Shown here: one piece after another, positions 1 to 64,000 of the stretch | How the letters are laid out: each line of letters starts with the position of its first letter | Position numbering within the stretch: position 1 is the stretch's first letter | Virus record (IMG/VR): IMGVR_UViG_2511231131_000001 | DNA: 64,000 nt | Strand: one strand, 5' to 3' | Origin: a virus | Taxonomy: Duplodnaviria > Heunggongvirae > Uroviricota > Caudoviricetes | Notes under the pieces: model-generated | What the model was told of the DNA's origin: nothing | Seen by the model: the letters and a program-made list of their open reading frames with translations, nothing else | Database searches by the model: none | Program-made: the position numbers and the translations under genes

Positions 1-8201: not shown

Positions 8202-8638
8202 GTTTTCTCTCCAGCCTGTGCCAAGGCTTCAACTTCCAAATCGTAAGACTCAAACTCATAGTCCTGGTCGTCAACTTCTTCAGGCACTGGCAGTAAATGC
8301 CAGGCTGAGTATATCTGACCATTATCAAAACGCTCCTGGCTGTAGAGCGTCGCGGCTATGAGTGTTAGCGCCGGGCGGTCATAACGGTAAATTTTGCGAA
8401 CGTCACGGTCAACGAGACGACCGAAATTACCATAACCGCGCTCCAGTAATAATTTTTTAATTTCCGGCCAGTATGGACCATAGCTGCGGTACAGGCGGGG
8501 ATTTTTCAGTAATCGCCCGCGTAGCCCTGACAGGAAGAAATCAACGTATTCGTCTTCTGTCTTTCCTAACAACGCTGTACGGAGTACCGCCTCAAGATAT
8601 GTTTTATTCGGTTTTATTGTATCAGATAGTGTGGCCAT
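8198..8638 (-). CDS. ulx: Protein at the position of P1 ulx (downstream of darB)
   Basis: 146-aa ORF immediately downstream of darB on the same strand. Confidence 0.4.
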   Translation of the reverse strand: MATLSDTIKPNKTYLEAVLRTALLGKTEDEYVDFFLSGLRGRLLKNPRLYRSYGPYWPEIKKLLLERGYGNFGRLVDRDVRKIYRYDRPALTLIAATLYSQERFDNGQIYSAWHLLPVPEEVDDQDYEFESYDLEVEALAQAGEKT

Positions 8639-8671
8639 ATTATGCGACGCCCGGCGAACCGGGCGCTCCTG

Positions 8672-11600
8672 TTATGCGTATTGTTGGATGACGGCCAGAA
8701 CGTCCGCCACGTTGTGTTTTGTCTCGATAATCCACCAGTTACCCGGGAAATCGCTGTTCTTCGCCTTCGCTGGCAGCCAGCGAGCGCCGAATTTCGCCTT
8801 GATTGCGTCTTTCGCACGGAAAAGAACGCCTTTCATGCCTGAGGCTTCCTGAAGCCCAAATACCTCGCCAGCGGCGAATTTTGGTGCGTACATCATCTTC
8901 AGGTCGGCGGTGGATACGCGATAATTCAGACCAAGAGACTGAGCTATGCTGGTGGAATCACCCTGTATTGATGATAACTCTTCTTGTTTCTCGTTTCTGG
9001 CGGCAATCTCTTCCTCCGTGATGTTGCCAAGGGCTAGGTTTATCCGATCAGCGTCGGCCTGTTTCTCTTCATCGGTGCGCCCGGCAAGAACCGTGTTAAT
9101 TCTCTGCAATATCTCCACATGATTCTTGCGCATGCTGAGCAATTCCGGCGTAACCTCGTTAAGATCCACCAGCCCAAGGATGGCAAGGTCGGAAAACATT
9201 GATACCAGGTTGTAGGTCATGCGATAGCTGAGTTGACCATAGGCTGATGGCAACTTCACCGCATCCATTTGATAGGCATCCATAAATTTAGAGCCGTCGT
9301 TTACGACATCCGCTATTGCAGGTGTGATTTTCCCTGTGGTGGCGGCCTCCCTGATTGCTGTTACCCACGATTGAGTCAGCGCGGCGACTGCATGATTCAG
9401 ATTGGCTTCCCGTTCTGCTGCGATGCGCGCGCTTGCTGCGTCCATTGCCTGCTTGATCTCGGCTTTATTGCTGTAAATGCCAATGGTGCCAAACTGTGCT
9501 GTGGTGATCTCATAATCTGACCCCCGGAACTCATTGGTACCGAAAATGGCATTGGTGACTTCAAGTTCAGAATCCCCGTTACGAGTAGCCCCCTGGCTTG
9601 TTTTTTCCGGCATTCTGGCGATCGCATCCGCTATTTTCTCCTGAATTGCTTCAGGGGATAGCGTATCTCCGTATGACGCGATTACATCGCCATAATTGGA
9701 GCCAAACAATTCAACCAGGAATGTTTCTGCCGAACGGATCTGGCGGTTATTCCCTTCCGACATCATACCAAGCACCCATTTTGCAATTGACGACTTCAGC
9801 GCGCCGTCACGGCGATCCGGGTAAACCGCATGCTTCAGTGGGTCCGTATAGGTACCAACAAAATCAATGCTATAGCCTGACTCTGTAGTCTGAACGCCGT
9901 ACGAGTCAGTTATTTTGATCATGCCGCGCTGCTGGAAACGGTAGAAATCGTCACAGGAAATGATGTCGTTAATCCCGGCGATGGAGACGCCACCACTGAT
10001 TTTCTGCATAACAGCATCTTCATCGGGAGTTACATCCACCTGTTTATCCAGCGTCTTCACATCCCAGTTACCCGATTTGGTGCCTTTGAAGGTAAAGATG
10101 ATCTCCACGTCTGCGCGCTGGCTGTCGAAGTCCAGCGACTTAATGCGAACGATATCACCGGCACAATCGTAGTATTGGCCTACACGCCATGAGCGATCGC
10201 CGATAACAAGGAACTCACTCGCATGGTTAACCAGGTCAGGATCAACATCCAGAATGCCTTTATTTATTGCATCCTCCACCAGCGGGCGCAGGCGTTTGAT
10301 ATCCGTCGCGGCCTTCTGAGTACGGTTCAATAATTTCTCATAGCGGGAGATGGCTTGAGAGATATTAGCCTTGCGCTGAATGGCGTTTTTCAACGACGCG
10401 CGATACTGTGCTAACAACATACGGTCTGTGTGATGGACGCTCCCCCAGCGGGCCTTCCAGTCTGCGTTATCAGCTGCTTTGGCCATTACCGCCTGTTTGA
10501 ATTTAGCTACCTCGGCGGTGGTCTTTTCAAGTTCCGCTTTGCTTCGCTCTAATTCAGCGGTAAGTACCTCCACATCCTCGCCAGCTGCGTGCTGCGCCTT
10601 GATGTAGTTCTGAAGGTCGATAGTAGCCTGTTCTTTCTGGCGAGCGCGTTGCGCGGCTTTCGCCTTATCCATTTGAACCTGCATCATTGCCAGACGTTCG
10701 CCATCATCCTTAGCGGTATACATCTGCATTTCGATCATATCGTTGGCGTCGGCGTTCTCCATTTCAGACTTATCTGAGCGGAGGATATCGGAGATCCAGC
10801 CTGCTTTACGCTTCAGCGTCTTCAGTCGGTATTCATCGAAAGAACCCTTGCCGCAGTAGTAGTGAACGCGAACGCTTGCACGGTTGGAACCAACTCGGGC
10901 ACCGCGACCGTTACGCTGTGCGATACTGGCTGGTGTCCATGGCAACGTCAGATGATGGATGTCAGTCGTTCCTCGATGCAGGTTGATACCCACCTCTGCC
11001 TTTTTGTTGCAGATGATGATCGGAGTCCGGCCCTCCTGGAAGTCGGCAGCAATCTTTTCCAGCCCACCCAGCGACATTTCATTTTGCTGCGCGATATAGG
11101 CGTCATACAGAGCCATTTGCTCGTTGTATTTCGCTATCTGTGCATCTGTTGGTTCATCCGGTAGCTCTTTCGGCGGTTTAACCGCTTTCAGTTTCTTACC
11201 GGTTTTACCTGCCTCGGCAACCGTCTGAGCATTCAGGATCCCCACCTTTGAAGGTTCAAGGTTAAGAGCATTGCAGATAATGCGCTTGAGCTTCTGGTGT
11301 TGCGTTTTTTCATCGGTGAAGATGATTTGCTTACCTTCCGGGAAAAACTCCTTCAGCGTGGCAATCAGCTTCGCGTATTTGGGCGTAACGGGGTGAGTTA
11401 CGGTCTGTTCGTCAATGCCAAACTTGGCCAGGCGCTTATTCACTTCCTGCTCAAATGCTTCCGGTACCTGCAACTGAATAAACTCGCCCTTATCTATCAG
11501 GGAGTATTGCGATTGCTGCGTGATCGAATCATCACTGTCGTCGTCTTCGCTGGTGGCTTGTTTAGGCAAACTGTCCGCCAGCTGCTGCACCGCATCGGCG

Positions 11601-14600
11601 TACTCCGGCAGGAAACGATAGGTGATCCTGCGATAGTACAGGTCCATGTCAGTACATACGCGGTCCATATCCCTGATTATTGAGAAGATCTGACGGGCTT
11701 TCTCGTGCTCAATCACGCCGTCTTCATTGACCGAGGTCGTTACGCCATTGTTGGCTTTGGCTGCCGCTTCCGCCTGCTGACGCAATTCTTCATACGCCGC
11801 CAGTTGTTCTTCCGTAAGTGGTGCATCCTGCTGGTGTTCGTCCAGTTCCGGGATCTCCACGGTATCCTTAACGTCTTCCGCCGTTTTAAGCGTTGTCCAG
11901 CGATGGAATATGCCGCGCAGCGCATCAAGGTTTTCAAAGCCCACCAGCGCCATTTTTTCTTCAACTTCACCGCTGATTTTCTGTACCGTTTCCAGCCTGG
12001 TCTTGCCGAAGAATTTAACGAAGTCATCAGGACCGTAGATCCCCATCTTCTGCCAGTATTCCTTCGGCAGAACATGAGAAAGCATGTTGTATGCATCGAT
12101 CGGGGTGTTAACGACTGGCGTTGCAGTCAGGAGAACCGGCCCGCGCCCGCCATTCTTTTTCATCAGGTACGCGTTTTTGATTGCCATATCCCGCGCCGAT
12201 TGCGCCACCGCGCTGGTGGGCAGATAGGCCAGTTGTGACGCTTCGCGACCATTTTTATAGCTATTGCGGTAGTTGTGACCTTCGTCGGCGATCACACTAT
12301 CGAAGCCCATATCCTCAAAGTACGGATACTTCTCTGCTTTTTCGGTGCCGGTATCTGAATACTCCGACAATACCCGGCGACGCGCGGCCTCTTTGCGGTG
12401 GGAGTCGGAGTCCATTGCGCTGGCTACGCGCCCGGCAGCAACGAAGTCATAAAGCATATCCTGTGCATGCTCATCTACGGTGTCATCACGTAGCGGAATG
12501 CGGGCGTATTGTTCTTTGGTAAACACGACTGCACGGTAATTTGAGTGCGGGATCGCGTTCATCCGCGCCGTGATAGTGGCTTCATCTGCCAGCTTAAGAG
12601 CATCGCGCATAACTGGAGTGCCATCAGTACCAAGAACAGGTTTACCGTTCTCATTGAGCACCGGCACCTGGCGAATCTGATCGCCATCCATCAGCACATC
12701 AAGACCGACGAACAGGTAGTTACTGAATGCCTCTTCACTCAGGAACTCTTTTGCTTCGTAATACCAGTTTTCCAGCACTGATTTAGGCACTACATACGCA
12801 GTACGGGTGGAACGACCGTTCTCATAGTTGAACGCCTCAAGCGCCAGCGCGGTCGTGGTTTTACCCAGCCCGGTACCGAAGCCCAGGATGCCGCGCCCAT
12901 CTTCGGACAGTCGGCGCACCTCGCTATTCTGGTAATCAAATGGCTGTCGCTTACCGCTTAATCCCTTCAACCCAAGCGGATCGCCAGAGTGTTCATACGG
13001 GATATTGCTATTGAACACATCGTTGTATTTGGCAACCAGCTCATCGTAGCGATCGTGCGTCTTGATCCACTTATTGAACTGGTCCTCAAGCAGTGCCATC
13101 TGCTCGCGGTAGCCGTTCGCCGTCGCGCTATCTTTGCCACCGATACGCGCACCATTGAGATACTTTTCCAGCTGTGCCGGGAACCCGGTCGCGTTTTCAC
13201 CTGATTTACGGTCCCACTCGTAGCGGATCTCGCCTGTTTCTTTATCCTTGCGCTGGACGACACCGTATCGGTGCCCGACGAACAGACCATCACCACCGTG
13301 ATAGGTGTCAGAAACCATTTCGTCGCCTTCCAGCTGCACTGACTGCACATAGCGAAGATCCGGATAGCCGTTTTCCTGCAAAAATTCCAGAATGACGGAA
13401 CGGTCGAACCAACGGCTATTGAGCTTAAAGCGGATATTCTCTGCTGGCGTCTTGATGCGCTTCTCTTCGATCGCTGCCAGCTGATTAAGGACGTTGTTCT
13501 TTACTGGACCGTCGGGGAGTGTGGCAAGGAATTCCTGTTTTGGTGCCACTATCTCGTTAATGTCGCCGCTGGTGGCGCGGGCGAACGGAACAATCCCGCC
13601 ATACGGTGAAACCGCAATGCCAGGGGTGCTGGCCAATAAATTAAGCAACTCGTCATCACTGGCTGGCAGTTCGCCGGTAAACGCAAGGCGGAAATCATCG
13701 AGCTGGATTGGATCGCGAGTGAGATCACTGTAGAGATAACGCAGGGTGTCCTGATAGCTGGTGGAGTCATAACTGGCGCTGGAATCATGCGTAACCAGTT
13801 TTCCTGTCAGCTCGTCAGAAATAGTGCCATCCAGCTTAATTGCACCACGGAAAGCAAACCAGGCGCGCGCACCGCTCCCCGATAATTTCGCTATCGGACC
13901 GCGACCGGGGTTACCAAAACGGTCAATCTCTGCCTGCAAACGGGATACCAGAGAAAGGCGCTGCTGTTCGATTTGTTCAGCACTATGCCCGGCGGCCTTC
14001 ATGTCCTGATATTCAATTAACATCCGGCCAATCATCGCCCCGCGATACAAGCGTTCACGGTATTTTTCAGGCTGGCTGTTAATCCAGTCCACCAGCTGCA
14101 CCATATCGTCGCTGATTGATGTGGTGTATTTATCGCGGACATTTGCCATCTGGGTAAATGTCATACCGAGACGGCCTTCTGTTGTAGTCAGGTTACGCTG
14201 AAGAGCCTCCCAGCTGTCCGCGCCATAACTGGCAACATCAATCTTCAGCTCCTTCCCTGCATCAGATTCAATCCAGCGACCACCAGCATATTTTTGCCAT
14301 ACGCCATTAATCAGGCGCATTTCCCCTTCATCAACAACGTCTGCGGTCGGTGACGGTTCAGCCATATTGAGCAAAGACCAGTCGATACGACTTTCGAAAC
14401 GATGAATCAGCTTCGCTTTAAGAGCCTGGTTATCAATCTGCCCGTCGGCACGAACCTCAATACGCCCCTGGAAGCCCTTTTCCTGGGTACCATGAACAAA
14501 CCGGCGGCCATCCTTTTCAAACCACTTGCCAGAAATAAACGTTGGCCAAAGCACATTTGCCGATTCAAGAGTGCTTTCATCCACCAGGGGGATTTTCTCA

Positions 14601-15439
14601 GCCATCTCTGCCGGATGTTTGCGCATCAGCACCACATCAACGACTGTACTGGTCCCGTTTGCGTCAAAAGTACCGGTAGGCAAGCGGTGAGCGCCAAGAA
14701 ATTCAGCTTTCCGTGATAGGCGCAGGCGTAACCGCTTCATGTTTGAACCTGAAACAATGGACGGCGGCACAATCACACACATGAATCCGCCAGGCTTTAT
14801 CTTGTCCAGCATGCGGAGCATGAAGTAAGAACCCATGTCCGTTTCTTCTGCGTAAGGCTTATCGATGTTGCGTGTGTTATCACGACCGCCGAACGGAACG
14901 TTACCCACAACATGGTCGAATGAATCGTTAGGCGTGCTTACAGCCAGCTGTTCGAACGGGGAAATCTGTACGCTGTCTTCCGGGTGTAACAACTGGTTTA
15001 TACGACCGGAAACACTGCTGATCTCAGTCGCGGTCATCACCGTACCAACCGGCTTTGTCTCATTAAAAACGCCGGTTCCCGCCGATGGTTCCAGAGTGTT
15101 ACCTACGTCCGCGCCGTAGAGCTTCATGATCTCCCAGACACCTTCAGCGATCGGCTTTGGTGTGTAATATTCGGAGACGGACCCGCCAATGCCGCCTTCA
15201 CCGGTGTACCCAGCCAGGATCTGGCGCTGTTCATCTGTCAGTGTCGCGCCGTCCACCAGCGAATTAAGCAAATCTATCGCCTTCTGATTCGCCTCCCGGC
15301 GCAGTCGGTCATAGCTTTTGCCTTCCACCTTTTCCACGCCGTATTTAATCGGCGCTCGGTGAGATGTTATTGCCCTAATGTATTTTAATATTTCGCTGAC
15401 ACTTGAACAGCGAAACACCCCCATAGATAGCTTGTTCAT
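8672..15439 (-). CDS. darB: DarB antirestriction protein (methyltransferase plus helicase domains)
   Basis: 2255-aa ORF, the size recalled for P1 DarB; contains NVPFGG (N6-adenine MTase-like motif), Walker A GTGLGKTT and VIADEGHNYRN (DExH box). Confidence 0.85.
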   Translation of the reverse strand: MNKLSMGVFRCSSVSEILKYIRAITSHRAPIKYGVEKVEGKSYDRLRREANQKAIDLLNSLVDGATLTDEQRQILAGYTGEGGIGGSVSEYYTPKPIAEGVWEIMKLYGADVGNTLEPSAGTGVFNETKPVGTVMTATEISSVSGRINQLLHPEDSVQISPFEQLAVSTPNDSFDHVVGNVPFGGRDNTRNIDKPYAEETDMGSYFMLRMLDKIKPGGFMCVIVPPSIVSGSNMKRLRLRLSRKAEFLGAHRLPTGTFDANGTSTVVDVVLMRKHPAEMAEKIPLVDESTLESANVLWPTFISGKWFEKDGRRFVHGTQEKGFQGRIEVRADGQIDNQALKAKLIHRFESRIDWSLLNMAEPSPTADVVDEGEMRLINGVWQKYAGGRWIESDAGKELKIDVASYGADSWEALQRNLTTTEGRLGMTFTQMANVRDKYTTSISDDMVQLVDWINSQPEKYRERLYRGAMIGRMLIEYQDMKAAGHSAEQIEQQRLSLVSRLQAEIDRFGNPGRGPIAKLSGSGARAWFAFRGAIKLDGTISDELTGKLVTHDSSASYDSTSYQDTLRYLYSDLTRDPIQLDDFRLAFTGELPASDDELLNLLASTPGIAVSPYGGIVPFARATSGDINEIVAPKQEFLATLPDGPVKNNVLNQLAAIEEKRIKTPAENIRFKLNSRWFDRSVILEFLQENGYPDLRYVQSVQLEGDEMVSDTYHGGDGLFVGHRYGVVQRKDKETGEIRYEWDRKSGENATGFPAQLEKYLNGARIGGKDSATANGYREQMALLEDQFNKWIKTHDRYDELVAKYNDVFNSNIPYEHSGDPLGLKGLSGKRQPFDYQNSEVRRLSEDGRGILGFGTGLGKTTTALALEAFNYENGRSTRTAYVVPKSVLENWYYEAKEFLSEEAFSNYLFVGLDVLMDGDQIRQVPVLNENGKPVLGTDGTPVMRDALKLADEATITARMNAIPHSNYRAVVFTKEQYARIPLRDDTVDEHAQDMLYDFVAAGRVASAMDSDSHRKEAARRRVLSEYSDTGTEKAEKYPYFEDMGFDSVIADEGHNYRNSYKNGREASQLAYLPTSAVAQSARDMAIKNAYLMKKNGGRGPVLLTATPVVNTPIDAYNMLSHVLPKEYWQKMGIYGPDDFVKFFGKTRLETVQKISGEVEEKMALVGFENLDALRGIFHRWTTLKTAEDVKDTVEIPELDEHQQDAPLTEEQLAAYEELRQQAEAAAKANNGVTTSVNEDGVIEHEKARQIFSIIRDMDRVCTDMDLYYRRITYRFLPEYADAVQQLADSLPKQATSEDDDSDDSITQQSQYSLIDKGEFIQLQVPEAFEQEVNKRLAKFGIDEQTVTHPVTPKYAKLIATLKEFFPEGKQIIFTDEKTQHQKLKRIICNALNLEPSKVGILNAQTVAEAGKTGKKLKAVKPPKELPDEPTDAQIAKYNEQMALYDAYIAQQNEMSLGGLEKIAADFQEGRTPIIICNKKAEVGINLHRGTTDIHHLTLPWTPASIAQRNGRGARVGSNRASVRVHYYCGKGSFDEYRLKTLKRKAGWISDILRSDKSEMENADANDMIEMQMYTAKDDGERLAMMQVQMDKAKAAQRARQKEQATIDLQNYIKAQHAAGEDVEVLTAELERSKAELEKTTAEVAKFKQAVMAKAADNADWKARWGSVHHTDRMLLAQYRASLKNAIQRKANISQAISRYEKLLNRTQKAATDIKRLRPLVEDAINKGILDVDPDLVNHASEFLVIGDRSWRVGQYYDCAGDIVRIKSLDFDSQRADVEIIFTFKGTKSGNWDVKTLDKQVDVTPDEDAVMQKISGGVSIAGINDIISCDDFYRFQQRGMIKITDSYGVQTTESGYSIDFVGTYTDPLKHAVYPDRRDGALKSSIAKWVLGMMSEGNNRQIRSAETFLVELFGSNYGDVIASYGDTLSPEAIQEKIADAIARMPEKTSQGATRNGDSELEVTNAIFGTNEFRGSDYEITTAQFGTIGIYSNKAEIKQAMDAASARIAAEREANLNHAVAALTQSWVTAIREAATTGKITPAIADVVNDGSKFMDAYQMDAVKLPSAYGQLSYRMTYNLVSMFSDLAILGLVDLNEVTPELLSMRKNHVEILQRINTVLAGRTDEEKQADADRINLALGNITEEEIAARNEKQEELSSIQGDSTSIAQSLGLNYRVSTADLKMMYAPKFAAGEVFGLQEASGMKGVLFRAKDAIKAKFGARWLPAKAKNSDFPGNWWIIETKHNVADVLAVIQQYA

Positions 15440-15451
15440 TGGTAATCCTTA

Positions 15452-15471
15452 ACAAGTGACTAGTGTTAAAT
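15452..15471 (+). promoter_or_regulatory. Candidate late promoter for prt (ACAAGTGACT motif followed by TTAAAT)
   Basis: Motif 15452-15461, -10-like hexamer 15466-15471, about 45 bp upstream of the prt start. Confidence 0.35.
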
Positions 15472-15505
15472 TCCGTTCAAACACGATGCGAATTATTCTA
15501 ATTAA

Positions 15506-18236
<2,731 letters not shown>

Positions 18237-18249
18237 CCACCAAAAATAA

Positions 18250-18267
18250 CCCCGGCAGCTGCCGGGG
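18250..18267 (+). terminator. Rho-independent terminator after pro (CCCCGGCAGCTGCCGGGG then TTCTCGTT)
   Basis: Perfect palindrome followed by a T-rich tract. Confidence 0.6.
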
Positions 18268-18283
18268 TTCTCGTTAACTATTA

Positions 18284-18535
18284 TCACCTTCGCCTGCGTG
18301 CCATATATTTGCGCACCGCGCGGCCTGGACAATCTGAAGCTGTTTCTTTCTGCTGCATCAATCTTGCAGCCATGCTCAAAAATGTCAGGCACAGCCGAAG
18401 CCCGGCATACAATAGCGGTTCCAGTGGCCACGTCTCATTGAGCACATATACCGCCATGAAAATCGAGTCGAAAACTATCGCCGCCAGCGATAACTTCATT
18501 GTCGAAAGTCGGCGGAGCAGCCTGAGTTTATTCAT
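18284..18535 (-). CDS. Small hydrophobic protein downstream of lyz (possible lysis accessory)
   Basis: 83-aa ORF with a hydrophobic segment (LSLAAIVFDSIFMAVYVL); start overlaps the lyz stop. Confidence 0.3.
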   Translation of the reverse strand: MNKLRLLRRLSTMKLSLAAIVFDSIFMAVYVLNETWPLEPLLYAGLRLCLTFLSMAARLMQQKETASDCPGRAVRKYMARRRR

Positions 18536-19085
18536 TGACCAGCCCCGTCAGGCAAAGCTGGCGTTCTTTTTCACGGCGAATCTTTAAACCTCGCAAGGGC
18601 ACGCCGTTACTGTTCACGAAATCAGGGAGATGGTTACACATATTCACCCATTCCCCTTTCTGCGCCCACTTGTGGATGGACGTTTCGACTCGCATGCCTC
18701 GCGCTTTGCTGTAGTAGGTCCGTAAACTATTGCATCCCATATTGAATGCCGCGCTTGTCATTGCACTGAAGGCATTATCGGGCATGTCTTTGCCCCGGAA
18801 GTGCTGATTAATACAGCGTTCAGCGATCAGGATATTCTTTTCCCAATCAGCGGCGATTTGCTGGTCTGTTTTTCGCACACCCGGCGTTACCCCGTGTGTA
18901 TTACCGATCCCGTCAGTCCATACCCCTGCCGGGCACATGTATGGATCACGTCGGCAACCTTCAGCGTTACCAATCAGCTCAAGCCCCGCCTGGTTGGTTC
19001 GCACATTGCCATTACCCATCACGATGGTAATCATCACCGCGATAGCGCAAATTGCACCGCCTCCTGCGGCTGTTTTCCCCTTCAT
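18528..19085 (-). CDS. lyz: SAR endolysin (lysozyme)
   Basis: 185 aa from MKGKTAAGGGAICAIAVMITIVMG (N-terminal signal-arrest-release-like hydrophobic segment), lysozyme-like body; matches P1 Lyz. Confidence 0.85.
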   Translation of the reverse strand: MKGKTAAGGGAICAIAVMITIVMGNGNVRTNQAGLELIGNAEGCRRDPYMCPAGVWTDGIGNTHGVTPGVRKTDQQIAADWEKNILIAERCINQHFRGKDMPDNAFSAMTSAAFNMGCNSLRTYYSKARGMRVETSIHKWAQKGEWVNMCNHLPDFVNSNGVPLRGLKIRREKERQLCLTGLVNE

Positions 19086-19218
19086 AAAGACCTCATAAGC
19101 GAATTTTTTACGCTCCAGGACAAACACCCATTCACAGCCAATACCGACTGACTCGATCCCTTTAGAAGGCACAGGATAATGCAAATCACTTGTTAGCTAC
19201 GTTTCAAAGATATACATT

Positions 19219-19235
19219 ATTGCTCTAATTAATTT
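19219..19235 (+). promoter_or_regulatory. C1 operator-like site (ATTGCTCTAATTAATTT, 16/17) upstream of ssb
   Basis: Match to the P1 C1 operator consensus ATTGCTCTAATAAATTT. Confidence 0.55.
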
Positions 19236-19254
19236 ATTTTATTAGGTAAGATAA

Positions 19255-19743
19255 GTGGCACAACGCGGTGTAAACAAAGTCATCCTGATTGGTACCCTGG
19301 GGCAAGACCCGGAGATCAGGTATATACCAAATGGCGGAGCGGTCGGAAGACTCAGCATCGCAACGAATGAATCATGGCGCGACAAGCAAACGGGCCAACA
19401 GAAAGAGCAAACAGAATGGCATAAAGTCGTTTTGTTCGGAAAACTTGCTGAAATTGCGAGTGAGTATTTACGAAAAGGTTCTCAGGTCTACATCGAAGGG
19501 AAACTTAAAACCCGTAAGTGGACAGATGACGCCGGTGTAGAACGTTACACGACGGAAATTATCGTCAGCCAGGGCGGCACCATGCAAATGATCGGCGCTC
19601 GCCGTGACGATTCACAGTCCTCAAATGGCTGGGGGCAATCAAACCAACCTCAAAACCACCAGCAATACAGTGGTGGCGGTAAACCTCAGAGCAACGCCAA
19701 TAACGAACCTCCAATGGACTTTGACGACGATATTCCGTTTTGA
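19255..19743 (+). CDS. ssb: Single-stranded DNA-binding protein
   Basis: 162 aa; [23 protein letters not shown]... with acidic C-terminal tail DFDDDIPF, closely resembles E. coli SSB; GTG start. Confidence 0.92.
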
Positions 19744-19940
19744 ATGTGTAAAAAACGACTGAAAGAAAAGCGGTGGTCCAGACGCCGACAAAAGCACGAA
19801 CTCGCAAACAAACGCCAAAGTTGGCAATGGCACGCGCTTTTCACGAAAAGAACACCCCGAGATATTGCGTTCGCTGGTGGGAAAACATTCCTGACCCACC
19901 TGAAGGCGCAATACATCAGGTTTTAAGCAGAGGAAAGACT

Positions 19941-20618
19941 ATGAATAACATGACAACGAAAGAGCTTTTGACGGCACTTCCAAAATACAAAAGCCATAAA
20001 ACAGTTCGCGCCTCAAAAATCAAAGATATCGAAATTATCGCCCTAATGGATGTGGTCCTTTTTTGCAACATCGAAGTCGTTGAGCCAGAAGGGGTAAAAG
20101 TCCATGTTGATAAAATATTTTTGCAAAAACACCGACCAGAAATTGGCGGATATCTGGTCGCTTATGAGGACGGATCTCTGTCCTATTCACCAGAAAAAAC
20201 ATTTGAAGAAGGCTTTAGTCGGACTAACGACTTCTTCGAAAATGGGGTATCGCTCAGCATTGAAGGTCACAATGGGGTGACATTCATTACAGCCAGGGAC
20301 GTAACTATTTCTGCTGGCGGTATCGCTACTCTACAAGAAGAAATCGACCTTGAAGCAGCCGACTTTTCTGACGCGCTGATGTGGCTGAAGGATGGCAAGA
20401 AAGTTGCCCGACGCGGGTGGAACGGCGAAAACCAATTCTGCTGGCTGGTTCCTGAAGGACAGTACCCGGCACGAATGGAAGCCATTAAGGGATATTTCCC
20501 CGGCGACCTCGTTCCGTATGGTGCTTATTTCGCCTTAAAAAATGCACAAGGTGTAGTTGTTCCGTGGGTTCCTTCTGTAGGCGACTTACTGGCATGTGAC
20601 TGGTTTGTAGTGGAGTGA
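19941..20618 (+). CDS. Protein with C-terminal DUF2829-like (Tad2-like) domain; at the position of P1 isaA
   Basis: ATG 19941 with RBS AGAGGAAAG; C-terminus LKDGKKVARRGWNGENQFCWLVPEG...VVPWVPSVGDLLACDWFVVE resembles DUF2829. Confidence 0.5.
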   Translation: MNNMTTKELLTALPKYKSHKTVRASKIKDIEIIALMDVVLFCNIEVVEPEGVKVHVDKIFLQKHRPEIGGYLVAYEDGSLSYSPEKTFEEGFSRTNDFFENGVSLSIEGHNGVTFITARDVTISAGGIATLQEEIDLEAADFSDALMWLKDGKKVARRGWNGENQFCWLVPEGQYPARMEAIKGYFPGDLVPYGAYFALKNAQGVVVPWVPSVGDLLACDWFVVE

Positions 20619-20624
20619 TTTAAC

Positions 20625-21407
20625 GTGGAAAATACTAAAGCAATTCAATACCGCCTGCGTAATGGTCAGAGTGTCGAAGTGACCATCAATAATGATGGTG
20701 TGCCTGGCGAAAAGGTTTCGATCTCTGATCTGGCTATCGAAAAAACCATCATGTGCCACCTTGGCTTTACTGAAGAAGTGAGCAAAAAGCATGGTGTAGC
20801 AATCTGGAGCGCAATGGATACTGGTATGCGCAGATTCATTACTGCTCGTACCCCAGGGATGACCATGATGGACCTCATGCAGATTGCGCCGCTGTTTGAA
20901 TGTGAGCCTTTAGATGTATTCAGCAATCCAGCTATCTGCCAGCAGCTATATGGTGAGATGAAACTCGCGGTTACCCCCATTGTGCTGCATGAAGGATCGC
21001 TTGCTGGCGTGTGGAAAGTGGAGCGTATTTCAAGCTACATGCCTTTCCATGTCAACGGCGTAATCACTGGTGAAAATCAACCTGTTTCCGTTATAAAGTC
21101 AGACCTCAAGCGCGCAATTCTTGAAGCAAGTTGTCGAGTTGTCGGCCTGGGCAAACAGTCTTATGTTTCCTTCCCGGCTGGCCCTGAAGGCCCGGCAGAA
21201 ATTCTGATTATGGATGCCGATCTGCTCTGGCAAATACAGTTTCTGATTGGCAAAAGCATCATCCGCGCTGAAGAACTCGATCAGTACATTACCTGCACGA
21301 TGACGGATGAAGTCAAAAGTGTGGCTATAGCCAATGCCCGGAACCTATGTCGTGCTGCATTAACAGAACTGCAAGAAAACACCACGGAAGAAGTGGAAAG
21401 CGATTAA
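20625..21407 (+). CDS. Hypothetical protein
   Basis: 260-aa ORF, GTG start, followed by a bidirectional terminator. Confidence 0.5.
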   Translation: MENTKAIQYRLRNGQSVEVTINNDGVPGEKVSISDLAIEKTIMCHLGFTEEVSKKHGVAIWSAMDTGMRRFITARTPGMTMMDLMQIAPLFECEPLDVFSNPAICQQLYGEMKLAVTPIVLHEGSLAGVWKVERISSYMPFHVNGVITGENQPVSVIKSDLKRAILEASCRVVGLGKQSYVSFPAGPEGPAEILIMDADLLWQIQFLIGKSIIRAEELDQYITCTMTDEVKSVAIANARNLCRAALTELQENTTEEVESD

Positions 21408-21411
21408 AAAA

Positions 21412-21431
21412 ATCCCGCCGACTGGCGGGAT
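21412..21431. terminator. Bidirectional Rho-independent terminator (ATCCCGCC-gact-GGCGGGAT) between convergent genes
   Basis: 8-bp stem flanked by an A-run upstream and T-rich sequence downstream. Confidence 0.7.
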
Positions 21432-21435
21432 TTCT

Positions 21436-21747
21436 TCAATATACGATCTGGTCTACATGATCACCAAAATCATCGTCGTCGTCGTCCTCATCGCCACCAT
21501 CTACTGCTGGCCAATCAACAAACCAGCCAGCGTAAAGATGCAGCGTTCGGAGAACATCACTTGCGGGAGCATCAAGGGTGTTAACGAATCCCATATAGCT
21601 ATTGGGATTTGCCCCAGCTATGGCTTCAGCGATCATGTCCTCGGTAATGTCACCGGAGATAATGCTTAAACGCCCGGAAACTTCTTCATTATCATCAAAT
21701 TCGATAATGGCATCTCCACCTAATGGCGCTGCGATTTTAATCTGCAT
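21436..21747 (-). CDS. Acidic small protein, last gene of the darA operon (hxr position in P1)
   Basis: 103-aa ORF ending in an acidic stretch (DGGDEDDDDDDFGDH); start overlaps the ddrB stop. Confidence 0.45.
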   Translation of the reverse strand: MQIKIAAPLGGDAIIEFDDNEEVSGRLSIISGDITEDMIAEAIAGANPNSYMGFVNTLDAPASDVLRTLHLYAGWFVDWPAVDGGDEDDDDDDFGDHVDQIVY

Positions 21748-24724
21748 TATTTAGCTCCTTTGCCACACCTAATAACAGTTCCAGCAATCCGTCACCATTC
21801 ATCAGTGATGCGGCAGCGGCCTCTTTGTCATGATACAACTGAAGAGCCATAGAGAATACTTCCGTTGCTGACGTTTTGGAAATAGTCGGTGATTTCTGCC
21901 GAATTTTCCCGGTGTTACTTACTGAGGCTGGCGGGTATACCTTCGCCATATAAATATTACTCAATCGAGATCTGAAGCACCATTCAGGCTTGCCACGCCC
22001 ACCGATATTGACGAAAGATGGCTTATCCCCTTCAACATTGGCCTTCAGGAATGACCGGGCTTTCTCTAACAAACCAGGGTTACTGTACTCAAGATGATGA
22101 CCCAGCTCGTGCCACAGTGCACTTGCATTTTCATCGTTCAAATTGACAGCAACAACACCATTTAGATTTGCATATGCCCTTCCCTGGTGGTGAACTACCT
22201 TTGATAAGGTCGATATTTTCCCGCCGGTCAGGCGATAAATATCAGCAAGTTCCTTGCGCAGGTCTATCCCACCATTCTGTCCAGCGCGGGCTTCTTCCAC
22301 TTCTTCTGTGATAAAAGAGTCAGCCCACTCAAGAGCTTTTTCTTCAGATACGGATGAGTTTGCGATCGCACTGTTCATGGCAGATAACACTTTCTCGTGG
22401 ACCGAACCCATACTTCGCTGATTCATTTGCCAGCGTGTCTGCGGGTTATATGAGAATCGCTTAAGTAGTTGGTCAAGCTGCTCAAGTTCTTCTTCACTGA
22501 CATACTTTTTAGCCTCACCAATAATGCCAGGGAGAATATTGCCGTTAGGATTAAACGCTCGCGAAAGGAAGAGTTTCAGCGCCCCCATGCCCTCCGATGC
22601 TTCAATATCACCAATAACCCGGTTAACAATGGCCGCACTCTTCGGATTAGCATCCGCCAAAGCTCTGGCTACGATTTGCAGGGACGATACGACCTCACGC
22701 TGCATATCAGTCCTGATCTCATCAATAAACTCTGGCGTTATGCCGTGCTCTTTAAGGATATCCCGGCCTTCCGCCGTTACCCCATCGATATCACCGACAT
22801 GTTTATTAACACGACTTTGCAATGCCTTAAATGCCTTCAGAATTCCACGGGCATCATCCGCTTTACTAACGGCCTTCCTGAATGCTGGCAAGAAGTCTGA
22901 GTTAACCTCATTTTGTTGATCGGCCCACTGAATGGAGGCTTCTTTCATCTCGTCCAGAGTCAGATCACCCAACGCGGTATGGTCTGTGAATATGAGCGAC
23001 AACCTCTGAACCATTTCTGCCAATGGTGATGCCGAATGCGCCGCGCTAAGGAATGCTTTCACCCTGGTTGGGCGAATGGAAAACCAGTCAATAGCTGGTG
23101 GCATATCTCCGTTTTTTATCGCCTGCGCTATCTCGTCAAAGCCATCTCGCCCAAGGGAAGATGCGTGATTTAACAAGCCGCGAAGTAACGAATTGCTGAT
23201 ACCGAATAATCGGCACCATTTTTTCACGTCGGCAACAGGCATTCGAACAAAATGCGCAAGCACTTGAACAAGCTGTTCATCCTGGGGATCTGCACGGGAA
23301 AGCAGCCTGATCAGATGAATAATATCTTTGATGCCGGATGCCCGATGTAATAGCAAGCTGGTATATGGAGCAACACCGTTGTAACTACCGCCGGAAACGG
23401 ACTCGAAAAGACCGCCGGATATCCCTTGCATGCCTTCGTTTTCCAGTTCCTGAGACACCTGGCGAAGGATATCCTGTAACGACACATCGCCGCCGCCAAA
23501 CATATCCCCCAGCGCCTGGCCCTGGTGCTGTAACTCATCATTGATACGTTGAGCCATCAACTTAAAGGCGGTGGCCATACGCTTCGCGCTACGGTTATTC
23601 GCGACGATGAACAACGCGAGTGCTTTCACTTCCGGGGCCGTTTCGCTGAACATATCCCCCTGAGCAATAACATCGGTAATATGCTGGCCTGACTCCTTCG
23701 ATTGCCTTACCAGGTCTACCGCATCTTTCAATGCCTCCAGCGCCTTTTTATCGAGGCTATCCGCTGTCTCAATGCCATCAACAATAGTTGTCACAGCCTG
23801 CTTGTGCGCTTCTCCTGATAAAGCCTGCATCTGGACAAAATCATTGGCTGCCGCATTAAGCGCCGTCAGAACATTACGCATGTCCGGATCAGGTTCTTCT
23901 GCAACCATCCTTACCAGGCGCGCATCCTTATATGCCTTGGCAAAGATCGCGTTTTGTATACGGTCTACAAGTTGCCGTGTTGGTCGCCCATCTTCAGTTA
24001 CAAGGCCAGCCGCCTGTGTGGCACCAACTTGCGTCATAAATCCGCGAATAAACGCGTCATTACTGCGGCTAAGCAGATCTCCGCTTTCTGACGGGTTAAA
24101 CAACGCCATCATCGCCGGTGTTATGCTGTCGGCATCAACAAAAGCCTTTTCACTGGCTGCCATTTCCTGAAGATCAGAAATATTTGAGTCCTTGGCAAAC
24201 TGAACGCGATCAACCTTAGTTAACCGGCGGCGCACCAGTACCGGAGCCGTCATTGATTCAACCTTTTCAGGCCGTATGCCGAATTCGGTCGCATGTTCAA
24301 TCAGGTACTCCCGATACCGATCCGCATTACCGTCCTGATAGGCTTTAATGATCCCCATGGTCCGCCCATTACCTGACTCAACGGCATTGTCCTCACCAAT
24401 TATTGGCGCGCCATGGCTGGATAAACCGGAATCGGTAAGCTGGGCAGGACGCAAATCCTTGGATATCTGGTTGACCTGAAGAAGGCTGGATGCGCGGGTC
24501 CGGTCGCGCGGCTGAAGTTCCTGGGGATAGTCTGGATTAATTTTCCCATCCAGAGTATTGGATACCAAAAGAACTGAGGCATCGACGATATCAAACGCTG
24601 TTTTTACCTCATCTCCCTTCGCTGTCACCACATACGAAACCCGCCCATAATCGGGCAGGTTCTTTAGCAGCTCGATCAGCGTTTCTATGCTGGTGGCCAT
24701 TACCACCTGATCGCTTAAGCTCAT
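21737..24724 (-). CDS. ddrB: DdrB-like large internal head protein of the Dar antirestriction system
   Basis: 995-aa ORF downstream of ddrA and darA in the same operon; by synteny and size. Confidence 0.55.
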   Translation of the reverse strand: MSLSDQVVMATSIETLIELLKNLPDYGRVSYVVTAKGDEVKTAFDIVDASVLLVSNTLDGKINPDYPQELQPRDRTRASSLLQVNQISKDLRPAQLTDSGLSSHGAPIIGEDNAVESGNGRTMGIIKAYQDGNADRYREYLIEHATEFGIRPEKVESMTAPVLVRRRLTKVDRVQFAKDSNISDLQEMAASEKAFVDADSITPAMMALFNPSESGDLLSRSNDAFIRGFMTQVGATQAAGLVTEDGRPTRQLVDRIQNAIFAKAYKDARLVRMVAEEPDPDMRNVLTALNAAANDFVQMQALSGEAHKQAVTTIVDGIETADSLDKKALEALKDAVDLVRQSKESGQHITDVIAQGDMFSETAPEVKALALFIVANNRSAKRMATAFKLMAQRINDELQHQGQALGDMFGGGDVSLQDILRQVSQELENEGMQGISGGLFESVSGGSYNGVAPYTSLLLHRASGIKDIIHLIRLLSRADPQDEQLVQVLAHFVRMPVADVKKWCRLFGISNSLLRGLLNHASSLGRDGFDEIAQAIKNGDMPPAIDWFSIRPTRVKAFLSAAHSASPLAEMVQRLSLIFTDHTALGDLTLDEMKEASIQWADQQNEVNSDFLPAFRKAVSKADDARGILKAFKALQSRVNKHVGDIDGVTAEGRDILKEHGITPEFIDEIRTDMQREVVSSLQIVARALADANPKSAAIVNRVIGDIEASEGMGALKLFLSRAFNPNGNILPGIIGEAKKYVSEEELEQLDQLLKRFSYNPQTRWQMNQRSMGSVHEKVLSAMNSAIANSSVSEEKALEWADSFITEEVEEARAGQNGGIDLRKELADIYRLTGGKISTLSKVVHHQGRAYANLNGVVAVNLNDENASALWHELGHHLEYSNPGLLEKARSFLKANVEGDKPSFVNIGGRGKPEWCFRSRLSNIYMAKVYPPASVSNTGKIRQKSPTISKTSATEVFSMALQLYHDKEAAAASLMNGDGLLELLLGVAKELNNAD

Positions 24725-24736
24725 CCCTGTTACGCC

Positions 24737-25102
24737 TTATGCTGCCTCTTTAATGTTGGCGGCTATCCATGCCGCCGTGTGCTGTTTAACCTGGTCCAGG
24801 TCGATGTATGTGCCAACATATTGACTCAAATCCTGCAAGGTACCGATAAATGCATCGGTGCTCTGATCGACGAATTTATCAGCCAGGAAATCAGCAACCA
24901 GTTTTGGCACACCATCATGTTCCGAAGGTTGTTTTTCCTCGCCACTACCACCGCCGGACGCGCCGTACCCCATCTGTTGCATGATCTGGTCAATTTCATC
25001 GCTGATATCCAGCAACTCCATGCCACTCGCGGTCGCCGCTTTGGACATCAGAGCATCCAACTTATCGCTGAGATCCATTAACTCAATAGCTGATAGTGTC
25101 AT
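24737..25102 (-). CDS. ddrA: DdrA-like protein
   Basis: 121-aa ORF overlapping the darA stop by 4 nt. Confidence 0.5.
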   Translation of the reverse strand: MTLSAIELMDLSDKLDALMSKAATASGMELLDISDEIDQIMQQMGYGASGGGSGEEKQPSEHDGVPKLVADFLADKFVDQSTDAFIGTLQDLSQYVGTYIDLDQVKQHTAAWIAANIKEAA

Positions 25103-27018
25103 GCCGCTACCCCCGCTTTCTGGATTGCTACCAACAGATCAGCCAGGTGGCGAGCTGCGCCGTTAACCAGCTCTTCGTTTTCCTCAAAACGTCCGGCAGC
25201 CTGAAGGGCTGCAATCGCTTCCCGGACATTGCCCCGGGCGTTACGGATCTCCGCCATGTCAGTGCTTTGTATATCCATCACGTTATTGAGATATTCAATG
25301 GCTTTATTAGCCTCTGCATCTGCTTCGCTAACCGTTTCATCAGGCTGTGCCGGGGCCGGTTCTGGCTGAGTAATCTCACCGACTTCGGCCTGCAATGCAT
25401 TGATCATGCTCTGCACCATTTTCTCGGTGCCAGCGCCCCCAGGAAACGCAATATTGGGGAAAGTTTTTTGAAACTGAGTTTTCAGCATTACGCGGAACTC
25501 GTCTGGTGAGCTGGTGGCCAGCTCCAGAGCTTTTTGTGCATATTTGCCAAACGGACCATTAGTAAGTGTCTTCGCCAGGAAGTCGAAAGAATCCTCGCGA
25601 GGCAATAACTTCAGGTCGTACTCACTCATTTGCTGATCAGAAAGCGGGGTATCGTAAGTAGCAATGCCGTAGCGTGCATATTCATAATACGGGTCACCTT
25701 CATCAGGGCGCGGCAGAATTGCTTTGTTACCTTCAGGTATTGCGCCAGGGGCCGCCGGACGCATTTGCAGGGCATATCGATATGCACCTACAGAGACTTC
25801 TGGTTCAGGCGAAGAGCTACCGGTATCCTCCGCTGGTTCAGGTTCGACGTTTTCCGGTTTATGTTCTTCTGGTTGGACCAGGTATTCCGATACATTACCC
25901 GCTTTATAGGCTTTAAACAGCTTGCCGATCGCATCTGCCATGTCCACACCCTGTATGGATTTAGCCTTGATCATGTATACGCTGCCATCCGGATCGGTTA
26001 ACTGGATATACCCTTCGCCGCCCCCAATGAATTGCTTCATTGATGCACCATTACTGAGCGTCACTTCCCCGTCCATATGCATACGATTTTTGATACTGGC
26101 AAGGCGATCCGTCAGCGCGCGAGAGTGCCCACCAGTCATCCCCGCTGGAGCAATGGTATCGCGCCCACCAGTGCGATTGAGCTGATCAATCTCCGTCTGC
26201 AAACGCTCATTCTCTTCATAAAGAGAATCCGCTTCCGATGCAACAGCGTTAATTTTCTGCTCCAGATCTGCCTTCTGCCCTTCTACCGCTGCCACCTGAT
26301 CCGCGAGGTCGCTCATGGCATCCTCTTTCTGGTCACTGTCAGCCTGTAGTTGGGTTATTTCATCAACAAGGGCTTTTTTCTTCTTCTGCGCACGCTGGAA
26401 TTTTGCCGAGTTTTTCTCTGCAAGGTTGGCAAGTTTCATGGTGACCTGCGCCAGCGTCATATCACGTCCACTCATCGGAGCAACGGTGTGAGTAACGTCT
26501 TTTTTATTCAGTAAGAACTGGAAAGCAACCAGCGTATCGCTATTGGTGATCCGGTTTTCCGCTGTCGGGCTATGAAACAGAATGCTGATAGTCTGACCAT
26601 CACTGAGCGGAATAATGGCTGGCAAGACCGGCAGCCCGTTAACGTTACGTGCCCGGCCAATTTCAGCGCCGCCGATCGCGCGCGCGCCGCTCTGGGCCAC
26701 ATCCCCCGTTTTATCACTCCCCGCAGAGATTCCGGTACCATTCAGCTTCTGGTTCAATGCCCGGACAAATGCCTGCATGGTCCGGTGTAACTGCAAACGA
26801 GTAGAACTAATCGCCTCCAGTAAATCCGTAGCACACCAGTGGATCGGCGTGTCATAGAAGAACGTAGCCTCGATTTCCTCCAGGGTGTTGGATTCCGTCA
26901 TCAGATAGCGGTCCTCACCGGCCATTAATGCGCGATATTCATCATCAGTCACTGGCGGGGGAAGCACGTCAAGCCCAGGCTTGATCGTCACCCCTTTATT
27001 GATATTGAACTGTTCCAT
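25099..27018 (-). CDS. darA: DarA antirestriction / head protein
   Basis: 639-aa ORF, the size recalled for P1 DarA, within the lyd-hdf-darA-ddr operon. Confidence 0.7.
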   Translation of the reverse strand: MEQFNINKGVTIKPGLDVLPPPVTDDEYRALMAGEDRYLMTESNTLEEIEATFFYDTPIHWCATDLLEAISSTRLQLHRTMQAFVRALNQKLNGTGISAGSDKTGDVAQSGARAIGGAEIGRARNVNGLPVLPAIIPLSDGQTISILFHSPTAENRITNSDTLVAFQFLLNKKDVTHTVAPMSGRDMTLAQVTMKLANLAEKNSAKFQRAQKKKKALVDEITQLQADSDQKEDAMSDLADQVAAVEGQKADLEQKINAVASEADSLYEENERLQTEIDQLNRTGGRDTIAPAGMTGGHSRALTDRLASIKNRMHMDGEVTLSNGASMKQFIGGGEGYIQLTDPDGSVYMIKAKSIQGVDMADAIGKLFKAYKAGNVSEYLVQPEEHKPENVEPEPAEDTGSSSPEPEVSVGAYRYALQMRPAAPGAIPEGNKAILPRPDEGDPYYEYARYGIATYDTPLSDQQMSEYDLKLLPREDSFDFLAKTLTNGPFGKYAQKALELATSSPDEFRVMLKTQFQKTFPNIAFPGGAGTEKMVQSMINALQAEVGEITQPEPAPAQPDETVSEADAEANKAIEYLNNVMDIQSTDMAEIRNARGNVREAIAALQAAGRFEENEELVNGAARHLADLLVAIQKAGVAA

Positions 27019-27019
27019 G

Positions 27020-27631
27020 TTAATTTCCTGCTTTCAGTTGCTTAAGACGGCGTTTGAGTTCGCCATTTCGGGCCTTTTCGTTATTGAGTCGGCCTGTCTC
27101 CTTATCCAGCTTCGCCCGCAAATCAGTGATCTGCTGTTGATTGAAAGACACCGAGTTCTGCGCTGATTTATAAGCGGCAACCACCTGAGCATTCCGCTGT
27201 TTTGCCTCTTGCAGGCGCTGAAAGTTGGATTTTACTGCCGGTTTCTTGTCTACCGGATTGGCAACACGTTTCGCTTTGGCGATCAGTGATTTCTGGAATT
27301 TTGCGGAGTTTTTGCGGGCCGCTTGCCCCATGACGGTACCAAGCGTCTTGATATCCGGCGACTGAGCGTTAGGAATAGCTTTTCCATTCAGCCTCACAGA
27401 CGATATATCGCCAGTATCGTTTACCTGTATGGCAAGAATTTGTCCGTCGTTAAGAACCAGCTTTGCGGTTTTAACTTTAACGCCATCTTTCGTTGTTGCG
27501 CGGTTGCTGGAGTCAACCTCAATTACCGTAACACCGGTTTTATTGATCGCCGCGATAAGGGATTTCAGCCCCTTTTCATTAACCTGGTCAAAATCGACCG
27601 TTGCATACTTATTTTTCGTCATCTGACACAT
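27020..27631 (-). CDS. hdf: Hdf-like head morphogenesis protein
   Basis: 203-aa basic protein immediately upstream of darA. Confidence 0.5.
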   Translation of the reverse strand: MCQMTKNKYATVDFDQVNEKGLKSLIAAINKTGVTVIEVDSSNRATTKDGVKVKTAKLVLNDGQILAIQVNDTGDISSVRLNGKAIPNAQSPDIKTLGTVMGQAARKNSAKFQKSLIAKAKRVANPVDKKPAVKSNFQRLQEAKQRNAQVVAAYKSAQNSVSFNQQQITDLRAKLDKETGRLNNEKARNGELKRRLKQLKAGN

Positions 27632-28052
27632 CCTGTGCGAGATTTATTACGTAACTTCTGCGGATTTGCTGAGTAACAGGGAAAATCCGATACAACGGGT
27701 TAATGAACGAGTCGCCATGCGTAACCATGACGTTGAAATGCCACAGTCGCTCTCCTTTACCCATATATTCAGTGGGTATGTACAACCATTCACTGTTTTC
27801 GCCCTGTTCAGCCGACGTCAAACAACGTTGTTCGCCTTCAATCACTGTCGTCGGCTTCTGAACATCGCGGATCCAATATCTGACCGTTGCGCCGCGCAAA
27901 AACGGGAATTTAGACCGGTATTTGAACGGCACCCGGATGAAACCCGGTTTAATTTCCACATCACCAAGTTCTAAATGCGTGATGTCCTTGCGTTTTAGCA
28001 AATAGCGATCGGCTAAGGCTAACGCAAGAACGCATACACCCCAGCCAATCAT
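27609..28052 (-). CDS. lydB: LydB-like antiholin
   Basis: 147 aa with N-terminal hydrophobic segment; follows the holin gene. Confidence 0.45.
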   Translation of the reverse strand: MIGWGVCVLALALADRYLLKRKDITHLELGDVEIKPGFIRVPFKYRSKFPFLRGATVRYWIRDVQKPTTVIEGEQRCLTSAEQGENSEWLYIPTEYMGKGERLWHFNVMVTHGDSFINPLYRIFPVTQQIRRSYVINLAQDVSDDEK

Positions 28053-28378
28053 TTCCCGCCTCCCTTTTTCACCAAACTTGTAAGAACATTCAGAATGCTA
28101 TCGATATTCACTCGTTTCATCCCTGAAATCACCTCATGACCGTTATTGCTGGCTATCGTTACCATTAAGTACGTAATTGATAACTCCCAGCCCTCGTGTT
28201 GCCCCAATAGGTACGCCACCGCGCCAGCTGTCACTGCAACAAAGATCTCCGTAACCAATCCCAACAAATTGCCAGACTGGCGACCGTCTCGGACATCCAT
28301 CAGGAACGTGCCTATCCCACCAATTACTGAAAGCAGGAGCGCAATAGCAACTGGAGCTAATTCCTGTGTGTCAAGCAC
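28049..28378 (-). CDS. lydA: LydA-like holin
   Basis: 109 aa with multiple hydrophobic transmembrane segments and a charged C-terminus (LVKKGGGK). Confidence 0.55.
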   Translation of the reverse strand: MLDTQELAPVAIALLLSVIGGIGTFLMDVRDGRQSGNLLGLVTEIFVAVTAGAVAYLLGQHEGWELSITYLMVTIASNNGHEVISGMKRVNIDSILNVLTSLVKKGGGK

Positions 28379-28452
28379 AAGTTCCCTCCTACGTTGTCAG
28401 GAGGTAATGGTATGCAAAGTAACTTCTCAACCGGTTATGTTGCATAAGAGAC

Positions 28453-28716
28453 TTACCTATTCAACCGACTTTTGGAACCTTCAATAATAAGCCTGCTATT
28501 GGCGCTGAAAATAAGAACCATGCAGCTCTGAAGGCTTTCATTCATGTCCTTATATTCCGCGAGATACATGCCAATAAAGCCAGCAAGTACGGCGGAAATA
28601 CATTCGGCCAGCAATTTCTTGCATGAAGACTCGTAACGGTTTTCACATAGCCCACTCAAATACGAATACACCCCACCAAGAAGGGATAACATCACGATAT
28701 GTACATAAAATGTCAT
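28453..28716 (-). CDS. lydC: LydC-like small membrane protein (holin-like)
   Basis: 87 aa with two hydrophobic segments, upstream of lydA. Confidence 0.4.
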   Translation of the reverse strand: MTFYVHIVMLSLLGGVYSYLSGLCENRYESSCKKLLAECISAVLAGFIGMYLAEYKDMNESLQSCMVLIFSANSRLIIEGSKSRLNR

Positions 28717-28843
28717 TTTTTACCTATACAACAGTAAGTTGAACAACATTTGAGAACGGTATGCACTTTGTGATTTCCACACACACTGGTTTTGTTAATT
28801 AAAACCTGTAGCTTGCAATAAATAACGATAGTGGGCAGAAAAT

Positions 28844-29110
28844 ATGCTAATAGGCTATGTACGCATATAGACAAATGAACAAAACACAGCTATGCAGTGA
28901 AAAGCACTTGAAAGCGCAGGATGTGAGCTAATTTTTGCGAATAAGGCGAGCAGCAAAAAAGCTGGGCACCCTGGGTTAAAAAAGGTTCTGCGTATGCTTT
29001 CCAGAGGTGATACCCTAGTCTCGGACTAGGGACAACATTTCGAGAACAGTTTTCATTAGCGGCCAGCAGGCGCTAGATACATCGAATTGATGTGCCGCGC
29101 GATAAATGTA
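28844..29110 (+). pseudogene. Degraded Hin/Gin/Cin-family DNA invertase gene remnant, convergent with intact cin
   Basis: ATG 28844 gives MLIGYVRI-stop-TNEQNTAMQ-stop-KALESAGCELIF...GHPGLKKVLRMLSRGDTLV, recognisably invertase N-terminus with multiple stops and a deletion. Confidence 0.65.
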
Positions 29111-29151
29111 CCTATTCTATCAAGATAAATTACACCGACGCGGCATTAGAA

Positions 29152-29724
29152 TTACAGCTCAGATTGAGTTTGGCGCTTCTCTACAGGATGATAACGATAA
29201 ATCGTCGATACACCGATATCGTAAATAATTGCCAACTGTTTCCTGCTGTAGCCATTTTCGATCAACCTCGCTATTTGCTCATGTTGTTCTTTTGTCAACT
29301 TCGGGCGACGTCCGCCAATGCGTCCCTGTTCGCGTGCAGCTGCCAGTCCGGCCAGTGTTCTCTCAACAATTAATTCACGTTCCATTTCTGCTAAAGCACC
29401 CATGACATGAAAAAAGAAACGCCCCATGGGTGTTGATGTGTCAATACTGTCTGTCAGACTACGGAAATTAACACCTTTTTCCCGCAACTCCTCTATAAGC
29501 GTGATAAGGTGTTTCATACTTCTGCCAAGCCTATCCAGCTTCCAGACAACCAGCGTATCTCCTTCTGATAACGTTCTGAGCAGCTTTTTCAAGCCTGGTC
29601 TGGCTGACTTTGTTCCGCTTATTTTATCTTCAAAAATCAGTTCACATCCTGCGCAGTTCAGTGCATTTCTTTGTAAATCTGTGTTTTGGTCATTTGTTGA
29701 CACACGAATGTAGCCAATTTGCAT
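29152..29724 (-). CDS. cin: Cin/Min-family serine DNA invertase
   Basis: 190 aa from MQIGYIRVSTNDQNTDLQRNAL...VVWKLDRLGRSMKHL...; closely resembles Hin/Gin/Cin; RBS AAAGAGG. Confidence 0.88.
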   Translation of the reverse strand: MQIGYIRVSTNDQNTDLQRNALNCAGCELIFEDKISGTKSARPGLKKLLRTLSEGDTLVVWKLDRLGRSMKHLITLIEELREKGVNFRSLTDSIDTSTPMGRFFFHVMGALAEMERELIVERTLAGLAAAREQGRIGGRRPKLTKEQHEQIARLIENGYSRKQLAIIYDIGVSTIYRYHPVEKRQTQSEL

Positions 29725-29795
29725 GAAAAACAACCTCTTTGTTTAGTTAAAAATACATCGTTGGTATAGGTAGGGATTAAGACTAAAACGTTGGT

Positions 29796-30263
29796 TTGGG
29801 GGAAGGCTCAGCATTGCCCGTTGGCGTGCCCGTTCCGTGGCCCTTAGAAACACCACCAACGGGCTGGCTGAAATGCAATGGTGCAGCATTTTCTTCTGAA
29901 AAGTATCCAAATCTGGCAAAGGTTTACCCCACCAATAAATTGCCGGATTTACGCGGTGAGTTTATTCGCGGCTGGGATGATGGGCGGGGGATTGACTCTG
30001 GCCGTAATTTATTATCTGCACAGAATGATGCAATTCAGAATATTGTTGGTTCTTTCGGGCGTACTCAGCTTTTTAGAGATGTACTTAGTTCAGGGCCATT
30101 TAGTCAACATGGTCAAGTATTATCTACAGGCCTAAAGGAAACGGAAATTATTGAGGGTTATGGCGCTTATAACTGGACATTCGACGCCTCTCGCTCAGTT
30201 CGTACAGCATCTGAAACCCGCCCACGCAACATTGCGTTTAATTACATCGTAAGGGCAGCATGA
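29796..30263 (+). CDS. Silent alternative tail-fibre C-terminal cassette 1
   Basis: Begins with conserved GEGSALPVGVPVPWP...GWLKCNGAAFS...LPDLRGEFIRGWDDGRG and ends RPRNIAFNYIVRAA, as does the C-terminus of expressed S; variable middle. Confidence 0.7.
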   Translation: MGEGSALPVGVPVPWPLETPPTGWLKCNGAAFSSEKYPNLAKVYPTNKLPDLRGEFIRGWDDGRGIDSGRNLLSAQNDAIQNIVGSFGRTQLFRDVLSSGPFSQHGQVLSTGLKETEIIEGYGAYNWTFDASRSVRTASETRPRNIAFNYIVRAA

Positions 30264-30273
30264 AAACGTTGGT

Positions 30274-30780
30274 TTGGGGGAAGGCTCAGCATTGCCTGTT
30301 GGCGTACCTGTTCCGTGGCCCTCAGCCACTCCGCCAACAGGCTGGCTAAAATGCAACGGAGCAGCTTTTTCTGCTGAAGAATACCCAGAACTGGCAAAGG
30401 CTTATCCCACCGATAAATTACCGGATTTACGCGGTGAGTTTATTCGCGGCTGGGATGACGGACGTGGTGTGGATGCGGGGAGAACAATATTATCCGCTCA
30501 AGGTGATGCCATACGTAATATCTATGGTGAGTTCAAGACTGTAAATACTGAAAATTATTCAATATGGGAATCAGTAGGCTCGTTTAAGGGGGCAGTGGTG
30601 CCTTTAAATCCCTCAACAAACAATAGTTATTTTTCCTTAGTCAGAAGTATGGTGACAGAAAGGACAGACGGCGCTGTTTACCCAAAAGTGATTGGCCTTG
30701 ATGCTTCAAAAATTGTTCCAACTGCAAACGAAAACCGCCCACGCAACATTGCGTTTAATTACATCGTAAGGGCAGCATGA
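30274..30780 (+). CDS. Silent alternative tail-fibre C-terminal cassette 2
   Basis: Same conserved ends, distinct variable core. Confidence 0.7.
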   Translation: MGEGSALPVGVPVPWPSATPPTGWLKCNGAAFSAEEYPELAKAYPTDKLPDLRGEFIRGWDDGRGVDAGRTILSAQGDAIRNIYGEFKTVNTENYSIWESVGSFKGAVVPLNPSTNNSYFSLVRSMVTERTDGAVYPKVIGLDASKIVPTANENRPRNIAFNYIVRAA

Positions 30781-30820
30781 AAACGTTGGTTTAGGGGAAG
30801 GATCGGCGCTGCCCGTTGGT

Positions 30821-31294
30821 GTGCCTGTTCCGTGGCCCTCAGCCACACCACCAACGGGGTGGCTGAAATGTAACGGAGCAGCATTTTCTTCTGAAAAGTA
30901 CCCAAATCTGGCAAAGGTTTACCCAACGTTAAAATTACCTGATTTACGCGGTGAGTTTATCCGTGGTTGGGATGATTCGAGAGGGATTGATACAGGGCGT
31001 TCATTGCTAAGTGGTCAGACTGCAACATTTATTCGTACAGCTTTGCAGGATTATTACGGTTACGATCTGAATACTAATGTCAAAGTAGGTATCGCTTATG
31101 CTACTGCTGATTCTGTTATAACTGTTGGAAACCCTGCTAATCCTAAAGCAGGAAATAATAGCGATTATGTTCCAGCATCATCAGATAACTCCATAACAGG
31201 CACTCAAAGGACGGCAGAGGATAATTTTACCGGGGCATGGATATCAATGCGCCCCCGCAACGTTGCTTTTAATTACATTGTAAGGGCCACATAA
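30821..31294 (+). CDS. Silent alternative tail-fibre C-terminal cassette 3
   Basis: Same conserved ends, distinct variable core. Confidence 0.7.
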   Translation: MPVPWPSATPPTGWLKCNGAAFSSEKYPNLAKVYPTLKLPDLRGEFIRGWDDSRGIDTGRSLLSGQTATFIRTALQDYYGYDLNTNVKVGIAYATADSVITVGNPANPKAGNNSDYVPASSDNSITGTQRTAEDNFTGAWISMRPRNVAFNYIVRAT

Positions 31295-31304
31295 AAACGT
31301 TGGT

Positions 31305-31763
31305 TTGGGGGAAGGCTCGGCACTGCCCGTTGGCGTGCCTGTTCCGTGGCCCTCAGCCACACCACCAACGGGGTGGCTGAAATGTAACGGAGCAGCATTT
31401 TCTTCTGAAAAGTACCCAAATCTGGCAAAGGTTTACCCAACGTTAAAATTACCTGATTTACGCGGTGAGTTTATCCGTGGTTGGGATGATGGGCGAGGTG
31501 TGGATGCGGGAAGGGGCATCTTAAGCATACAGGGGTGGTTAACAGGAAGTCATTATCATAATATTCGGTCATGGGACGCGTGGGATAACACGGTATTGGT
31601 GCCAAATGACAGAGGGGGGGATAGTCTGTTGTCGACAGATAACGCCGTCCAAGAAGGAGCGATTAATGGTAAATTTACCAGTCAATACAGAACGGAGTTA
31701 TCTGGGGGGAATGAAACCCGCCCACGTAACATTGCCTTCAATTATATTGTGAGAGCAGCATAA
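31305..31763 (+). CDS. Silent alternative tail-fibre C-terminal cassette 4 (followed by tail-fibre assembly gene)
   Basis: Same conserved ends; stop overlaps the start of the U-like gene. Confidence 0.7.
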   Translation: MGEGSALPVGVPVPWPSATPPTGWLKCNGAAFSSEKYPNLAKVYPTLKLPDLRGEFIRGWDDGRGVDAGRGILSIQGWLTGSHYHNIRSWDAWDNTVLVPNDRGGDSLLSTDNAVQEGAINGKFTSQYRTELSGGNETRPRNIAFNYIVRAA

Positions 31764-32374
31764 TGGATAATGCGATATTAAATAGCGAACTTATAGCCAT
31801 ACAGGCAGGAAACATTATCGTTTATAACTATGATGGTGGTAATCGGGAATATATTTCTGCATCAACTGAATATCTTGCTGTTGGCGTTGGTATTCCGGCA
31901 AATTCTTGTTTGGATGCTCCAGGCTCACATAAAGCAGGTTATGCGATTCTCCGTTCAGAGGATTTAAGTTCATGGGAGTATGTGCCAGATCATCGTGGCG
32001 AAACTGTCTATAGCATTGACACTGGGAATCCCGAAGAAATCACGGTGTTGGGTGACTATCCGGAAAATACAACCACTATCGCCCCGCTAACACCATACGA
32101 CAAATGGGATGGAGAGAAATGGGTGGTTGATACTGAGGCTCAACATAGTGCAGCTGTAGAGGCAGCAGAAACAAAACGTCAGTCATTGATTGATACTGCG
32201 ATGGCTTCCATTAGTCTGATTCAGTTGAAATTACAGGCTGGACGGAAGTTGACGCAGGCAGAAACCACACAGCTTAACTCCGTGCTAGATTATATAGACG
32301 AGCTGAACGCGATGGATTTAACCACGGCACCAGATCTCAACTGGCCTGAAAAACAACTTTCTGCAGCCAGTTGA
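31763..32374 (+). CDS. U: Tail fibre assembly protein (U/Tfa-like)
   Basis: 203 aa, MDNAILNSELIAIQAGNIIVYNYDG... typical of Tfa chaperones; coupled to cassette 4. Confidence 0.7.
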   Translation: MDNAILNSELIAIQAGNIIVYNYDGGNREYISASTEYLAVGVGIPANSCLDAPGSHKAGYAILRSEDLSSWEYVPDHRGETVYSIDTGNPEEITVLGDYPENTTTIAPLTPYDKWDGEKWVVDTEAQHSAAVEAAETKRQSLIDTAMASISLIQLKLQAGRKLTQAETTQLNSVLDYIDELNAMDLTTAPDLNWPEKQLSAAS

Positions 32375-32379
32375 TATAA

Positions 32380-34530
32380 TTAAGCCGCCCTCACAATATA
32401 ATTAAATGCAATATTACGAGGGCGGGTTTCTAAGCCAGCAGTACCTAAATTAGCTACGGACTGTTTATATGTTTTAAAAGTTCCATAATTAGGGGCTGGC
32501 AATCCTGCATCGCTTGTGTTCCCCCATCTGATAACTCCCGTATTACCACTAGTAGCCCATGCCTCGTCAAAGTAGAAATTAATTGAGCTGTCAGTTGCTA
32601 CGGTTGATTTTGACGGTAATCCGTGAGCATGATCCTCCGTTGCATATCCTTGCTCGCTTAAAATAGAGCGACCAGAGTCAATCCCTCGCCCATCATCCCA
32701 ACCACGGATAAACTCACCGCGTAAATCCGGTAATTTATTGATGGGATAAGCCTTTGCCAGTTTGGGATACATTTCAGAAGAAAATGCTGCGCCGTTACAT
32801 TTCAGCCACCCTGCTGGCGGTGTGGCTGAGGGCCACGGAACAGGCACACCAACGGGCAGCGCCGAGCCTTCTCCTAAACCAAGGTAATCAAGAACGCTCT
32901 GAATACTGGTCTTACCAAGAATGGCGCGTCCGACACTTGTCAATGCAGTTAACGCGGCACGATCAACACCTGTGAAATAAGGGAGTTTATCTGCTGCTGT
33001 AGCTAGTGCCGCTAGAGCAGTGAGCGTAGCGTCTGCCGCTTGCTTTCCATTAGCCAAATCATATGCAGCCTTGACAGCTTTCGGTGTGGCGGCCAGCACT
33101 TCGGACGTGCTATTAGTAGCACTGCTGAGTTGGACTATCCCTTTTTGAGCCGTGGTTGCATCCTGGGCTGTATACTTCCCGTTAGCCAGGTCATATGCTG
33201 CCTTGACTGCTTTCGGTGTGGCGGCCAGCACTTCGGACGTACTGTCAGTAGCACTACTGAGCTGAGTGATGCCTTTCGCTGTCAATGAAGCTGTTGGCAC
33301 ACCAGTGATCTGATTCCAGGGATGTGTATGACTGGATGGTGCCTTTCCGGCAGCTAGATCGTATGCAGCTTTAACCGCTTTTGGAGTTGCAGCTAATGTT
33401 TCAGAAGTGCTGTTGGTGTCGCTACTGAGCTGAACTATCCCTTTTTGTGTCGTGGTTGCATCCTGGGCTGTATACTTCCCGTTAGCCAGGTCATATGCAG
33501 CCTTGACAGCTTTCGGTGTGGCGGCCAGCACTTCAGACGTGCTGTTAGTGGCACTACTGAGCTGAGTGATGCCTTTCGCTGTCAATGAAGCTGTTGGCAC
33601 ACCAGTGATCTGATTCCAGGGATGTGTATGACTGGATGGTGCCTTTCCGGCTGCTAGATCGTATGCAGCTTTAACCGCTTTTGGAGTTGCAGCTAATGTT
33701 TCAGAAGTGCTGTTAGTGTCGCTACTGAGCTGAACTATCCCTTTTTGTGTCGTGGTTGCATCCTGGGCTGTATACTTCCCGTTAGCCAGGTCATATGCAG
33801 CCTTGACAGCTTTCGGTGTGGCGGCCAGCACTTCGGACGTACTGTTAGTGGCACTACTGAGCTGAACTAATCCCTTTTGCGTTGTGCTTGCATCCTGCGC
33901 CGTATACTTGCTTTTCGCCAGATCGTAGGCTTTTTTAACTGCCAGCGAACTCGCAGCAACATCACTTCTGGTACTGGTTACAGAGTCTGAAATATCAATG
34001 CCGATCGTGCGGTTGATACGCTCGGATGTATCAATCATCTCTTGAGTAATGGTAGATACGCCAGCAGGGATATTCACCGTACAAACCAGCAGTTCCCCAT
34101 CACCTAACTGATATGAATCGGTATAGGTTCTGGCAACAAATTCAGCTGCATGAATATGTGACGCGGTATTCACCTGATAGGTATCTTCTCCAAGAAGGTA
34201 TCTTCCCTTCAGCACAATTGCATATTTCTTGCCTGCGTTAAGTGCAAGAGAGATATCCTTACGATGCTGAATAGTTACCTGGTAGAATTCACCAATATCC
34301 ACTGACGCCGCGCCAGCGGTTTTATCTCCATCCACTGAGGTGATTAACAGGTTCATCCCACCGCCAGGCTTAGGCAAGAAACCAGCATAAAATCCCGGGT
34401 CAACAATTCCCCTGAATTTTCGGTTTAGAGCGGCTGACAGATATGGTTCGTGGTATTGCACATCAGCCACCAGAGCCAACGACTCGGGTGATGGGTAAGT
34501 AACCGATGTAACAACTGTAACGTCATTCAT
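32380..34530 (-). CDS. S: Tail fibre protein S (constant N-terminal part fused to currently expressed variable cassette 5)
   Basis: 716 aa from MNDVTVVTSVTYPSPESLALVADVQYHEPYL; repeated fibre motifs; C-terminal 166 aa homologous to the silent cassettes. Confidence 0.85.
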   Translation of the reverse strand: MNDVTVVTSVTYPSPESLALVADVQYHEPYLSAALNRKFRGIVDPGFYAGFLPKPGGGMNLLITSVDGDKTAGAASVDIGEFYQVTIQHRKDISLALNAGKKYAIVLKGRYLLGEDTYQVNTASHIHAAEFVARTYTDSYQLGDGELLVCTVNIPAGVSTITQEMIDTSERINRTIGIDISDSVTSTRSDVAASSLAVKKAYDLAKSKYTAQDASTTQKGLVQLSSATNSTSEVLAATPKAVKAAYDLANGKYTAQDATTTQKGIVQLSSDTNSTSETLAATPKAVKAAYDLAAGKAPSSHTHPWNQITGVPTASLTAKGITQLSSATNSTSEVLAATPKAVKAAYDLANGKYTAQDATTTQKGIVQLSSDTNSTSETLAATPKAVKAAYDLAAGKAPSSHTHPWNQITGVPTASLTAKGITQLSSATDSTSEVLAATPKAVKAAYDLANGKYTAQDATTAQKGIVQLSSATNSTSEVLAATPKAVKAAYDLANGKQAADATLTALAALATAADKLPYFTGVDRAALTALTSVGRAILGKTSIQSVLDYLGLGEGSALPVGVPVPWPSATPPAGWLKCNGAAFSSEMYPKLAKAYPINKLPDLRGEFIRGWDDGRGIDSGRSILSEQGYATEDHAHGLPSKSTVATDSSINFYFDEAWATSGNTGVIRWGNTSDAGLPAPNYGTFKTYKQSVANLGTAGLETRPRNIAFNYIVRAA
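33060..33900. repeat. Tandem direct repeats of 300-bp period inside S (about 100-aa protein repeat)
   Basis: 33181-33480 and 33481-33780 near-identical with partial copies flanking; encodes repeated YTAQDATTTQKGIVQLSS.TNSTSE.LAATPKAVKAAYDLA. Confidence 0.8.
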
Positions 34531-34541
34531 CAAGCATATCC

Positions 34542-34976
34542 TTATGCTGTAGTCGAGTTTATGGCCATAACTGCGGTATATGTTTTGCCCACATACAGCG
34601 AGTCTTCCTGGACACAAATAATGGCGATTGGCTTATTCTCGTTATCCAGAACAACCAGAGTGTTGAATGGGTAGTTTTTCCCTTCCTGCAACTGACTTTG
34701 ATCAAGGTCCATTCGGACAGTAATTATCCCGCCTGAGTAGGTTGGGACGAGGTTGATGGTGCAAAATTGACTGGTCAGTTCTGCCAGATCGAAAGCCTTT
34801 GGCAGTTCTCCAATCTCATAAGTGCCATCTCCTTTCTTAGTAACCAGTGAACTGGTACCGAAAACGGCCTTGCTGATTAAAAATCGAGAGCCTTTGTTAA
34901 TGGACGATTCAGCGCGCCGCTGATAGTAATAGTCCAACAACTGACTCTTATAGAGGTTTGTTGAGACGTCAGACAT
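34542..34976 (-). CDS. R: Tail fibre-associated protein R
   Basis: 144-aa ORF immediately upstream of S; by synteny with P1. Confidence 0.5.
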   Translation of the reverse strand: MSDVSTNLYKSQLLDYYYQRRAESSINKGSRFLISKAVFGTSSLVTKKGDGTYEIGELPKAFDLAELTSQFCTINLVPTYSGGIITVRMDLDQSQLQEGKNYPFNTLVVLDNENKPIAIICVQEDSLYVGKTYTAVMAINSTTA

Positions 34977-35017
34977 GATTTTCCCTAATCAATGTTGTGA
35001 AGCCTCATTGTAAGATA

Positions 35018-35027
35018 AGTAACTTGT
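35018..35027 (-). promoter_or_regulatory. Candidate late promoter element upstream of R-S (ACAAGTTACT, 9/10 to ACAAGTGACT, followed by TACAAT)
   Basis: Read on the minus strand. Confidence 0.3.
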
Positions 35028-35054
35028 CACCCCGCCCTGCGGACGGGGTGATTG

Positions 35055-35894
35055 TCACGCATCGCTATCCAACAGCAAATCATCTGCGCGGGTGCGATCA
35101 AACGTAGGCGTTGCTTTCACAATAGTGCCGCCCGGCGTTGCAGTGATCGGGGCGTTAATCGACGTAACTTCAGTAAGCGAAGTTGTATCCGAAGTTTCAA
35201 ACCAGCAGAATGCTTTTTCGGTATCAGAAATCTCATTCAAAGTGATCATGTCGGCCTGTTCATTTACAACAACCGACAAATAGAGCGTAAGCCCATCAAA
35301 CACTATATGCAGTGGCAGTAGAGGCTTTACGAACTGATTAAACTTTCTGAGAATTTCTTCTGTAATTGCGGACTGATCTATCGTTCCAGTAATACCCATT
35401 GTCCGGGCCAGGTCGTTTATGGGAATACTGATCATTCCTCTGGAAGTCAGAAACATCTCGCCGAATGTGCCGCCGGTGGTTTCCAGTGTGCTTTCTGGAA
35501 TCAGGACCGTGCCATAGGGATGACGTTCAAAGTCCACCGGAGCATATATGGGATCCCATAAAACCGATATACCGTTAAATTCGCGATAAATTGTCTGGTT
35601 TATAGGGCGTTCAGTACCCTTAAAATGGATCTCATCAAACCGCTGTTGTAACAACATCGGAACGGAAGATGAATTCGACGTTCTGATAGTAAAAAACTGG
35701 CCAAGTTCATTTGTCCTAGTCTCCAGATCCTCCTTGCTCATGGAGAAAATAGACTTCCGGTTGGTAATTCGCTCCAACCATGGGTCAACAAAGGTGTCCA
35801 TCATTGACTGAACCAAATCAGCCAATGATTTATAAAGTAATGACTTTTGCTTAGCTGATGTAAGCCGGTTATTAAACCAGGAACGCTGCATCAC
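35055..35894 (-). CDS. Baseplate/tail structural protein (P1 gene 16 position)
   Basis: 279-aa ORF overlapping the upstream gene stop. Confidence 0.45.
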   Translation of the reverse strand: MMQRSWFNNRLTSAKQKSLLYKSLADLVQSMMDTFVDPWLERITNRKSIFSMSKEDLETRTNELGQFFTIRTSNSSSVPMLLQQRFDEIHFKGTERPINQTIYREFNGISVLWDPIYAPVDFERHPYGTVLIPESTLETTGGTFGEMFLTSRGMISIPINDLARTMGITGTIDQSAITEEILRKFNQFVKPLLPLHIVFDGLTLYLSVVVNEQADMITLNEISDTEKAFCWFETSDTTSLTEVTSINAPITATPGGTIVKATPTFDRTRADDLLLDSDA

Positions 35895-37324
35895 TCCTCC
35901 TCATACGAAATATTAAAGGTGGAGTTTTCTGTATCCAGATAAACGAAATCGTAAAAGCCGTTGGACTCATTCCACTCGACAAATTCCAGATAAAAGTCGC
36001 GGAAATAACCCAGCGTTTCGATAAATGCCCAAACGTCTTTTTTCTTGATTAGGATGTACTTGCCGACACGGTTCGGATCAAAGAAAGTTGAGTCACGCCC
36101 AAATTTTGTTTCCAGTGCCGACTTCAGCTCATCAGTCACGTTCTCAATGGTCAGGCTTGCCGATATCCGCCCAGTGATGGTGATCTTAAAGGGGAGTTTT
36201 CTGACCTCTTTATACGAGAATTTCTTGTTCAACTCATTCGGCACCTTCTTAAAGGCAGCCAGGATCATTTCTTCAAGCTCTGACTGGCTTTTGTTTGGAT
36301 GCCATCCTGAAATAAATATCTTATTGATATTCCGAACATTATAAGCACCATCTAATTTCTCTTGCTGGCCTTCGCCCCATGCCTTTACCCAGGACAGTCC
36401 CGGGATGTTACGCACCAGAAAATACGTATAGTCCCCGCCCCATACGACCTGATCATCATAGGCAAGGTAATATTGTGCACGATTACGTGTGATCTCCGTT
36501 GTTTCGGCATCGGTACCTGCGGTTATGGGTGTCGTTGTCTTAACTGAAATCAAATTAGCTAAATTAGCCGCAGAATCGACAGGAGTCAGGTTTTGGCCAG
36601 CAACCAGGGTTATATCTCCGTTGGTGCACCATACCTTAAGTGTAATGGTCGAGCCTTCTGGCGGTATTTGCCCAATTAGCCCATCACCGAATCGAACCCC
36701 CAACTGCTCGGATGGCTTATAAAACTCAACGTAGACCTGGCTTTTACTACCGGCTAACCGGAACATAGTGCTGGAAGACCACTGCGTGGTCTTACCATCG
36801 GTCGTCACGAATACTTCCAGCTTACAGCAGACAGCAGTGAGAGCCTTTGATAACACGACTTCCAGAAATTCTTTGGCTGCCGTAACGGTATATGTCACCT
36901 CCTGGATTTCCAACTGTGCCACTTCTACCGTACCGGTGCCGTCAACCAACCTGCATACATCCATAGTCATGTAAGGGTACTGGTCGTCAGATATTAAAGG
37001 CATGTTTTTGGGGATTACCGCTGGGGCATCTTCACTTGTGGCGGTGATCTCAATCATCCCCGATGACGGTGTTGGCTTGGTACCAACGTAACTATTCGTT
37101 TCTGCCGCTGCCAGGATAGAGGAACGCCGCGTCGCGGTCGATATAAAGCCTTCAGCCAGCGCCGCATCGGCATACTGAAAGCACCTGTAGACAATCTGGG
37201 TAATAAACAATGTCAGCATCGAGACAAATTGAGAGCCGACAAACTTCGACCAGAATGAATCTTTCTCGACAAGCTCTTCAAACTCTGCACGAATACTGTC
37301 TTTAGTCGGTGTTGTTTTACTCAT
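35891..37324 (-). CDS. bplA: Baseplate protein (BplA position)
   Basis: 477-aa ORF; synteny. Confidence 0.45.
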   Translation of the reverse strand: MSKTTPTKDSIRAEFEELVEKDSFWSKFVGSQFVSMLTLFITQIVYRCFQYADAALAEGFISTATRRSSILAAAETNSYVGTKPTPSSGMIEITATSEDAPAVIPKNMPLISDDQYPYMTMDVCRLVDGTGTVEVAQLEIQEVTYTVTAAKEFLEVVLSKALTAVCCKLEVFVTTDGKTTQWSSSTMFRLAGSKSQVYVEFYKPSEQLGVRFGDGLIGQIPPEGSTITLKVWCTNGDITLVAGQNLTPVDSAANLANLISVKTTTPITAGTDAETTEITRNRAQYYLAYDDQVVWGGDYTYFLVRNIPGLSWVKAWGEGQQEKLDGAYNVRNINKIFISGWHPNKSQSELEEMILAAFKKVPNELNKKFSYKEVRKLPFKITITGRISASLTIENVTDELKSALETKFGRDSTFFDPNRVGKYILIKKKDVWAFIETLGYFRDFYLEFVEWNESNGFYDFVYLDTENSTFNISYEEE

Positions 37325-37680
37325 AGCACCACGTCCTGTGTGATAGTTATATCCCTGATACGAATGGATATTTTCAACTTATCAAAAGCATCTCCCTCGG
37401 CTACTGACAAGCCAGAAATCGGTATGTCAGGTAAATCTACCGTCAGTTTTTGCAACAGCATTGCCTCAACCGCAATTTGAACATGCGACAAGTTGGTCGG
37501 TTCGTGTTTAAACTGCGGTAAAACATTGCCCCATGACGGATCTCCGTATACCTCACCCTGATAAGTGTTTAGCCACTCATATAAACGAGCGCCCCAGGCC
37601 TCCTCCTGGGACTCATACGTTTTTACGCCGGATAACTCCAGCGTCAGTAAAGGATCAATTTCATTATTGTTGGCCATCAA
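37321..37680 (-). CDS. Putative morphogenetic protein (pmgA position)
   Basis: 119-aa ORF; synteny. Confidence 0.4.
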   Translation of the reverse strand: MMANNNEIDPLLTLELSGVKTYESQEEAWGARLYEWLNTYQGEVYGDPSWGNVLPQFKHEPTNLSHVQIAVEAMLLQKLTVDLPDIPISGLSVAEGDAFDKLKISIRIRDITITQDVVL

Positions 37681-40600
37681 TCAACTCTCGCGTAGTCATT
37701 CATCAACGGATCATCAATTGACAGTGGCACCGTGCGCATAACGCCCGGTTGAGGCGTGCTGACCTTTACGACAGTTCCCTGGCCTTTCGCCGAGTCTTTA
37801 GTGTGCTCTTCAATCCTGGCAAGCAATGAGGTCATCTGCGCAAACAGCCGCTTCGTTTCACCATCAAGTGAAACGGTATTATCAGCCAACTGCATTGTCG
37901 GCTTGGCACCGGAGCCGCCAAGGTCACTAATAACCTGTCCGTCTATCTGCATACGACCGGTTGGTTGCTGCAAATCGTTGGCGGCAGTCGTCACCTGGGA
38001 CGTGGAGGCTGGTTCAGGCGCATTATTTTTCCGCATCCCCGGCGAGTTGCGGAGTTTATCAAATAGTCCATCAATCCCCATTTGTGCGCCGAGTTGGTCA
38101 AAGTAACTTGAGTTGCTGGCCACCGGACGCGCCTCTTCAACTGGCATCGGAGTATCAACATACACATTGCCAGCTGCTGTTGCGGTCCCCTTCCCTCGTG
38201 CACGTTCTTCGAGCGTTCCCTGAACGACTTCCCGACGCATACCCCGGCCATTCATGAATTTGTTGACCAGATCGTTAACGCCAACAGCATTGCCAATTTT
38301 GTCTACCAGACCGCCTTTCTCAAACGGGCTATCACCAGGGGTAAACGCCAGGCCAGTAGACTGATCGATAACAGCGTTATCAGGCAGTGGTCCCCTCACT
38401 CCATATTGCGCCCCACCCTGTGCTCCTGCTCCAGGTGTATAGATTTCACCACCTAAATAGCGAGCACGATGAGTATTGACCTTGATCGCGTACTCACGGT
38501 TTTCTTTCGATAAGTCACCTGTGCCTTTTTTCCACTTATTGATAGTGCCAAACCCAGCATTATATGCAGTGATGGCCTCGTTTAAGTCTCCATTGGCTTG
38601 CTTCAGATATTTGCTCATGAGAAGAGCCGCAGCTTCTGCCGATTTCACAGGATCAAACGATTCACCTTCAGCTAAGCCAGTCTCTTCACGAGCAATCCCC
38701 GTGAACTGAAACATCCCCAGAGCACCGGTTTGGGATTTTGCATACGGATTACCACCAGATTCAGTTGCAGCAATCGCGTAAAGAGTGCCTTCTGGAAGAC
38801 CGTATTTATTCTCTAGTTCGGCAAAATACGGAGCCAACTTATCGAGATTTGCCTTACCTTCAGCGCCAAGACTTCCGACTTTTACATCCAAGTTGCCATT
38901 GTTGTAGGTATCCGCAGCTTTCTGAATGTCATTCCTGGTGCCAGTGGTATTAAGCGACGATGATGACGAGCTATTTTGACCAATAGCTTTATCAATTTTC
39001 TGCAACGCGCTATTGCCCGTTTCTACGGCATTTGCATTGATAATCTGATTAGCAGTTTCTTTAACTGTTTTATTGCTATCTTTCGCCGTGTCCAGTGCCG
39101 CATTTATCACGCGGGTAACAATATTAGTCTGTTTGGCATCGGATTCAGTTTTAGAATCAGATGTCTCCTGGTGGCTATTAACCGGAGCTTTTAACTCTGG
39201 AGTGATTTCTTTCGCATTAGCCTCGCCGATCGGATTGGGTATTTTTGATACAATCATTGCCGCAGGGGTATTTTTAACGGCATCAACCGCTGCATCTAAT
39301 GCTTTACCTGGTAAATTTTTAACCCCATCCCAAATATTACCAGCCGCCTCTTTAATGTGTTTCCCTGGGTTCTTAATGAAATCAATTGCACTATCAATTG
39401 CATCACTGAAAACCTGTTTCAGGTTATCGACAGTAAAGAAGTCTTTGATGGCATCCAGCTTTTCAAGCAGCTTATTAGATGTATCGCTAAACCATGCTGA
39501 AACAGCATCACCAATCTTTGCTGTGTAATCATCGAACTTGGTAGAAATGGTGTCGCCAAGGTTAGAAATATATGTTTCTAAGTTGGTAATCCCACTATCA
39601 ATGGCATGGGCAATACTTTCCGTCGAAAATGATTGCAACATATTGCCGATATCCTCAAATCCAAGTGATTTGAGAACCTCACCAATGGCGCTGCTAATAC
39701 CAGATACCAGTCCCCCCATATCAAGAATATTAGCTAACGTATAAGCGGCTTTTTGCTGGAATGATGGATCTTGTCCTGATTTAAGCCCAAACGCTCGACG
39801 TTGCGCTTCTGTATCATTCCAACCGGTTACCGCATCATAAATACCTCCAACCACTGTGCCGACTAGGGGAATTGCGCGTAACGCCCCTTTACCAACTGCC
39901 TTTAATCCAAGTTTACCTGCTGCCCGGGCAGCCAAATCTCCGCCTTCATGGGCGAGAGTCTTCTTACCACCACCGCGTAGCATTCCTACAAGTTTCTTTG
40001 CCCCCAGAGCGCCAAAAGCGAGTGCTCCAGCTTTTTTCAGCATGCCACGCCCCATTAACAACGACGCGACGCCACCGGCCCCCTTCCCTAACAGGCTAAA
40101 TAGTTTGGACAGCAAGCCGCCCTTCTTTTTCCCGGTGTTTTTGGCTATCTGATCAAGGGCGCTGAGAATCTTGTCATTGCCCTCTTTAATTTCGCTGGTC
40201 TGCTCCTGAAGTTCCTGAACCGTCCGTTTTTGGGTGTTAACCTGAACGACATCGGCACTATTTTGCGATTTACGCCTAAAAAAACCTTTTCTACGGCTGT
40301 TATCGTCATTGCCACGAATCACATCGGCAATAGACTTTCTGGCACCATTAAGCGATCCGCCAACTTCTTTTGATATCCCGCCAAGCTCCTTCCCTGCTGC
40401 CCACAATGGACCTGCAACGGCATAACCTAACGCATCGACAGCACGAGTCTCTGAAGGGTTACCTATGCCTTCAGCTACTTTTGACAGTTTTTTTAATAAA
40501 CCTGATTCAGCATTTAGACGCTCATCATCCTCTTTTCGCCTGGCCTTTTCTGCTCGTTCAGCACGGGCATCTTCCGCTGCGGCCTTACTCCCTGACTTTC

Positions 40601-41069
40601 CAATAAAACGACCACGCGCATCGCGTTGGTTTTGGCTTTTTTGCGCACCGCCTTTTTGACCGAACATTTCGCGAGCGTGTTCGGCTGCTTCGGTCCGTTG
40701 TGCCTTTACATCCTCTGGTATAGCCTTCCTGCGTCGTTTTTTACCCTTTGGTGTGGTTGATTTGGCCCGCTGTTCCTGTTGAGCAACATCTTCCTGAACT
40801 ACACGAGAAACGTCCCCTAAATTAAGCCGTTTCATTGCCTCAACAATAGGGTCCACTGATGGCGCATTGGCCACAAAGTCTGGCCGGGAATTTTCGATTG
40901 TGCGATTTAATGCCGACACACTGCGAGAGACAGGATCAACAGTTGCAACGCGTCCCCCTTTCAAATCTTCAACAGCTTCCCGGATACCTGCAAGCTCTTC
41001 CAGCTCTTTTGCACTGGCGGTTTCAACTGTCCTTATAACATCGTCAATGTTGGCGTTTTTTCTTTCCAT
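37677..41069 (-). CDS. sit: Sit: tail tape-measure-like structural injection protein with lytic transglycosylase domain
   Basis: 1130 aa; SLT-like motif ATESGGNPYAKSQTGALGMFQFTG; Gly/Ala/Lys-rich repeats. Confidence 0.8.
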   Translation of the reverse strand: MERKNANIDDVIRTVETASAKELEELAGIREAVEDLKGGRVATVDPVSRSVSALNRTIENSRPDFVANAPSVDPIVEAMKRLNLGDVSRVVQEDVAQQEQRAKSTTPKGKKRRRKAIPEDVKAQRTEAAEHAREMFGQKGGAQKSQNQRDARGRFIGKSGSKAAAEDARAERAEKARRKEDDERLNAESGLLKKLSKVAEGIGNPSETRAVDALGYAVAGPLWAAGKELGGISKEVGGSLNGARKSIADVIRGNDDNSRRKGFFRRKSQNSADVVQVNTQKRTVQELQEQTSEIKEGNDKILSALDQIAKNTGKKKGGLLSKLFSLLGKGAGGVASLLMGRGMLKKAGALAFGALGAKKLVGMLRGGGKKTLAHEGGDLAARAAGKLGLKAVGKGALRAIPLVGTVVGGIYDAVTGWNDTEAQRRAFGLKSGQDPSFQQKAAYTLANILDMGGLVSGISSAIGEVLKSLGFEDIGNMLQSFSTESIAHAIDSGITNLETYISNLGDTISTKFDDYTAKIGDAVSAWFSDTSNKLLEKLDAIKDFFTVDNLKQVFSDAIDSAIDFIKNPGKHIKEAAGNIWDGVKNLPGKALDAAVDAVKNTPAAMIVSKIPNPIGEANAKEITPELKAPVNSHQETSDSKTESDAKQTNIVTRVINAALDTAKDSNKTVKETANQIINANAVETGNSALQKIDKAIGQNSSSSSSLNTTGTRNDIQKAADTYNNGNLDVKVGSLGAEGKANLDKLAPYFAELENKYGLPEGTLYAIAATESGGNPYAKSQTGALGMFQFTGIAREETGLAEGESFDPVKSAEAAALLMSKYLKQANGDLNEAITAYNAGFGTINKWKKGTGDLSKENREYAIKVNTHRARYLGGEIYTPGAGAQGGAQYGVRGPLPDNAVIDQSTGLAFTPGDSPFEKGGLVDKIGNAVGVNDLVNKFMNGRGMRREVVQGTLEERARGKGTATAAGNVYVDTPMPVEEARPVASNSSYFDQLGAQMGIDGLFDKLRNSPGMRKNNAPEPASTSQVTTAANDLQQPTGRMQIDGQVISDLGGSGAKPTMQLADNTVSLDGETKRLFAQMTSLLARIEEHTKDSAKGQGTVVKVSTPQPGVMRTVPLSIDDPLMNDYARVD

Positions 41070-41150
41070 GATCTTATCGCCTACCGTTTCGGTTTAAGTT
41101 TTTCTTCCAGTTTCTCCAACAGGAAAAACGCATAGGATTCAGTAAGCCTT

Positions 41151-42032
41151 TCAGCGTCCTGAATCGGTATACCCCCATACAAAACCAGGTTGGACACTAA
41201 GGTCTGATAGCTTTTCAATCCCCACCTGTGGAATGAAGTCGGTAGCCCGAAAGGGCACCCACAGACGGGTATACGCACCCTCTGTGGACTCCTTTTTATC
41301 CTGATTTGGGCATTTATGCGGCGGGAGACGAAGACGCATTTCACCTTTATCGATGTAGCACGGTAAACCATGTTCGAGCTTTTCATGAGCCAGTCGGATG
41401 TGTGCCGCCAGCTTCATAAATTCAGTATCAATGGCCATCCGTTTAATCGTTTCATAACGACGCTCAGCCTGATCTTCACGAGTACCGCTAACATCGTTAT
41501 AAAGCTCACACTGATAAGCGAATTCCCAAAAACGCAAATCAACGATCGCTTCTTTGAATTCCGCGTCGTCTTCAGGTGGCAATGCTGCACGGCGCATCTC
41601 CAGCATTTCCATTGCCCAACCATCAAGCGGCACGATACGCCATTGATAAGGTACTCCCTCTACAGACACCTCAATATCGTCAATGAAAGGTTCCACTTCC
41701 AGGACCTGGATATCTTCAGCCAGAGCATTCATATCGCAATCGTAATAATGCTCTTTACCGCAATGTTTACAGGTGTAAGTGAATGTCTCGACCGGTGTTT
41801 CACGGGAGCCGGTAAATATCCACCATAACGCGGTAATCCGGTCCTGCGCCGTCCATGTCAGGGGATCATGTTTCGCGGGTTCAGCCAGCAAGGCTTTTAA
41901 ATACGCCGTTGTCTGTTGTTCTTGTTCCTCCGGTGTTATCGAGTTGAAACGCATCGCATCAGCAATATTTGGCTGACGGAACTGGATCAATTCAGTTGGC
42001 CGCGATGGTAGCGGGAAAAGGGGTAAAAGCAT
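41151..42032 (-). CDS. Putative morphogenetic protein (pmgB position)
   Basis: 293-aa ORF; synteny. Confidence 0.4.
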   Translation of the reverse strand: MLLPLFPLPSRPTELIQFRQPNIADAMRFNSITPEEQEQQTTAYLKALLAEPAKHDPLTWTAQDRITALWWIFTGSRETPVETFTYTCKHCGKEHYYDCDMNALAEDIQVLEVEPFIDDIEVSVEGVPYQWRIVPLDGWAMEMLEMRRAALPPEDDAEFKEAIVDLRFWEFAYQCELYNDVSGTREDQAERRYETIKRMAIDTEFMKLAAHIRLAHEKLEHGLPCYIDKGEMRLRLPPHKCPNQDKKESTEGAYTRLWVPFRATDFIPQVGIEKLSDLSVQPGFVWGYTDSGR

Positions 42033-42046
42033 CCTTGCTCCTTAAT

Positions 42047-42658
42047 TCAAAGAGAAAAACTAAAGCCCAGAAGGGAAGCCAAAGAACTTGAGGATTGGTT
42101 AAACGTGCTGTGCAATGCGAAGGTCATTGGGAATGACTTAAATTCCGTAACCTGATCCCGCGCATAGGTGACATCGCCGGTAGTGACCGGGAATACAGTC
42201 ATCTCATTTTCCAGTTTGGTTAAGCCGGAAGACAGCAACCGATAAATACGCACATTGAGCAAATATTTAGACGGTATATTCCCGGTACCGTCTGGATTAA
42301 TCACCCGACTTTTTGCCGTCTTAAACCAGTCCAAAACGAGGCCATCAACGGTATCCCTGACCATCATTGTTATCTGCCCTGGCGAACGCTCCGTTGGTTG
42401 AAGGATATTCCCTCCGCCGATTTTAATCGTTTCATATTCGATGCTGTAATCGTGGTAGGTAATGTCTTTAGCAAAGAAGTCTGCCCCCTCCAGACCATCA
42501 ACTTCGACAGAGAACTGCCATCCTTGCGCGAACAGCATTTTGTTCATGATGATTGACGTCAGCTTACCAACTTCCCGCTCACCAACGCCGGAGCCAAATA
42601 ATGTCGTCGTTAATGCCGAAGATACATAAGACTTTACTGAAGCAACATTAAGCCCCAT
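42047..42658 (-). CDS. tub: Putative tail tube protein (tub position)
   Basis: 203-aa ORF between pmgB-like and pmgC-like genes. Confidence 0.4.
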   Translation of the reverse strand: MGLNVASVKSYVSSALTTTLFGSGVGEREVGKLTSIIMNKMLFAQGWQFSVEVDGLEGADFFAKDITYHDYSIEYETIKIGGGNILQPTERSPGQITMMVRDTVDGLVLDWFKTAKSRVINPDGTGNIPSKYLLNVRIYRLLSSGLTKLENEMTVFPVTTGDVTYARDQVTEFKSFPMTFALHSTFNQSSSSLASLLGFSFSL

Positions 42659-42668
42659 ATCAGCCCCC

Positions 42669-43259
<591 letters not shown>

Positions 43260-43277
43260 TTAACCGATTCTACGAGT

Positions 43278-43287
43278 AGTCATTTGT
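43278..43287 (-). promoter_or_regulatory. Candidate late promoter element upstream of pmgC (ACAAATGACT, 9/10, followed by TAGAAT)
   Basis: Read on the minus strand. Confidence 0.3.
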
Positions 43288-43390
43288 TCATTGAGTAGGA
43301 ATATTGTTGTCTGGGGGGTAATCAGTGTAGGTGGAATGAGGGATATGATATGGTTATCACATAATCAGGTTGTTTTGAGTAAAACAATAA

Positions 43391-43410
43391 AACGCCCTTT
43401 AATGGGCGTT
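43391..43410. terminator. Bidirectional Rho-independent terminator (AACGCCC-tttaat-GGGCGTT then T7)
   Basis: 7-bp stem with flanking A/T runs, between simC and pmgC. Confidence 0.7.
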
Positions 43411-43443
43411 TTTTTAAACTTAAATTGACTATCCTTTCAAATA

Positions 43444-44223
43444 CTATTTTAATTCTATGTAATTTTTAAATTCTCCCTCATATTTATACATGATGCTATC
43501 AAATCCTTCCATTACATCAACGAATTGTTGTGAACATTCCGGCTTCCAAGGCGTACACTTACGAACCATATCCATTTTTTTCTTATCCTTCGTTGTATCG
43601 ACTAAGGATAGGTACCCTATAAAATTCATCATCTGAACAGGATCTTGATTTGTGAATATATATTTGACGTTTTGCTTAGTAGGCGAAAAAGAATCAAAAG
43701 CAGGGAACATATATTCACCAGAAAAAGAGAGTGCAGCATCAATGACGTCTGTTGCAGGAGTGCAGTTGCTCAGAATTGGCACTAAGCTAAAATTAGCACC
43801 TGAGCACACTGCATATATATCATCCCCTTTTTTTAGTTTTAACAGAGAGTCTTGCTTTGAATCCAATATTTTCAATTTGATATAATTTAGTGGCGTTGCA
43901 TTTTCCCCTGGAGTAAATAACTCTACAATTGGTTTATTATTCACCATTCTTATGGATTTTATTTCACCATACACAATTGGAATTGTGTTCCATTTTTCCT
44001 GAGCAGCAAATTCATTATCTTTAAAATCATTAACCAACTCAGATGGCAAATGATAACCAAATTGATTGTTCATTGCTTTCGAAGCAAATCCAGACAAATA
44101 GAATGCCCTTACTAAATCATAATCTTTCTTTGAGGTAGAAAGCCAATCTGGCAATTTATTATCAGCTATCGCGCTTCCAGCAAAAATAGCACAACAAAAT
44201 GTTATTACATTAAATAATTTCAT
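43444..44223 (-). CDS. simC: SimC-like secreted superinfection-exclusion protein
   Basis: Signal peptide MKLFNVITFCCAIFAGSAIA; alternative starts at 44238 and 44256; sim locus position after pmgC as in P1. Confidence 0.5.
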   Translation of the reverse strand: MKLFNVITFCCAIFAGSAIADNKLPDWLSTSKKDYDLVRAFYLSGFASKAMNNQFGYHLPSELVNDFKDNEFAAQEKWNTIPIVYGEIKSIRMVNNKPIVELFTPGENATPLNYIKLKILDSKQDSLLKLKKGDDIYAVCSGANFSLVPILSNCTPATDVIDAALSFSGEYMFPAFDSFSPTKQNVKYIFTNQDPVQMMNFIGYLSLVDTTKDKKKMDMVRKCTPWKPECSQQFVDVMEGFDSIMYKYEGEFKNYIELK

Positions 44224-44230
44224 TTTCCAT

Positions 44231-44548
44231 TCACTCATTAATCGGTTTAAACTCACTAATTAATTCACCAAGACTATTTGGGTATGCTTTATAAATAACA
44301 TACTCCGAAGAGCCATCTGAATATTGGTAAACCCCATAACAGACCAGTTTATTTATTCCTTTCTGAATAGTTTTTTGATTATAAGAATCAACCACTGTTA
44401 TTCCATATGACGATAATATTTCGTTATATTCTTCAATAAGAGCTTTTCTTGTTTCCACTGAATTACAATCTACCTTCGAAAAGTCAACTTCATCAGCAAA
44501 AACATTAAATGTTAAAAAGGAAAGCACTAAAAACAAACGAATCAGCAT
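44231..44548 (-). CDS. simB: SimB-like secreted protein
   Basis: Signal peptide MLIRLFLVLSFLTFNVFA; RBS AGGAG before ATG 44548. Confidence 0.45.
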   Translation of the reverse strand: MLIRLFLVLSFLTFNVFADEVDFSKVDCNSVETRKALIEEYNEILSSYGITVVDSYNQKTIQKGINKLVCYGVYQYSDGSSEYVIYKAYPNSLGELISEFKPINE

Positions 44549-44569
44549 AAATCCACTCCTACGCATGGA

Positions 44570-44701
44570 TTAATAGTCATTGATCGCAAAGGCGTAAACT
44601 TGCCAAAGGTATTTCGTATAATCGGTACAAATCTCCTTTACGCTTGATGCTGCATTAACAGTCCCAGCCATAAATAATAACGATAGTAATAGTTTTCTCA
44701 T
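44570..44701 (-). CDS. simA: SimA-like small secreted peptide
   Basis: 43-aa ORF MRKLLLSLLFMAGTVNAASS..., below the ORF-track size cut-off, found by manual translation. Confidence 0.3.
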   Translation of the reverse strand: MRKLLLSLLFMAGTVNAASSVKEICTDYTKYLWQVYAFAINDY

Positions 44702-44797
44702 TATAACCTCACCTGCCTTATAACCCATTTAGGGTACATATTTTCGCCTTTAAAAAAAAGAGGTTATTAGATCCAACTGTGTATTTATTAAGCAGAT

Positions 44798-44814
44798 AAT
44801 GCTCTAATAAATTT
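44798..44814 (+). promoter_or_regulatory. C1 operator-like site (AATGCTCTAATAAATTT, 16/17) at the immI promoter (Op51 position)
   Basis: Match to the C1 operator consensus upstream of the c4-icd-ant region. Confidence 0.6.
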
Positions 44815-44974
44815 GTATTTTTAAGTCACGAATGCTATCTTTTCGCATCATATTGACCTTTTAATCGTTCAGGCTTATAGTTCCGCCGTCGTAGCAAATT
44901 CTGCGACCGGGTTTAGCAGCCTGAATGATTGTGCGGACAGCCGCAGATATCCGATATTGCGGTATTTTTGTGTC

Positions 44975-45060
44975 CGTAAAACCGCGTTACGCCCAAATTA
45001 TGGTGGGGCGTGATGGGGAGGCTTCGGCCTGCTGGTTTCACAATCGCCAGTCTGCTAACC
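44975..45060 (+). ncRNA. c4: Putative c4-like antisense RNA region of immI (approximate bounds)
   Basis: Located between the operator and icd; contains TCACAATC (45038-45045) complementary to GATTGTGA (45111-45118) just upstream of the icd RBS. Confidence 0.3.
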
Positions 45061-45128
45061 CCGTCACGTCCTGCCACCTGTTTAGCAGCGGGTAGCAGGT
45101 TGTTAAACCTGATTGTGAGGCCGTAACT

Positions 45129-45350
45129 ATGGTTAATGCCAATCCTTGCGCACGCCCAGAATTCATCTGGCGTTTCTATTCCTGTAAAAAACACCACTAT
45201 CACTTCGTTATCGCAGCAACTGAAGACGAAGCACGCTCTCAATTGCCTGATGGCCCCTGCATTTTTACTGCCCGTTTTTCAACTAACTCGCGCAATTCAC
45301 TTAGTTACTGGAGCCTCCCCTTCTCTGCCGACGTTCAGGGGGGTTTATGA
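45129..45350 (+). CDS. icd: Icd-like small protein translationally coupled to ant
   Basis: 73-aa ORF whose stop overlaps the ant ATG (ATGA); size matches P1 Icd. Confidence 0.55.
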   Translation: MVNANPCARPEFIWRFYSCKKHHYHFVIAATEDEARSQLPDGPCIFTARFSTNSRNSLSYWSLPFSADVQGGL

Positions 45351-46390
45351 AAAAACCTCTCGTCACCCGTAATGACATAGCCGAAGCGATCGCCCTGCAT
45401 ACTGCCTGTATACCGACACGGGAGATCCCCGGCGCAATTGCCAACTATTTCATGATAACCAGGCGTTTTTATACCCGAACAGATAAGGCTGTGATCAACA
45501 GGCTACTGATAGCCGAGATCAGGGATTATTTGATTGAACAAGGACGTCTACGTTACGCAACGGTGGCAGCAGAAATGAGAAAGGAGGCACATAGAATGAC
45601 CAGTAATAATTTGAATGTTAAAAAACCAGCACCTGTTGCTTCAGCAACGCCAGCACCAGCCGTGAATGTCATCCCCACCACCGGAGACACAATCGACAGC
45701 CTGACACTGTTAAAGATGGTCAATGAAGCGCGTAAGTTATGTGGGGAACCAGAGGTTCGGAACAACAAATTCATCGAAAAAATACTCGACGAATTAGAAG
45801 GTGAGGACGGTTACACAAAAAGTGCAACCGTGCCGCCAGGTGGCGGTACGCCTATGGTTGTCATAACCATGACCTACAAACAAGCCCTGCGAGTCGCCGC
45901 GCGCGAATCGAAAGCGGTCCGCCGTTCGCTGATCGACAAACTGGAAGAATTGCAGCAGGCAAACTCCCCTACCCCATCGATCCCCCAAACATTACCAGAA
46001 GCCCTACGCCTGGCTGCCGAGTTGGCAGAACAGAAATTGCAGCTGGAACAACAGCTGGTGGCCGCAGCCCCTAAAGTCGATTTTGCCGACCGGGTATCAG
46101 TGGCTAATGGAATCCTGATCGGGAACTTTGCAAAGGTCGTTGGACTTAAGCAAAACGCCCTTTTCTCATGGTTGCGCCAGAACGGCATTCTCATGGCTTT
46201 TGGTGCGCGCAAAAACGTACCGCGCCAGCAGTACATTAACGCCGGGTATTTCACGGTGAAAGAAGTGGTGCTGGATGATGAAAATGGCTACCAGATACGG
46301 CTGACGCCCCAATTAACGGGTAAAGGCCAGCAGTGGTTAACTCGCAAGCTACTTGATGCTGGTTTGTTAAAACCAGTAGCAATAGGTTAA
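45347..46390 (+). CDS. ant1: Antirepressor Ant
   Basis: 347 aa; C-terminal region shares an extended motif with KilA (PEALRLAAELAEQK...YFT.KE...LT.KGQ.WL..LLDAG); immI position. Confidence 0.7.
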   Translation: MKKPLVTRNDIAEAIALHTACIPTREIPGAIANYFMITRRFYTRTDKAVINRLLIAEIRDYLIEQGRLRYATVAAEMRKEAHRMTSNNLNVKKPAPVASATPAPAVNVIPTTGDTIDSLTLLKMVNEARKLCGEPEVRNNKFIEKILDELEGEDGYTKSATVPPGGGTPMVVITMTYKQALRVAARESKAVRRSLIDKLEELQQANSPTPSIPQTLPEALRLAAELAEQKLQLEQQLVAAAPKVDFADRVSVANGILIGNFAKVVGLKQNALFSWLRQNGILMAFGARKNVPRQQYINAGYFTVKEVVLDDENGYQIRLTPQLTGKGQQWLTRKLLDAGLLKPVAIG

Positions 46391-46401
46391 CAAAAGAAAA
46401 A

Positions 46402-46423
46402 ACCTGCCAGCAAACTGGCAGGT
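46402..46423 (+). terminator. Rho-independent terminator after ant (ACCTGCCAG-caaa-CTGGCAGGT then TTCT)
   Basis: 9-bp stem. Confidence 0.6.
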
Positions 46424-46457
46424 TTCTGAGCAGATCGACCAACCCGATCTGGATCGA

Positions 46458-46474
46458 GTCAGAAAAATTTGCTC
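46458..46474 (+). promoter_or_regulatory. C1 operator-like site (TTTGCTCTAATAAATTT, 16/17) upstream of kilA (Op53 position)
   Basis: Match to the C1 operator consensus. Confidence 0.6.
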
Positions 46475-46553
46475 TAATAAATTTCGTTTTCTAAGTGCAA
46501 AGAATCACCATTTCGAGCTGGTGATTGAAGGTTGATGCAAATTTGGAGAAAAA

Positions 46554-47354
46554 ATGCAACAAACATTCAATGCGGATATGAATATATCAAACCTTCATCA
46601 AAATGTCGATCCTTCAACCACTCTGCCTGTTATTTGTGGTGTTGAAATTACGACCGACCGCGCTGGCCGTTACAACCTTAATGCTCTACACAGAGCGAGC
46701 GGACTCGGTGCCCATAAAGCGCCAGCTCAATGGCTAAGAACGCTGTCAGCCAAACAGCTCATCGAAGAGCTTGAAAAAGAAACTATGCAGAATTGCATAG
46801 TTTCGTTCGAAGGCCGTGGCGGCGGCACTTTTGCCCATGAATTGCTCGCTGTGGAGTACGCAGGCTGGATTTCTCCCGCGTTTCGGCTGAAGGTAAACCA
46901 GACATTTATCGACTATCGAGCCGGAAGATTACAACCTGCTATTCCGCAGAGTCTCCCTGAAGCTCTCCGTTTGGCTGCCGACCTGGCAGAGCAAAAGCAA
47001 CGGCTGGAGCAAAAAATGCTTATGGATGCACCTAAAGTCGAATTCGCCGAACGCGTTGCTACCGCCAGCGGGGTTCTAATCGGCAACTATGCCAAAGTGC
47101 TCGGTCTGGGCCAAAACTATCTCTTCACCTGGTTGCGTGATAACGGAATTCTGATCGCAACCGGTGAACGCAGGAACGTCCCCAAACAAGAATACATATC
47201 CCGTGGGTATTTCACCCTTAAAGAAACCGTGATCGATACAAGCAATGGAAGCAGGATTTCTTTCACGACTCGTATAACCGGCAAAGGTCAGAAGTGGCTG
47301 ATGAAGCGATTGCTTGATGCTGGTGTGCTGGTACCTGTCGCGGCAACGCGCTAA
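46554..47354 (+). CDS. kilA: KilA (KilA-N domain protein)
   Basis: 266 aa; C-terminus homologous to the Ant C-terminus; precedes repL as in P1. Confidence 0.7.
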   Translation: MQQTFNADMNISNLHQNVDPSTTLPVICGVEITTDRAGRYNLNALHRASGLGAHKAPAQWLRTLSAKQLIEELEKETMQNCIVSFEGRGGGTFAHELLAVEYAGWISPAFRLKVNQTFIDYRAGRLQPAIPQSLPEALRLAADLAEQKQRLEQKMLMDAPKVEFAERVATASGVLIGNYAKVLGLGQNYLFTWLRDNGILIATGERRNVPKQEYISRGYFTLKETVIDTSNGSRISFTTRITGKGQKWLMKRLLDAGVLVPVAATR

Positions 47355-47383
47355 CAGACGTAGTAAGAACCACCAGCATTGTA

Positions 47384-48229
47384 ATGCTGGCTAAAGTCAC
47401 TTTCCTGAGCTGTATAACGATGAGCGATTTTACTTTTTCTGGCTATGAATTGGCCTGCTTTGTAACACACTCCGGTCTATCCCGTAGCGCCGGGCATATC
47501 CTGTCGCAATGTGCAAATCTAGCGGCAACAACCAGTGAATACTTCATTCACAAGCCTCACCGCCTGATCGCGGCAGAAACTGGTTATAGCCAATCAACCG
47601 TCGTTCGTGCATTCCGTGAAGCTGTAAACAAAGGAATTCTGTCTGTAGAGATTGTTATCGGCGATCACCATGAACGTCGCGCTAACCTGTACCGGTTTAC
47701 ACCATCCTTTTTGGCCTTCGCACAACAAGCCAAAAATGCGCTGATTGAAAGCAAATTAAAGATCTCTTCAGCGGCAACCAAGGTTAAAGCTGTTCTCGCT
47801 AAGACATTGGCTTTATTTAATTTTTTATCCACACCCCCATGTCAAAATGATACCCCCTCCCCCTGTCAGGATGACGTGGCAATAAAGAATAAGAAGTCAC
47901 AAGTTAAAAAAACAAAAAGATCAGTTTCCGGCGGTGCCGGAACGAGCAGACTCAAAAAATTGACTTCATGGATCGCTGAGGCAAAAGCAAAGGCTGACAA
48001 TCTGCGGTTATCCAAAAAACGCGCTCAAAAACATGAGTTCAAGCAGAAAGTAGAGGCGGCAGCGCGGAAATATGCTTACCTGAAGAACAAGCGTTCTCCT
48101 GATATTGGCGGGGTATCAAACTTCGATAATTTGCCGCATTGCATGACGGTAAACGAAGCTCTTAATGCGATTTTAGCCAAAAATAAAGATAACGAAAAAT
48201 GGGGTATACCGGCAGGATTCAGGGGGTGA
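47384..48229 (+). CDS. repL: RepL lytic replication initiator
   Basis: 281 aa, downstream of kilA under the same C1-controlled promoter; size and position match P1 RepL. Confidence 0.7.
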   Translation: MLAKVTFLSCITMSDFTFSGYELACFVTHSGLSRSAGHILSQCANLAATTSEYFIHKPHRLIAAETGYSQSTVVRAFREAVNKGILSVEIVIGDHHERRANLYRFTPSFLAFAQQAKNALIESKLKISSAATKVKAVLAKTLALFNFLSTPPCQNDTPSPCQDDVAIKNKKSQVKKTKRSVSGGAGTSRLKKLTSWIAEAKAKADNLRLSKKRAQKHEFKQKVEAAARKYAYLKNKRSPDIGGVSNFDNLPHCMTVNEALNAILAKNKDNEKWGIPAGFRG

Positions 48230-48279
48230 TAGATTGCTCTAATCTGGAGTCACCTGGCGTTTTCAGTTTGAGGTCGGAG

Positions 48280-48525
48280 ATGCAATCTGATTTTTTACAG
48301 TTAGCGATCGCTTTTGCAGGATATGTTTGTATTGGCTTCTGTGTATACATGATCAGCCGAAAAATGCTTGTCGATATCGACCGCAAAGAACGAGCAGAGG
48401 AGATCTTAGTATGGATTTTCTTTGGCGCGGTCTGGCCATTAGGGATCATGTTTGCTGCAACATTTCTTCTGATGTGGATATTCACCCTTCCAGGTGATTT
48501 CTATAGAAAAAAAGCCAGACATTGA
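48280..48525 (+). CDS. Small membrane protein
   Basis: About 81 aa with two hydrophobic segments (LAIAFAGYVCIGFCVYMI; VWIFFGAVWPLGIMFAATFLLMWIF). Confidence 0.4.
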   Translation: MQSDFLQLAIAFAGYVCIGFCVYMISRKMLVDIDRKERAEEILVWIFFGAVWPLGIMFAATFLLMWIFTLPGDFYRKKARH

Positions 48526-48584
48526 TACAATCGTTGCGGGTGCTTGAGGCTATCTGCTTCAGGCATTACCCGAAAAGCAGATAG

Positions 48585-48655
48585 AAGAAAGCCCCAGATA
48601 ACATTACGCGTCCTGCAAGACGCTTAACATTAATCTGAGGCCATATCTATGCTTA
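48585..48655 (-). ncRNA. sok: Putative Sok-like antisense RNA region (approximate), opposite the mok translation initiation region
   Basis: Inferred from hok/sok family architecture; boundaries not determined from sequence. Confidence 0.25.
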
Positions 48656-48855
48656 GCATACGTAGATTAGCCTCTTACCGACCAAAAGGTCAAGGAGAAG
48701 CAGGCTATGAAGCAGCAAAAAGCGATGTTAATCGCTCTGATCGTCATCTGTTTAACCGTCATTGTGACGGCACTGGTAACGAGGAAAGACCTCTGCGAGG
48801 TACGAATCCGAACCGGCCAGACGGAGGTCACTGTCTTCACAGCCTACGAATCTGA
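48649..48855 (+). CDS. mok: Mok-like overlapping reading frame
   Basis: 68-aa ORF overlapping hok in another frame and ending near the hok stop. Confidence 0.5.
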   Translation: MLSIRRLASYRPKGQGEAGYEAAKSDVNRSDRHLFNRHCDGTGNEERPLRGTNPNRPDGGHCLHSLRI

Positions 48856-48862
48856 AAGGTAA
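48707..48862 (+). CDS. hok: Hok/Gef-family type I toxin
   Basis: 51 aa MKQQKAMLIALIVICLTVIVTALVTRKDLCEVRIRTGQTEVTVFTAYESER; N-terminal TM helix and conserved LTR..LCE.R....EV..F.AYES signature. Confidence 0.85.
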   Translation: MKQQKAMLIALIVICLTVIVTALVTRKDLCEVRIRTGQTEVTVFTAYESER

Positions 48863-48940
48863 GAGACCTGGCGGGGAGAGATCCTCGCCACTCTTCGTGT
48901 GTCAGGTATCCTCAATGCACCCTTTCCTCTCCAAATAAAA

Positions 48941-48958
48941 AAGCTCCCGAAGGAGCTT
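48941..48958 (-). terminator. Rho-independent terminator (AAGCTCC-cgaa-GGAGCTT) with U-run on the minus strand, after the structural gene ending at 48979
   Basis: 7-bp stem; T-run on the minus-strand side. Confidence 0.6.
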
Positions 48959-48978
48959 TAAAATACAAGGGATGACTC

Positions 48979-49488
48979 TTAATCCCACTCAATCCAGTTG
49001 TAGACGATACGAAGTGACGGGCGCACAGCGGCAGTCACATCTTCGGTACTAAAGTCGATTGCATCACTGTAGATTTTGCAGTCCAACATTTCAATTGTTG
49101 TAGCAGCTTTTGTCACAGCGTTAACCCCGGAAGATTTGGATTCAGGGGTAGCAGCCATCGTGATATCAACATAGTCCTTCGCCGCAATGCGATCCTTGAT
49201 GAACTGAAGAATATCGCCTTCGATAGTCTCCACGCACTGGACCTGGATTTCCCCAGAGTTTCGAATTGGTCCGTGCTGGTTGAACTTCACACCATTCGGA
49301 CCATAGTCCTCCACATCCTCGCGGGTCATTTCAGGAATTTGCGACGTGCGAACCAGTACGCTGATATCTTCATGGCCTGCAAAAGTGAGCTGGAATTCAG
49401 AAGATACCAGTCGTTCGCCTTTGGCCGCGTTGGCAGTATAGCGGCCCTTAATAAATTTACGGTTTCCCTTAGTGTTATTGTGCCCCAT
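48979..49488 (-). CDS. Putative tail/baseplate structural protein
   Basis: 169-aa ORF in the late structural cluster. Confidence 0.45.
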   Translation of the reverse strand: MGHNNTKGNRKFIKGRYTANAAKGERLVSSEFQLTFAGHEDISVLVRTSQIPEMTREDVEDYGPNGVKFNQHGPIRNSGEIQVQCVETIEGDILQFIKDRIAAKDYVDITMAATPESKSSGVNAVTKAATTIEMLDCKIYSDAIDFSTEDVTAAVRPSLRIVYNWIEWD

Positions 49489-49499
49489 ATAAAATCCTT

Positions 49500-50081
49500 T
49501 TACTGGAACGCCCGAACAATATCGGAGCTGTTATATATCGAAGAACCGGTCAACTGGAGGTTGACGGTGTTTTTCAGGAAATGCCCATTGCTGTCCCTGG
49601 GCGCATCGAGATCGAAACTTATGTCCTGGATAGCGACATCAATGATGTTGATCCGGCGACCAATGTTTAGCGTCACGCGCTCCGGGATTCGACCACCAAT
49701 ACTGGCATCTTTAAGTTCCGGGCTAATCATCGCTGACAATGCGGCGATAGCTCCTGAAACCTCCGTGAATGGGTCAAACAAAGCGATGAAAGTTACTGGC
49801 AGCGTGAAAGTCGGCGGTGTTCCCCCTTCCCAAACCATTAAGCTGTTCCAACGGGCAACCGACGTTGTTTCAGTACCAACCTGCGCAAAACCACTGAAGG
49901 CACCAGCAACAGATCCCATGGACATACCGGTAAACGGCGCTTCCCAATTCTGGGCCATGTTCATTGCCGCCCCCTGGCTGATATATCCGGTAACCTGGTA
50001 CTGAGAGTTCGTTAAAGTAACTTTCAGAAATGGCGATACACCGTCAGCCTGGCTGTAAACCCCATAAGGAATAGGTGCCAT
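49500..50081 (-). CDS. Putative late structural protein
   Basis: 193-aa ORF, same operon. Confidence 0.45.
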   Translation of the reverse strand: MAPIPYGVYSQADGVSPFLKVTLTNSQYQVTGYISQGAAMNMAQNWEAPFTGMSMGSVAGAFSGFAQVGTETTSVARWNSLMVWEGGTPPTFTLPVTFIALFDPFTEVSGAIAALSAMISPELKDASIGGRIPERVTLNIGRRINIIDVAIQDISFDLDAPRDSNGHFLKNTVNLQLTGSSIYNSSDIVRAFQ

Positions 50082-50116
50082 TCAAGTTAAAGGCCGGAGT
50101 TCTCCGGCCTCCTCCT

Positions 50117-50932
50117 TTAGCCAAGGCGCTTACGGCGCAGTTTCATTGACTTTTTGCGGGCAAGTTTTGCCGCGCCGGTCTGGGCTTTTCGACGCGCTTT
50201 TTTCAGCGCCGATTTTTGAGCCGCAGTCAGACGTTTTTTACGCAGGCGTTTACGGATGAGTTTGATCTCACCGTTACGAACAACCTTCTTAAATGCTTCA
50301 GTCAGCATTTCATCAGAAGTGCCAGCAACAACAAACGCCGCTTCTAGTTCGTCGCGGTCGTCGCTATCTAAACCAGCGATAGAGGCACCAACATCAGCAG
50401 CTGCGTCGTCGTCTTCATCGTCAGCCAGTGCTTCGATCAGGTCATCATCTACACCGCATGCTGCGAGGAAGTCAGCAACATTTGCCCATGCTTCGTTATA
50501 GGCATCGTCCTGTTCTTCTGAAACTTCGGAGTCGTCGTCATCAGAGATACCAGCGATAGCCTGAACGAAACCATCAAGGGAGTCGAAAGTCAGATCACCG
50601 CTATCAGCCCAGGCGAAAACGGCGTCGGCCGCATCACTCAACGCATTTTGCATAGCACTTCGATTTGCAGCTTCCAGAATCATCTGGTGCGCCTGTTCGA
50701 CGGTCCATTCTTTACCGTCTTTCCCTTCCAGGATTTGCTCAGGAGCCTGGGCAGATGGAACGTTATCGTTAGTCTGTGCCGCCGGTTCCGGATTATTATT
50801 AATAACCGGATCTGTTGGCGGTTCAGCGCTTGCTCGGGCAGACTCCATCAGCTGCACAGGATCAGAGTTCAAAGCGAAACGAGACAGTCCATTCCCCAAA
50901 AATGCCCCGGATTGAAAAAAGTTTTTGCTCAT
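50117..50932 (-). CDS. Acidic protein with basic C-terminal tail (scaffold-like or tail-associated)
   Basis: 271 aa; Asp/Glu-rich middle and Lys/Arg-rich C-terminus (KKRLTAAQKSALKKARRKAQ). Confidence 0.45.
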   Translation of the reverse strand: MSKNFFQSGAFLGNGLSRFALNSDPVQLMESARASAEPPTDPVINNNPEPAAQTNDNVPSAQAPEQILEGKDGKEWTVEQAHQMILEAANRSAMQNALSDAADAVFAWADSGDLTFDSLDGFVQAIAGISDDDDSEVSEEQDDAYNEAWANVADFLAACGVDDDLIEALADDEDDDAAADVGASIAGLDSDDRDELEAAFVVAGTSDEMLTEAFKKVVRNGEIKLIRKRLRKKRLTAAQKSALKKARRKAQTGAAKLARKKSMKLRRKRLG

Positions 50933-50941
50933 TGTATTCCC

Positions 50942-52531
50942 TTACTTAATAAGCAGCGGTACGCCCTGGATACGACGGGCTACGCCAGTCGGGCAGCAGG
51001 CCCAGACTACTTCCCATTTATCGAATTCCGCCTGCGTAACTTTCAGCACATACGGTTCTGTACCGTCAGCATCAGGATCACGAGGAGCCACCAGAGCGCC
51101 GGAGGCGACAAAGCGATCTAAAAGTTTGGTCATCCCTTTAGTCAGGCCAGCCGCAGTAATACCGTCCGGGCTATGCTTCATCTGTCGGGCTAACTGGACA
51201 AAGAAACGGCTGATTGCATTCATCAGGGATGGGACGTGCTGGAAGTGCAGATAGTTATCCTGCGTGCAGCAAGTTAAAGCATCGTCGATGATCATCTGGC
51301 CAGAGGTGCCAACAGATACTTTATTGAGACGGCCCTTGACCATTGCTTCTTCGTCCGGGGTATCTTCCGGATACAGCGGTTGAATTGACGCACGAGCAAT
51401 GACGGCACGTTCTTCACCAGCCGGTGAGTAATGCCAACCGCCGACATCAGAGTTTTTCTTGACGCCACGAGCTTTCGCCGCATACGCCACGCCAGACAGA
51501 CCAAAGACCACACGGGATTGGGTCCATTTGTCTTTGCAGGAGAACGGGTAGTGATAGACAGCACAGCTTACATAATCGGTACCAAGTAAACCGGTATCTT
51601 CAACAGCAGAGATCGCTTCCGTGTACGTCAATGTCGGTTTGACATCAAAGAAGCCATCAATCAGGCGATCTGCACAGATTTTACCTAATGCGGTGATAGC
51701 CGCATTGTCATAGCAGCCCAAGCCAAGAACAGCGGTGTACATGTACGGCGCATTATTCAGCACTTTAACCGCACGCAGGTACGCAGCGGTTGAGATTTTC
51801 GACTGATCGCCGTTGGTACCGCCAGTGAACGCCAACGATTTTTTGTTTGTTACTTTCGCTGTCGAAATCAGCTCTTCATTAACAACCGCGCGCAGATATT
51901 TAGAACGGGCTTCCAGAGCCGTAGGCAGATAACACAAGCGGCCCATGTCATCTTTCGCTTCTTCCGCCAAAGACACAGTGTGTGTCTCCAGGGTCGTTAC
52001 CACGCCGAGCGAAGTCGTCTGGGTCAGTTTTAAGAGGAAGCGTTCATTACCCGCGCTGTCCGCTGTTGCCGTTTCGATGGTTAACTCACGGGTAGGTGAA
52101 ATACACGGATCACCATCATCAACGTAGATAGCAAAGGCTTCGCCACTATCAAGTTCAATTTCAGAACCGTATGGCAACGCACTGTAAGCCGGTTCGCCTG
52201 ATTCATCGAACATAATAATCGGGAACTTCGCATCATCCGGAACAGCGCGAACAACATAACCAGACGTTTGCTGAATAGCTTCGTATACATGGCGAATTGG
52301 TTCGAACTGTGAGCCGGAAGACGGCTTCAGCGGTTCGCCGAGAACATCTTCGTAATTGGACTCAGTAACCGCAAGAACAGTAAACGGCTTGCCACGCGCA
52401 AATACGCCAATACCAGCCCATAAGCTGCTATTTAATGCAACACCGGTAGATAACGTCGCATCGGCATTGATCGGGCTAACCGCGACGCCGGATGCATTAC
52501 CTAATGACTGTTGAATTGAATATTGAGACAT
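50942..52531 (-). CDS. Putative tail sheath protein (P1 gene 22 position)
   Basis: 529-aa ORF immediately downstream of the capsid-like gene. Confidence 0.5.
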   Translation of the reverse strand: MSQYSIQQSLGNASGVAVSPINADATLSTGVALNSSLWAGIGVFARGKPFTVLAVTESNYEDVLGEPLKPSSGSQFEPIRHVYEAIQQTSGYVVRAVPDDAKFPIIMFDESGEPAYSALPYGSEIELDSGEAFAIYVDDGDPCISPTRELTIETATADSAGNERFLLKLTQTTSLGVVTTLETHTVSLAEEAKDDMGRLCYLPTALEARSKYLRAVVNEELISTAKVTNKKSLAFTGGTNGDQSKISTAAYLRAVKVLNNAPYMYTAVLGLGCYDNAAITALGKICADRLIDGFFDVKPTLTYTEAISAVEDTGLLGTDYVSCAVYHYPFSCKDKWTQSRVVFGLSGVAYAAKARGVKKNSDVGGWHYSPAGEERAVIARASIQPLYPEDTPDEEAMVKGRLNKVSVGTSGQMIIDDALTCCTQDNYLHFQHVPSLMNAISRFFVQLARQMKHSPDGITAAGLTKGMTKLLDRFVASGALVAPRDPDADGTEPYVLKVTQAEFDKWEVVWACCPTGVARRIQGVPLLIK

Positions 52532-52591
52532 AACTTTCCCTGTTATGCGCCCCGCACGGGGGCGCTATGTTAAACGGAGAACTTCCCCTGA

Positions 52592-54298
52592 TTACTCAGA
52601 GTCACCGGCATCAATCGTGTCGCCGCTAATGAAGTTAAGCCCGCCTTTTTTGGCCATTGTCAGCGTTACACGAGTGAAGTAATCAGCGCCGTTGCGTGGG
52701 TGCATATCGTTGATAGCCGAACCCCACAGCGTGGTACGGTTGACCAGCGCCGGAGTGGTCGGATGCTGGAACGGGATGGCCGGGACAGCATCACCAGTCA
52801 CGAAGCCTGCTTTACCCGGATTTTCATCACGGACGTAGCACAGCACATCCATCGAGCTGAACTGAATGTTCTCTGTCGTTAAGTTCTTACAAATACCAGC
52901 AGGTACTTCGTACACTTTCACGTTACCGAACAGGGTACCGATGTAGTGAACATACGGAGTCTGGATATAGTCTTCGGCTGGCTGGAAGAAATCCTTCGGC
53001 AACTGTTTGAAGAAAGATGCTGCATCAGCACCAGCAAACATCCCCATCGCACCAGAAGATTTAACGCGCTCAATAATGTCGCGATATACAGTCTGGAATT
53101 TGCCACGAATGATGGTTGCCCATACATCAAAGGACTGGTTAACCGGCAGAGCGATGTCAAAGGTGTCGGTCGCAAGAGTACGCCAGATCATGATGCGAAG
53201 ACGCAGCATATCCTGTTCATGAGACAGGTATTCCTTCAGGGTGCGGAACTGTAGGGAACCCAGGTCCAGACCAAATTCACGCTGTGCTTCATACGCCGCC
53301 TGTACCGTGTGCTCAGCCGCGATAACGAACTGGCTTGGGAACAGGGTGTATTTCTTCATTTCGTGGTTGATCAGCGGGATCAGCTCAGGAGCGGCTTCAA
53401 TATTGATTTCCGTCTCAATTGCGATCTCAGTGCCTTTATCCGGCGCTTTGGAGAACGACAGGGCAATCTGACCAATGTTGTAGTTCAGAGAGCAGGTAAC
53501 AGTGATTTGCTCACCAGCAGCATTAGTAAACGAGTGAAGTAGGCTGCCGGAACCGTTATCAACAACAGACTTAATACGGTTAACGTAGATATTAGTGCGA
53601 CCTTTTCGGATTGGTACATTCTGGCCTTCGAAGTCTTCCATCTTGAAGGTTGCGGTTTTGCTGGTGCCATCGGAGCTTGCCACCAGCACATAGCGGCGGC
53701 GTAACTGGCTGTACACACCGACGGATTGCATGTCCAGAACATCACCAGCAGCATAAGAACCAAAAGAGGAACCTGCCACGTTAAAGACTTCATAGATGTC
53801 GGACTGGTCACGCGTAACCGGAATGAAGGTACACGCATCAGCGGTAGCTGCCCCCAACTGAACAGGCAGGATCATCGCGAGGAATAAAGGCAGACGCATA
53901 ACACCGTCAGAAACGCTCATCATCTCTGCTGCGACGGATTCCAGCATCGCTTTATTAGTGGCATCCATGCTATTGCGGGTGGACTCAATCAGGCAGTTTT
54001 CCAGCGTCTGGTGGCAGGAGGCCAGAATTTCCGGACGCGGCATAGATTTATGTGCTGCGGCGTAGTCAGCCAGTGCACTTGCCCACGCTGTAGCGATTTG
54101 AGCGGTGGCATTATCAGAGATACCCGCAAAAACCGGGTCTTTACGTGCAGCTTCAAGGATAGATGCGGCACGCGCGGCATCATCTTTAATGAATTGGTTA
54201 TCAGTACCGAACTGCGCAGTGCTTGCCCAGCCAAGCACAGCTTTAGAGCGTTTTGCGATATCTGCAATACGATTCTGGTATTCGCGTAAGTTACTCAA
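52592..54298 (-). CDS. Putative major capsid protein (P1 gene 23 position)
   Basis: TTG start at 54298 with RBS AGGAAG 6 nt upstream (ORF track uses TTG 54319); adjacent to parS as in P1. Confidence 0.5.
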   Translation of the reverse strand: MSNLREYQNRIADIAKRSKAVLGWASTAQFGTDNQFIKDDAARAASILEAARKDPVFAGISDNATAQIATAWASALADYAAAHKSMPRPEILASCHQTLENCLIESTRNSMDATNKAMLESVAAEMMSVSDGVMRLPLFLAMILPVQLGAATADACTFIPVTRDQSDIYEVFNVAGSSFGSYAAGDVLDMQSVGVYSQLRRRYVLVASSDGTSKTATFKMEDFEGQNVPIRKGRTNIYVNRIKSVVDNGSGSLLHSFTNAAGEQITVTCSLNYNIGQIALSFSKAPDKGTEIAIETEINIEAAPELIPLINHEMKKYTLFPSQFVIAAEHTVQAAYEAQREFGLDLGSLQFRTLKEYLSHEQDMLRLRIMIWRTLATDTFDIALPVNQSFDVWATIIRGKFQTVYRDIIERVKSSGAMGMFAGADAASFFKQLPKDFFQPAEDYIQTPYVHYIGTLFGNVKVYEVPAGICKNLTTENIQFSSMDVLCYVRDENPGKAGFVTGDAVPAIPFQHPTTPALVNRTTLWGSAINDMHPRNGADYFTRVTLTMAKKGGLNFISGDTIDAGDSE

Positions 54299-54360
54299 TT
54301 TACTCTTCCTTAAACACAAGGCACTTGTGTGAATCCCTTTTCGGAAGAGATTTTATTGAA

Positions 54361-54370
54361 AGTCACTTGT
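54361..54370 (-). promoter_or_regulatory. Candidate late promoter for the capsid operon (ACAAGTGACT followed by TAAAAT, minus strand)
   Basis: Same motif as upstream of prt and mat. Confidence 0.35.
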
Positions 54371-54429
54371 TGACTTTCTCGTGACAAGCAATTTTTTTAT
54401 TTTTTTCGGGAGTAGGGGAGGAAGGTAAA

Positions 54430-54525
54430 ATCCAAGGTGAAATCGTGGCGATTTCACCTTGAAATTTTAGAGGGATTTACTTTAAAAACAGTAGGTTAAT
54501 AGTGAAATTTGAATGGCGAAAGTTT
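54430..54525. other. parS: parS partition site (ParB box A heptamers and box B hexamers around an AT-rich putative IHF region)
   Basis: GTGAAAT-cg-TGGCGA-TTTCAC at 54437-54457 and GTGAAAT...TGGCGA at 54502-54519, downstream of parB. Confidence 0.7.
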
Positions 54526-55525
54526 AAGGCTTCGGCTTTTTATCGAGGCTCTTTCTAAGGATATGCCCAATCATCCTGTCGAGTTCTTCCTGTAACTCTT
54601 TTGAAAGTCGATTAAACTCATAAGAAAATGCACGGCCTTTCACGCGCTTCCTTGCAAAGCGATCCTTGTCCTCAAATTTCCATAATTCAGTAACTACGGA
54701 CTTATCTTTAGAACCTTTATCCGTGAGTAGTGAGGCTTCCTTTGTTATCAAGCGCAGGATTTTATTTTTAACTTCATCTTCGGCCATTTCTTCAATGGAT
54801 AAGATGTCGTTTATTTCCGGGGATATGTTTTGAATAAGCTGATCAAACTCTAAATTCTTGTTCCCCATTTCGTCGCCAACAGCACAAAGCGTTTTGTAGT
54901 CCGAAAAGGTCAATTCCGACTGCACAGGGAAAAGGGCGACTAATTCTTCCGGAGCACTCGCTGCCTGGAGAGCACGCGTGACCTTCGCCTGAGATAGCCC
55001 TTCTTTGGCTGCAATATCCTTCTGACTCATCCCATCATTTTTCATTCGCATCAAACGCAGACCTATTTCTCGAATGCTGTGCTGCAATGCTGTCTGAACG
55101 TCTTTCGCTAAATTTTGCGCTTCCTGAACGCTGATCTCCTGGTCCGTGACTAAAACCCGCAACCCTACGTTCTCTAAGATGGCAGAAGCTCGACGCCGGG
55201 AACCATCCAAAATTTCAATTTTCCCTGTAGCCCGTCTAACACCTATTGCAGGGTAAAATTGCTGATGCTTAATAGTGCTTCGGATACTTTTTAATGATTT
55301 TGGCGTAAGAGATGCCTGGTCACGACCATTGTTATGCTGATCAACAAAGGTATCGCTTTCTACCTGATTCGGAGGTATTACCTCTTCAATAAATGTGGCC
55401 TGGCGACCTGTTGATAACTTGAATACCTGCTCGACTCGATCGCCAGAGGCTGAAGAACTATCAAATCCGCTTAATATTGAAGGATTAAGGGTTCGCCCAA
55501 TTGTTGGTCTGTTTTTCTTTGACAT
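54524..55525 (-). CDS. parB: ParB partition protein
   Basis: 333 aa, the size recalled for P1 ParB; adjacent to parA and parS. Confidence 0.85.
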   Translation of the reverse strand: MSKKNRPTIGRTLNPSILSGFDSSSASGDRVEQVFKLSTGRQATFIEEVIPPNQVESDTFVDQHNNGRDQASLTPKSLKSIRSTIKHQQFYPAIGVRRATGKIEILDGSRRRASAILENVGLRVLVTDQEISVQEAQNLAKDVQTALQHSIREIGLRLMRMKNDGMSQKDIAAKEGLSQAKVTRALQAASAPEELVALFPVQSELTFSDYKTLCAVGDEMGNKNLEFDQLIQNISPEINDILSIEEMAEDEVKNKILRLITKEASLLTDKGSKDKSVVTELWKFEDKDRFARKRVKGRAFSYEFNRLSKELQEELDRMIGHILRKSLDKKPKP

Positions 55526-55541
55526 GGGGGTTTCTTACTCC

Positions 55542-56738
55542 TCAGTTAGATCTGATAAATTCAATACGGTCAAAAACTGCTTTAGCAAAATCTTCCGCGG
55601 CAATTCGCGCGTTCTTCAATGCATCAGCACTACCAACATACGTTGCCGGGTTAGCTGAAATAACAGTGTCAAAAGACTCGCCGCAGCGTTCAAAACCGTC
55701 AAGGCGAGGGAGGACGACATCGAGCATATCCCCACCGAACACTTCTTTAGCCAGGCTATGGCAATACTTATGATCTGCCTTGTTACTCAACTTGGACATA
55801 AAACCAATGTTAGTCGCAAGCTGGCACTCGCAGCCTTCATCCGAAATGAGTTTTACCAACTCAGGAAGGCGGGCAACGTATTTAAGCGATGAATGGAAAT
55901 CGACAGTTGCTGGCGGCAGAGGTGTAAACAGTATATTGGCCGAGGCCAAAGCATTTTTCAGGAAGGCATCAAGGTGAGGACCACTATCAACGAGGATAAA
56001 GTCATAATCGCTCTTCAGCTTATCAATCACATTTTCTTTCAGGACAGCATGGATGTTCTGACCCGGTAGATGCTCATTGCACAGCTCTCTCCAATCGGAT
56101 GCAATAAAGGCATCGTCAATCGACGCAGGCATAACGTCAACCCCAGGTACAACAGAAGGAACAATAAACTCCTCTAACAGCTCTTCACGGCTTACATTCT
56201 GCAACATAGCCTGTGCAGATGTTGCGTTTACGATACCAATAGAGTGTTTATGGCTTAAAAACATCGTCGCTGAAGATTGCGGATCAAGGTCAATAACCAG
56301 AATCCTTAAATCTTCCATCAGAAGATGAGGGTGGGCACGCATTGCATGCGCCAGAGAAACCGTCGATACAGTTTTTGACACACCGCCTTTAAGATTGGAG
56401 ATGAAAATCACATACGCTTCGCTGTAGCGATCCCGGTATTTTGGCACTCCGCGATGTTCATATATGTCAATGATGTTCTGAATTGACATCGCATATTTCA
56501 TTGAAGAGCCAGCAGGGCGTTTATCGAAAACATAACCCTTTTCTTCCATTTCACTTACGGCATAGTCAACGTTCGCTCGAGTCAGTAGAGGCAATTTTGC
56601 CAGTGCCGCTTTCGCATAGACCTGGTAAAACTCGTTCGCGTGTAGCTCATCCTTTTGCAACTGTACTTGTTCAGTCAGAACATTGAGCATTCTGTTTGCT
56701 CTTTGAGCAACCTTGTGAAGCTGGCTGGAATCACTCAT
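55542..56738 (-). CDS. parA: ParA partition ATPase
   Basis: 398 aa; deviant Walker A SNLKGGVSKT; type Ia ParA with N-terminal DNA-binding extension. Confidence 0.88.
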   Translation of the reverse strand: MSDSSQLHKVAQRANRMLNVLTEQVQLQKDELHANEFYQVYAKAALAKLPLLTRANVDYAVSEMEEKGYVFDKRPAGSSMKYAMSIQNIIDIYEHRGVPKYRDRYSEAYVIFISNLKGGVSKTVSTVSLAHAMRAHPHLLMEDLRILVIDLDPQSSATMFLSHKHSIGIVNATSAQAMLQNVSREELLEEFIVPSVVPGVDVMPASIDDAFIASDWRELCNEHLPGQNIHAVLKENVIDKLKSDYDFILVDSGPHLDAFLKNALASANILFTPLPPATVDFHSSLKYVARLPELVKLISDEGCECQLATNIGFMSKLSNKADHKYCHSLAKEVFGGDMLDVVLPRLDGFERCGESFDTVISANPATYVGSADALKNARIAAEDFAKAVFDRIEFIRSN

Positions 56739-56884
56739 CGAAAGTCATCCTTTATGCTGTATTTTTGAATTTACTTAAAAATGCTGCATAAAATAATAAT
56801 GTATGCACAGATGCTTGTACATAGCATTCTCTGCATGTTTGGTTCATTTTGCACGATTGAGAGTTACAAGGAGGGCACAAAAAA

Positions 56885-56899
56885 GCCCCGTTCAGGGGC
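56885..56899 (-). terminator. Rho-independent terminator after the T5orf172-like gene (GCCCC-gttca-GGGGC then T6 on the minus strand)
   Basis: Stem-loop 8 nt downstream of the stop at 56907. Confidence 0.6.
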
Positions 56900-56906
56900 A
56901 TCAGTG

Positions 56907-57716
56907 TTATTTGCTAAGAGCAGCGAATAATCGTTCGAAATCGATAGTATCTATAGCACGCGTAAGCGCCGGAAGTTCAGCCTCAAAGTACCCGTGTCGA
57001 TCGTAAAAGAAGGGACCGAAGAGCGAGGCATGTTGGATTCTACTTCGCCCCAGCCCGGACACACAGTTAAGCCCATTACCGGCTAAAAGGCTAAAAAACT
57101 TCTCTGGATTATCGTGGTAAAGCTGGGAATCAATGGTGGCGGTTAACTCTTCCATAGGGAAGCACACCCGCCCTGTCTCCCAGGGATATTTAGTCCGAAG
57201 CATAAACATTGCTTTCAGCAATTCACATTGAGCGCGGATCGCGTCCGGTTCATAGCCAGATATGGAGACATAAGCCACGTCCCTCATTCCTGCGTCATCT
57301 TTGAAAGTCACGATAGAAGTAACATCCAGCTCTTTTTCGAAAGAGCAAGCAGCATCTACTGGACGCTGAAGTAAATCATTCGACTTGATGCGCTCGAGAA
57401 TCCCTCCCCACATATCATTTAGATATTCGATATGAGCCAAAACCTTATCAAGACACTCTCGTGTAAACCATTCAGTATGCCCGCCACCGGCGCTTTTCTC
57501 CCACGGCGCATTCCAGGGGAAAAAGGTTGCGTGTAAAGCCCGCTCAAGATTAACCATTGCCAAACGCGTACCACGATAGACCCGTGAAAGCGCAAAATCG
57601 GGACTCACTTGTAGCCCTTTAAACCGTGCCAATGGACCACATGAAATGCCGATTTTAAAAGTATCTCCGTTCTCTGGCACCAGAACGTAGAGGTAGTGTT
57701 GTTTCTCTTCTTGCAT
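56907..57716 (-). CDS. T5orf172 / GIY-YIG-like domain protein with uncharacterised C-terminal domain
   Basis: 269 aa; N-terminus YLYVLVPENGDTFKIGIS...RF...LERALHATF...GGGHTEWFT matches the T5orf172 signature; between incA iterons and parA. Confidence 0.6.
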   Translation of the reverse strand: MQEEKQHYLYVLVPENGDTFKIGISCGPLARFKGLQVSPDFALSRVYRGTRLAMVNLERALHATFFPWNAPWEKSAGGGHTEWFTRECLDKVLAHIEYLNDMWGGILERIKSNDLLQRPVDAACSFEKELDVTSIVTFKDDAGMRDVAYVSISGYEPDAIRAQCELLKAMFMLRTKYPWETGRVCFPMEELTATIDSQLYHDNPEKFFSLLAGNGLNCVSGLGRSRIQHASLFGPFFYDRHGYFEAELPALTRAIDTIDFERLFAALSK

Positions 57717-57750
57717 ATCAATACCACTGCTTGATGAGAGTCGCGCAAAT

Positions 57751-58006
57751 GTTGACTATGCGCGAAGGTTAATGTGAATAGTTGACTATGCGCGATGTGA
57801 CTACAGTCAAAAGTTGACTGTAGTCGATTTAACTCCACCAAAGATCGACTATGTAAGATATTGTCGGGAGAAACGTTGACTATACGCGATGAAATGGGCC
57901 TAAAAGCCATCTCAATAGCGACTTGCAGAATATTGACGCCAGCAAAAATCCACCAGCGTCAACGAATGTCGCCTATAGTCAACTTCTCGCTATCGCATAT
58001 AGTCAA
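57751..58006. repeat. incA: incA-like iteron array (about 8 copies, both orientations) downstream of repA
   Basis: Repeats of GTTGACTATGCGCGA and variants at 57751, 57781, 57796, 57813, 57844, 57875; inverted copies at 57968 and 57992. Confidence 0.7.
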
Positions 58007-58008
58007 TA

Positions 58009-58929
58009 TTATGGATTGCGCTTATGGATCTGGAAGCCGATTTTCCTGCCGTTTTTTATCTCTGAAAATTTAAGATATTCAATAGCTTCCAAATCTTTCA
58101 TGGCTTTTCTGATAACGCTATTTTGCACGCTAACGGATGATTTGAGATTAAGCCTCGCTCTAAGGCGCTCAATGCTGACAGGTGCCGGGTTGGCGGGTAG
58201 AGCCTCAAAGAATGTATACAGTACCTTGGCTGTCTCTTTGCGCCCTAGTTTATCCAGCATCTTCAGCTTCAGGATTCGCTTATAGTCAACATAGTAAAGT
58301 TCAGATAGCTGTTTCTGCGGCTGGATCTCGATAACATCAAGCTCGGTATTCAGGCTGCTATATGCCAACAAGTTGACGTTAATGTTATTGAGATGACCTT
58401 TTGCCGCCGGGAAGCGGAATTTGACAACTGTCTGCTGAATGCGTGTCAGAGAGTCATCAATACTTTTACGGAACGCCTTTGAAAGACGCTTACGTGGATA
58501 GCCGCATCGATCGGCAAACTCGGAGAATGGCAGGGTGATTATACCGTCATCATCAGGTGCATAGTCAAACAACGCGGAGGTTATGCCCACCCACACCTTA
58601 AAATCAGTATCCATATCCAGGCGTGGACCATGAATTTCAATTCCCTCATAGCCTTCCTGCTCAACAATTTTGAGGCTTGATAGTTCTTCAGTTGCGTTCG
58701 TTGTGTTTGTTGTAACTGACGATCCGCGACGTAGCGCCACATTGGTAGATTTTAAGGTTGGCACAAACACACCTAAACGCAACAAAGCGATGGGTTGTAT
58801 AGTGCTGTTGTTATTGGGCTTCAGGCTGTGGATTTCTCCTGTATTTCCTGCAACTTCTTCAACGCTAAGGAAGCCTTTACTTTCTTCCGGCATCGTGGTT
58901 TCTCCATGTGTGGCGCGGCCTGACGTCAA
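58009..58929 (-). CDS. repA: RepA plasmid replication initiator
   Basis: Contains GVFVP and GPRLDMDTDFKVW segments recalled from P1 RepA; flanked by iteron arrays; alternative start at MPEESKG. Confidence 0.8.
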   Translation of the reverse strand: MTSGRATHGETTMPEESKGFLSVEEVAGNTGEIHSLKPNNNSTIQPIALLRLGVFVPTLKSTNVALRRGSSVTTNTTNATEELSSLKIVEQEGYEGIEIHGPRLDMDTDFKVWVGITSALFDYAPDDDGIITLPFSEFADRCGYPRKRLSKAFRKSIDDSLTRIQQTVVKFRFPAAKGHLNNINVNLLAYSSLNTELDVIEIQPQKQLSELYYVDYKRILKLKMLDKLGRKETAKVLYTFFEALPANPAPVSIERLRARLNLKSSVSVQNSVIRKAMKDLEAIEYLKFSEIKNGRKIGFQIHKRNP

Positions 58930-58973
58930 TTTGGATGGCTGTTATCAACAGCTGTGAATATTCAGACTCTAAA

Positions 58974-59075
58974 ATCGCGTACAGTCAATGTTTCTGTCGC
59001 GTATAGTCAACAATAAATCGCGTGCAGTCAACAATAAATCGTGCACAGTCAACATAAAATCGCGTATAGTCAATG
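58974..59075. repeat. incC: incC-like origin iterons (5 direct copies, about 21-bp period) upstream of repA
   Basis: ATCGCGTACAGTCAATG, GTCGCGTATAGTCAACA, ATCGCGTGCAGTCAACA, ATCGTGCACAGTCAACA, ATCGCGTATAGTCAATG. Confidence 0.75.
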
Positions 59076-59110
59076 TTGATCCCATTTCAGGCCAGAAATG
59101 ACGCGGCTTA

Positions 59111-59185
59111 CAGCGATCCGGGATCTTCTTTGGATCTTACTAGGTTCTCTTTAGGATCTGTTTATTGGATCGATGCTGTGGATAA
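59111..59185. promoter_or_regulatory. oriR: oriR-like GATC cluster (5 Dam sites) plus DnaA box
   Basis: GATC at 59115, 59122, 59133, 59154, 59168; TGTGGATAA (DnaA box) at 59177-59185; adjacent to incC iterons. Confidence 0.65.
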
Positions 59186-59227
59186 GTTGAATAAACCGGC
59201 CAACATAGCCGGTTAGAAGGAAGGGTA

Positions 59228-59620
59228 TTATTCTACGCTTTCGATGAGAAGGCCATGTTCATAACATTTAAGCTCATCGCCTTCGTACAGGAATTGGTAT
59301 CCAATACCACCATTTTCATGGACATTAGGGAATAACTCATAACTCACTGAAGAGCAAATCACACCAATGCAGCGATCAACGCCTTCTCGTTCTTCAGTGC
59401 TGAAAAAATCCTCTTCGGTAAGAACATGAGTACATTGCTCATCAGCATAGGTCGGAAATACATGCTCGATACAATCCGGATGTTTTAAACCAAGTTGATC
59501 GGCAAGTTCGAAAGCATGACGGTATTGTTCAGATCCTGGCTTGCCAACAGTGATGTGCTCAATTTTGTAGATTGAAGTCGCTTTGTTGATAGTTTGCTTT
59601 ACTGTTACTTTATCAGACAT
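59228..59620 (-). CDS. Hypothetical protein (upfA position)
   Basis: 130-aa ORF. Confidence 0.4.
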   Translation of the reverse strand: MSDKVTVKQTINKATSIYKIEHITVGKPGSEQYRHAFELADQLGLKHPDCIEHVFPTYADEQCTHVLTEEDFFSTEEREGVDRCIGVICSSVSYELFPNVHENGGIGYQFLYEGDELKCYEHGLLIESVE

Positions 59621-59631
59621 AAAAATCCCTT

Positions 59632-59964
59632 TTAGTTACCGCTGATAGCGCGGTTGTAATCATTAACGTTGCGATTCTTCCTGTTAATCCCCATCAGCAT
59701 CGTTTCTGTATCGAGGATATACGCTGGCAGATCATCAAAATATTCACTGCTAAACTCTGGCATCCTGCACATAAATGCACTTTTTGGGGCAGGGTGGTTA
59801 ACCTTTGTCGGCGTCGGCGTTAAATTCGCTGATCGACTCCCGGAGCAACCGCTGAGTGTCAGCAGGAATACGCTGGCGAACATTACCCGCCGCAACAAGT
59901 TGTTTCTGAACTTCAGCTTTTCGTTCCATTTGCCTGTCAGCATACTTGGCTTGTTCTGATTCAT
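59632..59964 (-). CDS. Lipoprotein, o-spanin-like (Rz1-like), start embedded in the upstream i-spanin-like gene
   Basis: Signal peptide with lipobox LTLSGC, proline-rich mature N-terminus (TPTPTKVNHPAPKS); RBS AGGAAG before ATG 59964. Confidence 0.5.
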   Translation of the reverse strand: MNQNKPSMLTGKWNEKLKFRNNLLRRVMFASVFLLTLSGCSGSRSANLTPTPTKVNHPAPKSAFMCRMPEFSSEYFDDLPAYILDTETMLMGINRKNRNVNDYNRAISGN

Positions 59965-60220
59965 TTTTCACTTCCTGGCTGTGAAAATGTTGCTCTGCTT
60001 TGTTCATCGTCTCAATGGTCTGGTTAAGATCCATTATTGACTTATCACGTTCCTTAACAGCCTGATCAAGACTGCCAATTTTCTCCATGGCTTGCTTTAG
60101 CTGATGACGTTCCCACGCAAACCCAGCACCAACAAGTGCGCAAATCAGAACAAGAACACCAGTAGCAGCAAGTTTCTCCTTCAAAGACAAAGCTGTTTTT
60201 AATGTAGAAAAGAATGACAT
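59798..60220 (-). CDS. i-spanin-like (Rz-like) protein: N-terminal TM helix plus coiled-coil periplasmic domain
   Basis: ATG 60220 with RBS AGGAGG; TM segment TGVLVLICALVGAGFAW; overlaps the lipoprotein gene by 167 nt in another frame. Confidence 0.5.
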   Translation of the reverse strand: MSFFSTLKTALSLKEKLAATGVLVLICALVGAGFAWERHQLKQAMEKIGSLDQAVKERDKSIMDLNQTIETMNKAEQHFHSQEVKNESEQAKYADRQMERKAEVQKQLVAAGNVRQRIPADTQRLLRESISEFNADADKG

Positions 60221-60259
60221 GTCTTCCTCCTGAAGAAAAATTATCAATGAAGTCCTTTG

Positions 60260-64000: not shown

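Follow-up and report, generated by a model that had tools for sequence, protein, structure and literature searches.

A Tad2-family domain joined to a Dec-like OB-fold domain in a P1-type phage-plasmid: a candidate sponge for host immune signals

The 64,000-nucleotide stretch of DNA analysed here (the window) can be assigned by sequence to a P1/SJ46-like phage-plasmid, and the gene that follows ssb in it encodes a 225-amino-acid protein whose C-terminal domain is, judged by sequence, modelled fold and pocket residues, a bona fide member of the Tad2 family. The first-pass annotation of this DNA, which had drawn attention to the C-terminal domain, missed that the protein is built of three parts: an N-terminal OB fold resembling the decoration protein Dec of phage L, a poorly modelled linker, and the Tad2 domain. 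It is reasonably likely, from sequence and structural models, that the gene product acts as a cytoplasmic, early-expressed sponge that counters host defence signalling. The Tad2 domain would form a homotetramer, as the solved Tad2 proteins do, and an immune signal derived from a nucleotide would be captured and held in pockets between its protomers. The host effector would thereby stay inactive both on entry of the P1-like element into a new cell and on its induction. As a separate module, the Dec-like OB domain probably contributes either a further activity against host defences or a function in assembly or targeting.

Clinical isolates of Escherichia coli, Shigella and Salmonella often carry P1-type phage-plasmids, which are also used as transduction tools. 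A working sponge would help to explain how these elements become established in hosts that carry TIR-based or cyclase-based abortive-infection systems. The earlier description of the DNA as a phage-plasmid is borne out by the identity of this region, at 99.7-99.9%, with both Salmonella phage SJ46 and a large number of non-mobilisable plasmids of about 95 kb from E. coli and Salmonella. The presence of a Tad2-type gene in these elements was already known, because NCBI names the protein "DUF2829 domain-containing protein", one UniRef relative is called "Thoeris anti-defense Tad2 family protein", and a 2025 preprint lists DefenseFinder matches to "Tad2 AcrIIA7" for 56% of the P1-type elements and 93% of the D6-type ones (10.1101/2025.09.12.675607). 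The Tad2-type annotation is not new; what is less ordinary is the uncharacterised N-terminal domain, which is fused elsewhere to unrelated sponges. The combination of a Dec-like OB domain with Tad2 is known to specialists, yet unstudied.

The Tad2 domain and its ligand pocket

The domain occupies amino acids 136-225 (20346-20618 on the + strand, stop codon included), the C-terminal 40% of the protein. Its assignment to DUF2829 in the first-pass annotation is upheld by a profile match far beyond chance: amino acids 141-224 align to positions 2-73 of the 73-position profile of Pfam family PF11195 ("Tad2-like", formerly DUF2829) and score 80.2 bits (E = 1.6e-22), where the cut-off is 25. No model in NCBIfam or in PADLOC, which covers defence and not anti-defence, matched the 225-amino-acid protein. 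Among solved structures the closest relative by sequence is ModTad2 of a Myroides odoratus prophage (PDB 8V3E, 9EIB), with 45% identity and E = 6e-20 (6e-21 for the domain alone). It is followed by HgmTad2/AcrIIA7 (PDB 8KBI-M; E = 4e-10), the Tad2 protein of phage SPO1 (gp34.65; PDB 8SME/F/G; E = 7e-9 to 1e-9, 36% identity) and SptTad2. An AlphaFold model built with 38 homologues is confident for amino acids 10-97 and 141-225 and poor for amino acids 98-135 and for a loop at 180-191; its C-terminal part shows the fold expected of Tad2, in which an N-terminal helix leads into an antiparallel sheet whose loops contain short helices. Structure comparison agrees with the profile match: the best 24 Foldseek matches in the PDB are all Tad2 structures, and a fold search of BFVD returned chiefly Tad2-domain proteins. 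Characterised Tad2 proteins are single domains of about 90-170 amino acids (ModTad2, compared here by sequence, has 89), whereas the window protein carries its Tad2 domain within 225 amino acids and three parts. The short single-domain form is typical of Tad2 and not strictly defining, since active fusions exist.

SPO1 Tad2 holds 1''-3' gcADPR, the signal of type I Thoeris, through W25, N26, W73 and D79, with T78, I63 and T65 in contact with the adenine (10.1101/2023.05.01.538930); the equivalent residues of HgmTad2 are W21, N22, G23, W87, S90, T92 and D93 (10.1101/2023.11.15.567273). In sequence alignments the four SPO1 residues correspond to W160, N161, W209 and D215 of the window protein, and G23 and S90 of HgmTad2 to G162 and S212. 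W160, W209 and D215, together with R157, are invariant in the 38 homologues, and N161 is replaced by lysine in one allele group. The fold, the family and the W/N/W/D contacts are common to the window protein and SPO1 Tad2, but the latter is a single-domain protein, more distant than ModTad2, and its adenine contacts are changed here (T78 to G214, I63 to L199, T65 to N201). The region between strands beta2 and beta3 has nearly the length found in ModTad2, with a one-residue gap, and lacks the insertion of 35-41 residues that forms the cyclic-dinucleotide pocket of HgmTad2.

The ligand is less readily predicted than the family, as Tad2 specificities span 3'cADPR, His-ADPR, N7-cADPR, cUMP/cCMP and cyclic dinucleotides. 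[quoted passage not shown] ModTad2 is a sponge for both His-ADPR (type II Thoeris) and cUMP/cCMP (Pycsar), and its inhibition of Pycsar, the E. coli system included, proceeds through a second pocket (10.1101/2025.08.24.671296). His-ADPR is the first-guess ligand of the window protein, given its identity to ModTad2, the ModTad2-like length of the beta2-beta3 region and the activity of ModTad2 against type II Thoeris; that the protein is a sponge for His-ADPR specifically is a tentative proposal from sequence, to be held with somewhat more doubt than belief. Possible alternative ligands are 3'cADPR, N7-cADPR, or the Pycsar signals cUMP and cCMP in a second pocket. Furthermore, when 84 sponge homologues were tested against seven systems, 19 had no effect on any of them. 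The label of candidate anti-Thoeris factor is therefore fair for the C-terminal domain, in which the pocket is kept and ModTad2 is the closest relative, but Thoeris is the likeliest target and not the only possible one, because Tad2 specificities vary and about a quarter of the tested homologues were inactive.

The ssb-isaA transcription unit

The open reading frame at 19941-20618 (+ strand) is real, and the coordinates given for it in the first-pass annotation are right; the sequence strings quoted there lie at amino acids 149-173 and 206-225. Translation is predicted to start at ATG 19941, on the 3' side of a Shine-Dalgarno sequence (GAGGA, 19930-19934), and ends at TGA 20616-20618. The GenBank record of SJ46 uses a longer in-frame version of 281 amino acids that starts at GTG 19773. 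This version was set aside in favour of ATG 19941, because the NCBI version of 225 amino acids is 100% identical to the window protein and the N-termini of diverse homologues begin there; distant homologues, stand-alone ones included, start a few residues before a conserved L-P-x-Y-K motif.

The gene lies downstream of ssb, as had been proposed; ssb (19255-19743, +) encodes a single-stranded DNA-binding protein (NCBIfam NF006533, E = 2.2e-81) and is the upstream gene of the unit. An operator for the C1 repressor (Ossb/Op21; 19219-19235, +) overlaps the ssb promoters, and ATTGCTCTAATTAATTT with its flanks is identical to the annotated operator and the P1ssb and P2ssb promoters of P1. On the strength of this identity, the operator is likely to be the control point of a transcription unit made up of ssb, the OB-Tad2 gene and isaA. 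The 197-nt spacer between ssb and the Tad2 gene (19744-19940, +) consists of the DNA that stands ahead of isaA in P1; it had no Rfam match, and its predicted folding was not notably better than that of shuffled sequences (z = -1.8). No terminator-like sites were found on the + strand from ssb to the end of isaA. A sigma-70 promoter scan of 19100-21800 returned nothing and is of little information, as it also missed the ssb promoters annotated in P1. Early expression of the Tad2 gene, upon infection or induction, is likely because the cassette lies downstream of ssb and of a C1 operator identical to that of P1, with no + strand terminator between them.

The isaA homologue (20625-21407, +) starts at GTG 20625, preceded by a GGAG sequence (20612-20615) within the end of the Tad2 gene; the two genes are probably coupled in translation. 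Its product of 260 amino acids is 95% identical to IsaA of P1. IsaA had no match in Pfam, NCBIfam, PADLOC or the sequences of the PDB, and its AlphaFold model (mean pLDDT 48.7) was too poor for a fold search. Homologues of IsaA were found only in P1-type and D6-type elements, in which isaA is always directly 3' of the Tad2 gene (for the D6 type, D6 and a D6-like contig were examined). In D6-type elements the Tad2 gene and the isaA homologue adjoin cre, and the Tad2 part either follows a separate dUTPase gene or is fused to a dUTPase.

Alignment of the window to canonical P1 by blastn identified a cassette of 684 bp (19945-20628, +) that is present in the window and not in P1, which has 6 bp in its place. 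The DNA on the ssb side (19200-19944) is collinear with P1 and 99.2% identical, and the DNA on the other side (20629-21407) is collinear with isaA of P1. By this comparison the cassette was gained or lost exactly 3' of the isaA ATG, and the collinearity of both flanks places the Tad2 gene directly behind the ribosome-binding site and ATG of isaA. At 21407-21438 the window lacks the IS1 and isaB found in canonical P1, so that isaA is directly followed by hxr (21436-21747, - strand) and then by ddrB (21737-24724, -). Rfam models gave nothing above threshold in 19100-21800; the sub-threshold matches, all at 21402-21535 on the - strand, were to the Thr, Trp and rnk leaders and scored 20-23 bits, short of the gathering scores (41-55). 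They lie between isaA and hxr, which are convergent, and are most likely explained by a hairpin resembling a terminator rather than by true membership of these families.

The Dec-like OB domain and its fusion partners

The N-terminal domain (amino acids 1-97; 19941-20231, +) belongs to a large family of phage domains for which Pfam has no model and which PHROGs lists as unknown. A profile of amino acids 1-136 from 19 homologues matched Dec of phage L (PDB 6E3C) with E = 6.7e-8, profile positions 13-129 aligning to Dec residues 14-130 so as to span both the OB fold and the stalk-forming stretch; the OB part alone as a profile still matched Dec (E = 8e-4). The linker (amino acids 98-135; 20232-20345, +) is beta-rich, resembles a tail-fibre repeat or the Dec stalk, and aligns to Dec residues of about 90-130. 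The monomer model gives it a pLDDT below 50, and it varies among homologues, being of a beta type, of a helical type, or absent. In Dec the corresponding stretch forms a trimeric beta-helix on capsids and is likewise disordered in the Dec monomer (PMC6449081). Lockin was considered as the identity of the OB domain and rejected, as it has been described as a hexameric cog absent from sequenced phage genomes, and no such structure was among the PDB fold matches. A look through the literature turned up no paper connecting the domain with sponges. One homologue (P0023), in which a tail-fibre repeat precedes the protein on a 10-kb contig, looks like a rearrangement and was left out of the evidence. 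Proteins with an extra domain that matched PF21825 or resembled 6E3C were removed by Hadary et al. from their Tad2 set (10.1101/2025.08.24.671296). The activity of the single-domain Tad2 proteins that have been tested is not simply transferable to the window protein, because its first 135 amino acids are Dec-like and such proteins were excluded from that survey.

A profile made from 17 stand-alone or N-terminal sequences found at least 5,309 representatives of clusters at 50% identity with E <= 1e-3, of which 3,664 had E <= 1e-10 (examples of the family are P0124-P0302, and L003 3986-4582). Many of these proteins have 85-100 amino acids and end where the domain ends. Genes for the stand-alone forms have early, nin-type or nucleotide-metabolism genes as neighbours, or else follow the lysis cassette. 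Fusion partners were tallied by Pfam in the 72 longer proteins among the best 150 family members: Sequestin was found six times, Tad2 four times, Acb4 twice, an Acb2/Tad1 hairpin once, DUF551 twice and DUF2158 once, so that sponge families account for 13 of the 16 recognised matches in this sample. Another OB protein carries a RecBCD inhibitor of the T7 gp5.9 type. PF21825 is Sequestin, a 3'cADPR sponge that was itself discovered through its fusions to Tad2 and Acb4 (10.1101/2025.07.12.664507). At one and the same locus of Lastavirus phages, OB-Tad2 is encoded by SopranoGao and a fusion of OB, a middle domain and Sequestin by SJM3; to judge from these sequences, the phages exchange the C-terminal sponge and keep the OB domain. 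A second small domain, for which Pfam gave nothing at E <= 0.01, turns up repeatedly either between the OB and Tad2 or Sequestin modules or ahead of them (P0057, P0066, P0068, P0073, P0077, P0110, and L006 2495-3370, which is also an example of the OB family), and has the motif P-G-D-W-I/V...G...Y/F-x-C-K-P-x-I-F-x-x-T-Y-E.

These associations raise the question of whether the OB domain is itself an inhibitor. It may bind a ligand or otherwise act against a defence system, for instance as a new kind of sponge, in which case the window protein would block two signals or systems. [quoted passage not shown] Those fusions resemble the window protein in joining Tad2 to a second small phage module, but the second module is a known sponge there and an uncharacterised OB domain here. 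On the other hand, the OB domain has no known ligand or pocket, its sole characterised relative binds capsids, the same partners could equally share a domain for scaffolding, solubility or targeting, the Tad2 part does without it in D6-type elements, and the tally extends to the best 150 family members. A second inhibitory activity in the OB domain is thus possible and rather doubtful. Similarly, it is an attractive suggestion, and a rather doubtful one on the present comparison, that the domain represents a very large phage anti-defence family, either a new sponge or an adaptor joined to a RecBCD inhibitor and to no fewer than four families of sponge.

If that suggestion were true, the P1-type protein would be a two-headed inhibitor whose N-terminal domain, linker and Tad2 domain are shuffled independently against the defences of E. 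coli and Salmonella. The logic of fusion to known sponges that led to Sequestin now points to the Dec-like OB family. As a sponge or a general carrier of anti-defence functions, the OB domain would add a major family to the counter-defence repertoire of phages, and would hint at the origin of Dec or at the source from which it was recruited.

A role in the virion is improbable. The homology to Dec over both OB fold and stalk-like stretch, and the disorder of the linker in the monomer model as in the Dec monomer, are what would be expected of a Dec-like trimer that decorates the P1-type capsid and displays the DUF2829 domain for stabilisation or adhesion, with no capture of signals. However, Dec is a late virion protein, a capsid-binding trimer without Tad2, whereas the window gene is located in a C1-controlled ssb unit and not in a late or structural operon. 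Its relatives are found among early, nin-type or nucleotide-metabolism genes, the linker of many homologues is helical or missing, the partners of the OB domain are cytoplasmic anti-defence modules, canonical P1 builds virions without the Tad2 gene, and the ligand contacts W160, W209 and D215 are invariant. Most members of the Dec-like OB family are, unlike Dec, proteins of 90 amino acids encoded in non-structural regions.

That the protein is an anti-CRISPR factor of the AcrIIA7 type, inhibiting Cas9, is scarcely credible; no native type II-A Cas9 system is known to us in E. coli or Salmonella. Attempts by Li et al. to reproduce an inhibition of Cas9, in vitro or in vivo, failed for AcrIIA7/HgmTad2 and for other Tad2 homologues (10.1101/2023.11.15.567273). 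Sequestration of an immune signal by the Tad2 domain is the preferred reading; a point against it is that a trimeric stalk of the Dec type could clash in symmetry with a Tad2 tetramer.

Distribution, alleles and accessory genes

A tblastn search located the protein in 282 plasmid records, with coverage of >=80% in 235, and almost all of these plasmids are non-mobilisable and of about 90-100 kb. Phage records were matched 137 times, with only six at >=80% coverage. The window allele is the commonest one (453 member sequences), and the genes of relatives are located in early or accessory regions, not in structural modules. P1-type, D6-type and related elements also carry Tad2-Sequestin, OB-Tad2-Sequestin and dUTPase-Tad2 versions. 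Within the P1 type, several types of N-terminal domain and of linker and three types of Tad2 domain occur in many combinations, a mosaic pattern that, as read from the sequences, fits recombination under diversifying selection. The prevalence in plasmids (the 235 records) and the free reassortment of modules are a signature of an arms race.

The variable loop and pocket positions 161, 201 and 214 set the three Tad2 types apart. In one of them, among the homologues of window positions 19941-20615, WKG replaces WNG and aspartate replaces both N201 and G214. The existence of WNG and WKG types suggests from sequence comparison that phage-plasmids that are otherwise nearly identical may differ in ligand specificity.

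The first-pass annotation had set the candidate anti-Thoeris factor beside a SIR2-like module of the phage-plasmid's own. A protein of 274 amino acids with a SIR2_2 domain is indeed encoded at 6608-7429 (+; PF13289, E = 2.5e-23; PADLOC candidate system PDC-S25, E = 6.6e-26) and is similar to the SIR2 part of ThsA (E = 4e-18), but it has no SLOG domain and no adjoining TIR gene; the flanking reading frames (5799-6551 and 7441-7911) had no TIR or other PADLOC match. The SIR2 block adjoins ref/mat; of 705 matching plasmids, only 63 carry it at >=80% coverage. By its sequence matches it is probably an accessory defence gene, and nothing marks it as a Thoeris module open to interference by the Tad2 protein.

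The window also encodes DarA (DarA_N and DarA_C domains; 25099-27018, -) and a smaller DarA_N protein (27020-27631, -). An open reading frame of 2,255 amino acids (8672-15439, -) lies in what we take, from the gene order of P1, to be the position of darB. The DarA genes and this putative darB position place the classical anti-restriction system of P1 near the Tad2 cassette. At the start of the window, a cre-type recombinase gene (436-1467) is accompanied by nearby accessory genes for an AraC-type regulator with a DJ-1/PfpI domain and a protein of the metallo-beta-lactamase fold (3334-4323 and 4339-5115, both on the - strand).

Follow-up and report, generated by a model that had tools for sequence, protein, structure and literature searches.

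The window, that is, the whole 64,000-nt stretch of DNA analysed here, represents a P1-like phage-plasmid whose tail-fibre inversion region is of the p15B/Min type. A short plus-strand fragment facing its invertase gene, psi-cin, is in our reading the inactive 5' stub of the resident cin gene, left behind after a foreign min module replaced the resident cin module (probability roughly 0.85). The first-pass annotation had read the interval 28844-29152 as one invertase gene with an internal deletion. The interval instead consists of three stacked relics, which, together with their neighbours, are given below with strand and, in parentheses, the basis of each assignment.

28755..28843, plus strand: relic of the cin upstream region, the intergenic region beside lydC (P1 alignment).
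28844..29020, plus strand: psi-cin, corresponding to codons 1-59 of a P1-type cin (alignment, translation, Pfam).
28862..28933, plus strand: stretch homologous to the recombinational enhancer of P1 cin, which spans cin nt 19-90, P1 31678-31749 (P1 annotation, alignment).
29033..29087, minus strand: relic of a tail-fibre tip (Sv) gene of the Min type, about its last 20 codons (alignment, translation).
29088..29151, minus strand: Mu/BcepMu-like phage right end, the terminal 64 bp (prophage ends, Mu alignment).
29152..29724, minus strand: intact Min-type DNA invertase, 190 aa, WP_001165547.1 (ORF, RefSeq).

Aligned by blastn, P1 cin matched 28844-29020 at 88.7% identity over 177 nt with 0 gaps (E = 5e-64), and identity over the same 177 nt was 86.4% for the cin gene of P7 and 83.6% for that of D6. 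Similarity to pin, min and gin extended over 94 nt at 74-77%; for the adjacent min it was 75.5% over the first 94 nt. On this identity pattern the fragment is classed as a cin orthologue of the P1/P7/D6 clade and not as min, pin or gin; a relationship to pin, considered as a separate candidate, was rejected on the same grounds. The stub also lies at the locus of P1 cin itself, downstream of lydC and in the same orientation, which is likewise the cin site in P7 and D6. Homology extends into the flanking DNA, with 28755-29020 (the cin upstream region plus codons 1-59) aligning to P1 31570-31836 at 89.5% with one gap. When its stops were masked, the translated stub matched the Pfam Resolvase family (PF00239) at E = 2.8e-9 and 37.6 bits (cutoff 23.3), and this match spanned profile positions 2-68 of 145 only, leaving the domain incomplete. 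The earlier recognition of a dead gene fragment of the Hin/Gin/Cin family was therefore sound, with similarity to cin running over the full 177 nt.

Read in frame 1 from 28844, the stub translates as MLIGYVRI-stop-TNEQNTAMQ-stop-KALESAGCELIFANKASSKKAGHPGLKKVLRMLSRGDTLVSD-stop. Codon 9 is TAG (28868-28870), whereas TCA stands at this place in the cin genes of P1, P7 and D6 and in min, pin and gin, so that the catalytic Ser of the YxRVST motif is missing, and codon 19 is TGA (28898-28900), replacing CGA. The earlier count of at least three stops holds for these two, which fall inside the homologous part; the third in-frame stop, at codon 62, lies beyond it. Homology to cin stops after codon 59 (GDTLV) and codons 60-186 are missing. 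The stub is thus without the catalytic core past codon 59 and without the DNA-binding domain, and the uninterrupted ORF of ~185-195 codons with its C-terminal helix-turn-helix domain is absent. What had been taken for an internal deletion is a truncation: no similarity to cin, min, pin or gin was detected by blastn in 29021-29152, nor did three frames of that interval yield any Pfam family at E<=10. The peptide LTDSIDTS, previously thought to resume the gene beyond the deletion, is a spurious resemblance. We regard it as coincidental because, in a D6-like relative discussed below (L003), the part of cin that genuinely codes for SIDxxTP lies upstream of the sequence homologous to the 'ALDTSN' stretch in the window.

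Codon changes and the state of the upstream region both bear on whether the stub is used. Relative to P1 cin, the stub carries 10 nonsynonymous and 7 synonymous codon changes, compared with 5 nonsynonymous and 24 synonymous changes for P7 and D6 cin against P1 cin (Fisher p = 0.008). The ratio of 10:7, set against 5:24 between functional cin genes, indicates that constraint on the stub is relaxed. In the upstream relic the predicted P1cin -35 hexamer TTTCCA is kept at 28774-28779. The -10 hexamer reads TAAAAC at 28800-28805 where P1 has TAAAAT, the Shine-Dalgarno GAG has become GGG, and the P2cin region has diverged; a promoter scan found no sigma-70-like site on the plus strand. As far as can be judged from its bases, the stub itself does nothing, as it lacks the catalytic Ser and the DNA-binding domain, carries two stops, and has a damaged -10 hexamer and Shine-Dalgarno sequence. 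Overall, psi-cin probably has no function.

It had been suggested that the remnant may retain an enhancer, and the homologous stretch is indeed present. Of its two putative Fis cores, the distal one, GCGCAGGATGTGAGC (28914-28928), is unaltered, and the proximal one, at 28866-28880, has changed from TATCAACAAATGAAC to TATAGACAAATGAAC (TCAAC to TAGAC). The two cores were placed by the Fis consensus and a rule of 48 bp from centre to centre, and not by a footprint; the spacing between them is unchanged relative to P1. Three remnants were aligned with seven functional invertase genes, and 0 of the 7 functional family members shared the change in the proximal core, in which AG has taken the place of CA at positions -4 and -3 of the consensus. 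The same two base changes create the first stop, at codon 9. There was also no sign of extra conservation, with 10 changes in the 72 nt of the enhancer stretch relative to P1 and 10 in the 105 nt that make up the rest of the stub (p = 0.47). We infer that the two substitutions behind the loss of the Ser codon probably inactivated the enhancer homologue as well. The psi-cin enhancer of p15B was reportedly found to be inactive by Sandmeier et al. in 1991, and two nucleotide substitutions are said to activate it.

Retention of the stub as a second, distant Fis-dependent enhancer for Min-mediated inversion is highly improbable, even though several observations would suit it. A 34-nt block that includes the putative distal Fis site shows no variation in any cin gene or in any of the three types of remnant, nucleotides 1-177 are without an indel, so that the spacing of the Fis sites is kept, and the enhancers of this family work at a distance (PMC3798978). 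The scar is also old, having outlasted the ~15-20% divergence between P1-like and D6-like lineages, and such long persistence could hint at some use. However, the proximal core is altered at two consensus positions, unlike in the seven functional genes, the enhancer stretch is conserved no better than the remainder of the stub, min carries an enhancer homologue of its own, located in its 5' part, and in L003 a 2-nt deletion shifts the spacing between the sites. Among 23 window-type copies, 0 of the 8 polymorphic sites fell in nt 1-115 (p ~0.04, weak), a count biased by the search pattern, which itself fixed 23 positions of nt 1-115; with so few variable sites, this comparison was dropped as a test of selection on the enhancer. 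A use in transcription is scarcely credible either. The relic cin promoter would have to fire and produce an antisense RNA over the 3' end of min, which would tune the amount of invertase and the inversion frequency. Stub and min do converge, the plus strand of 28844-29152 is without a terminator-like site, and the predicted P1cin -35 hexamer survives. Yet the last T of the -10 hexamer is gone, the P2cin region has diverged and the plus-strand promoter scan came back empty; moreover, the P1 cin promoters are predictions only, with a 21-nt spacer, and the upstream region of L003 is unrelated.

The intact gene opposite the stub is not cin, as it had been called, but Min-type. Its product is an exact match of UniRef Q05517_ECOLX, occurs on at least 1000 contigs, and shares 83% amino-acid identity with PinE, 74% with Cin and 73% with Gin. 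The two genes lie tail-to-tail, with the stop side of min facing the stub, and the convergence of the fragment with an intact invertase gene was correctly seen in the first pass. So was the acquisition of a second invertase module, with the roles reversed: the comparisons identify the fragment as the resident cin and the intact gene as the incomer. The working invertase in this class of P1-like phage-plasmids is consequently Min-type and not Cin, and the open frame upstream of min warrants no annotation as a recombinase. Strong mix sites are located at 29785, 30263, 30780 and 31294, and a search within the stub for a cix- or mix-like crossover site gave chance-level matches only.

The 130 bp between the two genes can be read as a record of module exchange between phage families. 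Nearest the stub lies the tip-gene relic, whose minus strand encodes ..FDVSS..AANENCSRNVV as compared with ..LDASKIVPTANENRPRNIAFNYIVRAA-stop in intact tips. In one of the loci compared (L099), the Sv segment CDS matched the relic at its 3' end, with 73% identity over 56 nt (E = 4e-6). The longer homologue in L003, which translates as QFDASCVGPTTNENHPCNVDLNCIV, matched the 3' ends of tail-protein genes over 83 nt (E = 2e-8), with identities of 75-77% across 69 plasmids. The ending ..RPRNIAFNYIVRAA is of the Min type and not of the P1 Sv' type, and the recipient inversion region would therefore have been unlike that of present-day P1. At 29087/29088 the tip relic is cut by the phage end. A perfect 8-bp palindrome, CCCTAGTC-TCG-GACTAGGG (29013-29031), lies across the point where psi-cin meets the tail-fibre relic and forms a hairpin in the minus-strand fold. 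What looks like a direct repeat, ACAACATTT(C)GAGAAC, with one copy at 28745 and the other at 29033, was absent from the output of the repeat search; we treat it as coincidence because its right-hand copy is part of the tail-fibre relic.

The remaining 64 bp, read on the minus strand, are the right end of a Mu/BcepMu-like phage. They begin TGATGTGCCGCGCGATAAATG, carry a second GATAAAT repeat at 29123-29129, and include, immediately past the stop codon of min, a terminator-like hairpin (29132-29146). This segment aligns with the true Mu right end, in the terminal MuA-site region, and in chromosomal prophages at different sites the homology begins exactly at the terminal TG. The terminal 21-mer was found in 35 loci from many Enterobacterales species, many of which have an invertase as the last gene, and the flanks outside it all differ, except for a P1-like contig (L101) that shares the flank of the window. 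A reference prophage (L098) encodes Mor, Gam, ExeA and a DDE transposase, has TTCTT(C) on both sides, and carries the terminal repeat TGATT..GATAAATG. The segment thus matches the ends of prophages whose last gene is an invertase and whose target site is duplicated over 5 bp; the window differs from such prophages in having one end only, joined to plasmid tail-fibre DNA. A second phage end, the 5-bp target duplication and the other genes of the phage are absent from the window. With transposase genes missing, the phage end is a fossil rather than a mobile element.

From this arrangement we infer an order of events. The module of a P1-like ancestor (the 3' part of cin, cixL and the C segment) would have been replaced by min together with a multi-segment tail-fibre region. 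Within the resident inversion region, a Mu-like phage probably inserted into a tail-fibre tip gene at its 3' end, after which recombination between co-oriented phage and plasmid tail-fibre genes would have led to loss of the rest of the prophage, and one or more deletions would have taken everything from cin codon 59 to the end of the tip gene. The min module has the Mu-type layout, in which the invertase is transcribed away from the invertible DNA, and for this reason the two genes would have come to be convergent. We lean, with some reserve, towards the view that the whole Min module of p15B-type plasmids arrived by Mu/BcepMu-like transposition into the tip gene and was then trimmed by recombination. 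If so, a temperate phage-plasmid gained a host-range switch from the right end of another, transposable phage, and the scar was inherited by both P1-like and D6-like lineages. Transposition followed by recombination of tail-fibre genes would be a concrete mechanism for the transfer of host-range cassettes between unrelated temperate phages.

Two other origins were weighed. An inverted duplication, proposed in the first-pass annotation, would make the fragment a decayed inverted copy of the neighbouring invertase. The two genes do belong to the same family, converge, and share the similar 94-nt stretch, but 75.5% over 94 nt to the neighbour compares poorly with 88.7% over 177 nt to P1 cin plus ~90 bp of upstream homology, the fragment sits exactly at the cin position of P1, P7 and D6, and a tail-fibre relic and a phage terminus separate the two genes. 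On these alignments an inverted duplication is excluded, its probability being practically negligible. The other possibility is that the min module came without transposition, through recombination, whether illegitimate or homologous, with a chromosome or phage, and that the Mu-like terminus is donor sequence that was carried along and marks the boundary only by accident. This would fit the missing second end and target duplication, the freedom with which P1-like elements swap tail-fibre modules, the 99.5% identity of min between P1-like and D6-like backbones with its sharp drop at the stop codon, and the different invertase and junction in Salmonella phage SJ46. We nevertheless consider it unlikely. 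Homology to the prophages ends exactly at the terminal TG, the joining point of transposition, which makes an illegitimate crossover at that very site improbable, and the outside flank is plasmid-type tail-fibre DNA, unlike the chromosomal flanks of the prophages examined. Replacement of the resident cin module by a foreign min module, with transposition as the probable route of delivery, remains our preferred account, and the Mu-like end is a modestly new clue to the origin of the Min module.

The same layout occurs in p15B of E. coli 15T- (EMBL X62121), in which a truncated cin 5' region is likewise convergent with min. According to the P1 GenBank record, P1 31570-31832 corresponds to p15B 7147-7408 at 89% with one gap, close to the 89.5% and one gap seen for the window. 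The same record places the p15B min enhancer at 6463-6533, from which the two ATG codons come out ~880 nt apart, just as they are in the window (29724-28844). The 1991 p15B paper by Sandmeier et al. is said to name the truncated cin psi-cin. Judging by the coordinates in the P1 record and by what the abstract of the 1991 paper reportedly states, the stub in the window is apparently the published psi-cin of p15B. Since the p15B layout is reproduced and the haplotype is common, the stub must count as already known, and in itself it matters little, being a pseudogene apparently described in p15B more than 30 years ago. We know of no description of a Mu-like terminus and a tail-fibre relic in the gap of p15B. 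Searches of the literature text for psi-cin, or for a pseudogene of cin, brought up nothing relevant, the original p15B and P1 genome papers lying outside the searched text.

Compared with P1 cin (and that of P7 and D6), the window has the same locus, orientation, upstream region and enhancer stretch; it differs in being without codons 60-186, cixL and the C segment, and in its two stops and damaged -10 and Shine-Dalgarno sequences. Salmonella phage SJ46 carries, at the same backbone position, a truncated ORF (YP_009293494.1) that is also a cin 5' stub convergent with a foreign invertase. In the ~233 nt of cin that it keeps, a frame of 74 codons is open and the putative Fis sites are intact, and the neighbouring invertase differs, at 56% identity to Min; the SJ46 stub is independent of that in the window. 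The D6-like plasmid L003 (pEc-050-T5-MAC_3), whose cin stub likewise faces a foreign invertase at this backbone position, keeps more on both sides of the junction, ~296 nt from cin and 73 nt from the tip gene, and has the same phage end as the window. PGAP lists the L003 stub (LNN49_RS25045) as a frameshifted, incomplete recombinase pseudogene; automated annotation flags the stub only sometimes.

Two further searches concerned the neighbourhood of the stub. A 31-nt similarity to Klebsiella phage pJN2-26 was put down to chance (E = 0.03, inside an unrelated hypothetical gene), and the interval 28300-29900 gave no Rfam-type RNA family at E<=1. Of 79 loci from IMG/VR, 22 had the haplotype of the window, each with min at an identical distance; the haplotype was also present in 146 PLSDB plasmids and in 171 of 5,426 complete E. 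coli genomes (~3%). Many P1-like phage-plasmids of this class carry resistance genes, for example mcr-1.

The window is a P1-like (Punavirus) phage-plasmid laid out for multiple inversion in the manner of plasmid p15B of E. coli 15T-. The features in and around the invertase remnant (psi-cin, the stub, 28844-29020, plus strand) are:

21737-28716, minus strand: ddrB, ddrA, darA, hdf, lydB, lydA, and lydC
28862-28933: homologue of the P1 cin enhancer
29013-29031: perfect palindrome CCCTAGTC-TCG-GACTAGGG, at the junction of psi-cin and the tail-fibre relic
29033-29087, minus strand (antisense): tail-fibre tip relic of Min type (3' end, last ~20 codons), directly outside the phage end and cut by it
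29132-29146: terminator-like hairpin in the minus-strand RNA downstream of min
29152-29724, minus strand: intact invertase gene (min), 190 codons
29785, 30263, 30780, and 31294: crossover sites, one before each of four tail-fibre tip segments
between the tip segments and gene S: tail-fibre assembly gene
32380-34617, minus strand: gene S

The first-pass annotation translated the frame from 28844 correctly as far as GDTLV, and the invertase-family fragment it proposed is real, as established by a gapless alignment of 28844-29020 to codons 1-59 of P1 cin (88.7% identity, E = 5e-64) and a Pfam Resolvase match of the stub peptide with stops masked (E = 2.8e-9, over the curated cutoff; profile positions 2-68 of 145). 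Identity of the stub was 86.4% with P7 cin and 83.6% with D6 cin, while its match to the adjacent intact gene, pinE, and gin (74-77%) covered the first 94 nt only. Homology to P1 began ~90 bp upstream of the stub ATG and spanned the predicted cin promoters, Shine-Dalgarno (SD) sequence, and enhancer annotated in P1. The stub adjoins lydC and is directed away from it, the same placement as cin in P1 and P7, whereas D6 is without lydC and its cin adjoins lydA. This upstream homology and cin-like position beside lydC show that the stub is the resident cin and did not arise by copying its neighbour; an inverted duplication, one of the origins initially proposed, is excluded.

The stub carries several lesions. 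Codon 9, the catalytic serine codon and TCA in 7/7 functional genes compared, has become TAG; codon 19 has changed from CGA to TGA; and cin sequence beyond codon 59 is absent. The -10 hexamer reads TAAAAC for TAAAAT and the SD sequence GGG for GAG. Relative to P1, the stub has 10 nonsynonymous and 7 synonymous codon changes, as against 5 and 24, respectively, in functional P7 or D6 cin, an excess of nonsynonymous change (Fisher p = 0.008) that indicates neutral decay.

Against P1, 10 of the 72 positions in the enhancer homologue have changed, as have 10 of the other 105 in the stub (p = 0.47); the homologue is thus conserved no better than the remaining stub. Two putative 15-bp Fis cores, 48 bp apart, were placed by inference from the Fis consensus rather than from a footprint. 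Of the enhancer-like sequence that the first-pass annotation suggested looking for, the putative distal core (GCGCAGGATGTGAGC) is intact and lies within a 34-nt block invariant across all cin genes and all remnants, but the putative proximal core, TATCAAC... in cin genes (close variants that keep TCAAC in other functional genes), reads TATAGAC... in the window. The two altered bases are the same ones that turn the serine codon into TAG. In 1991, Sandmeier and colleagues reportedly named the p15B stub psi-cin and found its enhancer inactive but activatable by two nucleotide substitutions, a result that the proximal-core change fits. In the D6-like remnant, 2 nt are missing between the putative cores, and the remnant of Salmonella phage SJ46 keeps both. 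A second enhancer is an unlikely role for the stub. A source of antisense transcript is likewise improbable, and the stub region matched no known RNA families. Most likely, the stub has no function.

The intact neighbour had been called cin, which reverses the roles. The gene is another member of the family: its product is 74% identical in amino acids to Cin and 83% to PinE, and exactly matches UniRef Q05517_ECOLX (on at least 1000 contigs). Its convergence with the stub reflects a gin-like arrangement, the 5' end lying beside invertible DNA as in Mu. In phage vB_EcoM-813R1, a 98.9%-identical record, the min-type gene (L002 3953-4524) is annotated as two CDS, Hin1 and Hin2, a split that suggests a frameshift or sequencing error of that record.

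A second invertase segment, claimed past an internal deletion, was not borne out. All three frames of 29021-29152 matched no Pfam family, blastn of this interval found no invertase similarity, and in the D6-like plasmid pEc-050-T5-MAC_3, which keeps more of cin, the sequence homologous to ALDTSN of the window comes downstream of the segment that truly encodes SIDxxTP.

Chromosomal prophages whose last gene is a min-like invertase show homology, at their extreme end, to the 64 bp directly past the min stop codon (29088-29151). For two of these prophages, one beside ppiD and one beside aroA, alignment to each other and to the window begins exactly at TGATG(C/T)GCCGCGCGATAAATG. One of the two, in the E. 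coli WP3-S18-ESBL-08 chromosome, is a ~37-kb Mu/BcepMu-like element encoding Mor, gp16, Gam, ExeA, and a DDE transposase, with common terminal repeats TGAT...GATAAATG and TTCTT(C) flanking both sides. This 64-bp segment can likewise be aligned to the genuine right terminus of Mu, TGAAGCGGCGCACGAAAAACG...CACGATAAATG. The terminal 21-mer TGATGTGCCGCGCGATAAATG, common to prophage ends, was found at 35 loci in many Enterobacterales species; their outside flanks are all unrelated, except for one P1-like contig whose flank is identical to the window's, and in about half an invertase ends 68-112 nt inside. Together, the prophage-end homology, the Mu alignment, and the unrelated 21-mer flanks show that the min module ends at a transposable-phage terminus, the right end of a Mu/BcepMu-like element. 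Compared with shuffled sequences, the minus-strand RNA past min forms a more stable fold (z = -2.96). It carries the hairpin at 29132-29146, belongs to the phage end, and may simply terminate min transcription.

The WP3-S18-ESBL-08 prophage occupies about L098 2916-39964, between ycaL and aroA. Its order is BcepMu-like, the early region being reversed compared with Mu; its tail-fibre region is invertible, and the flanking TTCTT(C) is a duplication. Relatives occupy many other chromosomal sites.

Outside the phage end, the relic at 29033-29087 matches the 3' end of an Sv segment in another plasmid (73% over 56 nt, E = 4e-6). In 69 plasmids, 3' ends of tail-protein genes match the better-preserved relic of pEc-050-T5-MAC_3 (L003 3297-3369; E = 2e-8), whose translation is QFDASCVGPTTNENHPCNVDLNCIV where the intact tip has ..FDASRVVPTANENRPRNIAFNYIVRAA*. 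The C-terminal motif is of Min type, unlike P1 Sv'. The left arm of the palindrome is cin codons 57-59; template switch and coincidence are candidate origins.

The scar between lydC and min comprises psi-cin, tip relic, and phage end. The D6-like scar retains cin to about nt 296 and then 73 nt of the tip gene. It contains the window's version, in which cin runs to nt 177 and some 55 nt of tip gene follow, so that a single additional deletion of about 135 bp could have produced the window type from such a form. The scar is old: P1-like and D6-like plasmids share only 80-84% identity across it. Min, by contrast, is ~99.5% identical between the window and pEc-050-T5-MAC_3 (29088-29800 compared), with the drop directly past its stop codon; evidently, the functional module was swapped recently, on top of a scar that was already old. 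We propose that a Mu-like phage, its late genes co-directional with plasmid gene S, transposed into the tip-gene end of the inversion region in a cin-bearing ancestor. The prophage body would then have been lost by recombination between the two co-oriented tail-fibre genes, of phage and plasmid, and a subsequent deletion would have removed DNA from cin to the tip-gene stop. The pseudogene flagged initially is real, and of low interest in itself. To our knowledge, the Mu-like terminus and tail-fibre relic beside psi-cin have not been described before, and they offer a testable account of the origin of the Min module.

An independent event is seen in SJ46, whose junction differs and whose invertase is only 56% identical to Min; at least two displacements of cin have therefore taken place. 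The SJ46 cin stub (L006 2599-2823), a 74-codon open frame annotated "DNA invertase," is convergent with an invertase gene at 2955-3536. Further decayed cin alleles were observed among IMG/VR loci L017, L024, L041, L054, L058, L085, L087, L074, and L053: in one class, a short deletion with a frameshift follows codon ~43 and no convergent invertase is nearby, the L074 allele is cut by an IS26 inverted repeat (GGCACTGTTGCAAA), and that of L053 has lost its start codon.

The P1 GenBank record (Lobocka et al.) gives 89% identity and one gap for P1 31570-31832 against p15B nt 7147-7408, and it separately matches the cin enhancer to p15B nt 6463-6533, inside min. The min ATG lies ~880 nt from the stub ATG in p15B (converted coordinates) and 880 nt in the window (29724-28844), so the window has the p15B arrangement. 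As far as established, the stub is already known as psi-cin of p15B. The same layout has been noted in pMCR_SCKP-LL83 (PMC5786510), 99.8% identical to the window. In PGAP annotation, the D6-like version is a recombinase pseudogene, frameshifted and incomplete, and the window-type copy has no annotation. The haplotype is common: it is present in 146 PLSDB plasmids, in 171 of 5,426 complete E. coli genomes, and in 22 of the 79 IMG/VR loci bearing the conserved cin block, the spacing to min being constant in these 22.

The four strong crossover sites share one orientation in the present isomer, each heading a tip segment that starts ..GEGSALPVGVPVPWP; their partner within gene S (near 32876) is a weak match. 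In the interval that separates the min start from the first mix site, 29747-29770 is a degenerate copy of the first crossover-site region (29777-29800; 75% identity, 30 bp upstream) and could be a quasi-site or relic site. In its constant part, gene S carries long, almost perfect tandem repeats of a ~50-residue motif, ..TAQDA(S/T)TTQKG(I/L)VQLSS(A/D)TNSTSE(V/T)LAATPKAVKAAYDLA.., a feature also of p15B.

Follow-up and report, generated by a model that had tools for sequence, protein, structure and literature searches.

The P1-like plasmid prophage locus described here is, with a probability of roughly 90%, a p15B-type Min multi-site tail-fibre inversion system that exchanges T4 gp37-like collar-plus-tip cassettes. 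The window, a 64,000-nucleotide stretch of viral DNA (IMG/VR record IMGVR_UViG_2511231131_000001), shows one static arrangement. A serine invertase gene (− strand) is followed by four silent 3′ cassettes (+), one tail-fibre assembly gene (tfa) and the R–S late operon (−), and S presently consists of the constant part Sc fused to cassette c0. Five crossover sites define four segments, three with a single cassette and one double-ended, [c4-tfa><c0]; with more than two sites, as in p15B Min, the invertible segments overlap. By enumeration, five such sites allow 48 isomers and six allow 240; the alternative S C-termini number exactly five. An earlier note on this DNA had proposed a five-cassette multiple-inversion locus rather than a two-state C segment, and the five sites, four segments and five in-frame tips agree with this proposal. 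Its estimate of at least five host-range variants holds for the tips, of which there are exactly five in the 48 isomers, while distinct host ranges for them are presumed.

The late operon starts from LPs (35007..35025, − strand; AAGTTACTTATCTTACAAT), which matches the annotated P1 late promoter exactly and drives R and S. R (34542..34976, −), the first gene of the tail-fibre operon, matches the R gene annotated in P1 (NC_005856). The S gene runs on the − strand from an ATG at 34530 to a stop at 32380, and its 716-aa product is identical to AEZ43580.1 / WP_001000782.1. R and the first ~770 nt of S are 96–97% identical to P1/P7. Sc (32883..34530, −) contains seven Phage_fiber_2 repeats and 300-nt tandem repeats. 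One constant 5′ part with alternative in-frame 3′ parts in a P1-like late operon (LPs, R, Sc) is the arrangement that characterizes p15B Min.

As the earlier note stated, S ends in a 166-aa module. This is cassette c0 (32380..32880, −), which reads GLGEGSALPVG...RPRNIAFNYIVRAA, carries an HAH motif and lies tail to tail with tfa. The other four cassettes are arranged head to tail on the opposite strand: c1 (29793..30263, +; 156 aa) with a DAIQNI-type core and in frame from the crossover core, c2 (30271..30780, +; 169 aa), c3 (30788..31294, +; 168 aa) with the C-terminus VRAT, and c4 (31302..31763, +; 153 aa) with an HYH motif and a weak S_tail_recep_bd match. All five contain a Pfam Collar domain, and all are intact ORFs that continue in frame from Sc across the core. 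The conserved ends and differing cores attributed to these modules are borne out by their pairwise identities, which are 85–93% in the N-terminal 75 aa, 75–100% in the C-terminal 16 aa and only 16–35% in the cores. In addition, c0 matches the tip of T4 gp37 (PDB 2XGF) with an E value of 1e-17, including the C-terminal NIAFNYIVR. A promoter scan detected no P1-type late promoter on the + strand near the cassettes, and shuffled sequence yields more sigma-70-like matches than the region does; thus, the description of c1–c4 as promoterless is reasonable. The suggestion that the cassette repertoire might be special does not survive the comparison, since each of the five families is also present in other P1-like plasmids. 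The exact products of c1, c2 and c4 are found on 292, 115 and 176 contigs, respectively, the cores of c3 and c0 in 73 and 103 plasmid records, and all tested components of the locus recur on >100 contigs.

The sequence AAAACGTTGGTTTRGGGGAAGG occurs exactly four times on the + strand, at 29785, 30263, 30780 and 31294 (chance expectation, 0.01), and marks a hix/cix-like site before each of the four + strand modules, as had been claimed. These are site 0 (29779..29804; AAGACTAAAACG-TT-GGTTTGGGGGAA), site 1 (30257..30282; AGCATGAAAACG-TT-GGTTTGGGGGAA), whose left half is the 3′ end of c1, site 2 (30774..30799; AGCATGAAAACG-TT-GGTTTAGGGGAA) and site 3 (31288..31313; CACATAAAAACG-TT-GGTTTGGGGGAA). 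The predicted inverted copy at the junction between Sc and the cassette is also present (32869..32894, −), reading TTCTTGATTACC-TT-GGTTTAGGAGAA on the sense strand with its core at 32881-32882. The four direct sites and the inverted one are 26 bp each and share the form ...AAAAC(G/C)-TT-GGTTT(A/G)GG(A/G)GAA, in which two imperfect 12-bp half-sites surround a common 2-bp core, as is typical of Din-family sites; they agree with a published consensus table (PMC4134206). The Sc-junction site departs from the AAAACGTTGGTTTRGGGGAAGG pattern at four positions, three of which lie in the left half-site contributed by Sc. This left half forms the fixed Sc boundary and is joined to seven cassette families among the mapped loci. 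At the other end, the left half of site 0 is the fixed invertase-proximal boundary, and the same half bounds the array in 12 related loci mapped (L012 and L013 were mapped separately, without half-site readout). The earlier note had made recombination depend on symmetry of the central dinucleotide. Symmetry is the wrong measure; what serine-invertase exchange requires is a core that is asymmetric, the same in every site and correctly oriented between partners. This is what is found: all five sites, read in gene sense, have the core TT.

The enzyme is encoded directly beside the array (29152..29724, −). It is a Min-type serine DNA invertase of 190 aa, with Pfam Resolvase (E = 2e-51) and HTH_7 (E = 4e-15) domains and Ser9 within the motif YIRVSTNDQ. 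This is the common form of the Din family (Hin/Gin/Cin/Pin/Min), whose members have ~190 aa, an N-terminal resolvase catalytic domain with the serine at about residue 9-10, and an HTH at the C-terminus. The enzyme had been taken for Cin; however, only 138 of 190 residues (73%) are identical to P1 Cin. Its gene is identical at 573 of 573 nt to the invertase genes of related loci (L001, L002 and L004). Plasmids with 6–9 such sites have the identical gene, among them pMCR_SCKP-LL83, whose 5-kb inversion region is reported to be 99% identical to the min region (PMC5786510) of p15B, which the earlier note had named as a P1 relative with a multi-site Min-type system. The exact protein is UniRef Q05517 and is present on at least 1000 contigs, and the enzyme of a related plasmid has been reported as 98.5% identical to Min X62121. 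By sequence identity, the enzyme is Min, as established through the published proxy pMCR_SCKP-LL83 rather than p15B itself.

The invertase gene reads away from the invertible region. Its 5′ coding part contains a putative recombinational enhancer of the Fis-binding type (29635..29706, −), ~120 bp from the nearest crossover site. This segment probably acts as an enhancer, judging from its 81% identity (58 of 72 nt) to the annotated enhancer at the same gene position in P1 cin (NC_005856 31678-31749). A scan upstream of the invertase gene detected no convincing promoter; expression of this gene is thus an assumption. Next to its 3′ end are the decayed remains of another invertase gene (28844..29020, +), a P1 cin-like 5′ portion recognized by local alignment to the 5′ end of P1 cin; its translation, MLIGYVRI*TNEQNTAMQ*KALESAGCELIF..., has in-frame stops (asterisks).

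To place this arrangement among its relatives, we compared 13 related loci, which have 2–9 sites each, follow the same arrangement rules and together hold at least 11 cassette families. Where the assembly is intact, + strand cassettes lie on the invertase side, − strand cassettes on the Sc side and the [c4-tfa><c0] segment between them in either orientation. Din-family reactions depend on Fis and on supercoiling and favour inversion, which may also apply here; in the relatives, directly repeated sites persist side by side in arrays as large as nine sites. Evidence for inversion comes from two Klebsiella pneumoniae plasmids from the same hospital, NZ_LR890206.1 and NZ_LR890724.1, both 95,815 bp long and encoding the same invertase protein. 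They are perfect isomers: all seven site-to-site segments match without mismatch, and four of them are inverted and relocated. Half-sites are swapped between the two plasmids, and the crossover maps within AAAACG-TT-GGTTT. Natural fusions to Sc are known for every cassette of the locus: besides c0 in the window, these are c1 in NZ_CP157116.1, c2 in NZ_CP080083.1 (99.4% identity), c3 in NZ_CP044439.1 and NZ_CP027133.1, and c4, with tfa directly after it, in the related locus L007. Chromosomal prophages with an 87–89% identical invertase and several cassettes are common, and long reads of Escherichia coli EC958 record inversion between the near-identical sites ...ATTACCTT GGTTTAGGAGAA and ...AAACGTT GGTTTGGGGGAA (PMC4134206). 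From the sequence identities with these relatives, the switch is probably active in this plasmid as well.

On this basis, we propose the following mechanism. LPs drives R and S, and S is composed of Sc up to the 26-bp crossover site and one exchangeable 3′ cassette. By analogy with the gp37 tip structure, the conserved N- and C-terminal stretches of the cassette may form a collar and the variable core the receptor-binding tip. Min, probably aided by the enhancer inside its own gene, would pair the Sc site with any inverted site, cut both at the TT core and rejoin them after rotation. The DNA between the sites would then flip, and a different cassette would be fused in frame to Sc. Because the locus consists of three single-cassette segments and one double-ended segment, successive inversions would reach 48 arrangements and five S proteins, presumably giving five receptor specificities within one lysogen population.

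The static arrangement in the window could also belong to a Min-built array that no longer switches here, for example because the invertase is silent, with only the Sc–c0 fibre being made. The absence of a promoter-like site upstream of the invertase gene in the scanned region would fit such a relic, as would the decayed second invertase gene beside it, since decay evidently does happen at this locus. We consider a relic improbable: the invertase ORF is complete and has the same nucleotide sequence as in plasmids shown to switch, none of the five sites is damaged, three of them are identical letter for letter to sites of the proven isomer pair, and none of the five cassette ORFs is interrupted.

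The two remaining explanations dispense with site-specific exchange or with exchange altogether. In one of them, RecA would drive homologous recombination between the conserved 5′ parts of the cassettes (~230 bp), the short sites being incidental; this would make use of the long inverted repeats that link the S cassette to each silent one (I1–I4, 217–249 nt, 80–86% complementary). From plasmid to plasmid these 5′ parts are mosaic, with a synonymous diversity about ten times that of the cores, which indicates that homologous exchange or gene conversion does act there over evolutionary time. As the basis of the switch, however, this route is very unlikely: in the isomer pair every segment is identical from core to core, no 5′ part is chimeric and half-sites are exchanged precisely at the core. 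Moreover, conservation of the sites far exceeds that of the coding sequence around them, and a dedicated invertase adjoins the array. We regard as hardly credible the idea that each of the four + strand modules is a small ‘phage tail protein’ gene in its own right rather than an exchangeable gene end. RefSeq annotates them as separate CDS, and c1, c2 and c4 have TTG as a possible start codon; yet this TTG sits inside the crossover site, where c3 has TTA. In addition, no promoter precedes the array, for every family there is a plasmid in which it is joined to Sc, and the modules lack the shaft needed for baseplate attachment. The same point against annotating such cassettes as separate genes has been made before (PMC4134206). 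Site-specific inversion by Min thus remains the preferred reading of the locus.

One feature of this Min array concerns the assembly gene. The tfa gene (31763..32374, +; 203 aa; Caudo_TAP, E = 3e-30) is the only one in the locus and, as the earlier note recognized, follows c4 alone. The c4 stop and the tfa start overlap in TAATG, a translational link, and the exact tfa protein is found on 997 contigs. It lies between c4 and c0 wherever its position can be read from the annotation tables of relatives, and the c4/c0 pair frames the tfa segment in the site maps. By enumeration, 24 of the 48 isomers, the present one included, have tfa antisense to the late operon; it takes this orientation only where its segment has the c0 side turned towards S. 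Since tfa is co-oriented with c1–c4, any first-step inversion turns it to sense; since the sole tfa lies within the double-ended segment, c0 is never co-transcribed with it from the late promoter. One could speculate, with rather low confidence, that four of the five gp37-like tips need no dedicated Tfa-type chaperone to fold, or that the orientation of [c4-tfa><c0] is a second, hidden switch for fibre-competent bursts. Neither idea was found in the literature surveyed.

A plasmid prophage of this kind would hedge its host range: among the particles released by a single lysogen clone, any of five receptor-binding tips can be present. Hundreds of sequenced plasmids share this enzyme and these cassettes, as do many E. 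coli chromosomal prophages. For annotation, silent cassettes should be treated as gene ends, not as genes, and which isomer an assembly of such a plasmid captures is arbitrary. As a pool shared among plasmids, the cassettes also offer P1-based delivery vectors a ready-made set of interchangeable tips.

The closest known system is Min of p15B from E. coli 15T−, reportedly described as a multiple-inversion system by Sandmeier, Iida, Arber and colleagues in 1990–1992. The principle, the enzyme family and the same architecture were worked out for p15B in those years; a Min-type system is therefore already known, and is ordinary for this phage family. The two loci share LPs, R and a repeat-rich Sc on a P1-like backbone, as well as the crossover-site sequence and alternative 3′ parts joined in frame to one constant part. 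In both, the invertase gene faces away from the array and a truncated second invertase gene lies beside it. p15B itself is described as having six sites, six gene variants and 240 isomers, a figure that the segment layout found here reproduces for six sites, whereas the present locus has five sites, five tips and 48 isomers. Furthermore, c2 is absent from the p15B-like proxy L001. With 2–9 sites in the relatives, the number of sites varies within the family, and five is no new design.

The similarity to the Cin C-segment of P1/P7 covers the position between the lyd genes and R–S, an identical LPs, the near-identity of R and the start of S, and an invertase of the same serine family, at the amino acid identity given above, with an enhancer, here a putative one, in the 5′ part of its gene. 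P1 differs in having two cix sites and one 4.2-kb segment with two states, each with its own U gene, compared with five sites, T4 gp37/Collar-type tips and one tfa here. P1 cin is transcribed in the direction of the segment, and its 3′ end adjoins cixL, while the invertase gene here has the opposite orientation. A two-state C-segment with two cix sites and Sv-U/Sv′-U′ is ruled out for this locus by its five sites, single tfa, Collar tips and invertase orientation.

Two-site E. coli prophage switches (EC958 Phi2 and e14 Pin) share near-identical crossover sites, Phage_fibre_2 repeats and an invertible Collar-domain end, and inversion in such a two-site switch was seen directly in PacBio reads (PMC4134206). 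They differ in having two sites with mirror-image alleles and in being integrated rather than plasmid prophages. The R64-type shufflon follows the same logic, as several overlapping invertible segments choose the C-terminus of one adhesin, PilV, and inversion is strongly preferred to deletion. This likeness is analogy, not homology: the shufflon uses the tyrosine recombinase Rci and sfx sites, and its product is a conjugative pilus tip. Membership in that group is excluded by the serine recombinase found here. Finally, the match of c0 to the T4 long tail fibre gp37 tip spans the N-terminal collar, the HxH motif and the extreme C-terminus, which explains why the cassette ends are conserved and only the middle is variable. 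T4, however, has one fixed tip with dedicated chaperones (gp38 and gp57A) and no inversion.

The tail-fibre locus opens with a serine recombinase gene (29152–29724, − strand; from the ORF list, with Pfam Resolvase and HTH_7 domains), the invertase. It is followed by four silent tail-fibre 3′ cassettes arranged head to tail on the + strand, c1 (29793–30263), c2 (30271–30780), c3 (30788–31294) and c4 (31302–31763), which were delimited from the ORF list, a repeat search and the sequence and which all carry the Pfam Phage Tail Collar domain. The start of the tail-fibre assembly gene tfa (31763–32374, +; 203 aa, Pfam Caudo_TAP) overlaps the stop codon of c4 (TAATG), which agrees with the claim of the earlier note that this cassette alone is followed by an assembly gene. 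Convergent with c1–c4 and tfa is the tail-fibre gene S (34530–32380, −; 716 aa), which is preceded by R (34976–34542, −). The body of S contains seven Phage_fiber_2 repeats, and its C-terminus is again a Collar domain (both Pfam); the last 166 aa form the fifth cassette, c0 (32380–32880, −).

We compared the five modules, c0–c4, with one another, and c0 with known structures. The N-terminal 75 aa are 85–93% identical and the C-terminal 16 aa 75–100% identical, and the cores share just 16–35% identity. Among these, c0 aligns with the gp37 tip at the distal end of the T4 long tail fibre (PDB entry 2XGF; E = 1e-17), and the aligned residues include an HxH motif and, at the extreme C-terminus, NIAFNYIVR. 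Short-tail-fibre structures are matched likewise. In the gp37 tip, the N- and C-terminal stretches both take part in the collar, with the middle forming the receptor-binding end. A gp37-type fold, with both ends in the collar and the tip in the middle, explains why the cassettes combine conserved ends with a variable core, and also why a crossover site is tolerated at the first collar codons. In Sc, the constant part of S, the seven Phage_fiber_2 repeats are encoded by 300-nt tandem repeats (33043–34074), with copies that share 88, 71 and 60% identity with the first one. The length of the S gene differs among relatives, so different repeat numbers probably give shafts of different length.

The sequence AAAACGTTGGTTTRGGGGAAGG occurs exactly four times in the 64 kb, each time directly 5′ of a module, compared with 0.01 matches in shuffled sequence. 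The Sc/c0 joint holds a fifth copy in inverted orientation, which reads TTCTTGATTACC-TT-GGTTTAGGAGAA on the sense strand and has its core at 32881–32882. These are the hix/cix-like sites that had been described in front of the cassettes and, inverted, at the Sc/Sv joint. Each site can be divided as 12+2+12. The right half-site, GGTTT(A/G)GG(A/G)GAA, is well conserved and doubles as the codons for the first cassette residues (G-L-G-E), and the left half-site is supplied by the upstream neighbour, which is the end of the preceding cassette, the invertase-proximal flank or Sc. Recombination by a serine invertase needs cores that are identical and asymmetric, with one of the sites inverted relative to the rest. 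The earlier note had named a lack of symmetry in the central dinucleotide as one refuting result, which we examined as these two properties: all five sites have the TT core in the gene-sense direction, and the site at the Sc/c0 joint is inverted. Translation from the core places all of the cassettes in frame with Sc. The described anatomy and sites are confirmed, and the reading as a five-cassette multiple-inversion locus rather than a two-state C segment is supported. Automatic annotation of the relatives turns the silent cassettes into separate 'phage tail protein' genes, with a TTG within the crossover site as start codon. Candidate TTG starts are found in the window at 29796, 30274 and 31305; c3 has TTA in this place, and the start of its ORF is therefore set at a GTG further downstream (30821). 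The silent cassettes are gene ends, not genes.

The enzyme had been proposed to be Cin, the invertase of the two-state P1 system. The window invertase is identical to P1 Cin at 138 of 190 aa and is therefore not Cin. Its gene is identical at 573 of 573 nt to those of several P1-like plasmids, including pMCR_SCKP-LL83, the 5-kb inversion region of which has been published as matching p15B min at 99% identity and 92% coverage (PMC5786510). With this plasmid as a proxy, the multi-site inversion of the proposal stands and the enzyme is corrected to Min, the serine invertase of the p15B multiple-inversion system. The exact protein is UniRef entry Q05517 and occurs on at least 1000 contigs. Over nucleotides 19–90, the gene agrees at 58 of 72 positions with the annotated enhancer that lies within P1 cin. 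The gene orientation differs from that of cin, as the window gene is directed away from the invertible DNA. To its left, in back-to-back orientation, is what remains of the 5′ end of a second invertase gene (28844–29020, +), a decayed cin-like fragment that resembles the first ~59 codons of P1 cin and contains in-frame stops. The same layout of an outward-facing invertase gene with a decayed second one alongside has reportedly been described for p15B. A cin-type promoter region is partly conserved upstream of the fragment, and we considered that it might read rightward into the array; this is unsupported, since the −10 element is damaged (TAAAAT to TAAAAC) and the spacer is 1 nt shorter. A shufflon driven by a tyrosine recombinase is ruled out by the domain content of the enzyme (Resolvase and HTH_7).

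Whether loci of this kind switch was asked of 13 loci with the same or a near-identical invertase, in which we mapped the sites (2 to 9 per locus) and the cassettes (at least 11 intact families altogether). The loci with intact assembly share one layout, a consequence of how the half-sites are built. On the invertase side, the cassettes point away from the invertase; then comes a double-ended segment with c4–tfa at one end and c0 at the other in either orientation, and the cassettes on the Sc side have the opposite orientation. When all inversions between inverted sites are enumerated breadth-first, 2, 3, 4, 5, 6 and 9 sites yield 2, 4, 12, 48, 240 and 80 640 arrangements, respectively, and the five sites of the window thus yield 48.

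The strongest evidence that such loci switch, drawn from sequence comparison, is a natural isomer pair, the Klebsiella pneumoniae plasmids NZ_LR890206.1 and NZ_LR890724.1 from one hospital, each of 95 815 bp and encoding one and the same invertase. The left flanks of the two plasmids have no mismatches in 3056 nt. All seven site-to-site segments also match without mismatches; four of them have changed both orientation and place. The bases by which the half-sites can be told apart have been exchanged, which maps the crossover within AAAACG-TT-GGTTT. Homologous recombination in the conserved heads of ~225 nt would give chimeric cassette heads; none was seen in the pair, which speaks against this route and for site-specific inversion. 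Three window sites are letter-identical to sites of the pair. Furthermore, the synthetic joints Sc–c1, Sc–c2 and Sc–c3 each have single-piece full-length matches in other plasmids, annotated as tail-fibre protein, and Sc–c4 followed directly by tfa occurs in one of the mapped loci (L007). Inversion at almost identical site sequences is documented by long reads in prophage Phi2 of E. coli EC958 (PMC4134206). The locus is probably active. Within a given cassette family, across the 13 loci, the conserved 5′ 225 nt (for example 29793–30017) show approximately tenfold higher synonymous diversity than the core; for c0 the values are 0.14 for the whole cassette and 0.009 for the core. Head motifs such as PLETPP/PSATPP also combine freely with different cores. 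This suggests that gene conversion between cassette heads acts on top of site-specific inversion. In the pN/pS analysis of the cassette cores for selection on c0, all pairs together gave only ~10 synonymous differences, and the power was therefore low.

Upstream of R (35007–35025), the P1 late promoter LPs is present without a single changed base; thus, the Sc–c0 fusion is the expressed form. No P1 late promoter was found on the + strand for tfa or the silent cassettes within the window, in keeping with the earlier description of these modules as promoterless. The late-promoter scan yields only LPs, LPdar and two matches with one mismatch near 54.3 kb. The latter two, at 54288–54306 (+) and 54350–54368 (−), diverge from each other 60 bp apart, follow the pattern AAGTTACTT-N4-TANNNT and may together form a late-promoter pair. 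When sigma-70 promoters were sought for the invertase gene or tfa, the scan gave five matches compared with ten expected by chance, none of them upstream of the invertase gene.

The single tfa gene is co-oriented with c1–c4 and tail to tail with c0. Every first-step inversion therefore places tfa in sense downstream of S, and c0 is never co-transcribed with tfa. Of the 48 enumerated isomers, 24 carry tfa in antisense to the late operon, the present arrangement among them. The c4–tfa/c0 segment frames the array in the 13 mapped loci, and c0 is intact in 11 of these, the two exceptions lying in assemblies with several frameshifts. The tips without tfa in sense may need no dedicated chaperone, or else the orientation of this segment may decide whether fibres can be made.

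Elsewhere in the window, Rfam identifies a sok antitoxin RNA of the hok/sok type (48538–48712, +; 115 bits) and the P1 immunity C4 antisense RNA with its a1b1 target (44875–44927 and 44996–45081, +); the whole 64 kb contains no tRNA genes. The window also encodes a baseplate-protein homologue (35891–37324, −); its counterparts in L002, L003 and L010–L013 are named 'bleomycin hydrolase' in the RefSeq records of these relatives, which looks like a propagated misannotation.

Partial matches to the 5.6-kb region occur in 568 plasmid records and in 1798 of 5426 complete E. coli genomes, on plasmids and chromosomes. No single-piece match covers at least 80% of the region in either set, as expected for a locus that shuffles. 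Exact copies of the c1, c2 and c4 proteins are found on 292, 115 and 176 contigs, and tfa on 997; the c0 and c3 cores occur in 103 and 73 plasmid records, and the exact S protein is AEZ43580.1/WP_001000782.1. From these matches, the cassette repertoire has no unique members. Chromosomal E. coli prophages match the region at 87–89% overall identity (for example NC_013941.1 2176047–2179175 and NZ_CP148405.1 3227385–3231094) and their annotation shows a recombinase, three to five cassettes named 'phage tail protein' and one tfa, so multi-cassette arrays of this type are not restricted to P1-like plasmids. Recent surveys of P1-like phage-plasmids give the region only as 'variable'. A catalogue of the cassettes would be useful, but not new in kind, and the system is already known, in kind and in components. 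For p15B, with six sites, 240 isomers have reportedly been described, which equals our enumerated six-site value. The locus is typical of the p15B Min family, having five sites in place of six.

Follow-up and report, generated by a model that had tools for sequence, protein, structure and literature searches.

Known hok/sok systems and the analysed locus

The closest characterised relative of the locus described here is hokW-mokW-sokW of the Stx2 phage Sp5/933W (AF125520), for which toxicity and inner-membrane localisation of HokW have been demonstrated and the 71-nt sokW RNA has been shown to be the antitoxin, with partial dependence on RNase III and Hfq (PMC8621323). Toxicity has also been demonstrated for HokD-type peptides (preprint 10.1101/2025.08.07.668861). 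For the family prototype, hok/sok (parB) of plasmid R1, we follow the element definitions and names (ucb, dcb) of PMC9841398, according to which it is the translation of mok, and not the mok product, that matters. In P1-like phage-plasmids, phd-doc is a core system, and rlfA/rlfB/pmgF form variable region 5 among eight variable regions (PMC9603915).

The stretch of DNA analysed here (64 kb, referred to below as the window) is a P1-like phage-plasmid with kilA (46554-47354), repL (47384-48229), bplB (48979-49488, minus strand), pmgG, gp21 and a sheath gene, together with the immI C4 antisense RNA at 44996-45081 and a C1 operator at 46468-46484. A preliminary description of this DNA had placed a hok/mok type I toxin-antitoxin module next to repL. 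Sequence comparison supports this claim through the Pfam match of the toxin and the Rfam match of the leader, both far above chance level, the pairing of the two mRNA ends and covariation among related loci (see below). We estimate with a probability of roughly 0.8 that positions 48504-48922 hold a type I toxin-antitoxin cassette of the hok/mok/sok family, intact and situated in the variable slot between repL and bplB of this phage-plasmid. At the level of sequence all regulatory elements of the hok family are present in it, with the Sok gene and its promoter as predicted parts.

The variable slot between repL and bplB

Around the slot, blastn against reference P1 (NC_005856) detected backbone homology only at window positions 46201-48243 and 48937-50400, with the flanking repL and bplB being 93-99% identical to their P1 counterparts. 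The segment between them stands in place of 1,826 bp that hold PrlfA, rlfA, rlfB and pmgF in P1, which agrees with the remark in the preliminary description that no hok locus is known at this position in P1. The left breakpoint lies inside the C1 operator Op55/Orlf, of which the first 11 bases, ATTGCTCTAAT (48233-48243), are kept. The following features belong to the slot and its borders:

48244-48936 (no strand assigned): segment of 693 bp replacing rlfA-rlfB-pmgF of reference P1 (blastn versus NC_005856); holds ORF81 and hok/sok
48280-48525: ORF81, an 81-aa predicted membrane protein (phrog_3772, function unknown), with matches only in P1-like elements
48940-48959: hairpin AAAGCTCC-CGAA-GGAGCTTT, part of the P1 backbone behind bplB and not of the cassette

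The hairpin at 48940-48959 has its T-run on the minus strand and is thus terminator-like for bplB. It had been taken for the 3' stem-loop of the module, but it lies outside the cassette since the P1 backbone resumes at 48937. Another terminator-like hairpin is found at 48482-48497, upstream of the cassette. Homology to 933W hokW/sokW and to chromosomal hok loci ends sharply at 48526/48535 on one side and at 48922 on the other, and these limits coincide with the ends of the predicted hok mRNA; the unit is a discrete cassette that lambdoid and chromosomal hok loci have in common with the window. The functional unit is accordingly predicted to end at 48922 and to begin at approximately 48504, if counted from the -35 of the promoter, or at 48538, where transcription is predicted to start; this differs slightly from the interval 48540-48960 given by the preliminary description. 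Direct repeats that might mark an insertion event were sought in the flanks of the cassette, and none was convincing.

The slot corresponds to variable region 5 (PMC9603915): repL and bplB are conserved flanks, and the contents between them differ among P1, SJ46, RCS47, 673R5 and the window.

The hok toxin and the mok frame

Both reading frames claimed in the preliminary description, a 51-aa Hok (MKQQKAMLIALIVICLTVIVTALVTRKDLCEVRIRTGQTEVTVFTAYESER) and an overlapping mok-like frame of 68 aa, were recovered on the plus strand:

48707-48862, plus strand: hok toxin gene, 51 aa (Pfam PF01848, phrog_251; RefSeq WP_001313475.1 in relatives)
48649-48855, plus strand: mok frame, 68 codons (open reading frame list; phrog_37205, E = 8e-21)
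48637-48640, plus strand: mok Shine-Dalgarno (SD) sequence GAGG, 8 nt upstream of the mok AUG (from the sequence; GAGG is invariant across the 30-locus alignment)

Hok matches the Pfam family HOK_GEF (PF01848) over residues 6-47 with 78.7 bits (E = 2.4e-22; cut-off 22 bits) and phrog_251 ('MokW-like host killing') with 110.7 bits. Its scores stay below the cut-offs of two NCBIfam models, namely NF007279 (Hok family toxin, subfamily; 49.5 versus 73 bits) and NF007290 (HokA equivalog; 38.1 versus 89 bits), because the protein belongs to the HokD/HokW branch rather than to the branches on which these models were trained, so that membership at the Pfam level is unaffected.

As had been suggested in the preliminary description, the locus was compared with R1 and chromosomal hok loci, in an alignment of 30 loci that comprises the window, 933W, an R1-type IncF locus (which aligns over its full length) and loci from Escherichia, Shigella, Kluyvera, Citrobacter, Pantoea and Photorhabdus. 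In the window, mok is read in the +1 frame with respect to hok and terminates 7 nt short of the hok stop. Across the alignment, mok is in frame with hok in 21 of the 30 loci, in the +1 frame in five and short in three; such variability agrees with the view that mok translation matters and its product does not.

Structure of the hok mRNA

The predicted elements of the hok mRNA are listed below in the order of their positions:

48504-48531, plus strand: predicted hok promoter, with -35 TAGAAA (48504-48509), a 16-nt spacer and an extended -10 TGaTACAAT (48523-48531), from the promoter scan
48538-48922, plus strand: predicted full-length hok (mok_hok) mRNA unit, from homology limits and the alignment of 30 loci
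48538-48549, plus strand: tac element GGGUGCUUGAGG, the mRNA 5' end, which pairs with fbi
48550-48584, plus strand: 5' hairpin with a 10-bp stem CUAUCUGCUU / AAGCAGAUAG and a 15-nt loop (fold, covariation helix 2, Rfam covariance model (CM) alignment and inverted repeat I1)
48589-48594, plus strand: ucb (anti-SD) box AGCCCC, paired with the mok SD when the RNA is closed and with tac when it is open
48669-48674, plus strand: dcb box AGCCUC, partner of the mok SD region GAGGC (48637-48641) when the RNA is open and accessible to Sok
48870-48889, plus strand: 3' stem-loop of the hok mRNA, GGCGGGGA-GAGA-UCCUCGCC (covariation helix 14)
48910-48922, plus strand: fbi (fold-back inhibition) element CCUCAAUGCACCC, the partner of tac

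The hok promoter was picked up by a consensus promoter scan with nine of 12 consensus matches and the TG extension. Between its -10 and the conserved GGGTGC 5' end downstream there are 6 nt, as is the case for TATAAT in the Escherichia loci L018-L023. The leader (48538-48712, plus strand) matches the Rfam family sok (RF01794) over the full model (1-157) with 114.9 bits (E = 1.6e-26; gathering score 59 bits). Considering that the consensus of this model ends in the hok AUG, the model represents the leader in hok-mRNA sense, and Sok is the reverse complement of its middle part.

In the minimum free energy fold of the full-length RNA, 48538-48549 are paired with 48910-48922, which is the closed form. 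This tac/fbi duplex has 12 bp and -19.8 kcal/mol, a value matched by none of the 307 other 18-mers of the hok mRNA, and a 423-nt RNA folds with a z of -8.4 relative to shuffles. The 5' hairpin, whose stem had been claimed as CTATCTGCTT / AAGCAGATAG, is indeed located at 48550-48559 / 48575-48584; when lengthened by tac/ucb pairing it becomes the 'open' tac stem (48539-48595). The hairpin at 48870-48889 is the expected protective 3' hairpin of a processed hok mRNA. The pair CUCUUAC/GUAAGAG (48673-48679 / 48859-48865) was also considered for ucb and dcb and was ruled out by the definitions in PMC9841398; it represents a further conserved long-range pairing (helix 5).

As for the open form, the Rfam alignment pairs GGG-UGCU with AGCCCC (tac/ucb), and the dcb box is indicated by the pairing of GAGGC with GCCUC in the Rfam covariance model and by GCCTCTT being invariant in the 30-locus alignment. 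ViennaRNA folds of either the leader by itself or the 3'-truncated RNA lacked the open tac/ucb form; in both, tac preferred to form a local hairpin with 48555-48571, similar to the structure described as 'metastable' for nascent R1 RNA (PMC9841398). Support for the open form thus comes from the Rfam alignment.

Covariation among the 30 loci supports the end pairing, the anti-SD/mok SD helix and the 3' hairpin. Standard pairs make up 95.9% of the cells of the consensus structure as compared with 36-48% when partners are slid, compensatory changes occur in 20 pairs, and none of 500 shuffles reached the observed covariation score, figures that are to be read with the 3' ends of the aligned RNAs being picked by motif and the structure being derived from the same alignment. 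RNAalifold recovered the end pairing, the 5' hairpin, the anti-SD pairing of ucb with the mok SD (GCCCC 48590-48594 / GAGG 48637-48640), the 3' hairpin at 48870-48889 and, in addition, a helix sequestering the hok start region. Individual elements contribute 11 compensatory U-A to C-G changes in the tac/fbi columns 4/429, 10 compensatory A-U to G-C changes at columns 77/121 of the ucb/mok SD helix (helix 3, columns 72-77 with 121-127), and compensatory change in two pairs of the 5' hairpin (helix 2), which is paired in 99.6% of the cells.

The predicted Sok antisense RNA

The antisense strand of the leader contains a predicted Sok gene and promoter:

approximately 48658 to 48588, minus strand: predicted Sok antisense RNA gene of about 71 nt, in register with the SokW misc_RNA annotated in 933W
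48664-48693, minus strand: predicted Sok promoter, with -35 TTGACC (48693-48688), an 18-nt spacer and -10 TAATCT (48669-48664), from homology to the sokW promoter

The predicted Sok is complementary to the mok SD and AUG and consists of a single-stranded 5' part and a long terminator-like hairpin followed by CUUUCUUCU, with a fold of -29.3 kcal/mol. Its promoter was placed by alignment to the 933W sokW promoter region (TTGCCT-17-TAACCT); its hexamers are weak, and the consensus promoter scan (threshold 9/12) did not pick it up.

Distribution and alleles of the cassette

The gene order repL - ORF81 - hok - bplB is shared by six phage records (phi456, 'Punavirus P1' MH422554, MH445380/1 and the GenBank and RefSeq copies of Ro157c2YLVW). 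The intact allele was found in at least 215 of 506 repL-positive PLSDB plasmids, in which the cassette is 99-100% conserved across several hosts and countries, and the same arrangement is present in 198 of 5,426 complete E. coli genomes. In relatives, the toxin is annotated as hokD by PGAP, and as MokW in MH422554. The slot of plasmid pSA186_4 is 100% identical to that of the window, most of whose length aligns to this plasmid at 93-99.97%; pSA186_4 carries phd-doc, parAB and c1 besides hok, which fits the view of the preliminary description that the module is additional to phd-doc. Within the 64-kb window phd-doc was not found with query sequences that had been validated on pSA186_4, indicating that the phd-doc genes lie outside these 64 kb.

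Two kinds of altered alleles were observed. Another large set of P1-like plasmids, the mcr-1 plasmid pMCR-1-P3 among them, has IS421 within the 3' hairpin; the insertion has duplicated 11 bp (48874-48884) and separates fbi from the hok mRNA; as estimated from a spread sample of rows, such split copies are about as common among P1-like plasmids as the intact cassette. In SJ46, RCS47 and 673R5, ORF81-type sequence and the hok leader continue up to 48669-48672 and are followed by an unrelated minus-strand gene, so that hok is lost; in these toxin-less alleles the Sok-coding segment is still present together with its -10, and the -35 position reads TTGCTC. The number of IS-split and toxin-less copies shows that the element can do without the intact module.

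Possible mechanism and role

By analogy with R1 hok/sok (PMC9841398) and Sp5 hokW-sokW (PMC8621323), the stable hok mRNA would begin near 48538 and be shut by tac/fbi pairing of its 5' and 3' ends, with the mok ribosome-binding site held by the anti-SD box ucb. Slow 3' trimming would take off fbi, upon which the leader would refold (tac/ucb and SD/dcb) and mok, and via mok also hok, would become translatable. While the plasmid is present, the short-lived Sok would bind the refolded leader over the mok start, leading to a translation block and degradation; when the supply of Sok ends, the 51-aa Hok would enter the inner membrane and kill the cell.

The most likely role of the cassette may be post-segregational killing (PSK) that stabilises the low-copy plasmid prophage alongside phd-doc, to which we give about even odds. 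A plasmid prophage with parAB, c1 and phd-doc as the carrier and the conservation of the cassette in at least 215 plasmids speak for this role, whereas the prior presence of phd-doc in the element and the report that chromosomal hok loci do not mediate PSK (preprint 10.1101/2025.08.07.668861) count against it, as do the weak hexamers of the Sok promoter, the ViennaRNA folds in which the open form did not appear and the frequency of IS421-split cassettes, which marks the intact module as dispensable. With its tail, sheath and holin genes, the carrier is also a phage genome of functional type, and the cassette follows directly on the C1-repressed kilA-repL lytic operon in the same orientation, hence a function in the lytic cycle has to be considered as well: on induction Sok would vanish and Hok would damage the membrane early, making lysis faster and increasing phage release. 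Such a course has a precedent in Sp5, where after mitomycin C the sokW RNA is gone and HokW appears in a RecA-dependent manner, and where deletion of hokW-sokW halves phage release (PMC8621323). However, P1 itself encodes a holin and endolysin system, lysis by reference P1 and P7 proceeds without hok, transcription reading through from repL may be kept from the cassette by the terminator-like hairpin at 48482-48497, and half of the relatives (estimated from the sample of rows) have an IS421-disrupted copy, which makes a lytic function possible but doubtful in our opinion.

It is unlikely that the cassette is a selfish or decaying passenger, gained by recombination with a lambdoid or chromosomal hok and heading to inactivation without any benefit. 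Potential donors abound, with related hok sequences in 4,747 of the 5,426 complete E. coli genomes, the block of homology (48526/48535-48922) forms a discrete unit, and both the relatives with IS421 between hok and fbi and the leader-only alleles of SJ46, RCS47 and 673R5 would suit such decay, as would the reported inactivity of chromosomal loci in PSK mentioned above; but all elements are intact and in register in the window (compensated tac/fbi, open hok and mok frames), and the intact allele hardly varies among the plasmids that carry it. Abortive infection or phage exclusion, in which a lytic phage would stop host transcription so that Sok decays and Hok kills the cell before the burst, appears less likely still. 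According to work cited in PMC8621323, T4 plated with 42% lower efficiency and formed plaques about 85% smaller in the presence of R1 hok/sok on a high-copy plasmid, an effect that is modest and needed high copy number while P1-like plasmids are low-copy. Accessory or defence genes are frequent in the variable slots of phage-plasmids, yet PADLOC defence models matched neither Hok nor ORF81, and a Hok survey found no enrichment of hok beside defence systems (preprint 10.1101/2025.08.07.668861).

Besides post-segregational killing as the preferred role, we would mention the rather improbable idea that one hok/sok cassette may serve both lifestyles of the element, with Hok firing on prophage induction as well as on plasmid loss. 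After induction, kilA-repL read-through would meet the convergent Sok promoter head-on and yield 5'-extended hok transcripts unable to form the tac/fbi lock, so that Hok would time lysis or suicide on induction, in the manner of Sp5. By extension, the toxin-less alleles, since they keep the Sok segment and promoter hexamers, could be Sok-only 'anti-addiction' alleles with which a P1-like plasmid might oust an incompatible relative that bears hok.

Significance of the cassette

The cassette is real but not new: it is an ordinary hok/mok/sok module in a known variable slot, considering that it belongs to a textbook family, that its toxin has a RefSeq accession and a correct product name in hundreds of records, and that it resides in a slot already published. 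A full-text literature search yielded no explicit description of hok/sok in the repL-bplB slot of P1, only the description of the variable region and database annotations. Its value lies in annotation: reference P1 is a misleading guide to this slot, since hok/sok is found there in a substantial fraction of natural P1-like phage-plasmids. Carriers of hok/sok, with phd-doc besides, include mcr-1 and ESBL-gene plasmids, and a second module could help explain the stable persistence of resistance-bearing P1-like elements. The known hok/sok mechanism is left unchanged by the window cassette, and the natural series of intact, IS421-split and toxin-less alleles is a modest, testable by-product that may be used to ask what use hok/sok is to a plasmid-living phage.

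Comparison with known systems

With regard to function, phd-doc of P1 has the same presumed role, i.e., the killing of cells that lose the plasmid prophage, but it is a type II protein-protein system unrelated to hok/sok in sequence and mechanism.

Within the Hok family, the toxin of the window is nearly identical to that of chromosomal copies ending in ...AVFTAYEPEE (three of the aligned loci, L007, L008 and L011). It is also identical at 48 of 51 positions to what we take to be the K-12 HokD (relF) sequence. The K-12 hokD gene is said to lie behind relBE and to be devoid of mok/sok regulatory elements, as reportedly described by Pedersen and Gerdes in 1999. The name HokD covers the peptide only, and the window locus has the complete regulatory set, including a predicted Sok gene.

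R1 hok/sok has the same architecture and presumed mechanism (tac/fbi, ucb/SD, mok coupling and a cis-antisense Sok, which is predicted for the window), and the end pairing of the R1-type locus is kept by compensatory changes. R1 Hok is identical to the window Hok at only 22 of 52 positions, the 5' hairpin of R1 is longer and its middle hairpin shorter than in the window cassette, and R1-type loci are located on conjugative IncF plasmids, adjoining psiA.

The likeness is closest to hokW/mokW/sokW of 933W, which shows 87% nucleotide identity over window positions 48526-48922 and a Hok identical at 47 of 51 positions. In both loci tac, the 5' hairpin, ucb, the mok SD, dcb, the 3' hairpin and fbi follow in the same order, and the carrier is a temperate phage; the Sok predicted for the window has, like SokW, about 71 nt and the same position. 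The two differ in the frame of mok relative to hok, as mokW of 933W is in frame with hokW, with 57 nt between the AUGs and a shared stop, whereas mok of the window is in the +1 frame, its AUG being 58 nt from that of hok and its end 7 nt before that of hok. The single-stranded 5' part of the predicted Sok differs from SokW at several positions, which makes cross-neutralisation uncertain. Finally, the 933W system resides on an integrated lambdoid prophage, while the window cassette resides on a plasmid prophage.

Boundaries and first gene of the repL-bplB slot

The left recombination breakpoint of the variable region between repL and bplB lies within the P1 C1 operator Op55/Orlf (window 48233-48249), whose core ATTGCTCTAAT is retained and whose final six bases are CTGGAG in the window versus TATAAC in P1. 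Six C1-operator-like sites were detected, and P1 immI elements, namely the C4 antisense RNA and its a1/b1 targets, are also present.

1957, 15369, 19219, 44798, 46468 and 61423: C1-operator-like sites (n = 6, at most 3 mismatches)
44875-44927 and 44996-45081, plus strand: immI elements, a1/b1 (Rfam RF03163, 55.5 bits) and C4 (RF01695, 69.6 bits)
48280-48525, plus strand: ORF81, 81-aa predicted membrane protein with two to three transmembrane segments

Several alleles of this slot begin with ORF81 as the first gene, and it was detected in P1-like elements only; a homologue in SJ46 is 44% identical. The frame can be extended to an ATG at 48199, in which case it overlaps the 3' end of repL, and residues 28-108 of this long version match phrog_3772 (unknown function; E = 1.7e-53). 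No match to ORF81 was found in Pfam, NCBIfam or PADLOC.

The mok frame and the Tyr47 codon of hok

In the window, the mok frame (48649-48855) is shifted by +1 against that of hok (48707-48862): an additional T in GGTCAAGG brings the distance between the two AUGs to 58 nt. Among the 30 aligned hok loci, 21 have the two genes in the same frame with a common stop codon, which makes their Mok a Hok with an N-terminal extension; in another 3, mok comprises just 19 codons. All 30 loci carry TACGAA at the Tyr47 codon of hok (window 48845-48850), i.e., UAC followed by G. UACG is the motif of A-to-I editing by TadA, and Tyr-to-Cys recoding at this position has been reported for hokC/D/E-type mRNAs (preprint 10.1101/2025.08.07.668861). 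The invariance of the motif, considered together with this recoding, suggests that editing of the Tyr47 codon may be required for full Hok toxicity. A further UACG (48801-48804) lies within a 12-nt direct repeat (48801-48812).

Toxin-less alleles

Three related alleles lack the toxin gene, and their correspondence to the window ends at 48669-48672.

2538-2790: toxin-less allele of SJ46 (L053)
3098-3357: toxin-less allele of RCS47 (L054)
1601-2170: toxin-less allele of 673R5 (L055)

All three retain the predicted hok promoter, the mRNA 5' element tac, the mok AUG, the complete segment coding for the antisense RNA Sok and the Sok -10 box (TAATCT), and a TTGCTC hexamer stands at the distance expected of a -35 box. 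In place of the hok ORF there is an unrelated gene of 171-210 aa on the minus strand, for which no Pfam family was found. These alleles could represent a relic or an orphan-antitoxin form of the cassette.

Distribution of the cassette and its relatives

Sequences related to the hok/mok/sok cassette (80-95% identity) are present in 4,747 of the 5,426 complete E. coli genomes, at a median of two places per genome and for the most part on the chromosome; thus, the Sok and hok of the phage-plasmid usually coexist with such loci. A contig of Kluyvera cryocrescens NBRC 102467 (L006, 337-1353) corresponds to window 48443-49459 with 98.3% identity and contains the hok-bplB part of the arrangement, preceded by different upstream sequence, implying that the allele is not limited to Escherichia and Salmonella hosts. 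The window hok was also found on very short contigs of two non-enterobacterial assemblies, Acinetobacter idrijaensis (JQCU01000506, 275 bp; L014) and Xanthomonas pisi (431 bp; L026), the former being 100% identical to window 48719-48993, hok-bplB junction included. Both contigs most likely reflect assembly contamination by E. coli or P1-like DNA.

An allele split by IS421

A large group of P1-like plasmids carries IS421 (IS4 family) in the 3' hairpin of the hok mRNA, an insertion that parts hok from the 3' element fbi.

48874-48884: IS421 target site in the window, 11-bp target duplication
6345-7704: IS421 in plasmid pMCR-1-P3 (NZ_KX880944; L052)

The GGGG-N6-CC(C)C hairpin at the IS421 site resembles the known target preference of IS186, and the position of IS421 in the hok 3' hairpin resembles the IS186 and IS150 insertions beside the chromosomal hokA, hokC and hokE loci of K-12.

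What the first reader, a model, noticed from the sequence alone, without database searches (positions are those of the whole stretch)
56880..57750. T5orf172/GIY-YIG-like gene inserted between the incA iterons and the par operon
A 269-aa minus-strand ORF with a T5orf172-type N-terminus (YLYVLVPENGDTFKIGIS ... HTEWF) and an unknown 170-aa C-terminal domain sits directly downstream of the incA iteron array and has its own terminator before the parA promoter. In P1 as I recall it, incA abuts the par promoter with no gene between. T5orf172 domains recur in defence islands and as accessory nucleases, so this is either a defence/anti-defence cargo or a nuclease tied to the replicon.
Basis: partly seen in the sequence, partly recalled or inferred. 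Interest (0 to 1): 0.65.

Follow-up and report, generated by a model that had tools for sequence, protein, structure and literature searches.

The report
Replicon-linked T5orf172 nuclease gene in P1-like plasmid
A real but uncharacterised two-domain nuclease gene sits between the plasmid replication repeats and the partition operon of this P1-like phage-plasmid; it is absent from classical P1, lies at the edge of a swapped replication module, and most likely is a selfish or competitive DNA-cutting gene of the homing-endonuclease kind.

Summary
A 269-aa ORF (56907-57716, minus strand) starts 31 nt after the last iteron downstream of repA and ends 8 nt before a hairpin/T-run terminator, upstream of the par promoter. 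Canonical P1 has only a ~190-bp spacer there.

It is not a simple insertion here. Positions 56841-59090 (ori iterons, repA', incA-like iterons, ORF, terminator) replace P1's IncY cassette with the p0111 replicon. Homologs with diverged C-domains occupy the same slot in three other P1-like elements, covering three RepA/iteron types in all.

The gene evolves fast (44% identity between flanks 84-89% identical; pN/pS 0.34 versus 0.002-0.055) and is repeatedly knocked out.

Best reading, at moderate confidence: a free-standing homing-endonuclease-like or Odn-like nuclease at a boundary of genetic exchange. No known defence family matches. About 7% of complete E. coli genomes carry it, annotated but never studied. 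It is a new variant of a known kind.

The parts
56907..57716 (-). ORF269: gene for the two-domain T5orf172 nuclease-like protein (269 aa plus stop)
   Evidence: ORF listing. Pfam PF10544 at 27.5 bits against a cut-off of 20. Full-length match to PHROG 2876, function unknown. Annotated 'GIY-YIG nuclease family protein' in RefSeq plasmids.
57366..57716 (-). N-terminal T5orf172 / GIY-YIG-fold domain (residues 1-117), with invariant Y10, K21, G23, R31, E58, E82, W83, F84
56910..57365 (-). C-terminal lineage-specific domain (residues 118-269). It is acidic (pI 5.0) and its predicted fold is closest to Rep-initiator WH1 domains.
56885..56899 (-). Intrinsic-terminator-like hairpin (GCCCCTGAACGGGGC) followed by TTTTTT, 8 nt after the ORF269 stop codon
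   Evidence: sequence.
57751..58007 (.). incA-equivalent iteron array downstream of repA: five copies in one orientation at about 31-bp spacing (57751-57889) and two in the other (57969-58007)
   Evidence: Repeat families D4-D6. Pattern search gives 13 matches against 2.6 expected.
58009..58893 (-). repA' (p0111-type Rep_3-family initiator). It is 294 aa from the ATG; the open frame runs up to a TTG at 58929.
   Evidence: Pfam Rep3_C/Rep3_N. RefSeq annotates an 885-nt gene in the identical plasmid. 41% identical to P1 RepA.
58975..59074 (-). Origin (incC-equivalent) iterons: five copies at 21-22 bp spacing
56841..59090 (.). Replicon cassette with no homology to P1. Its flanks are 99.1% (54000-56840) and 94.6% (59091-61000) identical to P1. 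ORF269 is the last gene at its par-side edge.
   Evidence: blastn of the window against P1. All IncY-type P1 matches stop at query nt 138-141, which is window ~56838-56840.
56793..56821 (-). Ppar promoter (TGTACA-17-TATTAT), inside the P1-identical flank
   Evidence: The same hexamers are annotated as Ppar in P1.
54524..56738 (-). parA (55542-56738) and parB (54524-55525), P1-type partition operon

Best explanation
ORF269 encodes a site-directed DNA endonuclease of the T5orf172 (GIY-YIG superfamily) homing-endonuclease/Odn class. It lives as a free-standing accessory gene in the spacer between the last incA-type iteron and the par promoter of P1-like phage-plasmids.

Proposed mechanism:
- The N-terminal domain cuts DNA.
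- The fast-evolving C-terminal domain, with a Rep-WH1-like predicted fold, directs the enzyme. The target would be DNA, or a Rep-iteron complex, of a related element that lacks the gene or carries another replicon.
- The break is repaired from the nuclease-carrying genome. That copies the gene and, because the neighbouring replicon cassette has no homology to the rival, the whole cassette with it (marker exclusion / co-conversion).
- This would explain why the gene sits exactly at the edge of the exchanged replicon block.
- It is probably transcribed from the repA side through the iteron array. No terminator lies between repA and the ORF, and no consensus promoter lies upstream of it.

Shown here: domain identities, conserved slot, cassette boundaries, fast divergence, weak constraint and recurrent knock-outs.

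Inferred only: nuclease activity, the target, homing or exclusion, and the route of transcription.
For: 2. Free-standing, present or absent in an intergenic slot between conserved genes. P1 lacks it. Four diverged P1-like elements with three RepA/iteron types carry a homolog whose ATG lies 20-31 nt after the last iteron.
3. Position at a boundary of genetic exchange. Homology to P1 resumes 45 nt beyond its terminator. Barth et al. 2023 describe this for T5orf172 HEGs (PMC10448857).
4. Conflict-type evolution. ORF identity is 44% while the flanking RepA and ParA are 84% and 89% identical. N-domain identity is 59% against 27-32% for the C-domain.
5. Accessory and dispensable. pN/pS is 0.34 against 0.02 (repA), 0.002 (parA) and 0.055 (parB). 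Independent W68*, S112* and Q228* mutations and a 1.76-kb insertion occur.
6. A targeting domain of replication-initiator type has a precedent in Odn, which is T5orf172 plus RepA_N (PMC8263062, PMC10448857). The best non-nuclease structural matches here are Rep WH1 domains and RctB, in two independent programs.
Against: - The C-domain is acidic in all four variants (pI 5.0-5.4, net charge -3 to -7). Typical HEG DNA-binding domains and RepA (pI 9.3-9.5) are basic.
- It has none of the Zn-finger (CapR/DUF723) modules found in 87% of T5orf172 HEGs (PMC10448857).
- There is no sequence similarity to the neighbouring RepA family (hhalign probability 0.2%).
- Within the p0111 lineage the gene is essentially fixed: about 400 plasmids hold the ORF and about 397 hold this RepA. 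No mobility of the gene on its own is documented.
- pN/pS of 0.34 still indicates some purifying selection, which would also fit a host- or plasmid-beneficial function.
- No cleavage site, target or activity could be tested.
Confidence: 0.42

Rival explanations
1. Single-gene anti-phage (abortive-infection type) or anti-plasmid defence effector carried as cargo. The variable acidic C-domain senses an invader protein and releases the N-terminal nuclease.
For: - The C-domain diverges fast between conserved flanks.
- An acidic, non-DNA-binding-looking C-domain fits a protein sensor.
- Recurrent knock-outs are typical of costly defence genes.
- A distant N-domain homolog lies in a chromosomal island with Mrr- and WYL-domain genes (L007).
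- Phage-plasmids are known carriers of defence genes (PMC13221032, abstract).
Against: - PADLOC gives 0 hits at E <= 1, and NCBIfam gives none.
- The slot is not a cargo hotspot. It holds either this one gene family or nothing, in four lineages and three replicon types.
- No partner genes are present.
- The position immediately after the iterons, with no promoter of its own, is unexplained by this model.
Confidence: 0.18
2. Replicon accessory factor. The Rep-WH1-like C-domain pairs with RepA, whose WH1 is the dimerisation domain of Rep_3 initiators. This would tune initiation or iteron handcuffing, or bring the nuclease to RepA-iteron complexes.
For: - The slot is conserved, in the same orientation as repA, with the ATG 20-31 nt after the last iteron in three replicon types.
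- No terminator lies between repA and the ORF.
- The best non-nuclease fold matches are Rep WH1 domains.
- Acidic C-domain against basic RepA.
Against: - It is dispensable. P1 replicates without it, and natural nonsense alleles, including that of the SJ46 reference phage-plasmid, are maintained.
- The C-domain does not co-vary with RepA. In window versus L002, RepA is 84% identical and the C-domain 32%. In L003 versus L005, RepA is about 42% identical and the C-domain 27%.
- There is no sequence similarity to RepA.
- Constraint is far weaker than on repA, parA and parB.
Confidence: 0.15
3. Decaying selfish relic or non-catalytic DNA-binding/regulatory protein. On this view it is a former homing endonuclease now fixed with the p0111 cassette, with little or no present function.
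For: - It is fixed in the p0111 lineage, so no empty sites are left within that lineage.
- Nonsense and insertion alleles are frequent: 8 of 45 IMG/VR copies. N-terminally truncated protein clusters hold 229 and 205 members against 1241 full-length.
- pN/pS is 6- to 150-fold higher than in the neighbouring genes.
- T5orf172 was first described as a DNA-binding module (10.1101/2020.11.28.402263).
Against: - pN/pS of 0.34 is well below 1 in both domains.
- The catalytic-type residues are invariant over very distant homologs.
- Most copies are intact.
- IncY-type P1 elements lacking the gene still co-circulate in E. coli, about 160 genomes against 401, so targets for homing still exist.
Confidence: 0.15

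Closest known systems
T5orf172-family homing endonuclease genes of ICP1, T5-like and other phages (Barth, Dunham & Seed 2023, PMC10448857)
   Same: - T5orf172 nuclease domain at one terminus plus a separate, variable second domain.
- Free-standing gene in an intergenic slot next to essential genes.
- Located at the boundary of an exchanged block.
- Modular, fast-diverging non-nuclease part.
   Different: - The nuclease domain is N-terminal here.
- There is no CapR/DUF723/DUF4397 Zn-finger; the second domain is acidic and unique to P1-like elements.
- The host element is a temperate phage-plasmid, and the neighbour is a plasmid replicon rather than a lytic-phage essential operon.
- Homing is not demonstrated.
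Odn (ICP1 Gp88) and the E. coli phage Inny/Muut/Mt1B1_P17 nucleases: T5orf172 fused to a RepA_N domain, cutting a satellite's origin at its iterons (PMC8263062, PMC10448857)
   Same: - T5orf172 nuclease combined with a domain of replication-initiator type. Here that rests on predicted fold only.
- Involvement with iteron replicons.
- The conserved Arg and Glu that Odn needs for cleavage are present.
   Different: - Odn's targeting domain is 42% identical to the satellite RepA. Here no sequence similarity to any Rep is detectable.
- Domain order is reversed.
- The gene sits beside its own element's replicon, and its target, if any, is unknown.
T4 Seg proteins and I-TevI (GIY-YIG homing endonucleases; textbook knowledge)
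   Same: N-terminal GIY-YIG-fold catalytic domain of about 100 aa, a linker, then a C-terminal targeting domain. The Seg genes are free-standing intergenic genes that cause localised marker exclusion and co-conversion of flanks.
   Different: - It belongs to a different subfamily, T5orf172: FKIG instead of YIG, and a TEWF motif.
- The C-terminal domain is unrelated and acidic.
- There is no detectable sequence similarity.
SLX1 structure-specific GIY-YIG endonuclease (PDB 6seh, 7cq2, 7wme)
   Different: It is a eukaryotic repair nuclease with a RING domain and an SLX4 partner. Sequence identity is only 11-18%. This is fold-level similarity, not family membership.

Membership tests
T5orf172 domain family (Pfam PF10544, GIY-YIG clan) | Profile HMM score above Pfam's gathering threshold | tested here: met
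   27.5 bits against a cut-off of 20, E=4.7e-6, residues 8-85 matching profile positions 2-87 of 101. The related MUG113 model is below its cut-off: 15.3 against 22.3.
T5orf172 domain family (Pfam PF10544, GIY-YIG clan) | GIY-YIG-type alpha/beta core fold | tested here: met
T5orf172 domain family (Pfam PF10544, GIY-YIG clan) | Conserved catalytic-type Arg (first helix) and Glu (after the third strand) | tested here: met
   R31 and E82, with Y10, K21, G23, E58, W83 and F84, are invariant in 33 homologs. Equivalence to I-TevI R27/E75 and Odn E180 is inferred from motif order and predicted secondary structure, not from an explicit alignment. The PDB sequence search gave no GIY-YIG hit.
T5orf172 domain family (Pfam PF10544, GIY-YIG clan) | Endonuclease activity | not testable with these tools
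   Needs purified protein and an E82A control.
Free-standing homing endonuclease gene (HEG) | Intergenic gene that is present or absent between conserved genes in related genomes | tested here: met
   Absent in P1. Present in the same slot in the window, L002, L003/L004 and L005. In L003 it replaces only the ~200-bp incA-Ppar spacer of a P1-type replicon.
Free-standing homing endonuclease gene (HEG) | Separate sequence-specific DNA-binding domain | tested here: inconclusive
Free-standing homing endonuclease gene (HEG) | Lies at a boundary of recombinational exchange / co-converted flank | tested here: met
   P1 identity is 99.1% up to 56840, 45 nt beyond the gene's terminator, and nil from there to 59090. 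The same breakpoint is seen in all IncY-type matches.
Free-standing homing endonuclease gene (HEG) | Cleaves the gene-less allele and is copied into it (homing) | not testable with these tools
   Needs in vitro cleavage and mixed-infection or lysogen-challenge crosses.
Odn-type origin-directed nuclease | Targeting domain homologous in sequence to a replication initiator's DNA-binding domain | tested here: not met
   hhalign of the C-domain profile against the P1-family RepA profile gives probability 0.2%. No Rep family appears in Pfam or PDB sequence searches. No relatives were found in 5.8 billion or 1.84 billion proteins.
Odn-type origin-directed nuclease | Targeting domain with the fold of a Rep initiator domain | tested here: inconclusive
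Odn-type origin-directed nuclease | Iteron-dependent cleavage of a rival origin | not testable with these tools
   Needs nuclease assays on IncY, p0111 and L005-type origins with and without their iterons.
Known anti-phage defence systems (PADLOC-DB v2) | Match to any defence-protein HMM | tested here: not met
   0 families at E <= 1.
P1 incA control locus | Array of RepA-binding iterons downstream of repA, matching the origin iterons | tested here: met
   Seven copies downstream and five upstream of repA belong to one family. The sequence (GTTGACTATRCGCGA) is unrelated to P1's 19-bp iteron, so this is the p0111 equivalent of incA and not P1 incA itself.

The most novel reading that the evidence does not exclude
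ORF269 and its three allelic relatives are replicon-linked, origin-directed nucleases, a plasmid-side counterpart of ICP1's Odn. Each P1-like phage-plasmid would carry, just after its own control iterons and under RepA-dependent transcription, a T5orf172 nuclease. The Rep-WH1-like domain would steer that nuclease to the Rep-iteron complexes or origins of rival P1-type replicons.

The rival would be destroyed or converted. This would drive both the spread of the p0111 cassette through P1 backbones and the diversification of P1-family replicons into IncY, p0111 and further types.
Probability: 0.15. Interest if true: 0.8.

Novelty: new variant of a known kind. Interest (0 to 1): 0.5.

Why it matters
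P1-like phage-plasmids are common carriers of ESBL, mcr and other resistance genes. The p0111 form with this gene is in 401 of 5,426 complete E. coli genomes, about 2.5 times as many as the classical IncY form.

The papers on these elements either do not mention the gene or call it unknown (PMC9603915, PMC6906374). None of the phage-plasmid papers retrieved contains the term GIY-YIG.

If it is an active homing-type or origin-directed nuclease, three things follow:
- It would explain mechanistically how a whole plasmid replicon was swapped into the P1 backbone, and why that form predominates.
- It would extend the 'nucleases at boundaries of genetic exchange' idea from lytic phages to plasmid replicons.
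- It would add a nuclease-based layer to plasmid incompatibility and competition.

Practical points: it marks the p0111/IncY breakpoint at window 56840, and one phage record annotates it, apparently wrongly, as a small terminase subunit.

Tried and rejected
- PADLOC and NCBIfam scans of ORF269 gave no hits.
- Single-sequence AF2 gave pLDDT 37 and was unusable. It was replaced by a 5-sequence alignment model.
- The AFDB50 fold library was not available.
- Sequence searches of the C-domain alone found nothing outside the family. This covered Pfam, PDB sequences, a profile against 5.8 billion proteins, and full-length phmmer against 1.84 billion representatives.
- hhalign of the C-domain against the P1-family RepA alignment gave probability 0.2%. 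I therefore rejected a recent Odn-like capture of the neighbour's RepA domain.
- An HMM of the four C-domains against the about 70 distant N-domain homologs gave no credible shared C-domain.
- A PDB sequence search with the 33-sequence N-domain profile gave no GIY-YIG hit. Mapping of the catalytic residues therefore rests on motif order and fold.
- A consensus sigma-70 promoter scan upstream of the ORF found nothing convincing in the four loci. The only candidate is in L002, about 160 nt upstream. The route of transcription stays an inference.
- A sliding-window diversity profile across 38 IMG/VR loci was uninformative, because indels upstream of the origin broke colinearity. The apparently odd loci L019, L026 and L013 turned out to be ordinary p0111 contexts with small indels.
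- I considered that P1's own ~190-bp spacer might hold a remnant of the gene. Neither tblastn nor blastn shows similarity.

Full report
**1. What is in the sequence**

The window is a P1-like phage-plasmid. On the minus strand the order is:
- five origin iterons (58975-59074)
- repA (58893/58929..58009)
- a second iteron array (57751-58007)
- a 269-aa ORF (57716..56907)
- a hairpin/T-run terminator (56899..56885)
- the par promoter (56821..56793)
- parA, parB and the major head gene

The iteron family GTTGACTATRCGCGA occurs 13 times at up to 3 mismatches, against 2.6 expected; none of 100 shuffles reached 13. The ORF's ATG lies 31 nt after the last iteron and its stop lies 8 nt before the terminator stem.

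**2. Domain content**

- Pfam finds T5orf172 (PF10544) over residues 8-85 at 27.5 bits, above the curated cut-off of 20.
- PHROGs has a full-length family of unknown function, phrog_2876, at E=2e-194.
- PADLOC and NCBIfam give nothing.
- In an alignment of 33 homologs of the N-domain, Y10, K21, G23, R31, E58, E82, W83 and F84 are invariant. S44, H62, G79 and T81 are nearly so.
- This is the T5orf172 version of the GIY-YIG motif set. The Arg and Glu correspond in order to those needed for catalysis in I-TevI and in the T5orf172 nuclease Odn, where the residue is E180 (PMC8263062).
- Residues ~118-269 match no Pfam family and no PDB sequence. They have no relatives outside this small family in 1.84 billion representatives or 5.8 billion clusters.

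**3. Structure**

- A single-sequence AF2 model was useless, at pLDDT 37.
- With a five-sequence alignment the model reached pLDDT 72.8 and pTM 0.52. Low confidence is confined to residues 1-3, 73-80 and the 117-126 linker.
- Foldseek against the PDB independently puts RctB, the MSBI1.176 Rep WH1, SLX1, RepE54 and pPS10 RepA at the top. However, its E-values are only 0.07-1.
- Foldseek against viral models gives many T5orf172 proteins at probability 1.00. Among them are annotated homing endonucleases of T5-like coliphages and ICP1 ORF88.

I conclude that the N-domain is a GIY-YIG-fold T5orf172 domain. The C-domain is plausibly a Rep-WH1-like winged-helix domain, but that second point is tentative.

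**4. Relation to P1**

- blastn of window 54000-61000 against P1 gives 99.1% identity for 54000-56840 and 94.6% for 59091-61000. Nothing matches between them except a 59-nt patch inside repA.
- In P1 the corresponding 1.5 kb holds the incC iterons, repA and incA. A spacer of about 190 bp follows before Ppar, with no gene in it.
- RepA here is 41% identical to P1 RepA. It is the 'p0111' initiator described for JL22, SJ46 and RCS47. [quoted passage not shown]
- So in this window the gene is the last gene of a 2.25-kb replicon cassette that replaced P1's cassette. It is not a simple insertion.

**5. Distribution**

- The 1.3-kb region is 98.5-99.2% identical in phi456, SJ46, JL22, RCS47 and others.
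- tblastn finds the protein in 400 PLSDB plasmids, all at 90% identity or more. RepA of this type is in about 397.
- Among 5,426 complete E. coli genomes, 401 carry the whole region. About 160 carry only the P1-type par end and break off at query nt 138-141; these are the IncY form.
- RefSeq annotates the protein as 'GIY-YIG nuclease family protein'. One phage record calls it a small terminase subunit.
- None of the phage-plasmid papers retrieved mentions GIY-YIG.

**6. The key comparative result**

The exhaustive protein search found only three other relatives with a matching C-domain. All three are encoded between repA and parA of diverged P1-like elements, which are about 65-70% identical to the window in DNA.

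| Locus | Source | RepA / iteron type | ORF |
|---|---|---|---|
| L002 | 95.7-kb contig | RepA 84% identical to the window's; same iterons | 44% identical to ORF269 |
| L003/L004 | Salmonella enterica | RepA 83% identical to P1 RepA; nine P1-type incA iterons | P0010 |
| L005 | faecal metagenome | third RepA type (42-48% identical); third iteron sequence, GGCTACTGNATGCTAC | P0011 |

In L002 the flanking ParA is 89% identical to the window's. In L003 the ORF replaces just the ~200-bp incA-Ppar spacer of P1.

In every case the gene is on the repA strand and its ATG is 20-31 nt after the last iteron. Across the pairs window/L002 and L003/L005 the N-domain is 59% identical, but the C-domain only 32% and 27%. 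The L003/L005 pair have unrelated replicons, so the protein does not co-vary with RepA or iteron type. More distant N-domain homologs lie in other mobile-element contexts and do not share the C-domain.

**7. Selection**

- Among 45 copies (window, L001, IMG/VR loci) there are 24 intact haplotypes, with pN/pS 0.34: 0.29 for the N-domain and 0.39 for the C-domain.
- In the same loci pN/pS is 0.02 for repA, 0.002 for parA and 0.055 for parB.
- Eight copies are disrupted by independent events: W68* (TGG to TAG), S112* (TCG to TAG, five loci), Q228* (CAA to TAA, in the SJ46 reference), and a 1.76-kb insertion with a 229-bp deletion.
- Truncated protein clusters are also large: 229 and 205 members against 1241 full-length.

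The gene is therefore real and under some purifying selection. It is also accessory, dispensable for replication and maintenance, and frequently lost.

**8. Interpretation**

- a terminal T5orf172 nuclease domain with intact catalytic-type residues
- a modular, rapidly diverging second domain
- a free-standing intergenic location next to essential maintenance genes
- presence/absence polymorphism
- a position exactly at the edge of an exchanged block

The same group showed that a T5orf172 domain can be joined to a Rep-derived DNA-binding domain to make Odn, which cuts a rival element's origin at its iterons. They also showed that E. coli phages have evolved analogous nucleases (PMC8263062, PMC10448857). 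The tentative Rep-WH1-like fold of the C-domain, and its placement against the replicon's iterons, make that comparison attractive.

A break made in a gene-less P1 near the incA-par spacer could only be repaired from a p0111 donor by copying everything up to the next homology at the origin side (59091). That would carry the whole replicon cassette across. This is an inference, but it accounts for the cassette's exact limits.

**9. Reasons for caution**

- All four C-domains are acidic (pI 5.0-5.4), whereas RepA proteins are at pI 9.3-9.5.
- There are no Zn-finger modules like those of most T5orf172 HEGs (PMC10448857).
- There is no sequence similarity to RepA.
- The structural similarity is modest and rests on a shallow alignment.
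- Within the p0111 lineage the gene is fixed with the replicon, so independent mobility is not documented.
- An acidic domain would also fit a protein-binding role. It could sense a phage protein (defence) or pair with RepA's WH1 (replicon accessory).
- Expression is unresolved. No consensus promoter precedes the ORF, and no terminator separates it from repA in the window, L002 or L005. Only the window and L005 show a clear terminator after the gene. Co-transcription with repA through the iterons is my inference.

**10. Verdict**

The T5orf172 nuclease assignment and absence from P1 hold. In this window it is a replicon-cassette swap rather than an insertion. Defence is unsupported, and the link to the replicon is supported.
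- Best explanation, at confidence about 0.4: a homing-endonuclease-like or Odn-like site-directed nuclease acting in competition between P1-type elements.
- It is a new variant of a known kind. It is widespread and annotated but functionally unstudied, and the hypothesis is readily testable.

Noticed in passing
window 56907-57716; phage record OR339795.1 (phi456) 39982-40788: The same ORF is annotated 'terminase small subunit' in Escherichia phage phi456. RefSeq calls it a GIY-YIG nuclease family protein. The terminase label looks like a mis-annotation.
   Followed up: partly
L030 (SJ46, IMG/VR copy) 4324-5130; L032-L036; L047: Natural nonsense alleles of the gene: Q228* in the SJ46 reference genome, S112* in five IMG/VR loci, and W68* in one.
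   Followed up: yes
L050 5295-7057 (IMG/VR 2645727563_000002): A 1.76-kb insertion inside the ORF, with loss of the equivalent of window 57194-57422. It is probably an IS element, but its identity was not determined.
   Followed up: partly
window 58276-58290: An iteron copy with one mismatch to the consensus lies inside the repA coding sequence. The same site is kept in L002, at about 9612-9626 (GTTGACTATAAGCGA).
   Followed up: no
L026 4952-4969 versus window 57765-57777: The incA-like array differs by a few bases (about 12 nt by the alignment coordinates), at a repeat junction between the first two iterons, between otherwise 98-99% identical elements.
   Followed up: no
L001 (NZ_CP022733.1, pSA186_4): PLSDB/MOB-suite types this replicon as 'IncHI1B', whereas the literature types it as p0111. 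Automated replicon typing of these phage-plasmids may be misleading (PMC9603915).
   Followed up: no
E. coli chromosomes, e.g. NZ_CP007394.1 2172390-2173690 and NZ_CP178203.1 3511521-3512821: Ten of the 573 places holding this locus are on chromosomes rather than plasmids. This suggests integrated or mis-assembled P1-like elements.
   Followed up: no
window 59091-59230 and L009 6308-6430: The replicon swap keeps P1's own DnaA-box/GATC-rich half of oriR, at 94.6% identity from 59091. It replaces only the iterons and repA, so the origin is a chimera of P1 and p0111 parts.
   Followed up: partly
window 58894-58929: The repA open frame extends 12 codons upstream to a TTG. RefSeq starts the gene at the ATG (294 aa). 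The true start was not determined.
   Followed up: no
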